Shown here: one piece after another, positions 1-64,000 of the stretch
Numbering within the stretch: position 1 is the stretch's first letter
How the letters are laid out: each line of letters begins with the position of its first letter
From: Candidatus Nomurabacteria bacterium
GTDB lineage: Bacteria > Patescibacteriota > Minisyncoccia > Phycocordibacterales > UBA9973
Direction: 5' to 3'
Length of the DNA: 64,000 nt
Assembly (NCBI GenBank): GCA_943348755.1
Contig: CALQYS010000001.1
Location: 69,963 to 133,962 of the forward strand
The notes under the pieces: generated by a model
Databases searched by the model: none
What the model was told of the DNA's origin: nothing
What the model saw: the letters and a program-made list of their open reading frames with translations, nothing else
Translations under genes and position numbers: made by a program

Positions 1-225
1 GGGAGGGGTCTAGGGAAAAAGCTAATGGAGAAAGCTTTTGAATGGTTTGGTCCGAATCTAGAGGTCAGGCTCAAGGTGGTCAAATACAACTCCAGAGCTA
101 TCGCTTTCTATAAAAAATTTGGATTTAAGGAAACCACAACAAAAGTTCTTTACCAAGGTACAACTCTCCCGAGCGGAAAAGAAATTCCCCGAATTGAAAT
201 GGTTAAACAAGCTACTTTAGCTTAG
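1..225 (+). CDS. GNAT family N-acetyltransferase, 5'-truncated by window edge
   Basis: Frame 1 is open from base 1 and reads GRGLGKKLM (acetyl-CoA motif A), followed by N.RAIAFYKKFGF (motif B). Confidence 0.85.
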   Translation, partial: GRGLGKKLMEKAFEWFGPNLEVRLKVVKYNSRAIAFYKKFGFKETTTKVLYQGTTLPSGKEIPRIEMVKQATLA

Positions 226-247
226 TAAAGTGGGTATTTCTTGTGAT

Positions 248-937
248 TTATATCAATCTAAGTAGTTGGTTTGCAAAACGAATTAAATCAGCAACTTCAT
301 TTGGGTCTGTGTAAGAGACTACTCGGTGGCTGGTGGGATTTTTCAAAAGGCCAATAGCTCCAGAAAAAAGGTTATGTTTCGCTAGTTGCTCTGGGACAGG
401 AGAAGTTTTATCAGTTAGTAATCCCGTATTTGCTTTAAATGCTTTGCTCATCAAATCAATGCCTATGTCAGTTTCAGCTAAGTTTGCCTTGCGTCTAACC
501 CTAACTTCTACTTCACGAAAAGCTTGAAATATGGCTGTCTCGTAGTCACCTCTAATAAAAGTAGGTTTTACTTTTTCTATTAAAACTGGATCAAGCCCAG
601 ACGAAGGTAGTAATGAACCTTTTTGATAAACACTAAAATCTTTTTCTTGCAAGATTTTCTTACCTTTCCGGGTAACAAAACTCCATCCATCAGTTGTTCC
701 TGGTTGGGGAGCTAGGAACCCCTCTACTTCTAGCCACATCCAAGCTTCCATTAAAACTCTATAAACATCACCCGATTTTCTTTGAGCATAACTTTCAATT
801 TCTGCATTTGGAAGGCTGAAGTTGTAACGATTTAAGTTGGGCTGAGTTTCTAGGTATCTCAATACAATAGGAGCAATTTCTTCTGGTTGCATTGAGAGTA
901 AGTCTTCTATTGGAGGCAATAATTCTAAGAGTCTCAT
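248..937 (-). CDS. TIGR02391 (Hypoth_Ymh) family protein
   Basis: C-terminal AF..VE..VR, G.DLM..AF, LF.GAIG..KNP.SH pattern; N-terminal EAW.WL...G winged-helix-like segment; start overlaps pepN stop. Confidence 0.75.
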   Translation of the reverse strand: MRLLELLPPIEDLLSMQPEEIAPIVLRYLETQPNLNRYNFSLPNAEIESYAQRKSGDVYRVLMEAWMWLEVEGFLAPQPGTTDGWSFVTRKGKKILQEKDFSVYQKGSLLPSSGLDPVLIEKVKPTFIRGDYETAIFQAFREVEVRVRRKANLAETDIGIDLMSKAFKANTGLLTDKTSPVPEQLAKHNLFSGAIGLLKNPTSHRVVSYTDPNEVADLIRFANQLLRLI

Positions 938-3591
938 AATTTATATTTTCTCTCCAAAAACCTTTCTATTTTCCTTCCGTCTCTTTTGAGCCAAGCGACG
1001 TTGCCTTCGAGCCGCTCGAGGACTTGCTGGATAGAGCGCTTGGCTCCTGGGGCATCGTGGGTGGTAAAGAATTTTTTAAAAGATTTGAGGTGTTTCTCTT
1101 CCGCGCTACTTGAAATAGCCTTCACGAGTCGGGCGAGGGTGTGTCCACCGTCCCCATAGCGGGCGACAAGCTGTACCCACTTCTTTTGTACAAAGTCGAG
1201 CCAGATGTCTCGACCGAGAGGGTTGGCGCCAACAGAGGAGAGGATGCCGATAGTGTCTTGTTTGCGGACATGTTCAGAGAAGGAAAATTCACAAGTTAGT
1301 TTTAATAGTTTGTCATCACAGAAATCACCCAAGGCGCTTCCGATTCTGTTTTTCTCTTCGTGTAATGTCTCTGCTTTGTATTTTTTGATAAAAGTGTCGT
1401 ATTCTTTCTGTCCGCCATGCTTCGCAATAATAGAATAAATAGCTCCGCGGAGGTCAGGATTTACATGTCCACCTGTCTGAAGGCTGGTGAACTTCTTTTT
1501 GGCTTCATCTATTACTTTTTGATCACCCGAACGTCCAGCGCGAGAGATGGCAAGGGAGCGTAGCAAGGCGTCAGTGTGTGCTTCACCTTGCTTCTTTTCC
1601 CAGCCTAATTTACGAGCAAGAGGGGAGAAAAGGGAGAGAGCAAGCTCGTCGAGTTTATTTTTTACTTTATCCTCTTTCGCCAATAAGGCCTCCAGCCTAC
1701 CTATACCCATGGCTAATTCGAGCCAGACGGTGTAATTATCTTCGTTTTTATATGCAGATAGGAACTCGAGAGCATCAGTCGTTGGCACTGTGCCTGCTTC
1801 TGCTAGAGCAAAGAGGTCTCTGATGATGCCGAGTCTGTCTCGCGCAGACAGGAGTTTCTTTTCTACCGGCATTTTTAGCTTTTCTAAAAGTTCTGTGGAA
1901 TATGCTGTTCTGAAAAATCCTGCCTCGCCAAAATTAACCTTTATCCAAAAATCTTGTAAATCAAACTTTTTGCCCCTCGTTGCAGGCACACTTTTTAAAA
2001 AGCCTTGCGCAGGCGGGTAGCCGAGCAGTTCGCTCCCAAAGCTTTGGGAGATAGATTGCTTTATAAAAAGTTGTGCCAAGAAAGAGGGGCTATGACCAAA
2101 AGAGACAGAAACGGGTACTTGCCATAGAGTCTTATCTTTTGTCTTTGCTTTTGACGCTGGACTTGCAAAGAATCTTTCTTGGGAAAGTTTTAATTTGTCA
2201 TTTTTCATCTCTGCTTTTATTACCGGATATCCGGGTTTGCCAGTCCAGTTTTTCATCATCTTTGCCACTGGCTTCTTGGAAACTTTTTCAAACGCTTCCC
2301 ACAAGTGAAAGGTCTCAGTATTTTTATAGCTATGCTTTTTGAGATAATGTCGCAGTCCATCGCGGAAATCTTTTTCACCGAGATAGTCTGCAAGCATGCG
2401 GATGACGGAAGCGCCTTTAGAATAGGACACTTCATCAAATATCTCGCCTATTTCATCAGGGTGATGCACGTGGATCTCGATCGGATGCGTGTGGAGCAGG
2501 GCGTCGAGGCGGAGCGCAGTGCCGAGCTCGTTGGTGGAGAATTGGGTCCAGATGTCCCAATGAGGGAAAAGTTTATCGATCGCGAGGTATTCTATGTATG
2601 AAGCAAAGCCTTCATTTAGCCATAGGTGCGTCCACCATTCCATGGTTACCAAGTTGCCAAACCATTGATGCGCTATTTCATGAGCTATAACGAGAGCCAC
2701 CCATTGCTTGTTGCCGATAGAGGAATGGTTTTCATCTACCAAAAGGGCTGATTCACGATATGTGATGGCACCCCAGTTTTCCATGGCTCCGGAAGTAAAG
2801 TCGGGGATGGCAATCATGTCGAGGACTGGCAGGGGATATGCGATGTCAAAATATTCTTCGTAAAATTCAAGGGTCTTCACGGCGCAGTCGAGGGCGAACT
2901 TCGCTTGGTGTTTTTTCCCTGGGGTGGTAAATACTCGCACCTGTACGTTATTTTTTGTTTTGGATTCTATATATTCAAAGTCTCCAATGATAAACGCTAA
3001 AAGGTAGGTAGACATTTTTGGCGTCGGAGAAAATTTAATTATTTCGTAGCCGGCTTCGTGTTCGGAAACAGAAACTGGCAAAGTGTTTGATATAGCAGTT
3101 TTACCTTTTGGAATGATGAGCGAGACATGGAAAACTGCTTTCTGGGCTGGTTCGTCAAAGCAGGGGAAGGCTCGACGGGCATCTGTGGCTTCAAACTGCG
3201 TCGTAGCCATGTGATGTTCTTTATCACCAATAGTATACTTGCTTCGATAGAAGCCCCGCATCTTGTCATTGAGGATACCTTTAAATACGATAGTTAATTT
3301 TATTTTTCCTTTGTTCTCTTTAGGAATATTTTTAGGGAAAGTGAAAGTGGCTGTCTCAGACTTTTCATCATAAGAAATTTTCGCGAAATCATCTTTAATT
3401 CGGGCTGTCTCTATCTCTATCTCTTTGCAGTGTAGCGTGAGTGTCTTTGTCGGTTTCAAAATAGAGAGAGTAATAGTCTCAATTCCCTCAAAAGTAAAAT
3501 TGTTTAGATCAGGCCGTAATTGAATATCGTACTCTATCGGAACGACGTTTTTAGATAAGCGTACGCTCTTTGCAGTTTGCTTCTTTTGCAT
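934..3591 (-). CDS. pepN: M1 family aminopeptidase (puromycin-sensitive/PepN type with ERAP1-like C-terminal domain), with in-frame structured insert at 1972-2090
   Basis: GAMENWG, HEIAHQW and downstream NEGFA zinc ligands; start moved to MQKKQ (3591), which lies 7 nt from a TATACT -10 box. Confidence 0.93.
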   Translation of the reverse strand: MQKKQTAKSVRLSKNVVPIEYDIQLRPDLNNFTFEGIETITLSILKPTKTLTLHCKEIEIETARIKDDFAKISYDEKSETATFTFPKNIPKENKGKIKLTIVFKGILNDKMRGFYRSKYTIGDKEHHMATTQFEATDARRAFPCFDEPAQKAVFHVSLIIPKGKTAISNTLPVSVSEHEAGYEIIKFSPTPKMSTYLLAFIIGDFEYIESKTKNNVQVRVFTTPGKKHQAKFALDCAVKTLEFYEEYFDIAYPLPVLDMIAIPDFTSGAMENWGAITYRESALLVDENHSSIGNKQWVALVIAHEIAHQWFGNLVTMEWWTHLWLNEGFASYIEYLAIDKLFPHWDIWTQFSTNELGTALRLDALLHTHPIEIHVHHPDEIGEIFDEVSYSKGASVIRMLADYLGEKDFRDGLRHYLKKHSYKNTETFHLWEAFEKVSKKPVAKMMKNWTGKPGYPVIKAEMKNDKLKLSQERFFASPASKAKTKDKTLWQVPVSVSFGHSPSFLAQLFIKQSISQSFGSELLGYPPAQGFLKSVPATRGKKFDLQDFWIKVNFGEAGFFRTAYSTELLEKLKMPVEKKLLSARDRLGIIRDLFALAEAGTVPTTDALEFLSAYKNEDNYTVWLELAMGIGRLEALLAKEDKVKNKLDELALSLFSPLARKLGWEKKQGEAHTDALLRSLAISRAGRSGDQKVIDEAKKKFTSLQTGGHVNPDLRGAIYSIIAKHGGQKEYDTFIKKYKAETLHEEKNRIGSALGDFCDDKLLKLTCEFSFSEHVRKQDTIGILSSVGANPLGRDIWLDFVQKKWVQLVARYGDGGHTLARLVKAISSSAEEKHLKSFKKFFTTHDAPGAKRSIQQVLERLEGNVAWLKRDGRKIERFLERKYKL
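1972..2090 (-). mobile_element. In-frame structured (MITE/REP-like) element inside pepN
   Basis: Nested inverted repeats gcccctc/gaggggc, ggcaca/tgtgcc, ctttttaaaaagc/gctttataaaaag; internal palindrome ctcccaaagctttgggag; core shared with 52412-52569. Confidence 0.8.
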
Positions 3592-3636
3592 GATTTTCAG
3601 TATATCTTTTTTTACGAAAAATGCTAATATACAAGG

Positions 3637-4398
3637 ATGAATACAGGTATCCCGACACAAACATTTCAGATAAAAACGACTGGTTTTGAAGGTCCGTTTG
3701 GGTTGCTTTTGGAGCTAGTAGAAAAGCGGAAACTTCATATTAATGATGTATCTTTGGCATCGGTTACAGAAGACTATTTGAACTATATAAATAAAATGGG
3801 GAATCTACATCCAGCCGAAGTGGCGAGTTTTGTGTTGGTGGCTTCTACTCTCATTTTAATAAAATCAAAATCCCTTTTGCCGAACCTGAGTCTGACCGGT
3901 GAAGAAGAAGGGGATATAAAGAATCTAGAAGAAAGGCTGCGCTTGTTTGAAATTTTCACAAAACTGGGTGTAAATGTGAAAAATATGTTTGGAGAGAAAA
4001 TAATCTTTGCTCCGCTCGAAAGGAAAAACGATGTCTTAGTATTTTTGCCAGATGAGCAGATTACAAAAGAAAGCATGATGGGTTTTGCCAAGGGCGCTCT
4101 TGGAAGTATGCCCAAAAAGGTATCTATGCCAGAAGTGGAGGTGCGAAAAGTCATCAGCATCGAAGAAATGATCAACAATCTGACGGAAAGAATCCAGAAT
4201 TCGGTGAAGATGAGCTTCAAAGATTTTGCAGGTAAGGCTAAAACGAAAGAAGAAAAGGTGTTTGTAATTGTGGGGTTTTTGGCGATGCTGGAATTGGTCA
4301 GAAGTGGTATATTAAACGTTGTGCAAGAGAGCGGTTTCGCGGATATTATTATTGAGAAGCAAGAAGGTCCGATTCAGTTGATGCAAGAAAATTTATAG
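3637..4398 (+). CDS. scpA: Segregation and condensation protein A
   Basis: FEGPFGLLL.L..K N-terminus, IKSKSLLP, C-terminal FLAMLEL; adjacent to scpB. Confidence 0.92.
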   Translation: MNTGIPTQTFQIKTTGFEGPFGLLLELVEKRKLHINDVSLASVTEDYLNYINKMGNLHPAEVASFVLVASTLILIKSKSLLPNLSLTGEEEGDIKNLEERLRLFEIFTKLGVNVKNMFGEKIIFAPLERKNDVLVFLPDEQITKESMMGFAKGALGSMPKKVSMPEVEVRKVISIEEMINNLTERIQNSVKMSFKDFAGKAKTKEEKVFVIVGFLAMLELVRSGILNVVQESGFADIIIEKQEGPIQLMQENL

Positions 4399-4466
4399 AA
4401 ATAAACTTTGCCAGAGCCTTATCCTTATGGCCTAACGCAGGAAAGTTTGATTTTTATAAATTTTCT
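4386..4466. repeat. 81-bp element bounded by ~24-bp imperfect inverted repeats, overlapping the scpA stop codon
   Basis: agaaaatttatagaaataaacttt ... aaagtttgatttttataaattttct; inner TGCCAGAG...CGCAGG matches TGCCCGAG...CGCAGG of the dus insert. Confidence 0.7.
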
Positions 4467-4476
4467 CAGAATTAAA

Positions 4477-5043
4477 ATGATGAATTTAGAATCAAAAATA
4501 GAAGCTATACTTTTCTGGAAAGGGGAACCAATGTCACGCAAAAAGCTGGCAGAAGTTTTGAAAGTTGGTGAGCTTGAAATAAACGAAGGGATAGAAAAAC
4601 TGAAAGAAAATTTAAAACAGAGGGGGATAGTATTAATAGAAAAGGAAAATGAAATCGCTCTCGGCACAGCGCCGGAACTTTCAGATTTGATTGAAAATTT
4701 ACAAAAAGAAGAATTAAATAAAGATCTTTCAAAAGCAAGCCTGGAAACCTTATCAATAGTTTTATATAAAAATGGCGTCAGTCGAGCGGAAATAGACTAT
4801 ATCAGAGGAGTAAACTCTGGTTTTACTTTGCGCGCTTTATCTATCCGCGGATTAGTAGAAAGAATTACCGATCCTAAAGACAACAGGCGTTTCATCTATA
4901 AGCCAAGTTTTGAACTCTTGTCCTACATGGGCGTACAATCAGTGACGGAACTTCCTGACTATGCGGAAGTCCTGGGTTCTATCGATATCGCCGCGAAAAG
5001 TTTAGAAGAGGAATCTAATAATGAAGAAACAGGTACAAACTAA
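4477..5043 (+). CDS. scpB: Segregation and condensation protein B
   Basis: IEAILF..GEP, LSKASLETLSIVLY, SRAEIDYIRGVNS; start set at MMNLES, downstream of the inverted-repeat element. Confidence 0.92.
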   Translation: MMNLESKIEAILFWKGEPMSRKKLAEVLKVGELEINEGIEKLKENLKQRGIVLIEKENEIALGTAPELSDLIENLQKEELNKDLSKASLETLSIVLYKNGVSRAEIDYIRGVNSGFTLRALSIRGLVERITDPKDNRRFIYKPSFELLSYMGVQSVTELPDYAEVLGSIDIAAKSLEEESNNEETGTN

Positions 5044-6754
5044 AAATTGTCAAAACTGTAAAAATGACTTCGTAATAGAGCCGGATGATTTTGGTTTTTA
5101 TGAAAAAATAAAAGTTCCACCACCGACATTTTGTCCAGAATGTCGAAATCAGCGACGGCACTCCTGGAGAAATGACACTTCTTTATATAGTAGAACGTGT
5201 GATTTATGTAAAAAATCTGTAGTGACAATTTATTCTAAAGAATCAAGTGTGACTGTCTACTGTAATAAATGTTGGTGGGGAGACGGATGGGATCCCCTAA
5301 AGTATGCTCAAGATTATGACTTTTCTCGACCTTTTTTTGAACAGTTCAAAGAGCTCTCGTTAAAGGTTCCACATCTAGCTTTAGTGAATGATGATGGCAT
5401 CGCGAGCATGAATTGTGAATATACACAAGATTTTTCGTTTGCAAAAAATTGTTACATGGTTTTTATTGGATGGAAAGTTGAAAATGTTATGTATAGCTAT
5501 TACACTTCTGCTGGTAAAGACATGGTGGACTGCTTAGATATAAAATCAAAAAATGATTTTTTATACGAATGCATGCGATGTGCTACTTCGTATAGATTAA
5601 AATACTCTCAACAGTCAAAAAATTGTATAGATTCTCAATTTCTTTTTAATTGTATGAATTGTACGGATTGTTTTATGTGTACAATGCTTGTTGGTAAGAA
5701 ATATTTTTTTAAAAACAAACAATATTCTAAAGAAGAATATGAAAAAATATTAGAGAGTTATAAACTAGATACATTTAGTGGGGTAAAAAGAGCTCAGAAG
5801 GAGTACGATGAGTTCATCTTAAAATATCCTAAACGATACGTTTATGTTTTTAACAGTAAGGGTTGTATAGGAGATGCCATCTCGTATTCGAAAAATTCAC
5901 AATTTTGTTTTAACGTTAAAAAATCAGAAAATTGTAAGTGGGTAGATAATTCTGATTCCCCAAAAGATTCATATGATATGTCGACTGGGGGTGAACTCAG
6001 CGAATGCTACGAAGATATAACCTGTGATCATTCAAGCCGTAATTTATTTGGAATTTTTTCCTGGAAAAGTCAGGACATGGAATATACTCAGCATTGCCAT
6101 TCTTCCAAATCACTTTTTGGCTGTGTAGGTTTAAGAAATAAAAAATATTGCATTTTTAATAAACAATATTCCAAAGAGCAGTATGAAATACTGGTAGAAA
6201 AAATTAGAAAACAAATGGCAGAATTGCCGTATAAAGATGCTAATGGAATTGTATATAAATATGGAGAATTTTATCCTGCAGAACTATCGTATTTTGGCTA
6301 TAACGAAACAATAGCAAGTGAACGTTTTCCTTTAAGGAAAAATGAAGCTATTTCCAGAAATTTAAACTGGCAAGATAAGGTCCAAAAAACCACTGGCAAG
6401 GAAACTCTTAGGCCAGAAAATATTCCCGATAGCATAAACGAGGTAGGAGAATCTATATTAGACGAGGTACTGGCATGTATTGATTGCACAAGAAATTATA
6501 AAATTGTACCGAACGAGTTTATTTTCTACAAAAAAATGAGTGTTCCGATACCCAGGAGGTGTTTTTATTGCCGGCACGACGCCAGACTCAAGCGTCGCAA
6601 TCCCTTTAAGCTTTGGCATCGAAAATGTATGTGCGACAAGAGGGGGCATGCTAATCATGAAGGAAAATGTGAAATAGAGTTTGAAACTACTTACGCTCCG
6701 GAGCGTCCAGAAATTGTTTATTGCGAAAAATGTTATCAAGCAGAAGTATACTAG
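5021..6754 (+). CDS. Cys-rich zinc-ribbon/repeat protein of unknown function (paralog 1)
   Basis: N-terminal CxxC...IEPDDFGFYEK..P.P.FCP.CR, many CxxC/CxxS short repeats, C-terminal YCEKCYQAEVY; two paralogs at 35.9-39.3 kb. Confidence 0.85.
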   Translation: MKKQVQTKNCQNCKNDFVIEPDDFGFYEKIKVPPPTFCPECRNQRRHSWRNDTSLYSRTCDLCKKSVVTIYSKESSVTVYCNKCWWGDGWDPLKYAQDYDFSRPFFEQFKELSLKVPHLALVNDDGIASMNCEYTQDFSFAKNCYMVFIGWKVENVMYSYYTSAGKDMVDCLDIKSKNDFLYECMRCATSYRLKYSQQSKNCIDSQFLFNCMNCTDCFMCTMLVGKKYFFKNKQYSKEEYEKILESYKLDTFSGVKRAQKEYDEFILKYPKRYVYVFNSKGCIGDAISYSKNSQFCFNVKKSENCKWVDNSDSPKDSYDMSTGGELSECYEDITCDHSSRNLFGIFSWKSQDMEYTQHCHSSKSLFGCVGLRNKKYCIFNKQYSKEQYEILVEKIRKQMAELPYKDANGIVYKYGEFYPAELSYFGYNETIASERFPLRKNEAISRNLNWQDKVQKTTGKETLRPENIPDSINEVGESILDEVLACIDCTRNYKIVPNEFIFYKKMSVPIPRRCFYCRHDARLKRRNPFKLWHRKCMCDKRGHANHEGKCEIEFETTYAPERPEIVYCEKCYQAEVY

Positions 6755-7596
6755 AGACACTCCGGATTAATGCTAAGCACGTAATCATTTATCAAATCAA
6801 AAGAAGGCACATATTCATCTCCATCAAATCCATCGATGTCTTCGTTGGTTATTAGTCTTTTGTATTCTCGGGTAAAATCTCGAGAAAGTGGTAGGTATGA
6901 CCAATGCCACTTTTCTTCATTGTAACCAGTCAGTCTAAAATCATTTTTTTCATTATACGTCTCGCAAAAGCCAAAGAGGGGAGCGTTTTTGACTAGCCAT
7001 GTATATACCTTTTCGCCTTCTTCTGTTTCAAAGAATTTTGGGGTTACACTATTTATATCTATTTCTGTGCCCCAATGGTGTCTCGAAGTACCGGGCACAG
7101 CACTGTAGTTTAATATTTTTTCGAATCTTTCCTGACCATCTGGAATACTTTTGGATAGATCTTTTCCATCCACAAAAATAGTGCCTTTCCACTTGCCATT
7201 CCAAAGATCTTTTTGATAAGCAAAATTCCTAGTGGCCGAAGTTATATTTAATTCTATATCCTCCTTTTCAGCAGTCTCTGCCATCTTTTCAAAAGCATCT
7301 AAGGCTTCTTTTCTCAAGTACATATTGTATCCAGCGATGGCGTATTTCAAAGGTACAAGAGTGAAATCCTTCCTTTTTGATGGATCAAATTTGCCAGTCA
7401 AATAAATCTTTTTTTCGATATCCTCCTTTGCTTTTTTTATAGCTGCTTCTTCTCTTAGAATTTTCTGATAATTTTCTTCGTTTTCTTTTTCTTGTCTTAT
7501 GTCTAAAAAGTCGCTAGTGAAATAAGGTACAAGAACCAGAAGCACAAGAACCAGTAAAAAGAGAGATGAAGTGAGGTTTAGGATGTGTTTTTTCAC
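6751..7596 (-). CDS. M15B D-alanyl-D-alanine carboxypeptidase (VanY-like), membrane anchored
   Basis: SATR..YQ, PGTSRHHWGTEID (SxHxxGxxxD), EEKWHW; N-terminal TM helix. Confidence 0.88.
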   Translation of the reverse strand: MKKHILNLTSSLFLLVLVLLVLVPYFTSDFLDIRQEKENEENYQKILREEAAIKKAKEDIEKKIYLTGKFDPSKRKDFTLVPLKYAIAGYNMYLRKEALDAFEKMAETAEKEDIELNITSATRNFAYQKDLWNGKWKGTIFVDGKDLSKSIPDGQERFEKILNYSAVPGTSRHHWGTEIDINSVTPKFFETEEGEKVYTWLVKNAPLFGFCETYNEKNDFRLTGYNEEKWHWSYLPLSRDFTREYKRLITNEDIDGFDGDEYVPSFDLINDYVLSINPECL

Positions 7597-7652
7597 TTAG
7601 AGACAATAACATATTGGTGTACTTTAATCAAAAAAATGCTATATTTATTTAT

Positions 7653-8705
7653 ATGTATTTGAATTTAATCAAAATTTTCTTACCAACCTTGGTAGCTTTT
7701 TTCTTAGGACTTTTTTTTACGCCGATTGCCACTCACTTTTTTTATAAATACAAGATGTGGAAAAAATATGGTAGAAGCGTAACCACCACCTCAGACTTTT
7801 CGAAAATTCACAATGAAAAAGAGGAATTAAAGACCCCAAGAGTCGGTGGGATAATAATCTGGGTCTCTGTCCTCACGACTGTTCTAGTTTTTTATTTGTT
7901 TTCTGTTTTGTTTCCCTCAGAATATAGTTTCCAGATGAATTTTCTAAGTCGAAACCAAACTCTTATACCACTTTTCACACTTTTAGTTGGGTCACTGATT
8001 GGACTTTGGGATGATTTAATTCAAATATATGGAAATGGTGATTTCGCCCGTGATGATAAATCTTGGCGAAAATGGAAAGCCTCACTTATCGGAATTTTAT
8101 CTCTTTTAATTGGTATTTGGTTTTTTTATAAATTGGGGCTAACGTCTGTCCACATTCCCTTTAACGGAGAACTTCATTTGGGTATTCTTATCATCCCATT
8201 TTTTATAATTGTCGCTCTCGCCACTTTTTCTGGGGGAGTGATTGATGGAATAGATGGACTTTCCGGTGGAGTTCTGGCTTCTATTTTTGCTGCATACTCG
8301 GCAATAGCATATGCTCATAACCAAATGGACATTGCTGCTTTTTCGGGGGTTATTACTGGAGCTACATTGGCATTTCTTTGGTTTAACATTCCTCCTGCCA
8401 GGTTCTACATGGGGGAGACTGGTATTATGGGGCTTACCATCACCCTGGCGACGATCGCATTTTTAACCGATTCAGTCTTTATTCTTCCCGTTGTCGCATT
8501 ACCCCTTGTCATCACATCTCTTTCTGTTATTTTGCAAATGATTTCAAAAAGATTTCGGGGTGGAAAAAGATTATTCAAACTTGCTCCTATACATCATCAC
8601 TTTGAGGCAATTGGCTGGTCATCTTATAAAGTTACAATGCGTTTTTGGGTCATATCAGTTGTCTTTGCTGTCATCGGCGTAATTTTAGCAGTTATAAGTC
8701 GATAA
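7653..8705 (+). CDS. mraY: Phospho-N-acetylmuramoyl-pentapeptide transferase
   Basis: KTP..GG, GLWDD, DGIDGL, FYMGETG, APIHHHFE; multi-TM; upstream of ftsW-murG. Confidence 0.93.
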   Translation: MYLNLIKIFLPTLVAFFLGLFFTPIATHFFYKYKMWKKYGRSVTTTSDFSKIHNEKEELKTPRVGGIIIWVSVLTTVLVFYLFSVLFPSEYSFQMNFLSRNQTLIPLFTLLVGSLIGLWDDLIQIYGNGDFARDDKSWRKWKASLIGILSLLIGIWFFYKLGLTSVHIPFNGELHLGILIIPFFIIVALATFSGGVIDGIDGLSGGVLASIFAAYSAIAYAHNQMDIAAFSGVITGATLAFLWFNIPPARFYMGETGIMGLTITLATIAFLTDSVFILPVVALPLVITSLSVILQMISKRFRGGKRLFKLAPIHHHFEAIGWSSYKVTMRFWVISVVFAVIGVILAVISR

Positions 8706-8728
8706 AAAGTCATATTGATTTAATCAAA

Positions 8729-9838
8729 ATGAAAGAAAAAAGGGTAGACAGATTTTTCCTAACAATTCTCGGCCTTTTACTGACTGTTGGGCTTGCCATT
8801 TTTATTTCTGCATCTTTGGGAATTTGGGCTAAAAATTCGAAAACCTTTTTCTCAGTTCTGTTTAGTCAGTTGATCCTTGGTCTTGGCATGGGGCTGGTCG
8901 GTATGTATTTCTGTTACAAAATTAATTATAAATTTTGGAGAAAATATTCTTTTTTAATTTTTATTAGTTCGATATTGTTGACAGCGTGCGTGTTTGTCCC
9001 ACATTTTGGATGGAGTCATGGTGGAGCGCAACGCTGGATACAACTTGGGAGCTTTTCCTTCCAACCGGTCGAATTTCTGAAGTTTGGGTTTGTTATTTAT
9101 TTTGCGGCCTGGTTATCTTGGGCTAAAAACAAGGTACAAGATTTTAAGTTTGGAATTTTACCATTTTCTATAATGCTTACACTTATCGCTGTTATCCTAC
9201 TTAAACAACCCGATACCAAGAGTTTTATTTTGATTTCTATTACTGGGACAGGGATGCTCTTGATTTCTGGTGTTCCATTGAAATACATCTTAGGCATGGG
9301 TGTGGGCGGGGTACTTCTTTTAGGCACGCTTCTTTTCTTTAAACCATATCTTCAAGAACGAGTGAAAACTTTTATTGACCCAGCTTCTAATCCACAAGGA
9401 TCTTCTTATCAAATTCAACAATCCTTCATTGCTCTGGGTTCGGGTGGAATTTTCGGTAGAGGCTTTGGTCAAAGTATTCAAAAATTCAGTTATCTCCCAG
9501 AACCACAAGGGGATTCTATTTTTGCTGTTTTGGGAGAGGAGTTGGGTTTTGTCGGGGCACTATCAACAATATTACTTTATTTACTCTTTACCTTACGTGG
9601 ATTTCGTATTGCCAATAATTCGCCGGATCTCTTTGGTAGACTTTTAGTCTATGGAATTGTTATACTAATTACGGTGCAGTCATTTATGCACATTGCTTCT
9701 GTTACTGGAGTTTTTCCACTAACAGGGGTGCCGCTTCCTTTTATGAGTGGCGGAGGTACTTCGCTTATGGTGTATCTTTCGGCGATGGGCATCGTGCTTC
9801 AAATATCGAAGTTCTCTGGGAGGGGTAGATCAACATAA
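8729..9838 (+). CDS. ftsW: SEDS peptidoglycan polymerase FtsW
   Basis: GAQRWI, FQPVEFLK, LKQPD, YQIQQS, YLPEPQGDSIF, P.TG.PLPF.S.GG. Confidence 0.92.
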   Translation: MKEKRVDRFFLTILGLLLTVGLAIFISASLGIWAKNSKTFFSVLFSQLILGLGMGLVGMYFCYKINYKFWRKYSFLIFISSILLTACVFVPHFGWSHGGAQRWIQLGSFSFQPVEFLKFGFVIYFAAWLSWAKNKVQDFKFGILPFSIMLTLIAVILLKQPDTKSFILISITGTGMLLISGVPLKYILGMGVGGVLLLGTLLFFKPYLQERVKTFIDPASNPQGSSYQIQQSFIALGSGGIFGRGFGQSIQKFSYLPEPQGDSIFAVLGEELGFVGALSTILLYLLFTLRGFRIANNSPDLFGRLLVYGIVILITVQSFMHIASVTGVFPLTGVPLPFMSGGGTSLMVYLSAMGIVLQISKFSGRGRST

Positions 9839-9869
9839 TACTGAAGAATAAGTAATAATATTAAATCAT

Positions 9870-11000
9870 ATGAAAATAGTTTTTACAGGTGGTGGAACGG
9901 GCGGACACTTTTATCCTATTATTGCCGTTGCGGAAAGACTCAATCAGATAATAGATCAAGAAAAAATACTAAAAGTTAAGCTCTTCTATATTTCTGATAA
10001 TCCCTACGACAAAGAGATGCTCTTTGAGAACAGTCTTTTGTATGAAGAAATAAGTACTGGCAAAATGCGTACTTATTTTTCCCTTAAAAATTTTTCTGAC
10101 ATCTTTAAAACTTTTTTTGGAGTTATAAATGGTATTTACAAACTATTTTCAATTTATCCCGATGTTGTTTTTGGTAAGGGGGGGTACGCTTCATTTCCGA
10201 CAGTTTTTGCTGCCAGAATTTTACATATCCCCGTGGTCATTCATGAGTCCGACTCTGCCCCTGGCCGAGTAAATAAATGGGCTGGGCACTTCGCTAAAAA
10301 AGTTGCTGTTTCTTTTTTAGAAGCAGGCTCTTATTTTCCTAAAAATAAAGTTGCTTGGACGGGCCATCCAGTAAGGACTGAAATAGAACATCCCGCGAGT
10401 CGCAAAGAAGCGCTTGAGTATTTTAAATTAGAATCTGATTTGCCAGTGATACTTGTTTTAGGTGGTTCCCAAGGTGCAGAACTTATAAATAATACTGTTC
10501 TCGATGCATTACCGCGACTCGTAAATAATTATCAAATTATCCATCAAACCGGGGTCAAAAATTTTAAAATGGTTAGTGATAGAGCTGATGTTGTACTTAC
10601 CGACAACAAATATAGATTGAGATATATTTCAATGCCTTTCTTAAACCCTCTAGCCCTTCGAATGGCAGGAGGAGCCGCGACTATTATTATTTCTAGAGCT
10701 GGTTCAATGTTGTTTGAGATAGCCGCCTGGGGTGTACCGTCTATCCTGATACCTATCACCAACACAAATATGGATCACCAGAGAAAGAATGCCTTTAACT
10801 ATGCGCGAGATGGGGCATGCAGCGTCGTCGAAGAGATGAACATGACTGCCAATATTTTAAGTTCTGAAATTGAAAGAATTATCGGAGACAAAGAAGTCTA
10901 TGATACCATGGCGCAAAGTGCTAAAGCTTTTAACAAGCCCGATGCGGCGATGAAAATCGCTCGCGCTCTCGTGGACATCGCTTTGAGTCATGAGAAATAA
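9870..11000 (+). CDS. murG: Lipid II GlcNAc transferase MurG
   Basis: TGGGTGGHFYP, KGGYAS, HESD..PG..N, GGSQGA, SRAG, HQ..NA. Confidence 0.95.
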   Translation: MKIVFTGGGTGGHFYPIIAVAERLNQIIDQEKILKVKLFYISDNPYDKEMLFENSLLYEEISTGKMRTYFSLKNFSDIFKTFFGVINGIYKLFSIYPDVVFGKGGYASFPTVFAARILHIPVVIHESDSAPGRVNKWAGHFAKKVAVSFLEAGSYFPKNKVAWTGHPVRTEIEHPASRKEALEYFKLESDLPVILVLGGSQGAELINNTVLDALPRLVNNYQIIHQTGVKNFKMVSDRADVVLTDNKYRLRYISMPFLNPLALRMAGGAATIIISRAGSMLFEIAAWGVPSILIPITNTNMDHQRKNAFNYARDGACSVVEEMNMTANILSSEIERIIGDKEVYDTMAQSAKAFNKPDAAMKIARALVDIALSHEK

Positions 11001-11052
11001 GATAATATAGGTTTATATTCTCTTATTTCCCCATAAATGCTAAAATGTCCCT

Positions 11053-12474
11053 ATGTACAATAAAGTTGTAACTAGATTTGCGCCGAGTCCGACTGGATTT
11101 ATGCATATAGGCGGCGTGCGCACCGCGCTTTTTGCTTGGCTCTGGGCGAGGAAAAATAATGGAGTTTTTATATTGCGAATTGAAGATACAGACAAGGAGA
11201 GGGAAGTGAAGGGTTCAATAGAACATATAATAAAATCTTTAAAATGGCTCGGGCTCAATTGGGATGAGGGTCCAGATGTTGGAGGACCGCACAAGCCTTA
11301 TTTACAATCAGAAAGATTAGATTCTTACAAAAAATACGCGCAAATTTTAATCGATAAAGGATTTGCATATCCTGACCCTTATACAAAAGAAGAACTTGAT
11401 GCATTTAGAAAGAAGGCGGATGAAGAAAGAAGGCCATTTTTATATAGAGATCATCGGCCCAAAGAATTTGGAGTTTGGGATGGCACCAAGGCATTACGTT
11501 TTAAAACTCCGGAAATAAAAATCTATCATTGGAATGATGCCGTGCGTGGAGCCCTATCAGCCGGCGTTGAGGCTCTGGATGACTTCATATTGATTAAAAG
11601 TGATGGATATCCTACATATAATTTTGCGCATATTGTCGATGACCAAGAAATGAAGGTCACCCATATTATCCGCGCTGATGAATTTATCTCTTCTACACCC
11701 AAATTCCTTTCTTTATATGAAGCGCTCGGCATCACTCCACCAGTATTCGTAACTTTGCCGCCGATATTGGCTGACGGTGGGAATAAAAAACTTTCCAAAC
11801 GTGATGGGGCAAAGGATATTTTAGAATATGGGGAAGAGGGGTATTTACCGGAAGCTGTAATGAATTTTCTGGCACTTTTGGGCTGGAATCCTGGTACCGA
11901 AAAAGAAATATTTACAGTTAAAGAATTACTAAAAGTTTTTGAAATAAATAGAATTCAGGTTTCGGGGGCTCAGGTCAATCTAGAGAAATTAGATTGGATG
12001 AATAAAGAACATATGAAGAAATTACCAGCCGAAGAGATGCAGAAAAATATCTTCTCCTATCTTCCCAAAGAATTTCAAAATGAAAAACTTGTGCCGATTA
12101 TCTTTGAAAGGATCTCAAAATGGAGCGATGTGAAAGTCATGTTAGAGGCAGGGGAGTTAGATTGCTTTTCTGTGGTCAAACAGCCTAAGTACGACAAAAT
12201 AAAACTAGTTTATAAAAATTCATCACCTGAAAGAATTACTAAAAATATAAAATTGGTGATCAAAGCCCTAGAGAAATTAAGCGAAAATGATTTTACTATG
12301 GAAAATGTAAAAAGTACCTTGATGCTAATTGCTGAAATGGAAGGCAATAGGGGAGAAGTATTGCACCCTGTGCGCTATGCTCTTTCAGGTCTTGATAAAT
12401 CTCCGGATCCATTTATTATAGCCTCAATTATAGGAAAAAATGAAACTTTATCTCGCTTACAAAAAGCTCTTTAG
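11053..12474 (+). CDS. gltX: Glutamate--tRNA ligase
   Basis: RFAPSPTGFMHIGG (HIGH), LRIEDTD, KLSKR. Confidence 0.96.
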   Translation: MYNKVVTRFAPSPTGFMHIGGVRTALFAWLWARKNNGVFILRIEDTDKEREVKGSIEHIIKSLKWLGLNWDEGPDVGGPHKPYLQSERLDSYKKYAQILIDKGFAYPDPYTKEELDAFRKKADEERRPFLYRDHRPKEFGVWDGTKALRFKTPEIKIYHWNDAVRGALSAGVEALDDFILIKSDGYPTYNFAHIVDDQEMKVTHIIRADEFISSTPKFLSLYEALGITPPVFVTLPPILADGGNKKLSKRDGAKDILEYGEEGYLPEAVMNFLALLGWNPGTEKEIFTVKELLKVFEINRIQVSGAQVNLEKLDWMNKEHMKKLPAEEMQKNIFSYLPKEFQNEKLVPIIFERISKWSDVKVMLEAGELDCFSVVKQPKYDKIKLVYKNSSPERITKNIKLVIKALEKLSENDFTMENVKSTLMLIAEMEGNRGEVLHPVRYALSGLDKSPDPFIIASIIGKNETLSRLQKAL

Positions 12475-13762
12475 TATAATATTTTTTATTATACTAGTGG
12501 TGGTTCCGCTTACTTTTTCTCGGGCACAAACCGTGGCAGACCTTCAGAATCAAATAAACCAAAAAAACCTAGATATAACTAGCTTGGAGAAAGAGATAGA
12601 AGGTTATCAATCCCAGCTCGAGAGTTTGGGGAAAGAGAAAAATTCTTTAAATAAATCTTTACAAGAACTTGATTTAACTAGAAAGAAGTTGACCATTGAT
12701 ATTGCTGTAACTCAGAAAAAAATAGACAAAACCAATCTCATGATAGCGAGTCTAACTTCAGATATAAGCGACAAGCAAGATGCCATAACGACTGAAGTAG
12801 AGTCAGTTTCTTCGGGTATTAAAAATACAAATGAATTTGAGCAGGGCAACATCGTCGGTACACTTTTATCTGAAAATAATTTTACGGAAATGTGGAATGA
12901 CTTAGATAACATGGTTACAGTCCACGAGAGTCTCAGAAAAGACATAGTTAAATTAAAGCAATTAAAAGGCGGTCTAGAGAATACTAAAAAAATAACCGTT
13001 AATGCCAAGAATCAGCTTACCGCTTTAAAATCCAGGCTTGCCGACCAGCAAAAAATAGTTGTACAAAATACCAACGAGAAAAATAAGCTCTTAAAGCAAA
13101 CCAAAAATAACGAAGCCAACTACCAAAAGTTATTAAAAGAAAGAATCATACAACGTGATGCTTTTGAAAAAGAATTACGTGACTATGAAGCGCAGTTGCA
13201 ATTTATCCTCGATCCATCAAAGCTGCCTAGTGCCGGAGTTCTAAGCTGGCCGCTTGAAAGGGTGTTTGTGACCCAACTTTTTGGTAAAACTGTCGACTCT
13301 AAGCGTTTATATGCATCAGGAACCCACAACGGAGTAGACTTTCGAGCTTCCGTCGGTACTCCTTTGATGGCCATGGCAGATGGTACGGTTTTGGGAGTTG
13401 GTGATACTGATTTGACTTGCCAAGGAGCGTCCTTTGGAAAATTTGTTTTCATTCAATACAACAACGGACTTTCGAGTACTTTTGGGCATCTCTCACTTAT
13501 AAAAGCTTATGAAGGGGAACTCGTAAAAAGAGGTGAAGTAGTGGGCTATAGCGGTGCTACTGGCCATGTTACTGGACCCCACCTACACGTGTCTCTATAC
13601 GCATCACAGGCTGTTAAAATGGCTTCTAAGCCGTCTTCATCTTGTGGTGGGCGGACTTATAGGTTACCCGTGGCGCCAATAAATGCTTATTTGGATGCAC
13701 TTTATTATCTACCTTCTTATGTCATAAATACCTCTTTGTTAACAAATAGGGTGACCGAATAG
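12440..13762 (+). CDS. Coiled-coil M23 peptidase (EnvC/PcsB-like murein hydrolase or activator)
   Basis: Signal/TM segment, long coiled coil, HNGVD, GHL, TGPHLH. Confidence 0.88.
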   Translation: MKLYLAYKKLFSIIFFIILVVVPLTFSRAQTVADLQNQINQKNLDITSLEKEIEGYQSQLESLGKEKNSLNKSLQELDLTRKKLTIDIAVTQKKIDKTNLMIASLTSDISDKQDAITTEVESVSSGIKNTNEFEQGNIVGTLLSENNFTEMWNDLDNMVTVHESLRKDIVKLKQLKGGLENTKKITVNAKNQLTALKSRLADQQKIVVQNTNEKNKLLKQTKNNEANYQKLLKERIIQRDAFEKELRDYEAQLQFILDPSKLPSAGVLSWPLERVFVTQLFGKTVDSKRLYASGTHNGVDFRASVGTPLMAMADGTVLGVGDTDLTCQGASFGKFVFIQYNNGLSSTFGHLSLIKAYEGELVKRGEVVGYSGATGHVTGPHLHVSLYASQAVKMASKPSSSCGGRTYRLPVAPINAYLDALYYLPSYVINTSLLTNRVTE

Positions 13763-13809
13763 GGGATCTGGTTTGATTACTAGGTGTGTATTGTGGTAAA
13801 ATTAATATC

Positions 13810-13989
13810 ATGATCAATAAAATGGAAAATAAAGAGGGTGGGTTTTTGAGATTAATCGTAGTAGTTGTTATCGCTCTTCTTGTTATGCGTTATTATCATC
13901 TAACGATATCCGGCATTCTAAATTATTTCCATCTTTCTTGGGATGGAATTCTGAATTGGTTTAAAGATTTGTTTAATAGCGTAAAGTAA
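13810..13989 (+). CDS. Small membrane protein
   Basis: KEGGFLRLIVVVVIALLV hydrophobic segment followed by an amphipathic tail; start uncertain (13810 or 13822). Confidence 0.65.
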   Translation: MINKMENKEGGFLRLIVVVVIALLVMRYYHLTISGILNYFHLSWDGILNWFKDLFNSVK

Positions 13990-14103
13990 TATTACCCACC
14001 GCAATAAATTGTGCCAACATTTACATGTCGTACGATACGCGATGTTTCAGGTCATTTCATCACCCAACATATATTGTGCGACACGCATGTAAAATAAAGA
14101 GTT

Positions 14104-14496
14104 TTATCTACACGAGCTGGAAAGCTCATACCCTGCCCCTTCGGCTTCTTCTTTTGTCGTGAAGTAGACCCTGTTTTCTTGTTTAATAGTTCTACCGCCA
14201 GAACATCCTAAAGAATAATATTTTGTTCCCTTGCTTGAGGCGAAAAAATTTTTACCGATAGAATTTGTTGATGCAGAAACTTTTTTCACTGGAATCATGT
14301 TAGATAATGCATTTGCTTCTTGCATCAGGCTTTTGGCCGGATACTCTATTTTAATGCCCGAGGAGTCATTTTCTTTAGATAATCTACCCAGCTCAAATGA
14401 GCCCAAACCCACCAATATAACGACAATAACGATCAAAATGTTCTTTCCCTGCTCACTTTCAACCCAGTTGGTTATCTTTGACTTGATTTTTTCCAT
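14104..14496 (-). CDS. Membrane-anchored protein with C-terminal Ada metal-binding-like domain
   Basis: TM helix ...SFELGRLS; C-terminal ASSKGTKYY...C....IK.EN...F....EAE.AGY.....C; start set at MEKIKS to avoid overlap with rpmA. Confidence 0.75.
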   Translation of the reverse strand: MEKIKSKITNWVESEQGKNILIVIVVILVGLGSFELGRLSKENDSSGIKIEYPAKSLMQEANALSNMIPVKKVSASTNSIGKNFFASSKGTKYYSLGCSGGRTIKQENRVYFTTKEEAEGAGYELSSSCR

Positions 14497-14543
14497 AGAA
14501 TTATATATACTTCTGTTGTTCTTAATTATATCATTAAACCCAT

Positions 14544-14816
14544 ATGGCACATAGAAAAGCCGGCGGTACCGCCAAAAATTTAAGAGATTCAAATCCACAA
14601 TATCTAGGTGTGAAGCTTTATGATGGTGAAAAGGCACAACGTGGCTCTATCATCATTCGTCAGCGTGGCACAGTCACTATGGCTGGCGCAAACGTTGGCA
14701 TGGGTAAGGATCATACCCTCTTCGCTCTAAAAGACGGCACAGTAAAGGTGGGCACTCGACGCAAGACTTCATTTGACGGAAAGAGTACAGTCAAGAAAGT
14801 AGTCAACGTCATATAA
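14544..14816 (+). CDS. rpmA: 50S ribosomal protein L27
   Basis: [16 protein letters not shown]...LGVK...IIRQRG...[10 protein letters not shown]. Confidence 0.97.
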
Positions 14817-14825
14817 ATAAACTTT

Positions 14826-14862
14826 AAACATAAAAACCTCCACGATGGAGGTTTTTATGTTT
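14826..14862. terminator. Bidirectional intrinsic terminator between rpmA and rplI
   Basis: aaacataaaaacctcca-cga-tggaggtttttatgttt, a perfect 17-bp stem between convergent genes. Confidence 0.88.
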
Positions 14863-14863
14863 G

Positions 14864-15307
14864 TTATATTTTCTCCACAACAAGCTTAAATGAAGACTTT
14901 TTACCTTTGATGAAGATCGGGATCTCAAATTCCCCTACTTCTTTAATTGGTTTTTCGAGCACGATGAATTCTTCACCGACGTCTGCATGGTTTTGTGCTT
15001 TCATCGCCTCAATTATTTCTTTTTTGTGAACTTGAGCGAAGAGGTGCCCTTTTTCATCAGCTTTTGCTTTTAAGGTGACAGTTTTACCCTTTATCGCTTC
15101 TAAGTTCTTCAAAAGCAGGCTTTCTTGCACTTCCCTTTCGATCTCGATTTCTTTTTTACGGAGTTCCAGTTCAGCTACGGCTTTTGAGGTAGCGATTACG
15201 GCTAACTTTTTAGGTAGTAAGAAATTTGTAGCATACCCATCATTCACTTCTTTCACATCATGTTTTTTTCCTACTCTCGGGACATCGCTTAAGAATATTA
15301 CTTTCAT
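14864..15307 (-). CDS. rplI: 50S ribosomal protein L9
   Basis: MKVIFL.DV..VGK....EV.DGYA.NFLLP...A; GHLF; PIK..G. Confidence 0.96.
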
Positions 15308-15316
15308 ATTATTTTG

Positions 15317-16528
15317 TTATTTTAATAATATTTCAACTGCTTTGTCTAACTGAGGATCCTTCTTATTATCTAGATCTTTTCGAGTAATCTCTACTGGGTA
15401 ATCTGGAGTTAATCCTTTTTCTGAAATCGAAGTCCCATTTGGCGTTAGCCATTTAGCTACTGTGATCTTCAAGAGAGTATCAGGAGTTATTTTTATTGCT
15501 TCTTGCACAGAACCCTTACCAAAGCTTTGGCTGCCCACTAGCTTTGCACGTCCATTGTCTTGCATGGCGCCAGCAACGATTTCGGAGGCAGAGGCAGACC
15601 CGCCGTTTATTAAAATGACGAATTTTAATTTATCATTGAATACATTATATCCCCTACTTCTGTATATTTCTGGAGCCTTGTCATTACCATAATCTTCGGT
15701 TACGATGACCTTCCCACTCCTCAAGAACCAGCTTGCTATATCAACAGCTGCATCTAGATATCCACCGGGATTCCCTCGTAAATCTAGCAACAATTTGTCA
15801 GCGCCTGATTCTGAAAATTTCTGAATTGCATTATGGAAAAGACTTGCTGAATTAGCCGAAAAGCTATAAAGCTTGATCACGAAAATTCCATCCGGGCGTA
15901 GCTCGGTATCGAGAGTCGGTATATTTATGACATCTCTTACTATTTTTACTTCAATCGGATCTTTGTTCTCTTCTCGGAAAATTGTGAGTGTCACTGTCGT
16001 TCCCTTTTCCCCTCTTATTAATTTAATTGCCTTTTCTATACTCAAACCAGAAGTGACGGTTTTATCAATCTTAAGGATTTTATCACCAGGCTTGATGTTT
16101 GCTCTATCAGCCGGAGTGTTTTTAAGCGGAGCGATAACTGTAAGCACTTTGTCTTTCATCCCCACCTCCATTCCGATTCCTGTAAAGTTTCCAGCTATTT
16201 CTTCTTCAAAAGATTTTGCTTCATCTGGACTGAAAAACACGCTATATGGATCATTCAATGAACCCATAAGGCCTGAAATAGCGCCATAAACCCTATCTTG
16301 GTCAGTTGTTTTACTAGCTGTGGGATATTTTTCATTAATTGTGTTCCATACTTTCCAGAAAGGAGAAAAGTCTGCCTTTGTCGTTACAGCTGTTTCTTTA
16401 CCAGAAACACCCATGACTTTATCTATCTCAGGACGATTATGATCACCGACATATACGCCCCAAGCAAAAGCTAAGGCCACAAGGAAAACGACAGTAATGA
16501 TGTGTCTTTTTTTAGAAAAGTTCTCCAT
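15317..16528 (-). CDS. ctpA: S41A carboxyl-terminal processing protease with PDZ domain
   Basis: DPYS, GIG.EV PDZ loop, DLRGNPGG, SASASEI, FGKGSVQ. Confidence 0.92.
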   Translation of the reverse strand: MENFSKKRHIITVVFLVALAFAWGVYVGDHNRPEIDKVMGVSGKETAVTTKADFSPFWKVWNTINEKYPTASKTTDQDRVYGAISGLMGSLNDPYSVFFSPDEAKSFEEEIAGNFTGIGMEVGMKDKVLTVIAPLKNTPADRANIKPGDKILKIDKTVTSGLSIEKAIKLIRGEKGTTVTLTIFREENKDPIEVKIVRDVINIPTLDTELRPDGIFVIKLYSFSANSASLFHNAIQKFSESGADKLLLDLRGNPGGYLDAAVDIASWFLRSGKVIVTEDYGNDKAPEIYRSRGYNVFNDKLKFVILINGGSASASEIVAGAMQDNGRAKLVGSQSFGKGSVQEAIKITPDTLLKITVAKWLTPNGTSISEKGLTPDYPVEITRKDLDNKKDPQLDKAVEILLK

Positions 16529-16534
16529 ATTTTT

Positions 16535-16759
16535 TTATAGTTCCCCTCCATTAAAAAACTTATTTTCTGAAAAATTATCAAAAGTTTTTTCTTCTTTTAC
16601 TTCTTTTATTTTGGATTCTTTATATAAAATGTAACTTATATAAATAAACCCAAATCCAGAAATAGTCTCCAAAGTGTCCTTCCAAGAATAAGGAAAGCCC
16701 AAATATGGCAATATCGCCACCCAAATACCCATCACTAAAATAATATAAGCTTTACGCAT
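16535..16759 (-). CDS. Small two-TM membrane protein
   Basis: GIWVAILPYLGFP..W pattern, in operon between mrdA and ctpA. Confidence 0.7.
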   Translation of the reverse strand: MRKAYIILVMGIWVAILPYLGFPYSWKDTLETISGFGFIYISYILYKESKIKEVKEEKTFDNFSENKFFNGGEL

Positions 16760-16815
16760 TAGTACATTCTATTTCATAAATACCTAAAATGCAAACGTAC
16801 ATTTAGTCTGTAAGC

Positions 16816-18543
16816 TTACTCAAAATACTCCGGAGTATTTGTAGACATCCAGTCGAGAAGTTCTCGCATTACAGTAGATGCGTTTGCACTATTGGTCGTG
16901 GGCCCCGCTTCCATCATTATCACAAAAGCATATTTTGGATTTTCAAATGGAAGAAAACCCATCACCCAAGAATTAACTTTATTTTTTACTCCGCCGAGCT
17001 GGGCTGTACCAGTTTTAACCGCAACGTGTACATATGGCACATTAAGCGTGGTTGCCGTACCACTTGTCACAGCTTGTCTCATTCCCCCTCGTACCACATC
17101 GAAATATTCTTTTGGTAAAGCTATGGTTTGGATCTGTTCTTCTTTTATTTTGTCGGACAATATAAAATGAGGGGTTAAAAGTTTTCCATCATTAGCAATA
17201 GCAGAAACAGCCCGTGTCATTTCCATCGGTGTAACTTGGAATCCGTATTGTCCAATGGCTGTGTGATAAGTATCTCCAATGCGCCATGGATCCCCCCTAA
17301 AGTTTTTAAGTTTCCATTCTGGACTTGGAATTATGCCTTCTGTTTCATCAGGAAGATCAACTCCCGTTTTATCTCCAAAACCGAAAAGTCTGGCGTATTT
17401 CTCGATGTTTGCTATGCCAAGTCCCTTTTGATCTTCAAAACCTCCGCCGATTTCATAAAAATAAACATCAGAAGAAACCGCCAGCGCCTCTCCCATATTT
17501 GTCCAACCATTTACTCTCCAGTCCTTAAAAACTGTTTTTTTATCTGGGAAATAAGGGTTTGGGATTGAGATGGAGCCAGTTGAGAGAATCTTTTTATATT
17601 GATCGATGACACCTTCTGCTAGAGCACCCAAAGCAAAGAATGGTTTTACAATTGAGCCAGGAGTATAAAGTCCAGAAACCGTCCTATCCAAAAAGGGTTT
17701 CTTTTTATCATTTAAATAAGTATCGATTTTTTTTGCGTCTTTTCCCAGAGACAAAATCTCCGAATCATATTCTGGAAAGCTTGTAGAAGTTATAATTTCT
17801 CCGCTTTGTGTATCCATAATTACGCCCGCGCCACCGAAGAAATTATTACTTTTAGAAAGGTTTTTAATTAGAGTAAATAATTCAGATTGAATCCTTGAGT
17901 CGATACTTGTTTTTAAGTCACTTCCTCTCTTTGGACTGTTTATAACATTTTCTGAATAAATGACACCTTTTGCATTTGTTTCTATTATTTTTGATCCGTT
18001 CTCTCCCTTTATCTGATTATTGTATTCTTTTTCTAATCCATCTTTGCCCACAAAGTCAGTTTGCCAGTAATTTCCCTTACTATCTTTTGTGGGGTAACTA
18101 ACATATCCCAGCACATGCGAGAATCCTGGCTTCATATAAGTACGAATATAGGATAGATCTTCCCCAGGAGATGAATTTACTACCAGGACCTCTGTGCCGC
18201 TATCTTCTTTTTTGTTCCAAGCAAGCTCCTTTCCATTCCTATCATAAATTATACCTCTTTCAGTAAAGATATTTATTTTTTCTAGAATGTTATTTTCACT
18301 TCTTTTTCGATATATTTCTCCATTTTTTATTTGCAAGTATGTCAATCGAACACCAAATACTAAAATCATCAAAATAAAAGCAATACCGATAAAGTTGATG
18401 GTTTTTTTGGGAATTGGTTTCTCTATTCGTCCTTCAAATTGCTGGCGATTAAAATTTTGTAAGTTTTTTGAATCCAGAAAAATCTCGTCCGGTTCGACAA
18501 AAGTATCCCTTACTTTTTTTCTTATAAATTTTCTAGAGACCAT
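16816..18543 (-). CDS. mrdA: Class B penicillin-binding protein 2
   Basis: RG.IYDRNG, G..GLE..Y, PGSIVK (SxxK), SSD (SxN variant), KTGTAQ. Confidence 0.9.
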   Translation of the reverse strand: MVSRKFIRKKVRDTFVEPDEIFLDSKNLQNFNRQQFEGRIEKPIPKKTINFIGIAFILMILVFGVRLTYLQIKNGEIYRKRSENNILEKINIFTERGIIYDRNGKELAWNKKEDSGTEVLVVNSSPGEDLSYIRTYMKPGFSHVLGYVSYPTKDSKGNYWQTDFVGKDGLEKEYNNQIKGENGSKIIETNAKGVIYSENVINSPKRGSDLKTSIDSRIQSELFTLIKNLSKSNNFFGGAGVIMDTQSGEIITSTSFPEYDSEILSLGKDAKKIDTYLNDKKKPFLDRTVSGLYTPGSIVKPFFALGALAEGVIDQYKKILSTGSISIPNPYFPDKKTVFKDWRVNGWTNMGEALAVSSDVYFYEIGGGFEDQKGLGIANIEKYARLFGFGDKTGVDLPDETEGIIPSPEWKLKNFRGDPWRIGDTYHTAIGQYGFQVTPMEMTRAVSAIANDGKLLTPHFILSDKIKEEQIQTIALPKEYFDVVRGGMRQAVTSGTATTLNVPYVHVAVKTGTAQLGGVKNKVNSWVMGFLPFENPKYAFVIMMEAGPTTNSANASTVMRELLDWMSTNTPEYFE

Positions 18544-18810
18544 TTATTTTGACCGAACCCTTAGTTGGTTTTTTAATATTTCTAAAATTATGAAAAATCC
18601 GATGCCTATTATAAAAGAAACTCCCAACAGATTAAAAAGTTTTGGTTCTTTAATCCCATAAAGTAAATCTGATAAAAATAATAACAAGACCGCTTCCCCA
18701 AAAAAGGAGAAATATGCCATTTCGGTCAATACCAATATGATAGTTACCCAAAATGGGGCAAAAAGGACCGATAGCAAAAGTAAAATAGAAGCCAAAATTC
18801 TTAAAACCAT
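18544..18810 (-). CDS. Small multi-TM protein, possibly a reduced MreD
   Basis: Hydrophobic, contains L.DLLYG; directly upstream of mrdA. Confidence 0.55.
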   Translation of the reverse strand: MVLRILASILLLLSVLFAPFWVTIILVLTEMAYFSFFGEAVLLLFLSDLLYGIKEPKLFNLLGVSFIIGIGFFIILEILKNQLRVRSK

Positions 18811-18819
18811 AACCCTATC

Positions 18820-20193
18820 TTACATCGAAGCGAGTTTAGACGCCAGACCTGTATAATTTTCTGGAGTTAATTTCAACAGCTCCTTTTTTATTTTCTCGGT
18901 TACTTCCAGTGTTTCGATAAATGCATGAATGTCAGAAAGTGTGATCTCTTTTCCCCGAGCTAATTCCTTTAATTTCTCATAAGGCATCTCTGCTCCTTCA
19001 CGGCGCAGGATGGTCTGGATGGCTTCAGTGATGACTTCCGGATGTACTACTAAATCTTCCTTAATTTTTTCTTCATTCACTTTTATTTTCCCCAAGCCCT
19101 TCATTAGCGACGTGTAAGCGAGGTATGAGTGCCCGAAAGCTGTGCCGAAGGCTCGCTCGACAGTAGAGTCTGACAAATCTCGCTGAAGGCGAGAAATTGG
19201 AAGCTTGCGAGCAAAGAATTCAAACAAAGCATTCGCCAGGCCCAGGTTCCCTTCACTATTTTCGAAATCAATCGGATTTATTTTGTGCGGCATAGTTGAT
19301 GAACCCGTCTCCCCCGCTTTCGGTATTTGCCCTACCCAACCATCAGAGATATATCTCCACATGTCTTGGTTTAAGTCTAGAAGGATGGTATTTATAGCCC
19401 TGATTATGTCGAAAATAGCCGCGTAGCTATCATGACATTCTATTTGAGTGGTGATTAAGTTAACTTCGAGTTTTTGCGAACGATCTTTATTAAAGCTTTC
19501 AATAAACTTTTCACTGAATTCTATCCAGTCAATACTTGGGTAAGCGGCTATATGGGCATTGTAGTTACCAGTAGCGCCATTTAATTTGGCTTGTATTTTT
19601 ATACTTTGTAATCCTGCGAGTCTTTTTTCGAGACGAGCCACAAATACCTTCATTTCCTTACCAAAAGTCGTCGGGCTGGCTGACTGACCATGTGTACGAG
19701 CGAGCATAGGTAGATCGGCATATTTTTTTGCGAGGTTATTTAATTCTTTGATTATTTTAGAAATTTCAGGGATTATTACTTTCTCCAAAGAATCAGAAAG
19801 TATAAGTGCATAAGAAATATTATTTGTGTCTTCAGAAGTAATAGCAAAATGCAACCATTCAGTGCAGTCTTTGAGGGATGTTTTGGCAAGTTTTTCCTTT
19901 AGAAAATATTCCACCGCTTTCATGTCATGGTTTGTGGTCTCCTCTAGTTTTTTTATTTCTTCGTAAGAAGCATCGTCAAACCTTTCGTAAAGTTCTCTGA
20001 CCATTTTTATCTCAGCTGCAGTGAATTTACGTAAAGCTGTCTTACCCGATGCAGACAGCGCAATCAAGTACTCCCCCTCCATCATCACTCGGTATTTCAT
20101 CAGTGCCTGCTCAGAGAAATACTCCGCAAGCGGGCGAGTTTTATTAAAATATCTTCCGTCCAAAGGACTTATGGGGTTGATTGAGTTTTTCAT
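18820..20193 (-). CDS. purB: Adenylosuccinate lyase
   Basis: SPLDGRY, TNHDMKAVEY, ARTHGQ, SSTMPHKINPIDFENSEGN, SRLQRDLSDS. Confidence 0.97.
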   Translation of the reverse strand: MKNSINPISPLDGRYFNKTRPLAEYFSEQALMKYRVMMEGEYLIALSASGKTALRKFTAAEIKMVRELYERFDDASYEEIKKLEETTNHDMKAVEYFLKEKLAKTSLKDCTEWLHFAITSEDTNNISYALILSDSLEKVIIPEISKIIKELNNLAKKYADLPMLARTHGQSASPTTFGKEMKVFVARLEKRLAGLQSIKIQAKLNGATGNYNAHIAAYPSIDWIEFSEKFIESFNKDRSQKLEVNLITTQIECHDSYAAIFDIIRAINTILLDLNQDMWRYISDGWVGQIPKAGETGSSTMPHKINPIDFENSEGNLGLANALFEFFARKLPISRLQRDLSDSTVERAFGTAFGHSYLAYTSLMKGLGKIKVNEEKIKEDLVVHPEVITEAIQTILRREGAEMPYEKLKELARGKEITLSDIHAFIETLEVTEKIKKELLKLTPENYTGLASKLASM

Positions 20194-21128
20194 TATATTT
20201 TATATTTCTTTAAATTATTCTCTATTCTTTTTAAAGTATCTTCTCCTTCGTTGATTTGGAACTTTTCTCCCGTTATCTGTTCATATATTTTAATGTATCG
20301 ACGAGAGAGCTCGATCACCATATCGGTTGGAGCTTTGGGTAGTTTCTCGTCTTTATATGGATCACAATTTTCTTTAAACCATAAACGCAAGAATTCTTTA
20401 TCGAAATTTTCCGGTTCTAGACCTTTCTCTATCCTTTCTTTGTATGTATTTGCCTGCCAGTAGCGGGAAGAGTCTGGAGTGTGGATCTCATCTATCAGCA
20501 TGACTTTACCATCAGGCGTGAGTCCGAATTCATATTTGGTGTCTACTAGTATTAGTCCCCTTGTTAAGGCAATTTCCTGTCCACGAGCGAAAAGTTTCAA
20601 AGATATATCGCAGACCTGTTTCCAAATTTCTGGTTTCATCATTTTTTCTTCTAAAATGATTTTACTTGTCAGCGGGCGGTCATGAGCTTCAAACTTGGTA
20701 GTTGGAGTGATAATTGGCACATCGAGCTTTTGATTTTTCTTTATGCCCTCTTTAAGGGTCATATCTCCAAAAACTCTTTCCCCCTTTTGATACAAGGTCC
20801 AGATAGATGTGCCCGTCACTCCGGTGATATATCCACGCACAACCATCTCGACTGGCAGCACGGTGCATTTCTTGCCGACGACGACGTTCGGATCAGGGAA
20901 ATCAATGGCGTGATTTTGCACTATGTCTTTGGTATTTTCGAACCAGAATTTACTGATCTGAGTCAATACTTGGCCTTTGTATGGCACTAGGGCTAAATTT
21001 CTATCAAAAGCAGAATACCTGTCAGTTGAAATCATAATAACCTTATCTTTTTGATTGTAGACGTCGCGTACTTTACCGACATATTTTTCCCCTAAGTTTT
21101 TAAAATCTGTTTTTTCTAGAATGTTCAT
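20193..21128 (-). CDS. purC: SAICAR synthetase
   Basis: GKVRDVY, TDR.SAFD, PVE.VVRGY.TG, DTKYEFG, DEIHTPDSSR, DKEF.R. Confidence 0.97.
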   Translation of the reverse strand: MNILEKTDFKNLGEKYVGKVRDVYNQKDKVIMISTDRYSAFDRNLALVPYKGQVLTQISKFWFENTKDIVQNHAIDFPDPNVVVGKKCTVLPVEMVVRGYITGVTGTSIWTLYQKGERVFGDMTLKEGIKKNQKLDVPIITPTTKFEAHDRPLTSKIILEEKMMKPEIWKQVCDISLKLFARGQEIALTRGLILVDTKYEFGLTPDGKVMLIDEIHTPDSSRYWQANTYKERIEKGLEPENFDKEFLRLWFKENCDPYKDEKLPKAPTDMVIELSRRYIKIYEQITGEKFQINEGEDTLKRIENNLKKYKI

Positions 21129-21164
21129 AACGCAGAGTAATTTGATTTTTCTTTTATAATCATA

Positions 21165-22208
21165 TTAATTAAACCAATTTAATACTTCTTTTAAAATGAC
21201 CTGCTTATTCCCTTTCACTACTCTACCTATTTCGTAGCTCTCCACACCGCACTTTTTCAGGTGGCTCTGTATTGTATCTACAAAATCTTTCTTCACCACT
21301 GCCGTCATGCCTACTCCCATATTAAATGTCCTCATCATATCATTATCTTCCAGATCCCCAAATTTTTTCAATACCTTAAAAATGTTCAAAATTTTGATTT
21401 TACCGATATCAATCTCCGCATTTAAATTCTCAGGCAAGATTCTATTCAAATTTTCTTTTATTCCGCCTCCTGTGATGTGTGCGAGTCCTACCAATCCGTC
21501 GTTTCCAAACAAATCCTTCAAGCAGTTGTAGTAGCCAAAATGTGGAGTGAGGATACTTTCTATAAAATTCTTGCCATCAACTTTTTCTTTTAAAATTTCT
21601 GGACTCTTCTCCATTATTTTCTGCACAAGGGAGAAGCCATTTGTATGTATGCCTCTTGAAGCTAGACCCAAGACCACATCTCCTTCTTGTATTTTAGAGC
21701 CGTCGATTATTTTTTTCTTTTCTACCACGCCTACGATGCTAGCGGTCAAAATGTAAGTTCCTATGGCAAGTACACTCGGCTGTTCCGAGGTCTCGCCTCC
21801 AGTCAATACGCAGTCATTTTCTTTACATGCTTTAGAAAAAGCGGAAACCATTTTTAGGATTATTTCTTTGTCTATTTTCCCGCAGACGATGCAGTCTTGG
21901 ACAGATAGGGGTTTGGCTCCCATGACTATTGCATCATTAACTAGGTGATTTATTAAATCAAAACAAATGGTGTCTATACTTCTATGTTTTAAGGCCAACT
22001 TTTGCTTTGAGCCGGGCTCTTCTGTCTTAAACACTAGCACCGGTTCTTGATATTCAGGAAAAGATCCGTCGAACAAAGTAGCAAAAGCGCCTGCTTTGTT
22101 CAGCACGCGCGCATTTCCACTATTATTTAAACTTTTAGCCATTTCATTTTTCGTCGCATTGGCTTTGTCTATATCAACTCCTGAAGTTTTATACGACAAT
22201 TTCGGCAT
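21165..22208 (-). CDS. purM: AIR synthetase
   Basis: Y..SGVDI, GGETSE.P, G.HTNGFSL, AHITGGG...N..R, RTFNMGVG; start MPKLSY. Confidence 0.95.
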   Translation of the reverse strand: MPKLSYKTSGVDIDKANATKNEMAKSLNNSGNARVLNKAGAFATLFDGSFPEYQEPVLVFKTEEPGSKQKLALKHRSIDTICFDLINHLVNDAIVMGAKPLSVQDCIVCGKIDKEIILKMVSAFSKACKENDCVLTGGETSEQPSVLAIGTYILTASIVGVVEKKKIIDGSKIQEGDVVLGLASRGIHTNGFSLVQKIMEKSPEILKEKVDGKNFIESILTPHFGYYNCLKDLFGNDGLVGLAHITGGGIKENLNRILPENLNAEIDIGKIKILNIFKVLKKFGDLEDNDMMRTFNMGVGMTAVVKKDFVDTIQSHLKKCGVESYEIGRVVKGNKQVILKEVLNWFN

Positions 22209-22209
22209 T

Positions 22210-22731
22210 TTATTTATTCTGAAGATATTGCTTGTATCCAACTTTTGAAAGCTTCTCCCCCTTCGTCTCTATCTCTTTGCTCATCTTTTCTTTGTAAGCG
22301 ATCAATTTTCTCTCTAAATCTTTATCAGACAAGGCGAGCATCTGTACAGCCAAAATACCAGCGTTTTTACCTCCATTTATCCCAACGGTGGCGACAGGCA
22401 CCCCGGGAGGCATCCCCACTGTAGAGAGGAGTGAATCAAGTCCGTCTAGACTTTTGGTTTTTATTGGAATTCCTATTACAGGTAGAGTAGTGAGTGAAGA
22501 TACTACACCAGCCAAATGAGCTGCTCCCCCTGCACCCGCAATAATTATTTTTAATCCACGATCTTTTACATTAGTTACATATTTATGCACGATCTCGGGA
22601 GAGCGATGCGCCGAAGCGACTGTGATCTCATAAGACACTCCGAACTCTTCCAGCACTTTCGCTGCCTCAGACATCACTTCTAGATCTGAATCCGAACCCA
22701 TGAGTATGGAAACCTTTGTGTCTTTTTTCAT
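22210..22731 (-). CDS. purE: N5-CAIR mutase / AIR carboxylase
   Basis: MGSDSD, SAHRSP, AGGAAHL, GLDSLLS...MP.GVPVATV. Confidence 0.97.
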   Translation of the reverse strand: MKKDTKVSILMGSDSDLEVMSEAAKVLEEFGVSYEITVASAHRSPEIVHKYVTNVKDRGLKIIIAGAGGAAHLAGVVSSLTTLPVIGIPIKTKSLDGLDSLLSTVGMPPGVPVATVGINGGKNAGILAVQMLALSDKDLERKLIAYKEKMSKEIETKGEKLSKVGYKQYLQNK

Positions 22732-22780
22732 TTGCTCTATCTTATCATTTTTTTAATTTAAAACAACCTAAAAACTAGCT

Positions 22781-22832
22781 TAAAACGAAAAGGACCCTGC
22801 ATCGCGCGATGCGCGCAATGCAGGGTATCCTT
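22781..22832 (-). terminator. Intrinsic terminator of orphan cassette 1
   Basis: Minus strand AAGGA-ta-ccctgcat...atgcaggg-TCCTTTTCGTTTTA. Confidence 0.75.
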
Positions 22833-22897
22833 GGTCGATCAGACGATTTCTCGTCCGGCCCAGAATCTACGTCTGAGCTCGGTGATGTGAGGCAGGC

Positions 22898-23566
22898 TTA
22901 CGCCGCCTGCAATGTGCCCTCACCACGGCTGGCCGGCTGGGGTTCGGTGGGCGCGTAGCCTTGTTCGGCGGTGCCGGGATCACCAGCAGGTCCAGCGGGC
23001 AGCTGATCGGCGTCACCAGGTTTGGCGGTCACAGTGGTGTTCTCAGCGCCGAGTTCTTCGCGGAGCTGCGGCGTAGCGGCCGGCTTCAAGAAATGCCTCG
23101 CCGCCAGTTCGTGGAACTTCGTCGCATCAATGAGCGGGTTGATGGCCGCCGCGTGAGTGATGCCGGTCAAGTTGAGGCTAAATTCTGCCTCGATGCCTGC
23201 GATCGTGGGGGCGTCGAATTCATAGCCTCCCGCGAATGCGTTCCATTTTCCGCGCTCAGTCACGTCGTCGAGTAAGTTGCCTTCTTGGCCCCGGATCCAC
23301 GCCAGGAACTCCGGAAACGACGGCAGGTGGTCGAGCGAGGTGATCCACTGGTTCAGGGCTTCACGCTTCACGTTCAAGCCCCGGGTCTTGTCCTGGTAGC
23401 CCTCGAGGATGAGCAGGTCGAACCCGTCACCGCGGCCCCATTCGTCAACCGTGGCCTTGATCATCTCGATCAGGATCTTCTGCCACAGGCGCAGGAGGTG
23501 GGCCCAACCAGTGAACACATCGGCAAAGCCAGACGGATGCAGCGGGAGTAGTTGTAGTGTTTTCAT
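22898..23566 (-). CDS. GC-rich orphan hypothetical protein
   Basis: 222-aa ORF visibly much more GC-rich than its neighbours, with its own promoter, leader and terminator; Pro/Ala/Gly-rich tail. Confidence 0.65.
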   Translation of the reverse strand: MKTLQLLPLHPSGFADVFTGWAHLLRLWQKILIEMIKATVDEWGRGDGFDLLILEGYQDKTRGLNVKREALNQWITSLDHLPSFPEFLAWIRGQEGNLLDDVTERGKWNAFAGGYEFDAPTIAGIEAEFSLNLTGITHAAAINPLIDATKFHELAARHFLKPAATPQLREELGAENTTVTAKPGDADQLPAGPAGDPGTAEQGYAPTEPQPASRGEGTLQAA

Positions 23567-23629
23567 GCGTTTGTTTTTGTTGTATGTTTCTGATGACCAT
23601 CACGCGAACCTAAGTGGGTCCGTTTGTTG

Positions 23630-23751
23630 TGTGACAGTCAGCCAAATTACGATGTATTTACATGCATAATCTCGCCGACTGCCACAAATTTCACATCAAT
23701 TTTAAAGAACAAATAACTACGTTATATTACATTTTTTTGCTATTTTGTCAA
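23630..23751 (-). promoter_or_regulatory. Sigma70 promoter, boxA-like motif and leader hairpin (cassette 1)
   Basis: TTGACA(23751-23746)-16 nt-TAATAT; TGTTCTTTAAAA (23711-23700); long G-U-containing hairpin 23686-23630. Confidence 0.7.
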
Positions 23752-23764
23752 TATTGGATGGGTC

Positions 23765-23815
23765 TAAAACGAAAAGGAGCCGGCATACGATTAGAACGTA
23801 GTCCGGCTTCTCCTT
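23765..23815 (-). terminator. Intrinsic terminator of orphan cassette 2
   Basis: Minus strand AAGGA-ga-agccgg...ccggc-TCCTTTTCGTTTTA; same 14-nt tail as terminator 1. Confidence 0.75.
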
Positions 23816-23852
23816 GAGAGTTAATTAGTAACCCCCACAACTGTTTCTCGGT

Positions 23853-24026
23853 TCACGCCGAGTACATGTTCAGGAACAAGACGAGAATGCCCGTTCCTAG
23901 ATACACCAAACCTAAACCCATCCCAGTCACGAGGACTGGGAAGAGGATGGGGTGTTTCCTCCACCACAGGCGAAGCGCATACAAATGCAGCGTCTCGTCG
24001 ACCATCAACATTAGTTCTTCTTTCAT
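23853..24026 (-). CDS. 57-aa single-TM peptide (not in ORF track)
   Basis: MKEELMLMVDETLHLYALRLWWRKHPILFPVLVTGMGLGLVYLGTGILVLFLNMYSA; third ORF of cassette 2. Confidence 0.6.
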   Translation of the reverse strand: MKEELMLMVDETLHLYALRLWWRKHPILFPVLVTGMGLGLVYLGTGILVLFLNMYSA

Positions 24027-24038
24027 AGCTTTCGTGGG

Positions 24039-24143
24039 TTAATTTTTAATCACCTCCAACAATGCCAGGAATACGATTCCGGCAAATGCCAGCCCCAAGA
24101 GTAAGGGGCACCAAAACCCATATCGACGGATTATTTTTTCCAT
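24039..24143 (-). CDS. 34-aa single-TM peptide (not in ORF track)
   Basis: MEKIIRRYGFWCPLLLGLAFAGIVFLALLEVIKN, preceded by AAGGAG. Confidence 0.6.
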   Translation of the reverse strand: MEKIIRRYGFWCPLLLGLAFAGIVFLALLEVIKN

Positions 24144-24164
24144 ATTCTCCTTTTGGTTGTTGAG

Positions 24165-24263
24165 TTACCAGTGATTCTTAAGCCACACCGTTCCTGCTAT
24201 CAAGAGAACAAGCAGGACGAGACCAATTGTATGAGGAAGTGCAAACTCCTTGAATTGTTTCAT
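24165..24263 (-). CDS. 32-aa single-TM peptide
   Basis: MKQFKEFALPHTIGLVLLVLLIAGTVWLKNHW, first ATG after the leader hairpin and A/C-rich tract. Confidence 0.6.
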   Translation of the reverse strand: MKQFKEFALPHTIGLVLLVLLIAGTVWLKNHW

Positions 24264-24289
24264 TGTGAGTGCATTGTTTTGTTTTTTTA

Positions 24290-24413
24290 GTTTAGCTACG
24301 GAATACAAATTACAAAAAAATAAGCTGTATTCCACAGCCAAACACAACGTGAACCAAATTTTTAAAGAACCATCTTACCCTTGTATTATATACTTTTTTA
24401 AGCCAAAAGTCAA
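24290..24413 (-). promoter_or_regulatory. Sigma70 promoter, boxA-like motif and leader hairpin (cassette 2)
   Basis: TTGACT(24413-24408)-17 nt-TATAAT; GGTTCTTTAAAA (24371-24360); 18-bp hairpin stem with G-U pairs 24343-24290. Confidence 0.78.
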
Positions 24414-24427
24414 TAGAACCTTAAATC

Positions 24428-25966
24428 TTAATGCTTAAAATGTCTAAATCCAGTAGCCACCATCGCCATATTGTAGGTATTCGCCATATCTATGGATGCT
24501 TGGTCGTTCTTTGAGCCTCCGGGCTGGATGACAGCCGTGACGCCCATCTTGCCTGCTAGCTCTACGCAGTCTGGAAATGGAAAGAACGCCTCAGAGGAAA
24601 GCACTGAGCCGTTGAGCGAGAACCCAAACTTCCCTGCTTTATCTATAGCTTGCTTGAGCGCATCAATTCGAGAAGTCTGTCCACAACCCATGGCAAGCAG
24701 TGTGCCGTCTTTGACGAGGGCGACAGAGTTCGACTTTAAATGTTTTGTAGCAATGGCTGCGATGAGTAAATCCTTTTTCTCGGACTCTGTCGGCGCGCGC
24801 TTGGTCGTTACTTTCAGGTCTCCTTCAGTCTCTACATGAGTGTCTCTATCTTGAATAAGTAATCCATTAAAACAAGTACGGACTTGTCTGTTCGGGAACA
24901 TAGGATTCTTCCCCGCCTGCACCAGCTGTGCTGAAGGCATTGCGGGCAGGCATTTTAGAATCCTGCAATCCTTTTTCTCCATTAATATATCGAGAGCACC
25001 TTTTTCAAAGTCTGGAGCAATGATGACTTCGATAAAAAGCTTTTGCTTTTTAATTAGTTTTGCTATATCTTCGGTTATTGTCCTGTTCCCTGCCAATATT
25101 CCACCGAAAGCCGACAATGGGTCTGCATTATAAGCTGCCTTGTATGCTTCAAAAAGTTTGCCTTCGGGTCGCACCGCCAGACCGCATGCATTCATGTGCT
25201 TGATAATGACGAAAGCTGGATCTGTAAAATCACTTACTGCAAGTATTGCTGCTTCTGTGTCTATTAAATTATTAAAAGAAAGTTCTTTGCCATGAAGCTG
25301 GGTGAAGCTCTCAGCGAGACTGCCGACGAATTCTGCTTTTTGGTGCGGGTTCTCTCCGTAGCGGAGCTCGGTGCCTTGGAAGTATCCGCGGATAGCGCTG
25401 TCGTAATGGCTTGTCACTTCAAATGCGTTACCAGCAAACTTCTTGCGCTCTTCTAGGGTTGTCTCATTTCCCTTTTTTAAAATGTCAGCTAGTTCTGCGT
25501 ATTGATTCTTGGAAGGTATAACCACTACGTCATTGAAATTCTTCGCGGCCGCACGAATTAGAGATATTCCGCCGATGTCTATCTTCTCTATTATCTCCTC
25601 TTCTGTTCCGCCCTGATTGTTTCTTTTGGCCAGAGTTTCTTCAAATGGATATAGGTCCACTATCACGAGGTCTATGTCTTCGATCTTGTGTTTAGCCTTT
25701 TCTTTTTGATCGTCTGTATTGTCTCGGCGATTTAAAATCCCACCAAAGATTTGTGGTTGAAGCGTCTTTACCCTTCCACCAAAAAGCGCTGGATAGTTAG
25801 TAATGGATTCGACTTCAGTGACAGACACACCTAATTTACGAATAAATTCTGCCGTCCCACCAGTCGAAATGATTTTGACGTCCTGTTTAGCGAGGAGCTT
25901 TACTATCTCGTCCAGCCCGTCTTTATTAAAAACCGAAATCAGCGCTGAGTTAATCTTCTTTTTCAT
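24428..25966 (-). CDS. purH: Bifunctional AICAR transformylase/IMP cyclohydrolase, with 13-codon palindromic insert
   Basis: ALISV..K, STGGT, GRVKTL, IDIGG.SL.RAAAKN, LRYGENPHQ, KH.N.CG, KSN, GQ.SR, FFPF, IQPGGS, RHFKH. Confidence 0.96.
   Translation of the reverse strand: MKKKINSALISVFNKDGLDEIVKLLAKQDVKIISTGGTAEFIRKLGVSVTEVESITNYPALFGGRVKTLQPQIFGGILNRRDNTDDQKEKAKHKIEDIDLVIVDLYPFEETLAKRNNQGGTEEEIIEKIDIGGISLIRAAAKNFNDVVVIPSKNQYAELADILKKGNETTLEERKKFAGNAFEVTSHYDSAIRGYFQGTELRYGENPHQKAEFVGSLAESFTQLHGKELSFNNLIDTEAAILAVSDFTDPAFVIIKHMNACGLAVRPEGKLFEAYKAAYNADPLSAFGGILAGNRTITEDIAKLIKKQKLFIEVIIAPDFEKGALDILMEKKDCRILKCLPAMPSAQLVQAGKNPMFPNRQVRTCFNGLLIQDRDTHVETEGDLKVTTKRAPTESEKKDLLIAAIATKHLKSNSVALVKDGTLLAMGCGQTSRIDALKQAIDKAGKFGFSLNGSVLSSEAFFPFPDCVELAGKMGVTAVIQPGGSKNDQASIDMANTYNMAMVATGFRHFKH
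24912..24950. repeat. 39-bp in-frame palindromic element in purH (LPAMPSAQLVQAG)
   Basis: cccgcctgca...tgcgggcagg termini, near-identical to those of the purL insert. Confidence 0.75.
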
Positions 25967-25993
25967 TGAGGGCATTTTAGCACAATAGTATCA

Positions 25994-27535
25994 TTACTCA
26001 AATTCTGTCGTAGCGGGGGGTTTGGGGGTCATGTCGAAGAAGACGCGGACGATGTCTTTATGCTTGGTGAGAGCACTAGTGATCTCGTTTATAACGGCTT
26101 CTGGGAAGTAATAGCCTTTTGCAGTCATGAAGTCTACAGTCTGCACAGCGCGGACGGCTAGAGAGTGTCCATAGACGCGTTCATCCCCTTTTACTCCGAC
26201 GGAGTTTACACCTAGGAGGGCGACGATGAGCTGGGAGATTTCTTTATTCAAATTATGTTTCTTTAAAATATCGGCGACAGTCTCATCTGCTTCTCGTACA
26301 AGCTCGATGTTTTCTTTGGATACAGGTGTACCCACAACTCGCAGGAATAGTCCGGGGCCTGGAAAAGGATTCCTTTCATACACAGCTGGTGGGAGTTTCA
26401 ATACACGAGCGAGTTCGCGAACTTCGTATTTAAATAGATTTCTAAAAGGATGTAGGTCTTCCACTTCCCATGAAAGGCCGACGTTGTGGTGTGTCTTGAT
26501 CATGGCTGATTCTCCTGCTTTACCGCTCTCGATGATGTCTGTGGCGAGCGTTCCCTGTACGATGTAACCCGCTTGATGTTTCGCTATTTGTTCTTCAAAT
26601 TTTTGTTTGTATACTTCACGGAATTTTGCGCGTTTTTCTTCTCCATCTATCGTCGTGCCAATATTTTTTATAAATTCTTTCGCCGCGTCTATGATTACCA
26701 GATTTTTACTAGCGTTTTTACCTAAGGCACTCGTAGTGTTTGCCTTTAATTCTTCTACTTCGCCGGCTCGTAGCCCACCAGTGTCGATGGCGACGCATAT
26801 AAGTCTCTCATTTAAGACTGGCGCGAGCACTGCTGCGAGTGTCGTTGAGTCTACTCCGCCGGAAACGCCTAAGATTAAATTCTTTTTGTCTTTGCTCATG
26901 ATGTCCAAGACTTCTTTTTGTATTTCATGAATCAGATTTATCGGATCCCAGTCTTTTACACAACCAGAAAGGTCGAGGAAATTCTGGAGTATCTTTTTAC
27001 CTTCTTTGGTGTCTACCACTTCTGGGTGAAATTGTATGCCGAGCACTCGATTGTTTTTATCAGTCATGGCAGCCACTCCGCCGGATGTAGCGATAGAGGT
27101 AAAACTCTTTGGGAGTTTAGTAACTGTATCTCCATGACTTGCCCAGACTTCTGTCTTTTCTTTGATGCCTTTAAAAAGTGGATGCCCGGTGTCCGGAGTC
27201 ACTGTGGCTGGTCCGTATTCGCGGTGCGCGAGTGGACGCTCGACAGTGCCGCCGAGCTTGTGTGCGAGAAGCTGCATGCCATAGCACACGCCGAGGACAA
27301 AATATTTTTGGCCGGTAGTGTCGAGAGATTTTGGTAGTTCAGGTGTACCTTCACTATGCACGCTCCAGTGGCTGCCGGAGAGGATGACTGATTTTAGAGT
27401 ATTTTTCTTGAGCCAATCATCAGCCTTTATCGGAGGGAGTATGAGGCTGCGTACTCCGAGCTCGCGCAGAGTCCGCCCGATGACCAGCGTATATTGCGAG
27501 CCGTAATCCACGATCAGTATTTGTATACTATTCAT
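25994..27535 (-). CDS. guaA: GMP synthase (glutamine-hydrolysing)
   Basis: DYGSQYT, GVCYGMQ, QFHPEV, SGGVDS, IKTHHNVG, PFPGPGL, KPPATTEFE. Confidence 0.97.
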   Translation of the reverse strand: MNSIQILIVDYGSQYTLVIGRTLRELGVRSLILPPIKADDWLKKNTLKSVILSGSHWSVHSEGTPELPKSLDTTGQKYFVLGVCYGMQLLAHKLGGTVERPLAHREYGPATVTPDTGHPLFKGIKEKTEVWASHGDTVTKLPKSFTSIATSGGVAAMTDKNNRVLGIQFHPEVVDTKEGKKILQNFLDLSGCVKDWDPINLIHEIQKEVLDIMSKDKKNLILGVSGGVDSTTLAAVLAPVLNERLICVAIDTGGLRAGEVEELKANTTSALGKNASKNLVIIDAAKEFIKNIGTTIDGEEKRAKFREVYKQKFEEQIAKHQAGYIVQGTLATDIIESGKAGESAMIKTHHNVGLSWEVEDLHPFRNLFKYEVRELARVLKLPPAVYERNPFPGPGLFLRVVGTPVSKENIELVREADETVADILKKHNLNKEISQLIVALLGVNSVGVKGDERVYGHSLAVRAVQTVDFMTAKGYYFPEAVINEITSALTKHKDIVRVFFDMTPKPPATTEFE

Positions 27536-27545
27536 AATATGCTAG

Positions 27546-29059
<1,514 letters not shown>

Positions 29060-29060
<1 letters not shown>

Positions 29061-30397
29061 TGAAAGCTAAGAATAAAGTTAAATCAGGCTTCATCGACGT
29101 AGTGGTGGGTCTGCAGTGGGGCGATGAGGGTAAAGGTAAAAATATAGATGAGCTTCTCTCTCACGGAGCTTATACTGGAGTCGCACGTTTTCATGGCGGA
29201 GCAAATGCCGGTCATACTATTAAATTAGGAGATAAAACTTTTGTGGGGCACATCGTGCCTTCTGGTTGTTTTCATAAGAATATTGAATTGTATATCGGTA
29301 ATGGTGTTGTAGTCGATGCAGTTTCGTTAATCAAAGAGAAAAACGAAATTAAAAATTTAGGTTTTGATATCACAAAACGTCTTTATGTTTCGAATCGCGC
29401 AAAGTTAGTTTCGCACCTTCATCCTTTTTTAGACCAGGCTGATGAATATCGCCGAAATAAATTGGGGACAAAAGTAGGCACCACTTCGAGAGGCATTGGC
29501 CCAGCTTATAGTGATGTCCGAGCCAGGAGGGCTCTTCTCGTTGGAGATGTGTTATCACCGGATTTTGCCGAAAAAGAAGTTACCCTTTCTGAATTTCATA
29601 TGAATCTTTTGAATATGTATCAGGATAAATATGGTTTTGAAATTAATTTGGGAAAAATAAAAGAAGCGAAAGAAAAATGGGACGATGCCATAAAAGAACT
29701 CCGAAAGTTACAAATTTGTGACTTATCCTTACTTATACAAAGTAGACTTTCTAAAGGGAAAAATATCCTAGCTGAAGGCGCGCAAGCAATTATGCTCGAC
29801 ATAGACTTTGGTGATTATCCAAACGTCACCAGCAGCAATACCCTGCCAGCCAATGTTTGCCTCGGCCTCGGCGTACCCCATACGATGCTACGAGACGTCT
29901 ACGGCGTTATTAAGGCATATACAACAAAAGTAGGAGGTGGAAACTTTCCATCCAGAATGAAAGATCAAACTCTAGAAAAAGCCTTTCAGGACGCAGGGCA
30001 TGAATTTGGAGCTACCACCGGCCGGCCTCGGATGTGCGGCTGGCTTGACCTTTTCGCCCTTCGCCATGCCATCGTTCTCTCTGGCGCAAATAAAATTTTT
30101 ATCAATAAAGCGGATATTTGCTTGAGCGATAAAATAAAAGTGGTTACTGGATATAAAAGTAAGGGAAAAATTGTAAAAGAATTTCCACTTTATCTAAGCG
30201 ACGTCGCAGATGTCATAACCGAAGAAATGCCGGGTTGGGGTGATGCTAATTACGGGATCAATAAAAAACAAAAAACTTCTAAAGAACTTTCTTCATATTT
30301 AAAATACATAAAAGGTAAACTTTCCGATCTAAACGTCAAAATAATCTCCGTCGGCACCGGCCCAGACCGAGACCATTTCTTCAATTGGGAGAAGTAG
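29060..30397 (+). CDS. purA: Adenylosuccinate synthetase
   Basis: GLQWGDEGKGK, GGANAGHT, GTT.RGIGP.Y, EGAQ, TTGRPR.CGWLD. Confidence 0.97.
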
Positions 30398-30490
30398 ATC
30401 TAACTTGTAATTTATCTATAATATTGCATAATATTCTCAAACGAGGTCTTATACCTCAAAACAAACCGCAGTTCAGTAACGAAAACCTCT

Positions 30491-30820
30491 ATGAAAACGT
30501 TCTTTGTAAACCTTAATGCGTCGATTGACGTAAAAGCCGACAACTTCGTGGCAGGCTACCACAACCGTCCGATCATCCTTTTAGCAATGCTGCTTGTTGG
30601 AATAATGACCTTCCTTGGGGCCATTATGAACACGCTGTGTTTCTTTGGGATTATTCCGCCATTGCGGAATGACGAGTGGGCTGTATGGCATTACAGCTTT
30701 ACCACTCTCTCATTCCTTTGTCTGCCTTTGGTCGCTATGTGGTGGGTTCACATTTGCAGGAATGCTTCTTGGCATCTCTACCATTGCATGGATAAAACAC
30801 TTGGAGACTTTGTGGACTGA
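30491..30820 (+). CDS. Orphan two-TM membrane protein
   Basis: 109-aa ORF with two hydrophobic segments, A/C-rich leader and its own downstream terminator. Confidence 0.6.
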   Translation: MKTFFVNLNASIDVKADNFVAGYHNRPIILLAMLLVGIMTFLGAIMNTLCFFGIIPPLRNDEWAVWHYSFTTLSFLCLPLVAMWWVHICRNASWHLYHCMDKTLGDFVD

Positions 30821-30838
30821 GTCCCATGCTGAATCATT

Positions 30839-30883
30839 AATCGCCCAAACGATGAGGAATCGTCCGAGGGCGATTTTTCATTT
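30839..30883 (+). terminator. Intrinsic terminator
   Basis: aatcgccc-(acgat/atcgt inner stem)-gggcgatt followed by tttcattt. Confidence 0.7.
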
Positions 30884-30937
30884 CTGCTTAGCTTCCCTAG
30901 ATTATCATATATGATATGTTAAGGAATTATTAGTGCG

Positions 30938-32221
30938 TTAGTTCTTGCCTAACGCAGACTTGCCTATATCTTTTCTATACTGCATCCCTTCAAATGATAT
31001 TTTTTCGATAGCTTTGTAAGCTTTATCAAGTGCTTCCTTCATAGAGCTTCCAGTCGCTGAGACTCCAAGTACTCGTCCGCCGTTAGTTGTGAGGTCTTGC
31101 CTAACAATTTTAGTGCCCGCATGAAAGATAATGACGTCTGGCTGCATACCTGCTTCCATTATTCCAGAAATTACTTTGCCTTTTTCGTAACTCCCTGGAT
31201 ATCCACCTGAAGCAATAGCAATATTACATGCATATAGCTCTTTCCACTTTATTTTTAAGTCAGTAATTTTCCCATCGATACTGGCGTCGACGATATCGAG
31301 CAAGTCAGTATCAAGCAGTCGCATATATGTCTGAGTCTCAGGGTCGCCAAAACGCGCATTGAATTCAAAAACCTTTGGGCCTTCGGGGGTTAGCATTATT
31401 CCCGGATACAAAATGCCCACAAATGGTCTGCCCTCCCTTGCCATGCCTTCGATTGTTGGTTTGATGATTTCTTTCTCAATCCTTTTCATCATAGCGCTGT
31501 CTATGAATGGTAGTGGCGCGATGACTCCCATGCCACCAGTGTTCGGACCGACGTTGCCGTCAAAGATACGCTTGTGGTCTTGAGAACAAGGAAACATCTT
31601 AAAAGACTTTCCGTCAGAAATGGCGTGGGCTGAGATCTCTATTCCAGATAAGTATTCTTCGATAACTACTTCATTCCCCGCGTTACCGAAAACTTTTTTT
31701 ACGAGTACATCTTCGAGAGACCTCAAGGCTTCTTCCTTAGTTTGAGCCACAGTCACCCCTTTGCCGAGCGCGAGTCCGCTTGCTTTGATGACCACAGGTA
31801 CTGCCCCCTTTTCAACATACTTTTTTGCCTTCTCAAAATCATTAAATACTTCGTATTTTGCAGTGGGGACACCATGCCTCTTCATGAAGTCCTTCGCATA
31901 CGCTTTGGACCATTCGAGCTCGCTCGCAGCCTTTGTGGGGCCCCAGATGCGCAAACCTTCAGCCCTAAATGCATCGACTATACCTAGCGAGAGAGGATCA
32001 TCAGGCAAAGCCAGTGTTAGATCTATCTTTTCTCTCTTAGCGAATTCTACTAGTTTTGGGATATCTGTGGCAGAAATGGTAACGTTTGTCCCTAATTCAA
32101 GGGTGCCGGCATTACCTGGAGCAAAGTATAAACTTCCGGCTCGTTCAGACTGAGACACTTTCCACCCCACGGCATGTTCTCTACCTCCCCCGCCAATTAT
32201 TAAAATTTTCTGTTTTTGCAT
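30938..32221 (-). CDS. purD: Phosphoribosylamine--glycine ligase
   Basis: GGGGREHA, APGNAG, LE.SK...K, KA.GLA.GKGV, QDHKR..DG..GPNTGGMG, EFNARFGDPE, T.GGRVL. Confidence 0.97.
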   Translation of the reverse strand: MQKQKILIIGGGGREHAVGWKVSQSERAGSLYFAPGNAGTLELGTNVTISATDIPKLVEFAKREKIDLTLALPDDPLSLGIVDAFRAEGLRIWGPTKAASELEWSKAYAKDFMKRHGVPTAKYEVFNDFEKAKKYVEKGAVPVVIKASGLALGKGVTVAQTKEEALRSLEDVLVKKVFGNAGNEVVIEEYLSGIEISAHAISDGKSFKMFPCSQDHKRIFDGNVGPNTGGMGVIAPLPFIDSAMMKRIEKEIIKPTIEGMAREGRPFVGILYPGIMLTPEGPKVFEFNARFGDPETQTYMRLLDTDLLDIVDASIDGKITDLKIKWKELYACNIAIASGGYPGSYEKGKVISGIMEAGMQPDVIIFHAGTKIVRQDLTTNGGRVLGVSATGSSMKEALDKAYKAIEKISFEGMQYRKDIGKSALGKN

Positions 32222-32234
32222 CAGATTATATAAA

Positions 32235-32972
32235 TTAATATGCCAATGCTGTATCGTTATTTACACTTCTGACAGCTTGATTATAATAATATTTAACTCT
32301 ATCTAAAAAATGTGATAAAGAATTAGGATCCACATTTTCATAGCCAAATTCATATAGTGTATTATTTAATCTTTCCAAATTTCTAATTTCTACATGTTCT
32401 ATGGGTACTGCCTTGATTAAATTATCCATATCCCCGAAAACGAAATCTATCTCTGTTGGCTCATCTTTAGTTAAAATAAAGAAAGGTACATCATCTTTAT
32501 AAATTTCAATTCCCTCATGCGCTGCTTTTAAGCCTTCAGTAAAAAATTCTTCCAGAAATCTATCTAAATTAGAAAATTCTTTTATTTTTGGTCTACCAAA
32601 GCTTTCTACCGTGACCCTTCTGTGATTTTTGCTTCCAATACATATTTGATTATCTTTAAAACCCGTTGTCATCAATATACTCTCATTATCTTCACCTATT
32701 CTAAATGTTAGGAACACCCTTAAACCAGCCTTTTTTGCTCGAGAATAATTTTCAAATGCAAAGCTAGCCCTTTGAGTCGCACTACGCCACTCATTTGCTA
32801 AATATTTTTTTATTATAAATCTTTTTTTATGACCACCGATTTCAACCACTGCGTCAAAAATATTTCCGAAATTTCCTCCGTTAATTTTCTTTTCACTAAT
32901 TATTTCTACTTCAGTTTTCCCCCCAGTATCTTTTCTGAAAGAAAACCCAGTTGGTTCAAATTCGTTACTCAT
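32235..32972 (-). CDS. AT-rich hypothetical protein with possible kinase-like fold
   Basis: INGGNFGNIF (Gly-loop-like), FIIKK (VAIK-like), YKDD, FVFGDMD (DFG-like). Confidence 0.55.
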   Translation of the reverse strand: MSNEFEPTGFSFRKDTGGKTEVEIISEKKINGGNFGNIFDAVVEIGGHKKRFIIKKYLANEWRSATQRASFAFENYSRAKKAGLRVFLTFRIGEDNESILMTTGFKDNQICIGSKNHRRVTVESFGRPKIKEFSNLDRFLEEFFTEGLKAAHEGIEIYKDDVPFFILTKDEPTEIDFVFGDMDNLIKAVPIEHVEIRNLERLNNTLYEFGYENVDPNSLSHFLDRVKYYYNQAVRSVNNDTALAY

Positions 32973-32984
32973 TTTTTTATTATC

Positions 32985-33596
32985 CTATAATTTTCCCAAA
33001 ACGTCCACATATAATTTATTTTCTTTTTTCTTAAGCCTTGAGTATAAAGATTCCACATTATCATTTTCTTCTACTTTTTCAAAAACTCTGCCTAAAACTG
33101 GCCCGAAATCAAAGTTTAAGGTCAAAAAGTGGATAGAGGAGCCGGCGAAGGTAGATTTTTGGTCTAAAAAGTTCTGGATAGCCTTAGTGGCGAGCATCCC
33201 TTTATTCCAAAGTGCCTTTGTGCCGTCTGGATTCTGTATTTCACCATTCGTAGTGTCTGGGATAAGCCCTGGGTGCAAATTCAAGATTTTATTTGGAAAA
33301 GCGGTGATGACTTCATTTAGAATTATTTTTTTCCAGCCAGCAAGGCACATGTAGTCGGGATTTATTTTTTGTAAAAGTGGAAGTAAAGTTTCCTTCTTCG
33401 AACATATTTCTATTTTCAGATTATGCTTTCTGGCTCGCTCCAACCCTGGAGTATTTTCCTTATCAGAGATCACAGCCGAGATTTCGGCATTAATTTTTCC
33501 AGATTCAACTCCGTCAATTATTGCTTGCAGGTTTGTGCCAGTGCCGGCATCAGAAATAAGAATGACAAGTTTCTTTTTAGTCTTTTGGGACATCAT
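32985..33596 (-). CDS. purN: Phosphoribosylglycinamide formyltransferase
   Basis: S..GTGTNLQAI, LAGW, LNLHPGL.P, G.SIH, D.GP. Confidence 0.9.
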   Translation of the reverse strand: MMSQKTKKKLVILISDAGTGTNLQAIIDGVESGKINAEISAVISDKENTPGLERARKHNLKIEICSKKETLLPLLQKINPDYMCLAGWKKIILNEVITAFPNKILNLHPGLIPDTTNGEIQNPDGTKALWNKGMLATKAIQNFLDQKSTFAGSSIHFLTLNFDFGPVLGRVFEKVEENDNVESLYSRLKKKENKLYVDVLGKL

Positions 33597-35025
33597 AATT
33601 TATCTCTTTTTCTCTTTCGTGTATTGGTATCGGATAAACTCCATCAAAGGACGCAAGAGAAAATCTAGATTTTGGCAGTCCGGTAGCCGCTATCATGCCC
33701 TCGATAGAGAGATATGAGACGGATGTTGCCCCCAAGAAATCCTTTATTTCTTTCATTGTCTTGTGCGAGGCGATAAGCTCTGATTGATTTGGGGTGTCAA
33801 TCCCATAAAAGTCTGGGAATTTTATCGGGGCAGAGCTGACCAAGAAGTGCACTTCTTTAGCACCAGCATCGAAAAGCATTTTTACGATTTGTTTACTTGT
33901 GGTTCCACGAACTATAGAATCATCCATCACGGCGATTTTTTCCCCTTCAATCACTTTTCGAAGTGGGCTTAGCTTCATCCTCACTTTTTCTGCGCGTAAT
34001 TCTTGAGTGGGCTCGATGAAGGTGCGGTTGATGTAGCGGTTTTTAGAAATGGCCATTTCAAATGGGATGCCTGACTCTTCTGCATAGCCTATAGCAGCTG
34101 AAATAGCTGATTCCGGCACTGGGATGATCATATCAACCTCATTTATACCGTGTCTGTAGTGCTTTTTGGTCTCTCGGGCCAGCATGCGGCCGAGGTTTTT
34201 CCTTACTTCATATACTGGTCTGTCTAACATCACACTGTCGTAGCGGGCAAAATAAACAAACTCAAAAATATCAAATTTAGGCTTAGCCTTTGCCACTTTT
34301 TTGCTTTTGACCACGATTTTACCCTTGCTTCTTTGGACGATTACCATTTCTCCTGGTTCTATTTCTCTGACAAATTTTGCTCCAAGCGTGTCTAGCGCAC
34401 ATGTCTCAGAACAAATTATTATCTCTTCGCCCTTTTTACCTAGGACCAAGGGACGAATCCCGCAAGGATCACGGAATCCGACCAAGATGTCCAAACCAAG
34501 TGCTACACAAGAAAATGCCCCAGTGAAAAGCGGATACGTCCTTGCGATAGCATCCGGGAGAGATTGGCCCTTTTTCATATACACGGCGATGGCCTGCGTC
34601 ATGAGCTGGGAGTCAGACATGTCTTTCGTCAGTTCGTTGTTCTTTTTTAAGAATTTAACCAATTTTTCGATACTAGGCAGATTGCCATTGTGCCCCAAAG
34701 CGAAAAGATTATCAAAAAGAAAGGGCTGAGCATATTCGACGTGGTTGCCGTTTGAAGTGGAGTAGCGGTTGTGTCCGATCGCAGCAAAACCTGGGAGCTT
34801 TTTTAAAATTTCTTCGGTGTAAATTTGGCTCACTAATCCTTCATTTTTATGTAAGCGAAGCTTGTTGCCATCAGTTGTGGCAATGCCAGAGTGTTCTTGT
34901 CCACGATGTTGAAGAGAAAATAGTCCGAAGTAAGTCTCTCTAGTTATTCTATTTTCCTTTTCCAGCGCTGGAGAATCAATATTTCCAAAAATTCCAAAAA
35001 CCGCGCACTTTTCGTTAAGATCCAT
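33577..35025 (-). CDS. purF: Amidophosphoribosyltransferase
   Basis: MDLNEK-CAVFG (propeptide plus Ntn Cys), LQHRGQ, GHNRYST, HNGNL, DDSIVRGTT. Confidence 0.97.
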   Translation of the reverse strand: MDLNEKCAVFGIFGNIDSPALEKENRITRETYFGLFSLQHRGQEHSGIATTDGNKLRLHKNEGLVSQIYTEEILKKLPGFAAIGHNRYSTSNGNHVEYAQPFLFDNLFALGHNGNLPSIEKLVKFLKKNNELTKDMSDSQLMTQAIAVYMKKGQSLPDAIARTYPLFTGAFSCVALGLDILVGFRDPCGIRPLVLGKKGEEIIICSETCALDTLGAKFVREIEPGEMVIVQRSKGKIVVKSKKVAKAKPKFDIFEFVYFARYDSVMLDRPVYEVRKNLGRMLARETKKHYRHGINEVDMIIPVPESAISAAIGYAEESGIPFEMAISKNRYINRTFIEPTQELRAEKVRMKLSPLRKVIEGEKIAVMDDSIVRGTTSKQIVKMLFDAGAKEVHFLVSSAPIKFPDFYGIDTPNQSELIASHKTMKEIKDFLGATSVSYLSIEGMIAATGLPKSRFSLASFDGVYPIPIHEREKEINYDVPKD

Positions 35026-35029
35026 TTTA

Positions 35030-35818
35030 TTATTTAAAATATTTAACTGCGTTTTTAAAAATCTGCAATCCTGCTCCTTCTTTTTTCACCCCGCCATGGA
35101 GGGGCAAGCCTTCCTTATTTATCTGCCACAGTGGACTTTGATGTGAAAACATTGCTCTCTCAGGATGTGGCATCATCCCTAAAACCCTCCCATTATATGC
35201 TAAAACTCCCGCAATGTCATGGTCCGAGCCGTTTGGGTTATGTTCTAGATTTTGAAACTTGGCTATCTCTCCTTTTGTATAAGTAAAGGCGATCTGCCCG
35301 CCTTTTTTCATCTTTCGGTATTCTTTTTCAGAAATGACGTAGCGACCCTCGCCGTGCGCTATCGGTAACGATATTTTCTTGATGCCTGCGAGCCATGGGC
35401 TACTCACCCCGCCATGGCGGGGTGAACCCGTAACTTTTAGATCTACCCAACGATCCATATAGCGTCCGTTTTTGTTGTAGGTTAGAGCCCCTGGTAATAT
35501 TCCCAAGTTGGTAATTATCTGAAAACCATTACAAATGCCGATGACGAGGGTGTCCCGAGATAGAAATTCCTCGAGTTCTTTTGATAAATGATTTTTAAAC
35601 TTATTCGCGAAAGCTTTTCCACTGCCTGTATCGTCCCCATAGGAAAATCCTCCAGGGAAAGCCAAAATTTGATACTGAGAAAGCATTTGGGGCTTGGCGA
35701 TTAAGTCGTTTATATGCACGATGTCCGCCAGCCCTCCCGCACTCTCAAAAGCGAACTTCGTTTCTTCTTCGCAATTGAGTCCATATCCGGATAAAATTAT
35801 AATTTTTGGTTTTTTCAT
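35030..35818 (-). CDS. purQ: FGAM synthase glutaminase subunit, with two palindromic inserts
   Basis: G.NCE.ET, PGGFSYGD, GICNGFQ, AHGEG, NPNGS, MMPHPER; start MKKPKI (upstream extension is the REP-like hairpin). Confidence 0.95.
   Translation of the reverse strand: MKKPKIIILSGYGLNCEEETKFAFESAGGLADIVHINDLIAKPQMLSQYQILAFPGGFSYGDDTGSGKAFANKFKNHLSKELEEFLSRDTLVIGICNGFQIITNLGILPGALTYNKNGRYMDRWVDLKVTGSPRHGGVSSPWLAGIKKISLPIAHGEGRYVISEKEYRKMKKGGQIAFTYTKGEIAKFQNLEHNPNGSDHDIAGVLAYNGRVLGMMPHPERAMFSHQSPLWQINKEGLPLHGGVKKEGAGLQIFKNAVKYFK
35086..35107. repeat. Degenerate copy of the 22-bp palindrome in purQ (LPLHGGV)
   Basis: tcaccccgccatggaggggcaa, 19/22 identical to 35404-35425. Confidence 0.72.
35404..35425. 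repeat. Perfect 22-bp palindrome in frame in purQ (SPRHGGV)
   Basis: tcaccccgccatggcggggtga equals its own reverse complement. Confidence 0.85.
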
Positions 35819-35830
35819 GTGATTTAATTC

Positions 35831-35887
35831 CCTCACCCCTTGCTTTCCCCTCTCCATTTAAGTAAATGGAGAGGGGCTGGGGAGAGG
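35831..35887. repeat. GC-rich REP-like hairpin between Cys-rich paralog 2 and purQ
   Basis: cctcacccc-N7-cccctctccattta-ag-taaatggagagggg-ct-ggggagagg. Confidence 0.8.
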
Positions 35888-37555
35888 TCAATACACCTCT
35901 TGCTGGTAACATTTCTCGCAGTAAATTTGGTATATTTTCTGATCCTCGGGTCTATAAGATGTTTGTATCAGATTACCACATTTAGCACAATTTCCACTCC
36001 ATAAGTCACGCGGGTTTCTTTTACTCATTCTGGCTTCATGTCGGCAGTTAAAGCACTTAGCTGGCAGGGCTAATCTATTCTTTTTATAAAAATTCACCTC
36101 TCTATTTATTAATCTGTAATTTTTCTCGCAATTTTTACAAGTTAGAATTTCATTAACTAATGCATCGCTGTATTCTTCAGGATTTTTAGGTAAATTTTCG
36201 TATTCTATTGTCCCCTGTCCAGTTGTGCTTGGTATATTATCTTTCCATTTAAAACCTTGCCTCGTAGCTTCCTCTTTTGTAATTGGCATGTACTCATTTA
36301 CTATCGCTTCATTATAAGCAAATGGGCTAATAAATGCTGGAAAGAATTTACCCCAGTCTCCACTTTCTTTCATCTGCGCGATTATTTTTTCTTTTAGCGT
36401 AAAGTATTCTTCCTTTGAATATTGTTTATTTAAAATACAGTAAGATTTCTTGCGTAGACCATAACATCCAAAAACTTCATTACAGTTGTGACAATTATTT
36501 GAGTAATAAATATTATGGCAATCTACTATCATCTCAGAGGCTATGGCTATGTTGCTGTTGCTTATAGTCATAGCCTGATAACATTCAGATAGATCGCTGG
36601 TGAAAGAAATATCATACGAATCTATGGCTTCTCTAACTGTAAAGCAATGCCTAGAGTTTTCACCGCTTTTTATATCAAAGGAATCATGTACATTGTGTGC
36701 ATTATATATATGGTTACCAGAAACATCATTATTGTGAGAGCCAAAGAAAGAGCGCTGAGGAGTTATTTTACGTAAACTCTCCATCTCTTTTAAAATATAT
36801 TCGATAGAAGACTTTTCATTTAGGGGGTGTTCTAATAAGAATTTTTTGTATTCTTCTTTTGTAACTTGTTTATTGAAAATATGATAGGACTTGTTTACTT
36901 GCCCCACGCATCCGATGCAATTCAAACAGTTTCGACAATCAAAAAGTCCAATGGAGTCTACACAAGCTTCACATTCTTGTGAATAGAAAAGTTTCGCTGA
37001 GCCTAGGCAATCAACACAGTCGTAACAAGATTCTGATTTAAATAAATATAAATTATCAATAGAATCTCGGCAATTCCAAACTATGTGTCCATAATCGCAG
37101 TCTTCGTTCTCAAGAGCACCAAAAAGTAAATAGCAATTTTTACAGTCAATTATTTGATTAGTGTAATCGCAATTAACACTTCTAACGGCATTACGAGCCG
37201 GATGTGGTACAGCGTTAAAAAGAAGAGCGAGTTGCTTAAAAAATGACTTACTTAGATCAACATCTACAGCATAATCCATGGGTTCCCAGCTATCCCCCCA
37301 CCAGATCTCATTATCATAAACTGGGAATTTTGTATCTTCGTTGTACATCGAGATGATCATTTTACCGGATTTACTGCAGGGTCTTTTGTATAAAGTCTTA
37401 AAATTCCTAAAGGATGCACGAAGTTGCTGACGACATTGTGGGCACTGTTCCGGGGCAGGTATTCCCATCTTTTCATAAAAGCCAAAATCATCCGGCTCGA
37501 TGACGAAATCTTCGTTGCACTTTTTACATATTCGATTTTCGCTCTTGTGTTCCAT
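35888..37555 (-). CDS. Cys-rich zinc-ribbon/repeat protein of unknown function (paralog 2)
   Basis: CKKC..DFVIEPDDFGFYEK...CPQCR ... YCEKCYQQEVY. Confidence 0.85.
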   Translation of the reverse strand: MEHKSENRICKKCNEDFVIEPDDFGFYEKMGIPAPEQCPQCRQQLRASFRNFKTLYKRPCSKSGKMIISMYNEDTKFPVYDNEIWWGDSWEPMDYAVDVDLSKSFFKQLALLFNAVPHPARNAVRSVNCDYTNQIIDCKNCYLLFGALENEDCDYGHIVWNCRDSIDNLYLFKSESCYDCVDCLGSAKLFYSQECEACVDSIGLFDCRNCLNCIGCVGQVNKSYHIFNKQVTKEEYKKFLLEHPLNEKSSIEYILKEMESLRKITPQRSFFGSHNNDVSGNHIYNAHNVHDSFDIKSGENSRHCFTVREAIDSYDISFTSDLSECYQAMTISNSNIAIASEMIVDCHNIYYSNNCHNCNEVFGCYGLRKKSYCILNKQYSKEEYFTLKEKIIAQMKESGDWGKFFPAFISPFAYNEAIVNEYMPITKEEATRQGFKWKDNIPSTTGQGTIEYENLPKNPEEYSDALVNEILTCKNCEKNYRLINREVNFYKKNRLALPAKCFNCRHEARMSKRNPRDLWSGNCAKCGNLIQTSYRPEDQKIYQIYCEKCYQQEVY

Positions 37556-37602
37556 TTCTATTTTACTTTATTTAAATAAATTACTTTACTAAACTAAAGT
37601 AG

Positions 37603-39264
37603 CTAGTATATCTCCTGTTGATAACATTTCTCACAGTATACTATTTCTGGACGATCTGGCGAATAGCTTGTTTCGAATTCATTCATACAGTCTTGATTCA
37701 TGCATTTTTGATGCCAAAGCTTTCTTTCACCAGCAAGTTTTATTCTCTTTTCATGTCTACAATTTGGACATTTTCGTGGTATAGGCAAGCCCATCTTTCG
37801 GTAAAGATTGAGCTCGTAAGGCACTATTTTGTAATTTTTTCCACATTCACAAACCAAAACCTCTTTCATTATTTCGTCTTTTACATCATCTATGTTGTCT
37901 GGCAAAAGATCCATATCTACGGTTTCCTGCTTGTATGTGTTTGTATTTTTTTCCCACCAAGGTAGAGAAAGTTTTTCACAATCCTCCTTTGTTAATGGAA
38001 AATATTCTTGAGCTACTGTCTCATTATATCCAAAATTACTTATACCGATCGGGAAAAATTCTCCCCATTCGCCAGTTTTTTTCATATGTTCTATTATTTT
38101 ATTTTTAAGGATGAGATATTCTTCTTTGGAATATTGTTTGTTTAAAATACAATATTTCTTTTTTGACATGCCTATACAACCGAATAAATCAGAAGAATTG
38201 TTGCATTTATCGCAATACCAAATGTCATTCGAGTAATGTGAGGCATTGCAGAAGCCGGAGCTGCCTAAATTCAAAGTGCTTATTAGTTCGATATTAAAAG
38301 ATGGTTTATATAAGGAAAAATCTAGGTCATAACATTCTTTCGCGTCCAATACATCGCATAGATATTTTCCATTTTCAGCATTACTGACATCGAAACTCTC
38401 TTTTACATTCTTACAATTAAAAAGATCATCTCCTGTGCAGTTCGTACTATTTATTAGATTAGCGAACTTCGTAATCGCTTTTTTGGAATACTTCCCGAAT
38501 TCTTTTTTCAGATTTTCTAAAGCAGAAAAAGATTTTTTATTAAAGCCCGAAACAATTTTATTGTATTCTTCCCTGCTGTATGGTTTATTAAAAATATGGT
38601 ATGACTTATTTCTCAAGTTCCAGCACCCAAAACAATCGGTACAACTCCTACAATCATACATAAAATGACAATTGCTGCAGTCCGTGCACTTATTTAGAAA
38701 AGATGAGCCGTAGATTTTATGGCAATTCACGCATTCGTAATTTAATTCAGAATTGTAAACAAAAGAGCAATCTATGCAGTCCTTGGAGTATTTAATAAAT
38801 TTACAAAAGTAGCAATATTCGTTTTTCTCTCCAGCTATATCAAAGTAACAATAATTATCATCTCCGCAATAGCTTACATAATCGCTATTTTTACAATTTA
38901 CGATGTCCAGTGAAAGTGTCGGGACTTTTTTATAAAGATCTTTAAATTGTTCAAAAAATGGCTTGGAAAAATTAAAATCTTTCCCATACGAAAGCGGGTT
39001 AGACTTATCGCTCCACCAGCAGGATGGACACCAGACGGCTTGCTCCTTATCTCCATGATAATATGAAATTATTTTTTGATTACATGAATTACAATTACGC
39101 CAGTAAAAAACCCTTTCGTTTCTGATGGCGAGTCTGCGCTGATGCCGGCATTCTGGGCAAAATGTCGGTGGTGGGACTTTTATTTTTTCATAAAATCCAA
39201 AATCATCCGGTTCGATCACGAATTCCTTTTTACAATTCTGGCAAATTTTATTTTCCGCTTTCAT
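37603..39264 (-). CDS. Cys-rich zinc-ribbon/repeat protein of unknown function (paralog 3)
   Basis: CQNC..EFVIEPDDFGFYEKIKVPPPTFCPECR ... YCEKCYQQEIY; start overlaps purL stop. Confidence 0.85.
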   Translation of the reverse strand: MKAENKICQNCKKEFVIEPDDFGFYEKIKVPPPTFCPECRHQRRLAIRNERVFYWRNCNSCNQKIISYYHGDKEQAVWCPSCWWSDKSNPLSYGKDFNFSKPFFEQFKDLYKKVPTLSLDIVNCKNSDYVSYCGDDNYCYFDIAGEKNEYCYFCKFIKYSKDCIDCSFVYNSELNYECVNCHKIYGSSFLNKCTDCSNCHFMYDCRSCTDCFGCWNLRNKSYHIFNKPYSREEYNKIVSGFNKKSFSALENLKKEFGKYSKKAITKFANLINSTNCTGDDLFNCKNVKESFDVSNAENGKYLCDVLDAKECYDLDFSLYKPSFNIELISTLNLGSSGFCNASHYSNDIWYCDKCNNSSDLFGCIGMSKKKYCILNKQYSKEEYLILKNKIIEHMKKTGEWGEFFPIGISNFGYNETVAQEYFPLTKEDCEKLSLPWWEKNTNTYKQETVDMDLLPDNIDDVKDEIMKEVLVCECGKNYKIVPYELNLYRKMGLPIPRKCPNCRHEKRIKLAGERKLWHQKCMNQDCMNEFETSYSPDRPEIVYCEKCYQQEIY

Positions 39265-42188
39265 TATTGTGAATTAGAAAATTTATGATAAATGGTATTT
39301 AATTTTTTAACATTTGTTTCAACTATTTTGTTTTTGCCATTCACTATAGTTATTTTCCCACCCTTCTCTACTTTGCCGAGTTTTGTGTAGGAGATTCCTA
39401 CAAGCACTTTTTCAAATTCTTTTGTGTTTTTAGGAGAAACAGAAACAAGAATCCTTCCTTGGCTTTCAGAGAAAAGTTTAGCATCTATTGTTGATGCGCT
39501 TCCAGCCAGATCTTTGAGGTTCACCCCACACCCCACATTTCCTCCGACACAGGCTTTAGCGAGTGCTATGCCCAAGCCTCCAGATGTCACAGAAAGAGAA
39601 GAGGCCACTAATTCTTTTTCGATACATTTTTCTAAAGCAAGATAAACTTTTAGATTTTTCTCTAAATTAACTTTCGGAACATTATTCCCAACTCCACCCA
39701 ACATTTTAAAATATTCACCACCTCCAAGCTCGTCTTTCGTTTCTCCAAGTAGATAAATTACATCACCACCGTTTTTGAATTCAGGCGAAACGGTCTTGTA
39801 CAAGTCAGGCATCACGCTGATAGCCGAGATGAGTAGCGTCGGCGGTATAGATATAGCCACCGGATTACCTTTTTCATCATAACCTTTAAAGTCGTTGAAC
39901 ATGCTGTCCTTGCCGGAAATAAAGGGCGTGCCGTAGCCCACAGCATAGTCGTAGCAGGCTTTGACGGATTCTACGAGCTGGTAAAGCCTTTTTGGATCAT
40001 TTGATGAGCACCAGCAGAAGTTGTCGAGTATGGCTAGGTGCTTGAGTGCACCACCGGCTGCCACGATGTTTCTGACAGCAGTATCGAGCGCGCAGGCTGC
40101 CATGTGATAAGTGCTGATGTCTCCATATGAAGGATAGGTGCTGGATGAAAGGACGACTGCTTTATTTGAGCTCAAAACAGGGCGGAAAACTTGAGCATCA
40201 GTGTTGATGCGTCCAGCACCTGAAAGTGGTTTCAAGACGGATGATGCCTGCACTTCATGGTCGTATTGTTGTGAAATAAAAGAAAATCCACCAATGTTTT
40301 TTTCTCCAAGTAAATTTTCTAAAACTTTTGTTCGAGACATACCCTTTGGCATTTCTGGCTCAGGATTTTTTTGCTCTACTTTGGTCGTAGTCAGATGGTG
40401 TTTCGGCAGTCCATTGTGCAGAAATTCCATTTCCATGTCCATGATTTTTTTACCATGCCATTCAATTATTACTTTTCCAGAATCTGTAAATTCACCTATT
40501 ACTGTTGATTCTACTCCCCTACTTTCCATTAATTTTTGGAACGCAGGCCATTTGTCTTTTGGGACAGATAGAGTCATGCGTTCTTGTGATTCGGATATCC
40601 AAATCTCCCATGGTGTAAGTCCTGGGTATTTCAAAGGTACTTTTTCTAGGAAAACTTTTACTCCGCCACACTCCCTTGCCATCTCTGCCACCGAAGAGGA
40701 AAGTCCTCCTGCCCCATTATCTGTGATGCTATTATATAGACCCATATCACGAGCTTCCTTTACTATTGCATCGCTTAATTTTTTTTGAGTTATCGGGTCA
40801 CCGATTTGCACAGCAGTAGCTGGTGAAGTTGAATCTATTTTAACTGACGAAAAGGTGGCTCCATGAATACCATCTAGCCCCACTTTCCCACCAACCATTA
40901 CCACATAGTCACCATTTTTCGCGCCTTTTTCGTGTGAAAATTTATTTTGTACTTTTTTTGGAATCAAGCCCACAGTACCAGCAAAGACTAAGGGCTTACC
41001 TCTAAATCTGTCGTCGTATTTTATAAATCCAGATAAGGTTGGAATTCCAGAACAATTTCCTCCGACATTGATACCTTTTATTACGCCATCCATAATCCTC
41101 TTCCCGGATAGCATCGGCTGGGTAAGGTTTTTATCTCGGAAAAATTTTCTTTCGTCTTCTGGATATCCAAAACAAAATCCATATGTATTAACTACGGGTT
41201 TAGCGCCTAAGCCAAATCCTATAGCATCACGATTAACTCCTCCTATGCCAGTAACTGCTCCGCCAAATGGATCGAGCGCCGAAGGGCTGTTGTGTGTCTC
41301 CACCTTGTGCGTCACTAGATAATTTTCATCAAAAACTATGCCGCCAGCATTATCAGAAAATACAGAAACACAAAAATCATCTTTTCCTTTTTGTTTGCGT
41401 ATTAAATTTGTAGCACCCTTGATGTATGTTTTATATAGGCCATCTTTAACCTGTAGCCCTTCTGCATCTATCGAGTTAGCAAAAATAGTATGCTTGCAGT
41501 GTTCAGACCACGTCTGCGCCAGAGACTCTAGTTCTATATCTGTCGGGTCCCTTTTTAATGTTTCAAAATATGCTTTGATAGCTTTCATGGAAGCTAGATC
41601 AAGCGCGAGTGGGCCACGGCGTGTGCCTGATTCATCCATTATTCCTTCTCCACCTATTTTTATAAGCTCGTCGTCGGGTGCTGATAGAGGAACGGTAACC
41701 ACGGGGGTTCTTTTATTTAAAATTACCTCCGGAACTTTATTTAGAAAATTTATTTTCCTGTTTTTAACTTCTACGATCGTCGCTTTCTCTATCAGCGGAT
41801 TATACATAGCGTTCGCAATTTCTTTCACCTCTTCCGCTTTGCCAGAAACAAGGAAAATCTTTGAGGTATAAAAGTTAAGAGGTTTGTCTGCTTTTAGTTT
41901 AAATAAATCCGTCGCTATTTCTTTGACCGTATGAGCCACATTGTCAGTCACTCCAGGTAGCAAGCTTATTTCAATGGCAAAATTAAATTTCTCTATTTTC
42001 GGAGATTCATCTATAAAAGACTCCTCTAAAATAGGGTTCGTGAGTGCTCGAGCCAGTGTTTCAAGTTCTTTTTTTGAAAATTCAGAATCGATCAGATAGG
42101 AGTCAATCTGTTTTGCCCCGTTTTTTAGCCCGCCTGCAACGTTGTGCGTAGCACTTCGGGCAGGCATCACATATATGCGCGAAATCAT
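39264..42188 (-). CDS. purL: FGAM synthase synthetase subunit with fused PurS-like N-terminus
   Basis: PGVTDN, QTWSEHCKH, KVETHNSPSALDPFGGA.TG, D.GAGG, SESQERM, QYDHEV, SGKDS, LFSES. Confidence 0.96.
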   Translation of the reverse strand: MISRIYVMPARSATHNVAGGLKNGAKQIDSYLIDSEFSKKELETLARALTNPILEESFIDESPKIEKFNFAIEISLLPGVTDNVAHTVKEIATDLFKLKADKPLNFYTSKIFLVSGKAEEVKEIANAMYNPLIEKATIVEVKNRKINFLNKVPEVILNKRTPVVTVPLSAPDDELIKIGGEGIMDESGTRRGPLALDLASMKAIKAYFETLKRDPTDIELESLAQTWSEHCKHTIFANSIDAEGLQVKDGLYKTYIKGATNLIRKQKGKDDFCVSVFSDNAGGIVFDENYLVTHKVETHNSPSALDPFGGAVTGIGGVNRDAIGFGLGAKPVVNTYGFCFGYPEDERKFFRDKNLTQPMLSGKRIMDGVIKGINVGGNCSGIPTLSGFIKYDDRFRGKPLVFAGTVGLIPKKVQNKFSHEKGAKNGDYVVMVGGKVGLDGIHGATFSSVKIDSTSPATAVQIGDPITQKKLSDAIVKEARDMGLYNSITDNGAGGLSSSVAEMARECGGVKVFLEKVPLKYPGLTPWEIWISESQERMTLSVPKDKWPAFQKLMESRGVESTVIGEFTDSGKVIIEWHGKKIMDMEMEFLHNGLPKHHLTTTKVEQKNPEPEMPKGMSRTKVLENLLGEKNIGGFSFISQQYDHEVQASSVLKPLSGAGRINTDAQVFRPVLSSNKAVVLSSSTYPSYGDISTYHMAACALDTAVRNIVAAGGALKHLAILDNFCWCSSNDPKRLYQLVESVKACYDYAVGYGTPFISGKDSMFNDFKGYDEKGNPVAISIPPTLLISAISVMPDLYKTVSPEFKNGGDVIYLLGETKDELGGGEYFKMLGGVGNNVPKVNLEKNLKVYLALEKCIEKELVASSLSVTSGGLGIALAKACVGGNVGCGVNLKDLAGSASTIDAKLFSESQGRILVSVSPKNTKEFEKVLVGISYTKLGKVEKGGKITIVNGKNKIVETNVKKLNTIYHKFSNSQ
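42129..42164. repeat. 36-bp in-frame palindromic element near the purL start (PARSATHNVAGG)
   Basis: cccgcctgcaacgttgtgcgtagcacttcgggcagg; termini shared with the purH insert. Confidence 0.78.
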
Positions 42189-42200
42189 GTTATAGCTATC

Positions 42201-43424
42201 TTATATGATTTTCATTTCTTTGCCAACTTCACCAAGTATTTTCAGGGCTTTATCAATATGTGTCTTAGTATGAGCGGCGGAAATTTGAAAACGCAGTCGG
42301 GCGGTATTTTCTGGCACAACTGGGAACCAAAGGCCTACCACATAGAGTCCCTTTTCTAGAAGTTTTTTACTCATTTCTTGAGTCTTGCCCGCTTCACCTA
42401 GCATCACTGGTACTATAGGATGCTCGCCTTCTAAAACATTGAAACCGAGTTTTTTCGCGCCATTCCTGAAATATTCGGAGTTTTCTCTTACTGTGGTGAG
42501 GAGCTCTGGATGTTCTTTAAGCAAATCAAGCGCTTTGATCGAAGCGATGACGACAGATGGAGGCACAGAGTTAGAGAAAAGATAGGTTCGAGATTTTTGT
42601 CGAAGAAGCTCGATGATTTGTTTTTTACCTGCGACGTATCCACCCACGGCTCCGCCGAGAGCTTTACCGAAAGTTCCAGAGAGGACGTCTATCTTTCCAT
42701 GCAGGCCGAAGTGTTCTGGCGTGCCCGCACCAGTCTTACCGAGGACACCTATCGAATGAGCGTCGTCCACAAAGAGTAATGCCTCGTATTTTTTTGCTAA
42801 TTTTAAAATTTTTGGCAGATCCGCCAGATATCCTTCCATCGAAAAGACCCCATCAGTCACGATCATTTTGAAACGATAACCCTTGTCCTTGTCTTCCTCA
42901 AGCATTTTTTCAAGCATTGCGAGGTCACCATGAGTATAGATTCTTTTCACTAAATTTTCTTTTTTACAGAGCTTGAAAGCGTCGATAATGCTCGCGTGGT
43001 TGAGCTCATCGCTATATATGGCGTCGATGTGTTCGGTGCTACCCAAGGCTTCATTCACAATGGTTGCGAAAAATCCTAGATTTGACATGAAGTTTGTAGA
43101 ATAAAGTATGCTATCTTCTACTCCCAAGAATTCGGCTAATTTTTTTTCTAGAATTTTATGTATTGTCTCTGTGCCAGAAATGAATCGAACAGAAGAAAGC
43201 CCAAAGCCGTATTCTTTTATTGCTTTTTCAGCTGATTTAGTAATTTCAGGATGATTTGCTAATCCCAGATAGTTATTTGAAGCAAACATCAGCACTTTTT
43301 TCCCAGCAATAGAAACTTCCGGTCCTTGCGCACCCATGAGTTCTCTTTCAACTTTAAATTTACCTGCTTGCTTCAAGTTCTCGAGTTCTTTTTCTACATC
43401 TTGTATGAGTTTTTGGGAATACAT
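42201..43424 (-). CDS. kbl: Glycine C-acetyltransferase (2-amino-3-ketobutyrate CoA ligase)
   Basis: SNNYLGLA, SVRFI.GT, DELNHASIID, DGVFSMEG, DDAH, GTFGKALG, RQ.SR.YLFS; next to tdh. Confidence 0.92.
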   Translation of the reverse strand: MYSQKLIQDVEKELENLKQAGKFKVERELMGAQGPEVSIAGKKVLMFASNNYLGLANHPEITKSAEKAIKEYGFGLSSVRFISGTETIHKILEKKLAEFLGVEDSILYSTNFMSNLGFFATIVNEALGSTEHIDAIYSDELNHASIIDAFKLCKKENLVKRIYTHGDLAMLEKMLEEDKDKGYRFKMIVTDGVFSMEGYLADLPKILKLAKKYEALLFVDDAHSIGVLGKTGAGTPEHFGLHGKIDVLSGTFGKALGGAVGGYVAGKKQIIELLRQKSRTYLFSNSVPPSVVIASIKALDLLKEHPELLTTVRENSEYFRNGAKKLGFNVLEGEHPIVPVMLGEAGKTQEMSKKLLEKGLYVVGLWFPVVPENTARLRFQISAAHTKTHIDKALKILGEVGKEMKII

Positions 43425-43426
43425 AT

Positions 43427-43765
43427 TTATTTATTGAAATCTATTCTAAATTCTTTGCCGTGATCTTTAAATCCAAGCTTTTCATACCACACATGAGCTT
43501 CAAAATTTTTATAACGACTAGTACAAATTAATTTGTAGCAATTTTTTTCTTTGGCCTCAGCTATCGCCGCTTCGACTAATTTTGTGCCTGTGCCCTTTCC
43601 ACGATTCCCTTCTTTTACAAAAACGTTCTCCAGAAAACCGAAAGGCTCTTCATGCAAGTCGTTATACATAATGTACAAATAAGCCGAACCTAGCATGGCG
43701 CCATTTTCTTCGGCTTTAATTTTTATAGCATAGCTTTTATTTTCCTTGCTTAATTTGATGTCCAT
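43427..43765 (-). CDS. GNAT family N-acetyltransferase
   Basis: ENVFV....RGKGTG..LV, CYKLI, WYEKLGF. Confidence 0.88.
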   Translation of the reverse strand: MDIKLSKENKSYAIKIKAEENGAMLGSAYLYIMYNDLHEEPFGFLENVFVKEGNRGKGTGTKLVEAAIAEAKEKNCYKLICTSRYKNFEAHVWYEKLGFKDHGKEFRIDFNK

Positions 43766-43766
43766 G

Positions 43767-44975
43767 TTATCCGTTGATCTTAAATATAATCTTTGGATTT
43801 TCGTTCATTGCTTTTTCGAAGCTCTCTGGTGTGAAATCTTTAAATTCCAATATCGTGCCCTTACCTTTTTTGAGAATGACATTCCAGATTGCGTCGGCTA
43901 TGCCGTTGGTTTTATCATTTAAGATACGTTGAGCTGTCTGCCATGTTTTAAATATCTCGCGTCCGATGATGTTGTGAATGGTGAGTCCACGAGTGACAAG
44001 GCGAGAGAATTTCGGAATAGTTAAATCTCCGTCTTTGATACCGAAGAAGATGACATGTCCGCCTCTTCTGGTACTATCTATCGAATTATTTACCGAAGAA
44101 AAGGCTCCAGCCATCTCCATAGATACGTCTACACCTTTGCCATAAGTGAGTTTCATGATTTGATCAACGACAGATTGATCTGCTTCCCAACCATGCTCTT
44201 TTTTGGTTTTCGGGATCAAAATAGTCTCGTGGGCTCCAAGCTCTTTTGCCATCTTTAGATTTTCTGGCAGGACGTCTACGGCGATTATTTTCGCCGCTCC
44301 GAAATTCCGCGCGAGCAAAATAGAGAAGAGTCCAATCGGTCCGCAGCCGAATATTGCCACTCGCTGTCCTCGGAAGTCAGTCACGGTGGTGGCATGGACG
44401 GCATTGCCAAAAGGATCATAGATAGCAGCCAGCTCTGGGCGCAGACGTGTCTCATCTACTGCCCACAGATTTTTAGCTGGGATCTTCACATATTCGGCGA
44501 AAATGCCATCAATTGAAATACCGAGGATAGATTCATTTAAGCACACATGTGCTTCACCCACTCTACATTGGTAGCACTTGCCGCACGTCACATGAGAGTC
44601 TCCGGAAACCAGACTGCCCACTTCTATCTTTGCTTTGTTGTTTGGGTCGGGGTCGTAATACAAACTTTTCACCATTGAGCCGGCTTCCACAATTTCACCG
44701 ACGAACTCATGTCCAGTGATGCGCATATCTTTCTTTTCTTTCGCAAGCGAACCATGCACAAGGTCTTTGAAAGCAGCTCTGTGCCAAAGTCCTCTGTCTG
44801 ATCCGCACACTCCCGCATAGCGTATTTTCAAAATTACTGAAGTTGCATCCGCAGGATTTTTCTTTTCATCCAAGACCGGCATCGGAACGTCCCGCATCAC
44901 AAAACCGCGAGTGCCCTCCCAGCCATCCCTTTTCAAATCTATTGTTAAAGCTTTTACAAGTTTTTTCGTAGCCAT
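43767..44975 (-). CDS. tdh: L-threonine 3-dehydrogenase (zinc-dependent MDR)
   Basis: VCGSD, GHEF.G, H..CGKCYQC......C, DPFGNAVH, G.GPIG, I.GR..F.TW; linked to kbl. Confidence 0.87.
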   Translation of the reverse strand: MATKKLVKALTIDLKRDGWEGTRGFVMRDVPMPVLDEKKNPADATSVILKIRYAGVCGSDRGLWHRAAFKDLVHGSLAKEKKDMRITGHEFVGEIVEAGSMVKSLYYDPDPNNKAKIEVGSLVSGDSHVTCGKCYQCRVGEAHVCLNESILGISIDGIFAEYVKIPAKNLWAVDETRLRPELAAIYDPFGNAVHATTVTDFRGQRVAIFGCGPIGLFSILLARNFGAAKIIAVDVLPENLKMAKELGAHETILIPKTKKEHGWEADQSVVDQIMKLTYGKGVDVSMEMAGAFSSVNNSIDSTRRGGHVIFFGIKDGDLTIPKFSRLVTRGLTIHNIIGREIFKTWQTAQRILNDKTNGIADAIWNVILKKGKGTILEFKDFTPESFEKAMNENPKIIFKING

Positions 44976-44991
44976 ATCTTATTATTATATC

Positions 44992-46842
44992 TTACTCTAC
45001 TGTCACACTTTTTGCCAAATTTCTGGGTTTGTCTACGTCGTTGCCTCGCTCTACTGATATATAGTAGGCCAAAAGCTGCATCGGTATGAAAGCGAGGATT
45101 GGGGTAAGCATTTCTAAAGTTTTCGGGATATAAATCACATCATCAGCGATTTCTTTCATCTCAGGGTTACCGCTCGAGACTAGGGCGATGACTTTACCTC
45201 CGCGCGCCTTGATCTCCTCGATATGAGTTTTATTTTTTTCATACATGCTGTCCGCTGGAGCGATGACAAGCGTTGGGAAATTTTTATCAATTAGAGAAAT
45301 GGGACCATGTTTTAATTCGGCGGCGTTGCATCCTTCCGCATGGATATAAGAACACTCTTTCAGCTTGAGCGCGCCTTCCATGGCAGCGCCTGCGCAGTAC
45401 TTACGTCCGAGAAAAAAGAAATTAGGTGATTTTTTGTATTTTTCTGCGATTTTTTGTATAGATTTAGCGTTTTTAAGCACTTCTTCGACTAATTCCGGAA
45501 GTTTCTGGATCTCTTTTAGTATTTCTTCTCCACTTTTCTTGGAAAGTCCGCGCATCCTGCCTAGATAGACAGCAAGCATGACAAGCAGGACTGCTTGCGA
45601 AGTGGATGCTTTGGTCGAAGCCACGGCTGTTTCTGGACCAACGTGATTGTAAATCCCAGCATCGACGATTCGAGCGATGCTGGAACCGATGACATTCACG
45701 ATGCCCAAAGTTAGCATTTTATCTTGCTTTGCTTTTTTGATCGCGTTTAACGTGTCCGCCGTTTCTCCTGACTGGGAAATAGCAATCAGCCCAGTGTGCT
45801 GTGCGTCCGCGCTTTTTCTGTAAGTAAATTCTGAGCCATATTCGACTTTAGTTGGTATTCCAGATAATTCTTCAAAGGCGTATTCACCGATCAGTCCAGT
45901 AAAACGGGCCGTACCCATGCCTGTGATCACTAGATGTTTCAGATTTTGTAATTCCTTAGAAAATTTCTCCAGTCCGCCGAATTTTACATTACCTTTTTCT
46001 AAAATAATTCTGCCACGGATGGTGTTGCGTAAAGATTCTGGCTGCTCAAATATTTCTTTCAGCATAAAATGTGGAAAGCCACCTTTTTCTAGCTCCTCCA
46101 TCTTTGTTTTCAATGTCTGGATATAAGGGCTTTTGGTTTTCTTACTCAATATTGTTTTTATTTTTAAAGTAAGTTTGTCTTTTTTTGTTTCGATAGTAGC
46201 CATTTCGCCGTCTTCTAGATAAACCACTTTTTTGGTATGTTCTACGATCGGGGTAGCGTCAGAGGCGATAAAAAACTCATTTTTCCCCACCCCAATGACC
46301 GCAGGACTGCCCACCTTAGCCACTACCATCGTTCCAGGCTCGTCTTTTGATAACACCAAAATGGCATAAGCTCCTGTCACTTCTGCTAGCGCCAAACGCA
46401 CGGCTTCCTCCACAGAGACTTTCGTATTTTTCTTTATATCTTCGATTAAATTTGCCAAAACTTCTGTGTCAGTATCACTTTTAAATTTATATCCCTTGTT
46501 GATTAATATTTTTTTTATCGCTAGATAATTTTCGATGATGCCGTTGTGCACGATGACAATGTCTCCGCTGTTTGATACATGCGGATGCGCGTTTCTATCT
46601 GACGGGACGCCATGCGTCGCCCAGCGAGTATGAGCGATGCCCACCCCACCTGAGAGTTTATTATTTTTTACAAATTTTGAAAGCTCCGCGACTCTGCCCT
46701 TCTTTTTATAGACAGAAAAAGCTCCACTTTCCATAAGAGCAATACCCGCAGAGTCATAACCGCGATACTCTAGCCTTTCTAATCCTTTAATTAAAATTGG
46801 CCAAGCCTCTCTTTTTCCGATGTATCCGACGATGCCACACAT
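44992..46842 (-). CDS. glmS: Glutamine--fructose-6-phosphate aminotransferase
   Basis: MCGIVG, LEYRGYDSAG, HTRWATHG, SQSGETADT, ELKHGP, DKPRNLAKSVTVE. Confidence 0.98.
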   Translation of the reverse strand: MCGIVGYIGKREAWPILIKGLERLEYRGYDSAGIALMESGAFSVYKKKGRVAELSKFVKNNKLSGGVGIAHTRWATHGVPSDRNAHPHVSNSGDIVIVHNGIIENYLAIKKILINKGYKFKSDTDTEVLANLIEDIKKNTKVSVEEAVRLALAEVTGAYAILVLSKDEPGTMVVAKVGSPAVIGVGKNEFFIASDATPIVEHTKKVVYLEDGEMATIETKKDKLTLKIKTILSKKTKSPYIQTLKTKMEELEKGGFPHFMLKEIFEQPESLRNTIRGRIILEKGNVKFGGLEKFSKELQNLKHLVITGMGTARFTGLIGEYAFEELSGIPTKVEYGSEFTYRKSADAQHTGLIAISQSGETADTLNAIKKAKQDKMLTLGIVNVIGSSIARIVDAGIYNHVGPETAVASTKASTSQAVLLVMLAVYLGRMRGLSKKSGEEILKEIQKLPELVEEVLKNAKSIQKIAEKYKKSPNFFFLGRKYCAGAAMEGALKLKECSYIHAEGCNAAELKHGPISLIDKNFPTLVIAPADSMYEKNKTHIEEIKARGGKVIALVSSGNPEMKEIADDVIYIPKTLEMLTPILAFIPMQLLAYYISVERGNDVDKPRNLAKSVTVE

Positions 46843-46888
46843 GGAGAGAAATATAGCAAAATTTGGTAATTTAGGCTAATATTTACGG

Positions 46889-47878
46889 ATGCAAGACAAG
46901 GTCAAAAATATTGTTACCGTGGGGGGCGGGACAGGCAGTTATACTGTTTTATCTGGGTTGAAGAATCTTCCGGATGTTTCTCTGACTGCGCTTGTCACTA
47001 TGGCTGATGATGGCGGTTCGACTGGGGTACTACGCGATGAGCTCGGAGTCTTGCCAGCTGGCGATGTGAGACAATGCTTAGTCGCTCTTTCGGAGCACAG
47101 CGAAGTTGTCCGTGCGCTCATGAATTACAGGTTTGAAAATGGGGGTTTGGCGGGACACAACTTTGGAAATATTTTTTTAGCAGCACTCGAAAAAGTCACT
47201 GGCGACTTCTCTAAAGGTGTGGAGACAGCTTCAGAAATTTTGAAAGTAAAAGGTACAGTTGTTCCTGTCACAAAAAATAAAGCGCAACTATCTATCTCGC
47301 TTTCTAATGGCAAATTATTTGAGGGCGAAAACAACATTCAAAATGCAAACTTACAAGAAGACAGTATTAAGAATATTTCTTACAAAAATAAGGTTTTATT
47401 AAATGAACATGCTAAAAACGCCCTACTAAAAGCGGATTACATCGTTTTAGGTCCTGGCAATTATTATTGCTCCGTGGTTCCCAATCTTTTAGTGGATGGT
47501 TTTAAAGAAACTGTCGCAGAAAGTAAGGCTAAAATAATTTTTCCAGTCAATCTTACGAATAAGCAAGAGCATACGGGAAAATGGAAAGTAAGTGATTACG
47601 TTCAGGACATCGAAAAATACTTGGGTAAAAAAGTAGACTTTATTTTAGTAAACAATGAAGCTCCCTCGAAACAGCAAGTCGAGCGATATAAACTAGAAGA
47701 AGGAGCGGGTGTGCTCGTGGAAGATGATCTTCAAGACAAACGAGTCGTTCGGGCTTCCCTTCTTTCCCCTATCGTTTTTGATAAATCCAAAGAAGATGTC
47801 ATTCCAAGCACTAAAGGCTTCATCCGCCATGATTCGGAAAAATTAGCGGAGTGTATAGAAAAGATAATGAAGAAATAA
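46889..47878 (+). CDS. YvcK/GlmR (CofD-related, UPF0052) family protein
   Basis: GGGTG, DDGGSTG.LR, GD.R.CL, GH..GN, GPG..Y.S..PNL, RHD. Confidence 0.92.
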   Translation: MQDKVKNIVTVGGGTGSYTVLSGLKNLPDVSLTALVTMADDGGSTGVLRDELGVLPAGDVRQCLVALSEHSEVVRALMNYRFENGGLAGHNFGNIFLAALEKVTGDFSKGVETASEILKVKGTVVPVTKNKAQLSISLSNGKLFEGENNIQNANLQEDSIKNISYKNKVLLNEHAKNALLKADYIVLGPGNYYCSVVPNLLVDGFKETVAESKAKIIFPVNLTNKQEHTGKWKVSDYVQDIEKYLGKKVDFILVNNEAPSKQQVERYKLEEGAGVLVEDDLQDKRVVRASLLSPIVFDKSKEDVIPSTKGFIRHDSEKLAECIEKIMKK

Positions 47879-47882
47879 ATAT

Positions 47883-48449
47883 ATGAAATTTATTTTTGAT
47901 TTTGATGATGTGTTGTTTAATACAAAAAAGTTTAAAGAGAAAATATATTTGTCTGTAGAAAAAGTCGGTATTTCACGCGATGTTGAAGAAACATATTACA
48001 AAGAGTTCAGAAAATACGCCTTTTCTCTAAAAATTTTCCTGACAAATCTTTTTGCTAGAGAGAAGAAAAGGAGTGTGTCAGTGGATGCTATCTATGAAGA
48101 GATAATGTCTGATTGCGAAAGGCTTTTGAATAAAGACTTGCTTGAAATTGTGCAAAAGTTGAGTGCCAGTGACTGCTTTATTTTAACTAGCGGGGATGAA
48201 GAATTCCAAAAGGATAAAATTAGAAGGTCTGGCATCGAGAAACTTTTTTCTGAAATTACCGTCGTGCCGGACAGTAAAAGAGAAGCCATGAATAAAATAT
48301 GCGCTCAATATAAAGACGAAAAAGTAATCTTTATCGACGATAAACAAAAATTTTTGGATGATCTGGATTTAGCTAAATGTCCAAATCTAAAGACGATTCT
48401 TTGTGATGAACAGGGTTTAGAAAAATTGAAGGCAGAAATTATAAAATAG
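47883..48449 (+). CDS. HAD superfamily hydrolase
   Basis: FDFDDVL (motif I), LTSG, FQ..KI, FIDDK (motif IV). Confidence 0.85.
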   Translation: MKFIFDFDDVLFNTKKFKEKIYLSVEKVGISRDVEETYYKEFRKYAFSLKIFLTNLFAREKKRSVSVDAIYEEIMSDCERLLNKDLLEIVQKLSASDCFILTSGDEEFQKDKIRRSGIEKLFSEITVVPDSKREAMNKICAQYKDEKVIFIDDKQKFLDDLDLAKCPNLKTILCDEQGLEKLKAEIIK

Positions 48450-48456
48450 GATATAT

Positions 48457-48900
48457 TTACTTCAACTTCACTGACTCTGATGTTAGTATGATTTTACCCT
48501 CAGGTGTTTTCCAGTCTGTAAATCTCCACCAGTTGGGAGTAAATTTAAAAAAGACGAATTTCGGGTCTATCGACTTTTCTTTTTTCTCCGGAAACTTCCC
48601 AAGGTACACCAAGTTAAAAATTTCTTTTTCCTCCGGCTTTATGAGCTCGACTACCCCGTCCATTTGTAGAGTTTTCATATTACTTTCATCGCAACCTATG
48701 ACAAAAGAAGCCCTAGAAACTTCCCTGCCATATAAAGCTTCGGCTTTTCGGTAATCTCTATATGTCTCAAAATAAAAAACTAAAGGACTCTCGGTATGAG
48801 CAAAATGTACCGTAGCGGCATGCGGAGAACCATCGAGCATCTCTACTGCTAGCACACCCACTCTTTGTTTTTTTATATATTCTAAAGTTTCCTGTTGCAT
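48457..48900 (-). CDS. Pyridoxamine 5'-phosphate oxidase-like (FMN split-barrel) protein
   Basis: VGVLA....DG.PH...V.F, T....RK, T.Q..G, F.P.W.R. Confidence 0.8.
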   Translation of the reverse strand: MQQETLEYIKKQRVGVLAVEMLDGSPHAATVHFAHTESPLVFYFETYRDYRKAEALYGREVSRASFVIGCDESNMKTLQMDGVVELIKPEEKEIFNLVYLGKFPEKKEKSIDPKFVFFKFTPNWWRFTDWKTPEGKIILTSESVKLK

Positions 48901-48902
48901 AA

Positions 48903-49277
48903 TTAGATTTTTTTAAATTCTATAACAACTAAGCCAAGCTCGGTTGCATATTTTTTGTCAAATAGTCGTTGGCAATCCAGAACAGCTTGGTCTTTAGAAA
49001 TTCCGGGCGCTATTTTACTTAGATCTTCTTTTTCTAGCATGGATTCAAAGGTTTTATATTTTCTTGATCCAACCACTCTAGCCCTCAAACTTTTTTTATT
49101 AGCAGCTTTAAACTCTAAGATTTGGCCAGGTTTTATACGTAGAAAACTATCATATGCCAGTCTCAGCTCGCATGTTTTCTGTCCAGATTCTATTTGTGAA
49201 AAGATTTCATCTTTCACAAACATATTACGTGCTTTATTTTGTTCTGACAAGTTTGGTTTTATTCCTTCTGTTCGCAT
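48903..49277 (-). CDS. ASCH domain protein
   Basis: F..I.SG.KT.E.R......I..G..L.F; Y.TF..ML; G...IE. Confidence 0.85.
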   Translation of the reverse strand: MRTEGIKPNLSEQNKARNMFVKDEIFSQIESGQKTCELRLAYDSFLRIKPGQILEFKAANKKSLRARVVGSRKYKTFESMLEKEDLSKIAPGISKDQAVLDCQRLFDKKYATELGLVVIEFKKI

Positions 49278-49279
49278 AA

Positions 49280-49576
49280 TTATTTATTAGAGAAGAAAAG
49301 TATAAGTACAAACGCTATTACAAAACAGGTAAAGAAACCCACTGTTTGAGTAAATAGTTTCAGGGCTTCTTTCTGGCGCTTCTCTATTAAGAGCTGTACA
49401 GGCTCATAGAAAAACAAGAAAGCCATCACGGCTACTGACAAGACTAAAAGACCTAACATTACTATCGGAATAATTATATGATTTTCAGGTAAAAATGAGC
49501 TAAAAGTATTTATAGATAAAACGATAAACACTATATATACGGCGGCGACTAATGCTAATAAAAATGGTTTTTTCAT
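49280..49576 (-). CDS. Three-TM membrane protein
   Basis: Hydrophobic ORF with L.VLSVA.M..LFF..P pattern. Confidence 0.72.
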   Translation of the reverse strand: MKKPFLLALVAAVYIVFIVLSINTFSSFLPENHIIIPIVMLGLLVLSVAVMAFLFFYEPVQLLIEKRQKEALKLFTQTVGFFTCFVIAFVLILFFSNK

Positions 49577-49597
49577 GGTTTTATTATGGCAAATAAC

Positions 49598-49849
49598 TTA
49601 CCGATGAATACATCCCGCCCAGCAGCACGGTCGGCGCATGCCGCCTTTTAGCTTGGAGATCGCTTTCTCGATTCTAATACTTCTCGTCTCCGCTTTTTTA
49701 CCAGACGTAACCCAGCATATCCATTCATTCCGCGCGAGCGGAGTGACATGCTCCCATGTAGCTAGCGCTCCCGAATTTGAGGCGATAGCCTTTCGTAAAT
49801 CCGAGGGCATTTTGTGCATTGTACCAATAGCGATTTTTGTTTTAGTCAT
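49598..49849 (-). CDS. YdeI/OmpD-associated family protein
   Basis: P.DL..A......W...TPLARNEWICW....K..ETR..RI, RRPCCW.GC.HR. Confidence 0.85.
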   Translation of the reverse strand: MTKTKIAIGTMHKMPSDLRKAIASNSGALATWEHVTPLARNEWICWVTSGKKAETRSIRIEKAISKLKGGMRRPCCWAGCIHR

Positions 49850-49857
49850 TTAGAATA

Positions 49858-50160
49858 CTACTCTCTCGGATCTTTGTTGATAATTTGGCATTCAGGAAAC
49901 TTTTCTTTCAGGATTTGCCGGACTTCTTTAAAAGGAATTTCTCCATAGGCGGTACTTTTACCCCAAACATAGATTATACCCTGTTCCATTTTAAGTTTTC
50001 CTCCTCCCCTGACATTTAGTATGGAAATTCCAGAACCTCGCATCTTTTCTACTATGTCTTTATGATATTCCATATTAGGATCACCCCATACAAATATACC
50101 ATCTTCGCTTTCCACGACCACGAATTTCTGAATTTTATTTGGTTGGATTTGTATGTTCAT
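49858..50160 (-). CDS. Janus/Ocnus (PHPT1-like phosphohistidine phosphatase) fold protein
   Basis: QKFVVV, G....EYHKDI, GGGKL, IYVWGKSTAYG, LKEKFP match PHPT1 FKYVLI, AEYHADI, GGGRI, IHVYGYSMAYG, IKAKYP as recalled. Confidence 0.7.
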   Translation of the reverse strand: MNIQIQPNKIQKFVVVESEDGIFVWGDPNMEYHKDIVEKMRGSGISILNVRGGGKLKMEQGIIYVWGKSTAYGEIPFKEVRQILKEKFPECQIINKDPRE

Positions 50161-50233
50161 AGCTTCTTGATTGTATCAAATTTATGGTTTTTTGCTTGAA
50201 TTTGTGTTATAAATTAAAGTGTTTTTTAAACAT

Positions 50234-50304
50234 TGGGGTATCGTCTAATGGTAGGACAGAGGCCTTTGAAGCCTTTAATCGTGGTTCGAATCCATGTACC
50301 CCAG
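50234..50304 (+). tRNA. tRNA-Gln(UUG)
   Basis: TGGGGTA/TACCCCA acceptor stem, D-loop TAATGGTA, anticodon arm gaggc-cTTTGaa-gcctt, GGTTCGAATCC; CCA not encoded. Confidence 0.95.
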
Positions 50305-50313
50305 CAAATAGAT

Positions 50314-51351
50314 TTATTCTCCCCCTAAAATCTTCACAAGTGCTAATTCGAGCGGAAGCTCGGCGATGAAGGCATTGTCTATGTTTTGATATGCCTCAAG
50401 CAATATAGCAAGAGCCGGAGAACGGAGCATGCCTTCTTTGTCTGCTTTTACTAGGCCTCCCAGGAATTCAATATCAGCTTCCGATAAATCCCCCACCATC
50501 TCATCTTTGAGTTTCGGCGCATAGCGCAAGATTATCGCTATGCGGAATTTGGTGACGATGAGTTTCAAGTACAATTTCATATCTAAATTCTCTTCTGCGG
50601 CAGTTTGTACAGCTTTGATGCCTTTTTCGATATTTTTTTCAGCGATAGCGGAAATAAAATCATTTACTAAAATTGTTTTCGGCGCACCAGTGATGGCTTC
50701 CACGTCTTCCCTTTTTACTTTCTTGCCCTTAGTAAAGTTTAGAATCTTTTGCAGTTCCCCTAGTCCATCACGGAATGATCCGTCAGCTAAAATTGCGAGA
50801 AGCTCCGCACTACCAGCATCGAGCTCGAAGCCCTCCTTTTTCGCTACATCTATCATCATTTTCCTGCATACTGCATCCGAAGCTTTTTTGAAAGTGAAAA
50901 CTTGGCAACGGGAAATAATCGTCTCTGGGACTTTATGCAATTCTGTCGTCGCTAAAATAAAAATGACATGCTTTGGAGGCTCTTCGAGGGTCTTGAGTAA
51001 TGCACCCCACGCATCCTTCGAGAGCATGTGCACTTCATCTATGATGTAAACTTTGTATTTAGAATCAAAAGGCAGCACTCGTACACCATCACGAAGTTCC
51101 TTTATGTCCTCGATGCCTCTGTTTGAAGCGGCATCTATCTCATACATATCATTTGCCGAGACTCCTATGCTAGTGGCAAATATTCGAGCGACGGAAGTCT
51201 TGCCAGTACCACGCGAACCGACAAAAAGGTACGCATGAGAAACTTTCTCAGTATCTACTGATTTCTTTAAAACATCTACAATATGATCCTGCCCGAGGAC
51301 TTCCTTGAAGCTTTTGGGTCTATATTTTCGATACAGTGCCGTGTGTTCCAT
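50314..51351 (-). CDS. dnaX: DNA polymerase III subunit gamma/tau (short form)
   Basis: LYRKYRP..F....GQ, G.RGTGKTS, EIDAASN, IIDEVHML, LLKTLEEPP, TI.SRC. Confidence 0.96.
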   Translation of the reverse strand: MEHTALYRKYRPKSFKEVLGQDHIVDVLKKSVDTEKVSHAYLFVGSRGTGKTSVARIFATSIGVSANDMYEIDAASNRGIEDIKELRDGVRVLPFDSKYKVYIIDEVHMLSKDAWGALLKTLEEPPKHVIFILATTELHKVPETIISRCQVFTFKKASDAVCRKMMIDVAKKEGFELDAGSAELLAILADGSFRDGLGELQKILNFTKGKKVKREDVEAITGAPKTILVNDFISAIAEKNIEKGIKAVQTAAEENLDMKLYLKLIVTKFRIAIILRYAPKLKDEMVGDLSEADIEFLGGLVKADKEGMLRSPALAILLEAYQNIDNAFIAELPLELALVKILGGE

Positions 51352-51368
51352 AAATTCAGGTTATTGTA

Positions 51369-52406
51369 TCAAATTTTACTCAAAAATTCATTAACCAATG
51401 TTTCCACTTGTGATGCATTTTCTGTTTCCATCAACTTCATGCGGAGTTCTTTGGTACCATCGAAGCCATTACAGTACGCCTTATAGTGCTTTTTCATGAT
51501 GGCGAAGTTTTTATGTTTACCGAGCTTTTCTTCAAAAAGTTTCGTGTGTTCTACCATCACTCGTAGTTTTTCTGAAATTGAGGGCACGAAGATACTTCCA
51601 ATTTTTCGGCCCTGCGCCCTTCCCCCGAGTACGGGGGTGGGACCCTCGGGCAGCTCAAAATTGGAAGTATCTTCTTTGCTGAATAGCCATGGATTCCCAA
51701 ATATCGCTCTTCCGAGCATCACACCGTCACAACCAGTCTCTTTTATTTTTTGCTTTGCATCTTCTAAATTCAAAGCATCACCATTTCCCAGTATCAAAGT
51801 ATCTTTTCTTAGTTCATCACGAATCTCTACTACCCTTTTCATCAAATCCCAATGCGCAGGCACGTCAGACATTTCTTTACGTGTACGTAGGTGTATTATA
51901 AGGGCAGCGATATTTTCTTTTAGAAGCTCCGGTATCCAAGTCTCAATTTCATTTTTATTGTAGCCAATACGAGTCTTCACAGAGACAGGTAGTCCGCCCC
52001 CACCTTCGATCGCAGCACGGATACATTCCCGAGCGAGCGCTGGATTTTTCATCATGGCGGCCCCGGAACATTGCTTTTCGATGGATTTATCCGGACAGCC
52101 CATATTTATGTCTATGCCGTCAAAGCCCAGCTCTTTGCAAAGCTCCGAAGCCTTTTTAATGTTTTCCGGCTTGGAGCCAAATATTTGTGCCACGATCGGA
52201 TGTTCGTTTTCTCCATAGATAAAATCAATCAAGAGTTTTTCTCTAGCAACGGGATGCGCAAGACCATCCGCAGAGACAAACTCGGTCCAAAAGACATCTG
52301 GCTTACCGTACTTAGCGATAATTTGCCTAAAAACACAGTCTGTGACATCTGCCATCGGCGCTAAGGCGAAAATAGGTTTCTTAAGTTTTGTCCAAAAATT
52401 CTGCAT
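51369..52406 (-). CDS. dus: tRNA-dihydrouridine synthase, with 29-codon insert
   Basis: LAPMA.VTD, DINMGCP, SVKTRIG, H.RT, GNGD, G.M.GR...GNPWLF, MKKH. Confidence 0.94.
   Translation of the reverse strand: MQNFWTKLKKPIFALAPMADVTDCVFRQIIAKYGKPDVFWTEFVSADGLAHPVAREKLLIDFIYGENEHPIVAQIFGSKPENIKKASELCKELGFDGIDINMGCPDKSIEKQCSGAAMMKNPALARECIRAAIEGGGGLPVSVKTRIGYNKNEIETWIPELLKENIAALIIHLRTRKEMSDVPAHWDLMKRVVEIRDELRKDTLILGNGDALNLEDAKQKIKETGCDGVMLGRAIFGNPWLFSKEDTSNFELPEGPTPVLGGRAQGRKIGSIFVPSISEKLRVMVEHTKLFEEKLGKHKNFAIMKKHYKAYCNGFDGTKELRMKLMETENASQVETLVNEFLSKI
51588..51674. mobile_element. 87-bp in-frame element with perfect 18-bp terminal inverted repeats in dus
   Basis: gaagatacttccaatttt (51588-51605) / aaaattggaagtatcttc (51657-51674); GC-rich inner hairpin cccccg-agta-cggggg. 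Confidence 0.85.
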
Positions 52407-52411
52407 ATTTT

Positions 52412-52569
52412 AGTGACAGAAAGTATCTTTTATAAAGCAATCTATCTAGCAAAGCTTTGCTAGCGAACTTCTCGTCGCTCAAGAAAATAATAAATGGCAA
52501 AAGTCTACAATGCCATTTTTATTTTCTAAGCTCCTGCGAAAGGCTTTCTAAAAGAAACTTTCTGTCACT
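52412..52569 (+). mobile_element. 158-bp intergenic multi-hairpin element, sibling of the pepN insert
   Basis: 27-bp terminal inverted repeats (25/27), palindrome ctagcaaagctttgctag, second hairpin 52482-52527; core nearly identical to the reverse complement of 1991-2069. Confidence 0.85.
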
Positions 52570-53441
52570 TATCTGAACTTGTAATATACCTTATTACCAA
52601 AGCGCAAATCAATGTATTCCAAAGAAGAATATTTGTTTTTAAAGTTTGATAAAAGTGGCTCAGTGCTCAGAGCTGCTTGCAAGTTTTCTGCTACAGTCTC
52701 TAGGCTAGCATCCAATTTGAAAATTATCTCTGGACCTGTCGATGCCTTATTAGAAAGAATAATTCTTACATCTCCATCTTCTTCAATATATAAAGTTATT
52801 GATTTTAATCCCATGCTTTCTAGAATATTTTTAAAGGAAACCAATTTAGAAAAGTTTTGCGGAGCGAAATAAATCCCGAGTGGGGCTTTGTCGCCAGAAT
52901 TAATCGAGCCATAAAATTTGAAATAAACTTCTCCGGAAAAATAGGGAGCTTCATCGAAAAGATAGCCAGAATCATCTAAGAAATAGCATACCTCTTTTTC
53001 TTTGCTGTCTGGCTGGGGTGGAGTATTTCCGCACCATGTGTAGAGAGCAGTCCGCTCAGTAACAGAGACTTCTAGCTTATTATTCCCCTTGATAGCAAAA
53101 TTTATCTTATTAATTCTTTTAAATTGGTCACTTATCCCTTTCTCTATTTCCTTTTTAGGGTAAATTAGAATATTCGTTCTTGGGAAAAAAAATAAATAAT
53201 TTCCGGTGATTTTTTCTCCAATGATTGACTTGATGGTTTCAGTGCTGACTACTTTATTGCCAGTTACCTCCACCCCGCTGATATTTAATTCTTTTAAACC
53301 AGAAATATAAGCTGATAAAGCAAAAAGGGCCACGAGTACAAATATGCAAAACAGGATCTTTACTAAAAAGACATTACGTCTATGCTTTTTTAATTCCAAA
53401 AGTTTTGGCGAATTTAAGATATTTCGTTTTAACATCGTCAT
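52569..53441 (-). CDS. FtsQ/DivIB-like cell division protein
   Basis: Basic N-terminus, TM helix, POTRA-like I..V.V.GN, V.ER, C-terminal YIDLRFGNKVYYK. Confidence 0.8.
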   Translation of the reverse strand: MTMLKRNILNSPKLLELKKHRRNVFLVKILFCIFVLVALFALSAYISGLKELNISGVEVTGNKVVSTETIKSIIGEKITGNYLFFFPRTNILIYPKKEIEKGISDQFKRINKINFAIKGNNKLEVSVTERTALYTWCGNTPPQPDSKEKEVCYFLDDSGYLFDEAPYFSGEVYFKFYGSINSGDKAPLGIYFAPQNFSKLVSFKNILESMGLKSITLYIEEDGDVRIILSNKASTGPEIIFKLDASLETVAENLQAALSTEPLLSNFKNKYSSLEYIDLRFGNKVYYKFR

Positions 53442-54706
53442 TATTTAATGGACTCCTTTCCTCCCATGTATTTTCGGAGAACTTCTGGGATTTTCACCGA
53501 GCCGTCGGCTTGCTGATAGTTTTCAATCAAGGAAACGAGAATTCTGGGTGTAGCAATCGCTGTCTGGTTTAAAGAATGAGCATAGTTCATCTTTCCAGAT
53601 TCATTTTTGTAACGAATGCCGAAGCGACGACATTGGAAATCGTGAAAATATGAAGCGGAGGCAATTTCTCGGTATTTATTTTCTTTCGGCACCCAAAGTT
53701 CGATGTCGTATTTCTTGACCTGTCCGAGGCCAAGATCGGCTCCACAGTTCACAACTCGATGGTAAGGAATACCTAAAGATTCTATAAAATCTTCCGTGTT
53801 TTTAGTTAGTTCCTCGTGAAATTGCACTGAAGTTTCGTGGTTAGCTTCACACAGAATCACTTGTTCTAGTTTATAAAACTCATGCACTCGAATGAGACCC
53901 TTCACATCTTTACCGTGACTTCCCGCCTCGCGCCGATAGCAAGGAGAAAATCCTAAGTATTTTATTGGAAATATCTTTTGATCTAAAACTTCATTGGCGT
54001 GCATACCCATGACTGGCACTTCGGCTGTGCCGGCCAAATAGTCTCCATCCTGTGTTTTATATAAATCCTCTTCACTTTGCGGTAAAAATCCAGTGCCGAT
54101 AAAATTTTCCTTACGGGCTAGTATTGGTGGAATAACTGGAATAAAGCCACGCGCGGAATAAAATTCTAAGGCATAGTTCCAAATCGCAAAAGATAATCGC
54201 ACGCCTTCATTTGTTAAAAAATATCCGCGGAAGCCGTGTACCTTTGTTCCCCTTTCAAAATCCACCATCTTTAGTTTGGTCATTATCTCGACATGATCTT
54301 TTGGTTCAAAATTGAAAGTGGGTTTATCACCCCAGACTTTTACTTCCTGATTTTCTGCGTCACTTGCACCATCTGGCACAGACATATCTGGCACGTTTGG
54401 CACTTGTAACATTATCAATTGCCATTCCTCCATTATTTTCTTCAACTTTTCTTCTTTTGATTTTATTTCTTCTTTGACTGAACGCATTTCTTCGATCAAC
54501 TGAATTTTGAGCGCAGAATCTTGATCGCGAGCTATGTCGTTAGAAACTCTGTTTACTTCCGCTCGCAAATCTTCTATAGCTTTTAGTTCTTTCAAGCGCT
54601 CATCGTCGAGATTTATAAGTTTTATGATATCAACATCAACTTGCTTTTTCTGCGCGGCTGACTGAACGATATCCCTGTTTTCACGAATAAATTTTATGTC
54701 CAACAT
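53441..54706 (-). CDS. serS: Serine--tRNA ligase
   Basis: MLDIKFIREN, GTAEV, CYRREAGS.G.D..G..RVH.F.K.E, KYDIE, H.LN.T..A..R. Confidence 0.97.
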   Translation of the reverse strand: MLDIKFIRENRDIVQSAAQKKQVDVDIIKLINLDDERLKELKAIEDLRAEVNRVSNDIARDQDSALKIQLIEEMRSVKEEIKSKEEKLKKIMEEWQLIMLQVPNVPDMSVPDGASDAENQEVKVWGDKPTFNFEPKDHVEIMTKLKMVDFERGTKVHGFRGYFLTNEGVRLSFAIWNYALEFYSARGFIPVIPPILARKENFIGTGFLPQSEEDLYKTQDGDYLAGTAEVPVMGMHANEVLDQKIFPIKYLGFSPCYRREAGSHGKDVKGLIRVHEFYKLEQVILCEANHETSVQFHEELTKNTEDFIESLGIPYHRVVNCGADLGLGQVKKYDIELWVPKENKYREIASASYFHDFQCRRFGIRYKNESGKMNYAHSLNQTAIATPRILVSLIENYQQADGSVKIPEVLRKYMGGKESIK

Positions 54707-54730
54707 ATTTTATATTGTATACTATATTTC

Positions 54731-55591
54731 ATGGAAATCAAAAAACTTCCGAAAAATAAATTTCCCAAAGCGCTGCTCGAAATACCGCAACCGCCTGAGG
54801 ACCTTTGGATTATTGGTGAACTACCATCAGAAGATTTGATACACTTATGTGTAGTGGGATCGAGAAAATTCACTTCTTACGGGAAAGAAGTCTGTGAGAA
54901 GATAATTGCTGGGCTAAAAGGCTACCCAATAGTCATAGTTTCTGGATTCGCTATGGGTATAGACACCATTGCCCACAAAAAAGCGATGCAGGCGGGACTG
55001 AGAACAATAGTTTTCCCTGGTTCTGGACTATCTCTCGAAGCGATACATCCAAAAACAAACATAAAATTAATAAATGAAGTAGTCGAAAGTGGTGGATGCC
55101 TGATATCGGAATTCGAACCAGACTTTAAGGCGACGCAGTGGAGCTTCCCCATGCGCAATAGGCTGATGGCTGGGATTTCCAAAGCTGTCCTTATCATAGA
55201 AGCCGAAGAAAAGTCTGGTACCCTCATTACTGCCCGGCTTACGACAGAATACAATAGAGACTTGTTAGTAGTACCCGGGTCAGTCTTTTCTTCAAATTCA
55301 AAAGGCACAAATAGATTACTACACCAAGGTGCCACACCTGTCACTTGCTCCGAAGATGTCTTAGAAGCGCTTGGTTTTGAGGTAGCTAAATCAGAAGAAA
55401 AACAGAAAAAACTTTTTGCGGATTTATCGCCGGAAGAAAAAAGGGTCGTAGATTTATTGCGCGAGCCAATGTCCAAAGACGATGTAATTCGAGCGATGAA
55501 AATGTCAACACCAGTGGCTAATGCCCTACTTTCTATTATGGAAATAAAAGAATTGATAAAAGAAGAGTTGGGTGAAGTTCGATTGGCTTAA
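54731..55591 (+). CDS. dprA: DNA-processing protein DprA
   Basis: VVGSR..T.YG, IVSG.A.GID..AH, FPMRNR...G, EA...SGTLITA, VPG. Confidence 0.95.
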   Translation: MEIKKLPKNKFPKALLEIPQPPEDLWIIGELPSEDLIHLCVVGSRKFTSYGKEVCEKIIAGLKGYPIVIVSGFAMGIDTIAHKKAMQAGLRTIVFPGSGLSLEAIHPKTNIKLINEVVESGGCLISEFEPDFKATQWSFPMRNRLMAGISKAVLIIEAEEKSGTLITARLTTEYNRDLLVVPGSVFSSNSKGTNRLLHQGATPVTCSEDVLEALGFEVAKSEEKQKKLFADLSPEEKRVVDLLREPMSKDDVIRAMKMSTPVANALLSIMEIKELIKEELGEVRLA

Positions 55592-55629
55592 TTTGCATTG
55601 AAAAATATCTTTGCTACAATTTGGGCATC

Positions 55630-56649
55630 ATGAAAAATATTAAATCAAAGTTAGAATATGTATGGTTAGATGGTAGTAAACCAACTCAGGGTCTACGTTC
55701 GAAAACTAAAATTGTCGAAAATTTCAACGGAACATTAAAAGGCTGTCCGGTTTGGTCTTTCGATGGCTCTTCCACAAGCCAAGCTCCCGGCGGTTCATCA
55801 GACAGGGTTTTAAAACCTGTCTTTATGTGTCCTGATCCTGCCCGCCAAAATGGTTTCCTGGTAATGTGTGAAGTTTTCACGGCTGATGGGAAACCGCACG
55901 AGAGCAATGGCCGAGCCACGATTGAAGATGACGACGATGATTTTTGGTTTGGTTTTGAGCAAGAATATTTTCTTTGGGATACGAAGATCAACAAACCTTT
56001 AGGCTTTCCAGCTCAGGGCTTTCCTGCTCCGCAAGGACAATATTATTGTTCAGTGGGAGCAAATAATGCCTTTGGTAGAAATATTATTGAAGAACACTTA
56101 GATGTTTGTTTAGATGCAGGATTAAATATTGAAGGCATAAATGCCGAAGTCGCGACAGGTCAGTGGGAATTTCAAGTTTTTGCCAAGGGTGCCAAAAATG
56201 CGGGTGATCAAACTTGGATGGCAAGGTATCTTTTAGAACGTGTGGGTGAAAAGTATGGTGTAGCTATAAATTGGCATTGTAAACCGCTTGGCAATACAGA
56301 CTGGAATGGTTCCGGCATGCATGCTAATTTTTCAAACGGATTGATGCGTAAAACAGGTAAGAAGGAAACATTCGATAAAATTTGCAAAGCCTTTGCTCCA
56401 GTCGTTAAAGAACATATCGCTGTCTATGGTGCTGATAATCATTTAAGACTGACAGGTAAACACGAAACACAATCCATCGATCAGTTCTCTTATGGAGTTT
56501 CAGATCGAGGCGCATCCATCCGAATCCCAATTTCGACAGTGGAAAATGGCTGGAAAGGAAGACTTGAAGATCGCCGACCAAACTCTGCTGCTGATCCATA
56601 TAAAGTAGCTGCTAGAATCATCAAAACTGTAAAAAAGATAAAGGCGTAA
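55630..56649 (+). CDS. Glutamine synthetase type II
   Basis: LEYVWLDG, LRSKT, W.FDGSST.QA, FGFEQEY, GINAEV..GQWEFQ, DWNGSG.H.NFS, RLTG.HET, RGASIRIP, EDRRP.S..DPY; ~340 aa. Confidence 0.93.
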   Translation: MKNIKSKLEYVWLDGSKPTQGLRSKTKIVENFNGTLKGCPVWSFDGSSTSQAPGGSSDRVLKPVFMCPDPARQNGFLVMCEVFTADGKPHESNGRATIEDDDDDFWFGFEQEYFLWDTKINKPLGFPAQGFPAPQGQYYCSVGANNAFGRNIIEEHLDVCLDAGLNIEGINAEVATGQWEFQVFAKGAKNAGDQTWMARYLLERVGEKYGVAINWHCKPLGNTDWNGSGMHANFSNGLMRKTGKKETFDKICKAFAPVVKEHIAVYGADNHLRLTGKHETQSIDQFSYGVSDRGASIRIPISTVENGWKGRLEDRRPNSAADPYKVAARIIKTVKKIKA

Positions 56650-56700
56650 AATTACCGCCAGATTTGCTTTGAAATTAAACTTCGTGTAATACTGTGTGGA

Positions 56701-58917
56701 ATGAAATTATTAATTGTTGAGTCGCCATCAAAAGCAAAAACCATTGAGAAGTATCTCGAAGGCGCTTTTACTGTACGTGCCTCAGTCGGTCATGTGCGTG
56801 ATTTACCGAAATCAAATAAAAAAGCAATAGACATCGAGGGCGGTTTTATTCCTCACTACGAAATCTCTAAAGGTAAAGAAAAAGTTGTTAGCGAACTTCA
56901 AAAATTAGCCGAAAAATCAAGCGAAATAATACTAGCGACTGATCCCGACCGCGAAGGAGAAGCGATCGCATGGCACATAGAGACTCTTTTAAAGGAAGAC
57001 AAGAAAGTAAAAGCCCCGATAGAAAGAGTGACTTTTAATGAGATAACGAAAAAAGCGGTAGAAGAAGCGCTACAGCATCCTCGCAACATAGATACACACC
57101 TAAGAGAAGCCCAAGAAGCACGCAGAGTTTTAGACCGTCTGGTCGGATACGACTTATCAGGGCTTATTTGGAAAAAAGTAAGATATGGCCTTTCAGCTGG
57201 TCGTGTTCAATCCCCCGCGCTTCGTATCATCATGGAACGAGAACGTGAAATTCGCGCTTTCATCCCAGAAAAGTTTTGGAAAATTTCTGGTCTCTTTGAA
57301 ACAGAAAAAAAAGAGAAGGTTATTCTAACTTGTTCAGAGGAACCAAGAGATGAAAAATTAGTTAAAGAAATAATGGCATCTGGTCAAAGTGGGACTTGGT
57401 TAGTCAATGAAGTAAAAGAATCCGAACAGAAACGTTCTCCTAGAGCGCCCTTTACCACTTCTACCTTACAGCAAACAGCAAGTTCGCGTTTAGGCTATTC
57501 CCCTTCACGTACAATGCAAATAGCGCAAAAACTATATGAAGCTGGACACATAACATATATGCGAACAGATAGTACGAATTTATCTGTCGATGCTCAAACA
57601 CAGATTGTTAAATTTATAAAAAATAAATATGGTGAAGAATATGCTGAATCCAGAATTTATAAAACCAAATCTAAAAATGCTCAAGAAGCTCATGAAGCAA
57701 TACGGCCCACTCATATAGAAAATATGATTGCTGGTAGTGATGACCAAGATAGACTCTATAGATTGATCTGGGAACGTGCCGTATCATCTCAGATGACTGA
57801 CGCGAAACTATTAAAGACGAAAATCTCCGCTGTCATCAAGGGACGAGAAGATCTACCCGACTTTGTCGCTAACGGTTCCCGTCTGCTTTTTCCTGGATGG
57901 CTAAAAGTAGACAGTGACGCACGTGGTGATGATGTCGAACTACCAAAAGCTAGTGCGGGAGAGAAACTAAATCTTTTAAACCTTGTTAATGAAGAAAAGT
58001 TTACCGAACCACCAGGTAGATATAGTGAAGCAGGCCTCGTCAAAGAACTTGAGAGCCGAGGCATCGGTCGTCCATCTACGTATGCTTCTATCATGAAAAC
58101 AATTGAAGAGCGTGGTTATGTGAATAAAGAAGGTAAAACACTTTTCCCTACTGACGTCGGAGAAGTTGTATCCGACTTTTTAGAAAAACATTTCGCTAGT
58201 TATATTTCTGATACTTTTACTGCTGAGATGGAAGATGAGTTAGATGAAATTTCTCGTGGTGAACGTCAATATGAAAAGACTTTAAGGGATTTCTACGGAC
58301 CATTTTTGAAGGATGTTAAATCAAAAGAAAAATTAGAGAAAGCTACAAACTTGGGTGAAGCGCCAGAAAATATGAAATGTCCAAAATGTGGCTCTTCCAT
58401 GATCGTTAAGCTTTCTCGCGCTGGTAAATTTTATTCTTGTTCAAAATATCCAGATTGCGACGGAGCTTTAATGCTCGACGGTACTGAATTAAAGGGTCCA
58501 GAAGAGACTGGAGAGATGTGTCCAGAATGTGGTGATAAAAAAGGAAAATCAGGCGGTGGGAAACTTGTCGTGAAGGAACGACGTGACGGCACCGGCAGTT
58601 TCATTTCTTGTTCTCGTTATCCAAAATGTAAATTTATTAAAAAGAACGAAGTAGAAGAAGCCAAGAAACGCACTGGAGTCATATGCCCTACTTGTAGAAA
58701 GGGAGACATGTCAGAGCGACGTGGCAGGTTCGGCATCTTTTATTCCTGTTCTAACTATCCTGATTGTAAGTTTGCTATCAAAGCGAAGCCTACTGGTAAA
58801 ATATGTGCGAAATGCGATAGCTTAATGATGGAGGGAACAAAAACTATTCCCGAACGTTGCTCTAACAAAGCTTGTGTTATGCACAATCCACACAAGATAC
58901 CAAAAATTGACGCCTAA
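56701..58917 (+). CDS. topA: DNA topoisomerase I with C-terminal zinc ribbons
   Basis: IVESP.KA, GHVRDL, DPDREGEAI, SAGRVQS, ITYMRTDS, AHEAIRP, GIGRPSTY. Confidence 0.98.
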   Translation: MKLLIVESPSKAKTIEKYLEGAFTVRASVGHVRDLPKSNKKAIDIEGGFIPHYEISKGKEKVVSELQKLAEKSSEIILATDPDREGEAIAWHIETLLKEDKKVKAPIERVTFNEITKKAVEEALQHPRNIDTHLREAQEARRVLDRLVGYDLSGLIWKKVRYGLSAGRVQSPALRIIMEREREIRAFIPEKFWKISGLFETEKKEKVILTCSEEPRDEKLVKEIMASGQSGTWLVNEVKESEQKRSPRAPFTTSTLQQTASSRLGYSPSRTMQIAQKLYEAGHITYMRTDSTNLSVDAQTQIVKFIKNKYGEEYAESRIYKTKSKNAQEAHEAIRPTHIENMIAGSDDQDRLYRLIWERAVSSQMTDAKLLKTKISAVIKGREDLPDFVANGSRLLFPGWLKVDSDARGDDVELPKASAGEKLNLLNLVNEEKFTEPPGRYSEAGLVKELESRGIGRPSTYASIMKTIEERGYVNKEGKTLFPTDVGEVVSDFLEKHFASYISDTFTAEMEDELDEISRGERQYEKTLRDFYGPFLKDVKSKEKLEKATNLGEAPENMKCPKCGSSMIVKLSRAGKFYSCSKYPDCDGALMLDGTELKGPEETGEMCPECGDKKGKSGGGKLVVKERRDGTGSFISCSRYPKCKFIKKNEVEEAKKRTGVICPTCRKGDMSERRGRFGIFYSCSNYPDCKFAIKAKPTGKICAKCDSLMMEGTKTIPERCSNKACVMHNPHKIPKIDA

Positions 58918-58948
58918 ACTATACGGAGTATACTGAAGGACAGCCACT

Positions 58949-60412
58949 ATGTCTATACCAAATGTCGATATTTTAACCCAGGGAGCTACCAGGAAAGACA
59001 AAGAGCTTATAGAAAAAGCTTATAATTTTGCTGAACGTGCGCATGAAGGGCAAAAAAGAGAGAGTGGTGATCCACATTTTTATCACGTTTTCGAAACAGC
59101 AAAGATACTAACTTCACTTAAAATGGATGCTAAGACTGTCGCTGGCGGTCTTCTACACGATGTTTTAGAGGATACTTCAATAACTGAAAAGGAGCTTGAA
59201 AAAGAATTTGGCCCCGAAGTGCTTTTCTTAGTAAACGGGGTGACTAATTTGGGAACTTTAAAATACATAGGACACCAGAGACATGTAGAGAGTTTAAGAA
59301 AATTCTTTGTCGCGATGTCTAATGACCTACGTGTGGTCATAATTAAATTTGCCGATCGATTACACAATCTGCAAACACTGCAGTTTTTACGAGAAGATAA
59401 AAGGAAAAGGATCGCGATAGAATCCATCGAGGTTTATGCACCGCTTGCCAACAGGCTTGGTATGTGGAAACTAAAAAGCGAGATAGAAGAGGCTGCCTTT
59501 CCTTTTGCTTTTCCAAAAGAGTGTGCACAAATGGAAGAGATAGTGAAAGAAAAAAAGGATTCATATGAGAAAAACCTCTCCAAAGTAAAAAGGGAACTTG
59601 AAAAAGAATTTGCAAAAAATAAGAATAAAGTAATAGAAATAAACTATCGAGTAAAAAATAATTACAGTTTATGGAGAAAACTCGTTAAACGTGAAATGGA
59701 TATTGAAAAAGTGTACGACGTGGTGGCGTTGCGTATTATTGTAGAAAATGTTGAGGAATGTTATAGAGTTCTGGGCCTTATTCATTCTCTATGGAAACCT
59801 TTGCCCGGTAGAATTAAAGATTATATTGCAATCCCGAAACCCAATGGATATCGTTCCATTCACACTACCATCTTTACTGGTGGCGGGGGAATTGCAGAAA
59901 TTCAAATAAAAACCAGGGAAATGCACGCAGAATCGCTAAATGGTATAGCGGCTCATTTTGCTTATAAAGAGCAAAGCGGTAAAAGGAATTACGATGAAAA
60001 ATTAAAATTCAAATGGCTAGAAGAGTTAAAAGGTTTGAATTATAGTTCTAATGAATCAAGAAAATTTTTAGAAAATCTAAAAATGGACTTTTTTAATGAT
60101 CGCATTTTTATTTTTACCCCAGAGGGAGATATCGTAGATTTACCAGAAGATTCGACTCCAATAGATTTTGCCTACGCTATTCACTCAGACGTTGGAGATC
60201 ACATATTTGGCGTAAAAATAAACGGTAAAATGTCTAAAATTTTCTCAAAACTGAAAAATAGAGACATTGTGGAAATAATAAAAAAGCCTGATGCCCACCC
60301 GTCTTCGAAGTGGTTAGACTATGCGAAAACGACCATTGCCAGAAAGAATATAAGGTCATATTTGGAACAAAATAGTCTATATGGAAAGCTGAGGTCTTTT
60401 GGTAAATCCTAA
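58949..60412 (+). CDS. rel: RelA/SpoT homolog (HD hydrolase, synthetase, TGS; no C-terminal ACT domain)
   Basis: H..Q.R.SG.P, LLHDVLEDT, KFADRLHN, APLA.RLG, KDYI..PK.NGY.SIH, E.QI, DFAY.IH. Confidence 0.92.
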   Translation: MSIPNVDILTQGATRKDKELIEKAYNFAERAHEGQKRESGDPHFYHVFETAKILTSLKMDAKTVAGGLLHDVLEDTSITEKELEKEFGPEVLFLVNGVTNLGTLKYIGHQRHVESLRKFFVAMSNDLRVVIIKFADRLHNLQTLQFLREDKRKRIAIESIEVYAPLANRLGMWKLKSEIEEAAFPFAFPKECAQMEEIVKEKKDSYEKNLSKVKRELEKEFAKNKNKVIEINYRVKNNYSLWRKLVKREMDIEKVYDVVALRIIVENVEECYRVLGLIHSLWKPLPGRIKDYIAIPKPNGYRSIHTTIFTGGGGIAEIQIKTREMHAESLNGIAAHFAYKEQSGKRNYDEKLKFKWLEELKGLNYSSNESRKFLENLKMDFFNDRIFIFTPEGDIVDLPEDSTPIDFAYAIHSDVGDHIFGVKINGKMSKIFSKLKNRDIVEIIKKPDAHPSSKWLDYAKTTIARKNIRSYLEQNSLYGKLRSFGKS

Positions 60413-60418
60413 TAGGAT

Positions 60419-61420
60419 TTATACACTAAAATTAGAAATATTGTACAGATCGCTGTCGTCTTTTTGAATTTCGTCTTTAGTTCTGTCGTCTAGTGGAGTC
60501 ACCCCAGAAATATCCTCCGTTTGAACAGACATATTGGCAATATGGTTCTCTAGCATTTCTGCTTGCGCGGGTAAACCGTTTGATTTTTTATCCATGTCTG
60601 ATTTTTGTATAGAATTTAAAATAGTTCTTAAATCCTCTGTAGAGAAATAGTCTATTTTAATTTGTCCTCCTAATTCTTTCCTGTCTATGTGTACCCGGGT
60701 GCCAAGTTTCTCCTGGAATTCTTCTTCCAGTTCGGTTATTTCTGGATCTGGCATAAATTCTTTCTTGCGTACACGGTCATAAGCTATTTTTCTGGCAAGC
60801 CGTTCTGCCTCGCGTACCGTTATTTTTTTGTAAACTATTTCCTTAAATAACACTAATTGTTCTTCTGGATGATCAGCTAGCATTAATATGGGTCTTGTAT
60901 GTCCTTCTGTGATCTTGCCTTCAGATAGACCATTTAAGATTTCTTCTGGAAGAGTTAGAATACGCAAAGAATTAGAAACGTATTCCCTACTACGACCCAT
61001 TTTCTTAGCAATTTCACTATGAGTGAATTTAAATTCATTTGCCAACCGAAAAAAGGCTCGAGCGCGATCAACTGCATTTAAATCCTCTCGTTGTAAGTTT
61101 TCTATAATAGCTAACTCAAGCTTCATAATGGCGGTATCGCCGGTGCGAATAATTACGGGTACTTGCGAAACATGCGCCATGATGGCAGCACGCAACCTAC
61201 GTTCACCAGCGATAAGCTCATATTCGGTAACCAGTCCACCACCCTCTTTTTCTACTTCTAAACGAGAAACTGTTAATGGTTGAAGTACTCCGTATTGTTT
61301 TATCGAATCTGCGAGATCTTGAAGACGCGACATCTCAAAGTCCCTCCTCGGTTGATAAGGATTTGGTTTTATTTTATTTGTGTCAACCCAGAAAATTGAA
61401 TTTGAATATATATTAGACAT
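60419..61420 (-). CDS. parB: ParB/Spo0J partition protein
   Basis: PNPYQPR, L..SI...G.LQP, YELIAGERR.RA, IENLQREDL, HTH SR..V.N..R. Confidence 0.95.
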   Translation of the reverse strand: MSNIYSNSIFWVDTNKIKPNPYQPRRDFEMSRLQDLADSIKQYGVLQPLTVSRLEVEKEGGGLVTEYELIAGERRLRAAIMAHVSQVPVIIRTGDTAIMKLELAIIENLQREDLNAVDRARAFFRLANEFKFTHSEIAKKMGRSREYVSNSLRILTLPEEILNGLSEGKITEGHTRPILMLADHPEEQLVLFKEIVYKKITVREAERLARKIAYDRVRKKEFMPDPEITELEEEFQEKLGTRVHIDRKELGGQIKIDYFSTEDLRTILNSIQKSDMDKKSNGLPAQAEMLENHIANMSVQTEDISGVTPLDDRTKDEIQKDDSDLYNISNFSV

Positions 61421-61523
61421 GCTTTATTTTAGCATATTTTAATTTTTTAAAAAATTGATTCCATAGACTTTTTAGTGTAAAATCTGTGGATTGCTGTTAA
61501 CGCAATGCAAAGCAGTTTGTTTT

Positions 61524-61610
61524 GCCCAGGTGGCGGAATTGGTAGACGCGATAGACTCAAAATCTATTGATGGCAACATCATGAGAGTTCGATTCTCTCC
61601 CTGGGCACCA
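61524..61610 (+). tRNA. tRNA-Leu(CAA)
   Basis: GCCCAGG/CCTGGGC acceptor stem, GGAATTGGTAGAC D-loop, ataga-ctCAAaa-tctat anticodon arm, long variable arm, GTTCGA T-loop, encoded CCA. Confidence 0.96.
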
Positions 61611-61641
61611 GGATCAGCAAGTTAAAAAGTAATTTATTCTT

Positions 61642-62904
61642 ATGAAAAAAAAGAAAATTATTACTCTATCGGATTATTTCCCACAAGGCACAGAATATTT
61701 CTATTCATATCCCGTAGGAGATAGCATCTATCATTTTTTCAAACCAGAGGATCCCGTTGCTGAAGAGATGATTTCAGCCAGACTTTTGACTTGTGCAGGA
61801 GAAGGTATGAAGGTCATAGTATATAAAAGTATATTAAGATATAAATCCTTAGAACTCTTACGGAAAAATTCCGATATCCCTTTTATACCAAAGAAACAGA
61901 TAATAGTTTTACCGCCGACTATCAATGAAAAAACCTTAGATTCTAAAAAGAATAAGCTTGTCACAGATGCTCTACTTAAACAAACTTCCCACCGTAACTT
62001 AGTTGTGGCTCAGCCCATAATGGACGAACGCCTTTTGGATGAATATCAGATTGACCCAAAATTGAGCATTTGGCTTAATGATAAGATATACCTTGATCAA
62101 TACGTTGACTCTGAATTTTTACCACAAAGATATGCCCAATTTAGGAACGGACAAGACTTTTTCCACTCAACTGAGAAAATACCTGTTCCTTGCGTGGTAA
62201 AGGTGTCTGCTTCCAGTTCTGGTCAGGGTACAAGAATATGCTTGAACTCAATTGACCTCAAGAAAGCGAAAAAAGATTTCAAAAAGAGAGTAGGAACTTT
62301 GTTTATCGAAGAATACATTTCTTATATTCATAATTTTGGTTTTCAGTTTGGCATACCTTTCGACAAGAAAAAAGCTCCTCATATTATTGGTTATAACCAC
62401 CAAGTCACTGCTGCAGATGGGGAATTCCTCGGTGGGTTTATTTTTAAGAAAGAAAAACACAAAGAAACAAAGACCATAAAAAAGTTTATCACCAAAGAAA
62501 TTTTACCAAAAATTCAGAAAATGGGTTGGCATGGGGTGGGTGGCTTTGATGTATTGCTCAAATCTAATGGAAAATTCTATATTATAGATAGCAACTTCCG
62601 TACTACTGGTATGACCGCATATATTTTTCTTTCCAGAAATAAACTAATTTCAAAATCACTTGTTAGTTTTACCGCGACATTTCGTGGCACTCGGGAAGAA
62701 TTTGTAGAGAAAGTGCTATCTCTGAATAAGGGCGAAGACAAGATACTTACCATAGTATCTCTGTCTAAAAAAGGAAATGAGTACCGTTTTAATGGCGCTC
62801 TTTTGTTTGATAAAAAGGAAGAAACACCTCAATTAGCCTCTATACTTATAGGAAGAGGTATCAAATCAGAAGTTTTACAAATGCTAAGATTCTGGGAGTG
62901 TTAG
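61642..62904 (+). CDS. ATP-grasp domain protein (possible amide/peptide ligase)
   Basis: LNDK, P.VVK.....SGQG, IEEYI, G..GFD, YIIDSNFR.TG (ExNxR-like). Confidence 0.75.
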   Translation: MKKKKIITLSDYFPQGTEYFYSYPVGDSIYHFFKPEDPVAEEMISARLLTCAGEGMKVIVYKSILRYKSLELLRKNSDIPFIPKKQIIVLPPTINEKTLDSKKNKLVTDALLKQTSHRNLVVAQPIMDERLLDEYQIDPKLSIWLNDKIYLDQYVDSEFLPQRYAQFRNGQDFFHSTEKIPVPCVVKVSASSSGQGTRICLNSIDLKKAKKDFKKRVGTLFIEEYISYIHNFGFQFGIPFDKKKAPHIIGYNHQVTAADGEFLGGFIFKKEKHKETKTIKKFITKEILPKIQKMGWHGVGGFDVLLKSNGKFYIIDSNFRTTGMTAYIFLSRNKLISKSLVSFTATFRGTREEFVEKVLSLNKGEDKILTIVSLSKKGNEYRFNGALLFDKKEETPQLASILIGRGIKSEVLQMLRFWEC

Positions 62905-62922
62905 ACTATTTTTTACCATAAG

Positions 62923-62960
62923 TTATCCACACTTGCAATATATCATATATGAGATATACT
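62923..62960 (+). promoter_or_regulatory. DnaA box, promoter and palindromic operator candidate upstream of HTH-murA
   Basis: TTATCCACA (62923-62931), TTGCAA-16 nt-TATACT, palindrome TCATATATGA in the spacer. Confidence 0.6.
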
Positions 62961-62967
62961 TGTCAGT

Positions 62968-64000
62968 ATGAAAGAATCAGATCAAAGTGAGCAGGGGAAA
63001 ATAGGATATTTTATCAAAGAACTTCGAGAGCATCGTGGCATGACCCAGGAAGAGTTCGCTCAGGCACTCAATACTTCTCAAAGTTCAATTCCCCGTATAG
63101 AAAAGGGCGAACAAAACTTAACCACAGAGCTCTTGTCTAAAATTGGTAAGGTTTTGAACCATAAAATAGTTTCTATAAATGATTCGATTGATTTTGAAGT
63201 AAATGGGGGTAAGAAATTAAGTGGAACCATCAAGACTAATTTCTCCAAAAATGGTTCAGTGGGTCTTCTTTGTGCTTCCCTCTTAAACAGCGGTACGACT
63301 ACTCTCCACGGCATAGCGCGGATCGAAGAAGTAAATAGAGTGATCGAAATCCTAGAAAGTATTGGTGTGACAGTCAAATGGATCGATCAAAATTCTGTTA
63401 AAATTACACCACCGAAAGAATTTGATTTAAGTAAGATAAATGTAGAATCAGCGATAAAAACCCGTTCAATCGTAATGCTCATCGGGCCCCTTATACATAA
63501 GTTGTCACATTTTTCTATTCCTCATGCATATGGATGCAATTTAGGCAAAAGGACTATTTCTGCTCATTTATATTCTCTCGAAGAACTTGGTATAAAGATA
63601 AAAACAACCAGCAGGAGTTATGATGTAAGCGCTAAGAAATTAAAGGGTGGGAAAGATATCATAATGTATGAAACTGGCGAAACAGCTTGTGAGAATATTC
63701 TATTTGCTGCAGCCCTAATCAAAGGACCCACTACCGTAAGTTTCATGAGTAATAACTACATGGTTCAAGAAATTTGTTTCTTTTTAGAAAAACTAGGGGT
63801 AAGGATTGACGGTATCGGAACTTCGACTCTTACTATTCATGGGGTGGATAAAATAAATACGAATATTGAATATTCAAATAGTGAAGATCCAATAGAATCA
63901 ATGATGTTCATATCTGCTGGAGTAGTTACTGACTCAAATATTACCATCACTCGCTCACCAATCGACTTTCTTTCTCTCGAGCTTGAAAAAATGAAAAGGA
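62968..64000 (+). CDS. murA: UDP-N-acetylglucosamine 1-carboxyvinyltransferase with N-terminal XRE HTH, 3'-truncated by window edge (not in ORF track)
   Basis: IKELRE.RGMTQEEFA..L.TSQS.I.RIEKG..N (HTH), then GG..LSG.I....SKN, TRS, GCNLGKR...AH (Cys115 loop). Confidence 0.93.
   Translation, partial: MKESDQSEQGKIGYFIKELREHRGMTQEEFAQALNTSQSSIPRIEKGEQNLTTELLSKIGKVLNHKIVSINDSIDFEVNGGKKLSGTIKTNFSKNGSVGLLCASLLNSGTTTLHGIARIEEVNRVIEILESIGVTVKWIDQNSVKITPPKEFDLSKINVESAIKTRSIVMLIGPLIHKLSHFSIPHAYGCNLGKRTISAHLYSLEELGIKIKTTSRSYDVSAKKLKGGKDIIMYETGETACENILFAAALIKGPTTVSFMSNNYMVQEICFFLEKLGVRIDGIGTSTLTIHGVDKINTNIEYSNSEDPIESMMFISAGVVTDSNITITRSPIDFLSLELEKMKR

Follow-up and report, generated by a model that had tools for sequence, protein, structure and literature searches.

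The 119-base element found in frame inside the pepN gene of the window (the whole stretch of DNA that was analysed, 64,000 nucleotides) is probably an immobilised, gene-less MITE that was carried between IS982-like ends and moved in trans. In the course of events that we propose, a fold-back DNA passenger between IS982-like ends would be moved in trans by an IS982-like transposase. Its copies lie mostly between genes, and some are in frame, in either orientation, within loops of housekeeping proteins that tolerate them. In older copies, the pepN one included, the outer ends are lost and the folded interior is retained; after insertion, this interior may invert between its own inverted arms and may be exchanged with other copies or with other hairpins at the same site. 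Template switching would repair the stems or change both bases of a pair at once, and the encoded peptide would be a tolerated linker. The sequence-only reading of the window had suggested a mobile, multi-branched family, conserved for its structure and entering open reading frames in frame like the Rickettsia palindromic elements (RPEs), and the results presented here supported that suggestion.

The pepN insert and its host gene

The window belongs to a Patescibacteria-type genome of 694 kb (0.69 Mb) in 13 contigs, 95% complete, whose named relatives carry the labels Nomurabacteria, Parcubacteria or Paceibacterota. The host gene (934..3660, minus strand) encodes an M1 aminopeptidase (PepN/PSA-like) with intact GAMEN and HEXXH-E motifs; its frame is unbroken (908 aa), the three Pfam domains of M1 aminopeptidases are present, and its best solved relative is puromycin-sensitive aminopeptidase. 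The element, a member of the alpha subfamily, occupies 1972..2090 on the minus strand and is read as about 39 codons in frame between WQVPV and WIKVN, exactly the position and reading initially described. It consists of outer arms, a long interrupted stem and a three-way junction. The 5' outer arm (2084..2090, minus strand, 7 bp) has an inner CTC that corresponds to the IS982-like terminal repeat at its inner end, its other bases being site-specific, and the 3' outer arm (1972..1978, minus strand) is complementary to this arm. Hairpin P2 (2033..2050, minus strand; 7 bp and a 4-base loop) is the freely covarying arm, with 76 sequence variants in 186 alpha cores, and hairpin P3 (2008..2025, minus strand; CTCGGC-loop-GCCTGCG), which includes one mismatch and one bulged base, bears the motif common to all subfamilies. 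The predicted fold, a three-way junction on the long interrupted stem, gave z scores from -4.7 to -5.8 and beat every one of 200 shuffles, whichever strand was folded and whether it was treated as DNA or RNA. A single 86-kb contig of a public run, possibly the one from which this DNA came, crossed the insert without a joint. Splicing of the insert appears unlikely, since an intron would have no need to preserve the frame and would be tied to one strand, unlike the coding copies described below.

The insert is located between the catalytic and C-terminal domains. In an alignment of PepN orthologs (25 rows), the gap from the W-x-[VI]-P motif to the next K-x-N motif measured 13 residues in six rows, about 30–38 residues in most of the rows that have no hairpin insert, and as many as 64 in the PepN of the window; human PSA and the longer PepN relatives have about 35 residues at this position. 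The alignment shows orthologs that do not have the peptide, confirming that the segment is an insertion. The same alpha insert was present at this site in genomes G187 and G235. G033 and L351 carried a different alpha copy, read in another frame; in L335 (alpha) and G031 (gamma) the copy lay on the opposite strand, and G029, G014, and G013 had other hairpins. Across genomes, alpha as well as gamma copies occur in pepN both ways round, and the site is, to judge from these alignments, a tolerant one that has been filled repeatedly.

A family of copies in the genome and the genus

An intergenic sibling with an alpha core and different outer arms (52412..52569, plus strand) fills the gap between a POTRA/ftsQ-type gene and dus. 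It had been placed at 52428–52553, and a copy is indeed present there, but its inverted arms extend further out on both sides. An extra hairpin arm (52478..52533, plus strand) replaces the P3 loop in the sibling, and in many other copies too. The pepN copy matched the sibling with a BLAST E value of 1.5e-11 within the genome, far beyond chance, and the swap of CCC/GGG for AGC/GCT between them preserves pairing, as had been noticed. The sibling's gap next to dus holds a copy in the opposite orientation in L347.

Further copies were found by covariance model and profile scans of this genome and of the genomes of the genus. A profile built from eight copies gave eight strong matches in the genome, the covariance model gave 14 at E values up to 0.05, and a motif scan added one, for a total of around 15. 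Five of the genome copies are in frame, on either strand, within pepN, tsaD, a pcrA/uvrD-type helicase gene, rsmA, and mnmA, and a relative carries an in-frame copy in dus; every coding copy seen keeps the frame, and both strands occur. In the genus, 86 of 101 genomes had matches to the model, 565 in all, a number that is a lower bound since 34 candidates were scored per genome. The tallies for the genus (model matches, insert peptide identity, tsaD matches, and GIY-YIG counts) include the unpublished genomes G083 and/or G155, on which none of the other results depends.

Four subfamilies were distinguished, alpha (the pepN type), beta, gamma, and delta, which have P3 (CTCGGC-loop-GCCT) and the general layout in common and vary in the junction and in the outer stem; several outer stems pair up with several cores. 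Copies were 119–170 bp long, with no transposase inside. They were mostly intergenic, many of them occupying short gaps within likely operons. Among strong, mostly alpha copies, 2 of 85 were coding, and in metagenome contigs a script counted at least 4 of 79, three of which were convincing (two in pepN and one in dus). A pattern scan of the genome collection was too loose by itself; nine CPR-type or unassigned loci were taken from the 80 listed, and all nine fitted the model. The phylum-wide model search gave two borderline matches in 150 other genomes, with no more than 22 candidates scored per genome, and so does not show the family to be missing there. The core produced one chance match in viral contigs, and the phage and plasmid records searched gave no real match to the element. 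Raw matches to the 15-base end word numbered 67 in the viral contigs.

Paired changes in the stems

When 89 distinct copies were aligned to the model, pairing held in 95% of the cells, and 528 pair changes were two-sided vs. 11 one-sided, with far lower values in shuffled and slid controls; the alignment leans towards the model and its rows are related. A model-free count of the P2 pairs in the 186 alpha cores (76 variants) gave 1269 Watson-Crick pairs, 5 G-T, 14 A-C, and 14 others. The P3 sequences covaried in register with the bulged T; the register of P3 in the covariance model is off by one base, and the invariant G-U pair that it shows is an artefact. RNA stems usually show many G-U intermediates, and their near absence here fits a DNA fold-back changed by template switching. 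Taking together the two-sided covariation of the stems and the presence of the element in either orientation with different peptides, we infer that a DNA fold-back is kept, and not a peptide or a strand-specific RNA. The element had been described at the outset as ssDNA or RNA; copies in either orientation at one site and the 528 two-sided vs. 11 one-sided changes speak for the DNA alternative more than for the RNA one.

It is accordingly improbable that the host maintains the element as a functional structured RNA, be it a processing site or an RNA with a regulatory or catalytic role, which has been copied round the genome. Strong covariation, conserved unpaired linkers, the many copies in short gaps of likely operons and the near-frozen pepN sequence described below would be expected of such an RNA. 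However, the transcribed strand is either one at orthologous sites, in tsaD as in pepN, there are hardly any G-U pairs or one-sided changes, and the junction sequences vary by subfamily. Nor was there a match in Rfam: at the gathering score the window contained two tRNAs only, and eight copy-bearing loci gave nothing below an E value of 6 (Rfam 15). A hammerhead-like junction was rejected, as the junction bases mismatch and vary between subfamilies. The suggestion that the family could be undescribed was thus borne out as regards Rfam, but a MITE with a likely IS982-like mover is no new class of mobile element.

Orientation and refilling of sites

Orientation of the copies relative to the flanking genes was 30 vs. 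14 in one set and 19 vs. 17 in the set from metagenome contigs, the sites not being independent. Both orientations were found at orthologous gaps upstream of an NYN-domain gene, at atpD-atpC, and at map, a yqeY-like gene, and dus (gene names assigned by eye).

A further case was one loop of tsaD, a gene matched in 181 of 212 genomes. Of the 29 orthologs with the highest scores, a choice that favours genes with an insert, 27 had a family member, in one orientation in 15 and in the other in 12 (labels assigned by eye), always in frame and with either of two core types, beta or gamma-like. Flipped pairs were alike at about 90–98 of 100 bases, whereas the third positions of identical flanking codons differed at 39–55%. 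Twenty more tsaD loci, chosen for low scores, included empty loops of 17–22 residues and unrelated hairpins, and in the tsaD tree, which has a weak backbone, near neighbours often differed in insert state. These flips, core swaps and empty loops indicated that what is conserved is not the peptide.

In G097, the interior of the delta copies, read by eye against the asymmetric outermost bases, was oriented one way in 10 and the other way in 8 of 19 copies, one being symmetric. This split indicates inversion between inner repeats or two master copies.

Transposon ends and an IS982-like partner

The 19 delta copies of G097 are near-identical and lie at unrelated sites; their ends are defined, and direct repeats border them on the outside. 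The end word was found in 28 of 212 genomes, and in G211 two ends were 985 bases apart. The elements of G211 (985 bp) and G169 (983 bp) share the family's ends and are bordered by perfect 7-bp repeats, and each encodes a DDE transposase, that of G211 having 270 aa (PF13612, PF01609); partner elements ranged from 978 to 985 bp, with one DDE transposase of 266–270 aa. Young alpha, gamma, and delta copies shared terminal inverted repeats with the 983–985-bp element. Among 45 distinct end pairs, some of them spurious, 17 were bordered by a direct repeat at 6–7 of 7 bases (11 perfect), as compared to a mean of 0.78 and a maximum of 5 in 2000 permutations of the flanks. The ends and the 7-bp duplication common to the young copies and the IS982-like element make it most likely that the family moves as a MITE.

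The best NCBIfam match of the transposase was IS982 (E value 3e-29), at 102 bits and thus below the cut-off of 130 of NF033520. Length of the partner, protein size and 7-bp duplication lie within the ranges of IS982 (about 1 kb, duplication of 2–10 bp), and size, single DDE transposase, short terminal repeats and duplication are like those of the family as presented in PMC7335449. In contrast, the partner ends begin with CT and not with the 5'-AC of IS982 (consensus AC-N6-T-N5-TT), agreeing solely in the T at position 9; in that account, the ends begin with AC in 57 and with CC in 5 of 69 members. By its sequence, the partner may be assigned to an IS982-like group, its membership in IS982 itself being unconfirmed by the family model.

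Relatives of the transposase numbered 2139, often on 1-kb contigs, the named ones being Nomurabacteria, Taylorbacteria, and Parcubacteria. Nine of the 212 genus genomes carried it, the match in G097 being a fragment, and in 7 of these 9 transposase and intact ends occurred together, a partly circular result as the ends of the insertion sequence itself match the pattern. A transposase of this IS982-like kind was not found in the genome of the window (95% complete; multi-copy elements often drop out of assemblies).

Alpha copies retained these ends to variable extents. The ends were nearly whole in L410, L327, and L062, and L422 displayed the full terminal inverted repeat; the pepN copy is collinear with L422. 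In 144 alpha arms (72 copies with outer module and flanks, from the 186 cores), the inner six end bases were kept in 76–94%, and of the next twelve 4.0 matched vs. 3.4 in shuffles (maximum 3.9), with a decay outwards. The duplication was at its expected place in 2 of the 72 copies (permutation P = 0.04). In the pepN copy, the innermost end bases alone are kept and there is no target duplication; one other copy in this genome still has the end word at either side.

Near-freezing of the pepN insert

Among this genome, G187, and G235, the pepN insert differed at 1–2 of 117 bases and at none of the third positions of its 39 codons, whereas each of the other 39-codon windows of pepN (>750 per pair) presented at least 13 base and at least 11 third-position differences (median 21–22). 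The chance of no third-position change in 39 codons at the rate of around 53% is about 1e-13. The outer arms and the P2 variant, which are site-specific, were frozen too, and the bases just outside had diverged. A single origin of the three matching inserts was not rejected (AU P = 0.76), which is no proof of it. A near-unchanged insert against a third-position divergence of about 50% around it points to constraint on, or active renewal of, DNA structure within a coding sequence.

Conservation of the segment for its encoded peptide is very improbable. The peptide was 97–100% identical in the three species and occupies the place of the approximately 35 residues of longer PepN relatives and human PSA, which could speak for a role of its own, but selection on a peptide is hard to reconcile with zero third-position changes vs. 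a median of 21–22 elsewhere, and in other alleles the site is filled by the reverse strand, by a copy in another frame or with another core, or is empty. The sequence-only reading had named orthologs sharing the peptide with codon-type conservation as evidence against itself; no such conservation was seen, and zero synonymous change was found instead.

Nothing in the insertion sequence corresponds to the interior of the element, which is also better conserved than the ends; in a typical MITE, it is the other way round. The frozen, end-less copy and the loops refilled by unrelated hairpins are not accounted for by transposition alone. As an end-less copy cannot be selected for its own transposition and conversion would erase site-specific variants, either the fold has been selected or a recent, exact move between species took place. 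We favour, as the least certain step of the scheme, that purifying selection would act on the folded DNA, or on the folding of both strands, together with an open frame. It is possible, and we put it forward tentatively, that the element has become a domesticated or self-maintaining fold-back DNA signal, which after IS982-like delivery would be preserved almost letter for letter, whichever way round it lies and even where it is translated. Selection would act through a protein recognising the bulged stems, or an undescribed exchange of hairpin cassettes would turn round and replace the interiors at set positions in different species.

It appears unlikely that the folded interior is itself a mobile or self-maintaining hairpin cassette, inserted, exchanged and flipped by an enzyme reading single-strand hairpins (for instance an Ssn-like single-domain GIY-YIG nuclease) and spreading between species, the IS982-type shell being one landing hairpin. 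Such a cassette would account for the refilling of the same loops by different cores and unrelated hairpins, for close tsaD relatives differing in state, for the combination of several outer stems with several cores, for a short unrelated palindrome in the P2 tip of two G097 copies, and for near-identical cores in distant alleles. Ssn nucleases, as characterised in PMC11893778, recognise the stem and flanking bases and disregard the loop, and the hairpin before the genome's single-domain GIY-YIG gene has a 10-base word of the element's outer stem. However, this word was near 4 of 29 related GIY-YIG genes vs. a background of 6%, and the element directly flanked none of the 31 GIY-YIG loci scanned with the model. 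Moreover, no RAYT/Y1 transposase was found in this genome, no gene was enclosed by a split element in five high-copy genomes, young copies bear IS-type ends and duplications, and the single origin of the three pepN inserts was not rejected by the AU test given above. Two named systems were also tried as movers and not supported: REP/REPIN with RAYT, since PF01797 (Y1/HUH) was not found in this 95% complete genome, and Ssn/SRM, since no single-domain GIY-YIG gene in the loci scanned was flanked by the element.

Relation to described elements

An immobilised MITE thus being the preferred reading of the pepN element, its nearest described counterparts are IS982-derived MITEs, given in PMC9769881 as short and gene-less, with the terminal repeats of an IS982-type element of about 1 kb, moved in trans and mostly intergenic; those of Cardinium are described there as intergenic or gene-inactivating. 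In contrast, the interior here has a conserved three-way fold that bears no relation to the parent element; this fold outlasts the ends, probably inverts in place and is translated in frame within housekeeping genes. RPEs, in the account of PMC10969869, are palindromic repeats of 100–150 bases, found in frame in unrelated housekeeping genes and also between genes, each described as yielding a conserved peptide. In-frame insertion in housekeeping genes is alike in both, whereas in the present family orientation and frame vary, young alpha copies are rarely coding, and a candidate transposase is present. When protein profiles were compared, the pepN peptide gave no NCBIfam match up to an E value of 10, and TIGR01045 (RPE1) had none in the genome. 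Going by these comparisons, the element appears to move like an IS982-derived MITE and to settle like an RPE, and its sequence makes it a member of neither named family.

In the Bacillus cereus group, bcr1 is presented (PMC3184786) as a mobile repeat of about 155 bases with a 5-bp target duplication, compensatory changes and a cruciform-like fold, read as acting at the RNA level. Compared by description, mobility, duplication and a compensated fold are alike, whereas the duplication has 7 and not 5 bp and the host group is another one. No paper on the element family was found in the literature searched, whose scope left aside subscription journals, ISfinder and supplements. What is new is a three-way family tied to IS982-like transposon ends, together with the measured freezing of the pepN insert. 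As a family that enters protein-coding genes as RPE-like palindromes do and that has a candidate transposase, defined ends and a 7-bp duplication, it makes mobility directly testable. The family also illustrates a way for highly reduced genomes to gain 40-residue loops in core enzymes (TsaD, MnmA), in which a flip changes the peptide wholesale.

The Ssn/NTS-SRM repeats are described in PMC11893778 as hairpin DNA repeats in which the stem matters and the loop is exchangeable. Unlike these, the present element had no spatial link to GIY-YIG genes, and the NTS motif published there is a different sequence. Small GIY-YIG genes are common in the genus, and the GIY-YIG genes found there have their own, distinct flanking repeats.

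Palindromic elements in the tsaD and dus loops

The loop of TsaD that holds members of the three-way-junction element family in either orientation, in frame, was compared across 20 genomes (loci L612-L631), where it was either empty (17-22 aa) or filled by hairpins of at least five unrelated families. The tsaD loop is thus a hot spot for palindromic elements within an essential gene. A second hairpin family, GC-rich and unrelated to the main element, was found in frame in dus, where it occupies around 29 codons (window 51588-51674), and four further copies of this family are present elsewhere in the source genome. At the metagenome locus L372, the dus loop carried an element of subfamily alpha at the place where the source genome has the GC-rich hairpin.

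Variation within the element and between the transposon ends

In two young copies of genome G097 (L279 and L518), the tip of P2, the freely covarying hairpin of the element, contained a nested 20-base palindrome from another family. Eight loci (L420, L431, L434, L435, L436, L527, L530, and L536) presented other interiors between the same transposon ends, ranging in size from minimal shells of 47-72 bases to branched hairpins of 160-220 bases.

Small GIY-YIG genes and their flanking repeats

A single-domain GIY-YIG gene of 78 aa, flanked by a hairpin and a tRNA-like gene, is located in the source genome at C6:21380-21770 (positions 1430-1800 of locus L238), and the same order of hairpin, GIY-YIG gene, and tRNA-like gene was displayed by its six closest relatives. 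Other GIY-YIG subfamilies of the genus were each enclosed by their own inverted repeats, whose sequence is distinct for each subfamily. Together, these genes and their flanking repeats likely form a group of nuclease/repeat pairs resembling Ssn. A minus-strand frame of 978 aa also carried, at its 5' end, a short hairpin (window ~42100-42180, source genome C1:112060-112140) like the one that precedes the small GIY-YIG gene.

PepN and other features of the window

In several lineages of the genus, PepN (window 934-3660) has lost most of the stretch that links its catalytic domain to the C-terminal one, leaving 13 residues as compared with about 35 in human PSA. A TIGR02391/Hypoth_Ymh-type gene (PF09509; window 248-937) overlaps the pepN stop codon. 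Elsewhere, at window 22776-23240, outside the main element family, successive 110-base windows folded strongly as RNA (around -45 to -49 kcal/mol).

Follow-up and report, generated by a model that had tools for sequence, protein, structure and literature searches.

The 87-bp hairpin at positions 51588..51674 (minus strand), which lies in frame within the dus gene of a Candidatus Nomurabacteria bacterium, is with a probability of roughly 0.6 an old copy of a hairpin repeat dispersed among Patescibacteria; the repeat is probably selfish and non-autonomous, working as folded single-stranded DNA, and in dus it is predicted to be translated as filler. The window analysed comprises 64,000 nucleotides of a genome of 694 kb in 13 contigs (94.8% complete), which will be referred to as G000, and the repeat as family A. 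The host gene (51369..52406, minus strand) is intact and encodes a tRNA-dihydrouridine synthase of 345 amino acids. Its open reading frame (minus strand, 52406..51369) matched PF01207 with an E value of 1.7e-63, and the motif N101-M-G-C104-P105 was unchanged across 81 aligned orthologues; we take the cysteine of this motif to be the catalytic residue, the enzyme activity itself being predicted. An AlphaFold model based on the 81-orthologue alignment reached a pLDDT of 90.7 and fell below 50 solely at residues 248-265, which form a coil joining the barrel to the helical domain; prediction from the single sequence (pLDDT 37) was unusable. Dus structures ranked first in a Foldseek search with the model (1vhn, E 3.9e-22). 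The PF01207 domain, the cysteine motif and the barrel with its helical domain, by which membership of the Dus family is judged, are all present.

On the basis of its inverted repeat and its folding, the element, read as Dus residues 245-273, is composed of three parts, all on the minus strand. A 5′ arm of 18 nt (51657..51674) combines a locus-specific outer part with the T-tract of the family, and is complemented perfectly by a 3′ arm of 18 nt (51588..51605). They enclose a GC-rich core of 51 nt (51606..51656), in which the motifs GAGGGTCCCAC and AAGGGCGCAGG flank a variable apex hairpin, consisting of 6 bp and a 4-nt loop in the dus copy. The structured strand of this copy is the mRNA strand, the minority orientation. 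An initial annotation had reported 87 bp with perfect 18-bp inverted repeats in an open frame, and this was confirmed: the repeat stops at both ends, and the element starts in frame at codon 245 and encodes the 29 residues described. It does not, however, directly follow GNPWLF, as two residues (SK) intervene, and the count of exactly 29 codons is correct for the encoded residues but not for the gain, which is 84 nt or 28 codons over the commonest short linker. The AlphaFold model also supports the proposed site between TIM barrel and helical domain, the element being a linker insertion. The host Val-Pro codons at 51583..51587 (minus strand) are probably the decayed tip of an outer stem that would pair with 51675-51679; this tip is partially paired in the folds. 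In the congener-type copy a weaker stem extends about 5 nt further per side, to 97 nt in total, so that 87 bp represents the end of perfect pairing and not a demonstrated insertion boundary. No closely related empty allele of the dus insert was found.

Folded as RNA, the minus strand of the element yielded -53.8 kcal/mol (z -8.0) and the plus strand -48.3 (z -6.5); the respective values as DNA were -30.6 (z -8.2) and -27.4 (z -7.0), and none of 200 shuffles was equally stable in any of the four folds. No Rfam family reached its threshold, the best score over the element being 19.3 bits against a cut-off of 100. An assembly artefact was rejected as far as contigs allow, since two runs of one study each contain a contig that spans the insert without a difference; either run may itself have been a source of the assembly, so that their agreement is not independent. 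The listed pieces of a further run, X3, do not cover the insert, which counts neither for nor against it. A contig of depth 4.5 in run X1 carried 27 nt in place of 111 (net 84). A record of equal depth showed 15 differences among 78 letters in another part of dus, and this short-linker contig therefore likely derives from another organism and does not represent an allele.

The dus linker is a landing site reused by many unrelated hairpins. From 92 dus loci fetched, 88 could be parsed, in a sample biased by rank towards long linkers, whose counts are therefore no measure of prevalence. In 24 of the 88 the linker had at most 15 amino acids, most commonly 11 (33 nt, 19/88), and the remaining 64 were longer, all of them multiples of three and stop-free; the other five frames of these 64 contained stops in 29-53 cases. 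The earlier proposal that selection keeps the insert in frame is thus borne out. A fold z of -2.5 or below was obtained for 56 of the 64 long linkers versus 2 of the 24 short ones, and single linkage placed the long linkers in 26 clusters. In a quick tree of 74 linker-free Dus proteins from the 92 loci, which was weakly resolved (12 of 71 branches at 95 or above), several well-supported sister dus genes carried different inserts, including that of genome G201 beside G000 and its congener G017. Family A itself occurs at dus in both orientations. A pre-existing micro-palindrome as target was unconvincing, as 18 empty linkers offered stems of 1-4 bp only. In two dus genes (L095 and L013, of G213 and G002) extra residues were observed at a second site, following the first helix in the C-terminal domain; those in L095 are long and GC-rich.

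Comparison of 37 G000 elements with G017 yielded 27 syntenic sites, 10 elements having none. The same family was present at four of the 27 and another hairpin at 11 (six called by motif, five by eye), and 12 seemed empty. The length difference between the genomes was a multiple of three at 11 of 11 coding sites and 4 of 16 non-coding sites, demonstrating that the frame is a filter and not a property of the element.

The insert had been considered recent since its repeats are undecayed, which the comparison with G017 refutes. Of 687 fragments, 305 could be aligned between the two genomes, with a mean identity of 77%, and 60 of 96 four-fold sites of dus outside the insert have changed; nevertheless, G017 carries the same insert, with 9 of 87 nt and 4 of 15 four-fold sites differing. 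Two arm pairs have changed on both sides, each with an amino-acid change (K268E, G270R), and two further pairs have turned into wobbles. Because G017 carries the insert with such compensatory changes despite the divergence of the gene, the dus insert is older than the split of G000 and G017, and its perfect arms reflect maintenance, not youth. Four elements shared by both genomes provided 84 stem pairs, of which 62 were unchanged, 11 were double changes keeping Watson-Crick pairing, 8 changed to or from a wobble and 3 changed otherwise. Double changes breaking the pairing did not occur; by our own arithmetic chance would give about 3 double changes in the 84 pairs.

Searches with nhmmer (E ≤ 0.01) detected nine family A copies in G000 and seven in the 614 kb fetched of G017. 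A pattern of the two core motifs matched 86 stretches in GTDB genomes; 61 of the 80 fetched were titled as Patescibacteria groups, all named carriers belonged to such groups, and no title among the 80 referred to Rickettsia. Phage carriage was rejected, as IMG/VR gave no match to the two-motif pattern and three to its left half, none with the right half. Removal of one duplicate left 79 distinct copies, of which 46 lie within an open frame and 32 are spanned by none, the remaining one being truncated. The in-frame copies occupy housekeeping genes that, classified by eye, include uvrC, uvrD, mnmA, recG and dus; the gene runs on the strand opposite to the element in 36 cases and shares its strand in 10; intergenic copies, also judged by eye, were oriented 20:6 against the mRNA strand, with six unclear. 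Copies span mostly 70-130 nt and use several frames and both strands. There are 51 different apex sequences, at least four pairs are formed in 71 of 79 apices, and the apex stems co-vary. Nor are the 18-bp arms terminal repeats of the family, as each copy bears its own: among 83 copies the outer arms differ, and the inner T/A tract alone is common to all. (Two further partial or weak copies were left out of the analyses of pairing register and loops.) By regular expression, 56 of 83 left-half matches lacked the right half; inspected by eye, most of these were fortuitous hits on Walker-A codons, with a few variant or truncated copies among them. A gene-bearing long form was rejected, because no left-half match had the exact right motif further on. 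One recG-like site (L337, compared with L172 and L373) lacks the right half of the element and is a possible intermediate of decay.

The inner and outer parts of the stem differ in their mismatches. In the 36 copies with the open frame on the other strand, the inner 12 pairs showed G·T versus A·C on the element strand at 38:2, and the ratio was 7:3 in same-strand and 13:2 in non-coding copies; these inner G·T lie at family-inherited positions and describe the master form, not independent events. Outer pairs showed no clear bias (22:18, 3:6 and 9:3, respectively), and metagenome copies, partly from the same sites, gave 12:1 for inner and 6:6 for outer pairs. GC skew follows gene direction, and the replication-strand test was thus uninformative, transcription and replication not being separable. 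At offsets 20-22 from the core pairing falls to 0.53-0.61, with GNA opposite GNA in 18 of 83 copies. GNA motifs form stable DNA loops. The first three bases of the dus 5′ arm (GAA) fall in the register of this unpaired loop, and the terminal GAA/TTC pair sits there as if copying had closed it. Closed loops were not enriched over neighbouring offsets (7 versus 0-8), and a general signature of loop closure was rejected, leaving single suggestive cases (the dus copy, L219 and one on contig C3 of G000).

A host origin of the arms received partial support, more for other inserts than for the G000 dus copy. Among 26 long dus linkers that retain the host proline, eight had a 5′ side agreeing with the inverted x-P-[S/T] codons at no fewer than 8 of 9 positions, a level reached in 0.2% of shuffles, and the other 18 fell below 8/9; on average 6.5 positions matched with own codons versus 5.3 with those of other genomes. 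The dus copy of G000 reached 5/9 at the tip described above. At some sites empty in G017 one arm starts with the last codons of the host gene, and at several others no such arm was visible. The contrast between inner and outer pairs described above suggests that the core acts as a single folded strand of DNA, rather than as mRNA, and that a strand-neutral copying mechanism such as template switching maintains the outer arms. In bacteria template switching perfects inverted repeats (PMC5941160).

G000 contained no match to Y1_Tnp or DUF559, and its two GIY-YIG matches had no family A core nearby, a negative that applies to a genome 94.8% complete. Among genomes of the genus, matches were present in 144 of 200 for Y1, 65 of 120 for DUF559 and 117 of 120 for GIY-YIG, the Y1 and GIY-YIG tallies including genomes marked unpublished. 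Family A was found beside none of 89 loci, comprising 30 DUF559, 30 GIY-YIG (without L291) and 29 RAYT-like loci (without L230), the latter being the top-scoring ones only and a small part of all Y1 matches. Conversely, inspection by eye of the 400-nt flanks of the 32 non-coding copies revealed no adjoining mobiliser gene. Other hairpins do accompany such genes. At 2 of the 29 RAYT-like loci, hairpins on both sides of the gene were 100% identical over 21-23 nt to two dus inserts of congeners, and these two inserts are inverted dimers of the flanking hairpin. Of the 30 DUF559 loci, 16 carried hairpins that matched nine dus inserts, and in six of these loci the gene had hairpins on either side.

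Several other structures were observed at these loci, in the window and in G000. RAYT-like genes of about 210 amino acids at L252, L258, L250, L251, L253-L255 and L257 lie between short perfect palindromes that start with TGTCAA and vary in their centres. DUF559 genes at L274, L275, L276, L283, L285 and L286 have BoxC/TM-like hairpins on both sides, a REPtron-like layout with a non-HUH nuclease. A second hairpin element of 158 bp and another family (52412..52569) occupies the gap between an FtsQ-type POTRA gene and dus and has no counterpart in that gap in G017; its apex sequence differs in contigs of all three runs. A hairpin akin to it (1954-2086) lies in frame in an M1 aminopeptidase gene (934-3660, minus strand), and an 81-bp copy of a further family with about 10 genome copies is located at a gene boundary (4386-4466). 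Long repeats of 70-89% identity, direct and inverted, involve 5037-6754 and 36398-39255. On contigs C3, C4, C6 and C8 of G000 a palindrome of 44-57 bp with arms GGTTTTGCGAA is repeated, with inverted pairs on C3 and C6. Two large serine recombinase genes (PF00239, PF07508, PF13408; L443:434-2080 on C11 and L444:562-2160 on C6) contain several perfect inverted repeats of 14-17 bp, two of which persist in a G017 homologue although the sequence they enclose has diverged, hinting at a structured RNA or a single-stranded form.

Among known systems, Rickettsia palindromic elements resemble family A in being dispersed palindromes with several families per genome, about half of them in frame in housekeeping genes (46/79 for family A), as summarised in PMC10969869 and PMC3733652. 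They differ in size (about 150 bp versus 70-130 bp). Family A further gives different peptides by frame and strand with no conserved peptide, each locus has arms of its own whose two sides change together, a CGTC end is lacking, and one site, the dus linker, is reused by many families. Like the hairpins of the REP/REPIN-RAYT (TnpA-REP) and TIRYT systems, which are short, in some cases intragenic and in frame, and thought to be handled as single-stranded DNA (PMC3733652, PMC6006769), family A forms a hairpin, but it has a longer bulged core and variable arms. Neither end of the dus copy shows the GTAG or CGTC foot of those hairpins, and none of the 29 RAYT-like genes had family A beside it, whereas two other dus inserts do match such loci. 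Nine congener dus inserts, including that of the G201 sister gene, were likened by eye to BoxC/PIT/TM triplex-motif repeats as characterized in PMC4666352, according to which E. coli TMs are always intergenic and without link to mobile elements; the element at 51588..51674 is not of this type. Template-switch inverted repeats (PMC5941160) and the coding palindromes of Nematomorpha mitochondria (PMC6649704) likewise keep perfect arms despite amino-acid changes, but their arms are ordinary host sequence, whereas those of family A enclose a dispersed conserved core.

A MITE-type element bounded by 18-bp terminal inverted repeats, recently inserted and retained since 87 is divisible by three, would also agree with the perfect arms and the open frame, and family A is shorter than 500 bp, non-coding, multicopy and a stable stem-loop, size and stem-loop agreeing with MITE descriptions in PMC10969869. 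This explanation is nevertheless very improbable. Recency is contradicted by the insert in G017 with 60/96 four-fold changes around it, the outer arms differ at every locus so that shared terminal repeats are reduced to the inner T/A tract, and the net gain is 84 nt. A target-site duplication was not seen, as no direct repeat borders the ends of the dus copy, although an old copy could have lost one. A cognate transposase with the same ends was not found among the Y1, DUF559 and GIY-YIG loci. Judged by its unshared ends and the missing direct duplication, family A is not a MITE. Even harder to believe is an intron-like behaviour, in which the hairpin would be cut out of the transcript or skipped by translating ribosomes: the long stem is very stable, yet all 64 long dus inserts are in frame and stop-free where other frames often have stops, and in most coding copies the strand that is translated is not the wobble-bearing one.

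A domesticated element, kept by the host as a DNA signal (for protein binding, replication or the nucleoid) or as antisense RNA, with selection instead of conversion pairing the arms, appears rather unlikely. It would account for the slow change of the insert (4/15 versus 60/96 four-fold changes in the rest of dus), the co-varying apex stems and the orientation against the mRNA strand (36:10 in genes, 20:6 between them), but 23 of the 27 syntenic G017 sites are empty or hold another family, 24 of 88 dus linkers are short, and the wobble bias that selection for a fold of one strand should produce is missing from the outer arms. We give still less credence to a spread without any dedicated mobiliser, in which recombination or gene conversion between hairpins, including uptake from relatives, would replace resident cores while template switching makes the stems. 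Replacement at the same site is indeed frequent (11/27, and at sister dus genes), both orientations occur at dus and no partner gene was found; against it, copies are also present at sites seeming empty in G017 (12/27), replaced sites often have unrelated arms with little homology, and nuclease or transposase genes flanked by hairpins of co-resident families do exist.

If the dus insert is an old copy of a selfish hairpin repeat, as we favour, the folded strand might be recognised and placed by an enzyme acting in trans, either an endonuclease or a HUH transposase. By fold-back or template-switch copying, adjacent host bases could then be added to the outer arm in inverted form, and the same copying would later make the arms perfect again after mutation. 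Purifying selection would remove only alleles that break the frame or the fold, and the insert is predicted to be translated as an unstructured filler in the Dus linker. A wider proposal is put forward tentatively and strikes us as doubtful: these repeats might represent an undescribed kind of CPR mobile DNA, consisting of gene-less hairpins of which one folded strand is recognised by its GNA loops and bulged core, served by enzymes in trans, copying the target in inverted form and preferentially replacing other hairpins, with DUF559 (Vsr-like) as a second class of mobiliser beside RAYT and the dus linker as a shared landing pad recording all of them. A literature search, whose scope left most subscription papers and all supplements outside, gave no description of such elements in CPR.

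The dus insert shows that perfect inverted repeats are no clock for the age of an insertion. In streamlined CPR genomes the set of in-frame hairpins keeps changing, and the loop of one enzyme is thereby remodelled repeatedly. The dus linker offers one alignable site for comparing hairpin families, their candidate mobilisers (RAYT-like and DUF559) and the way in which locus-specific arms arise, and the movement and upkeep of REP- and RPE-like repeats thereby become more testable.
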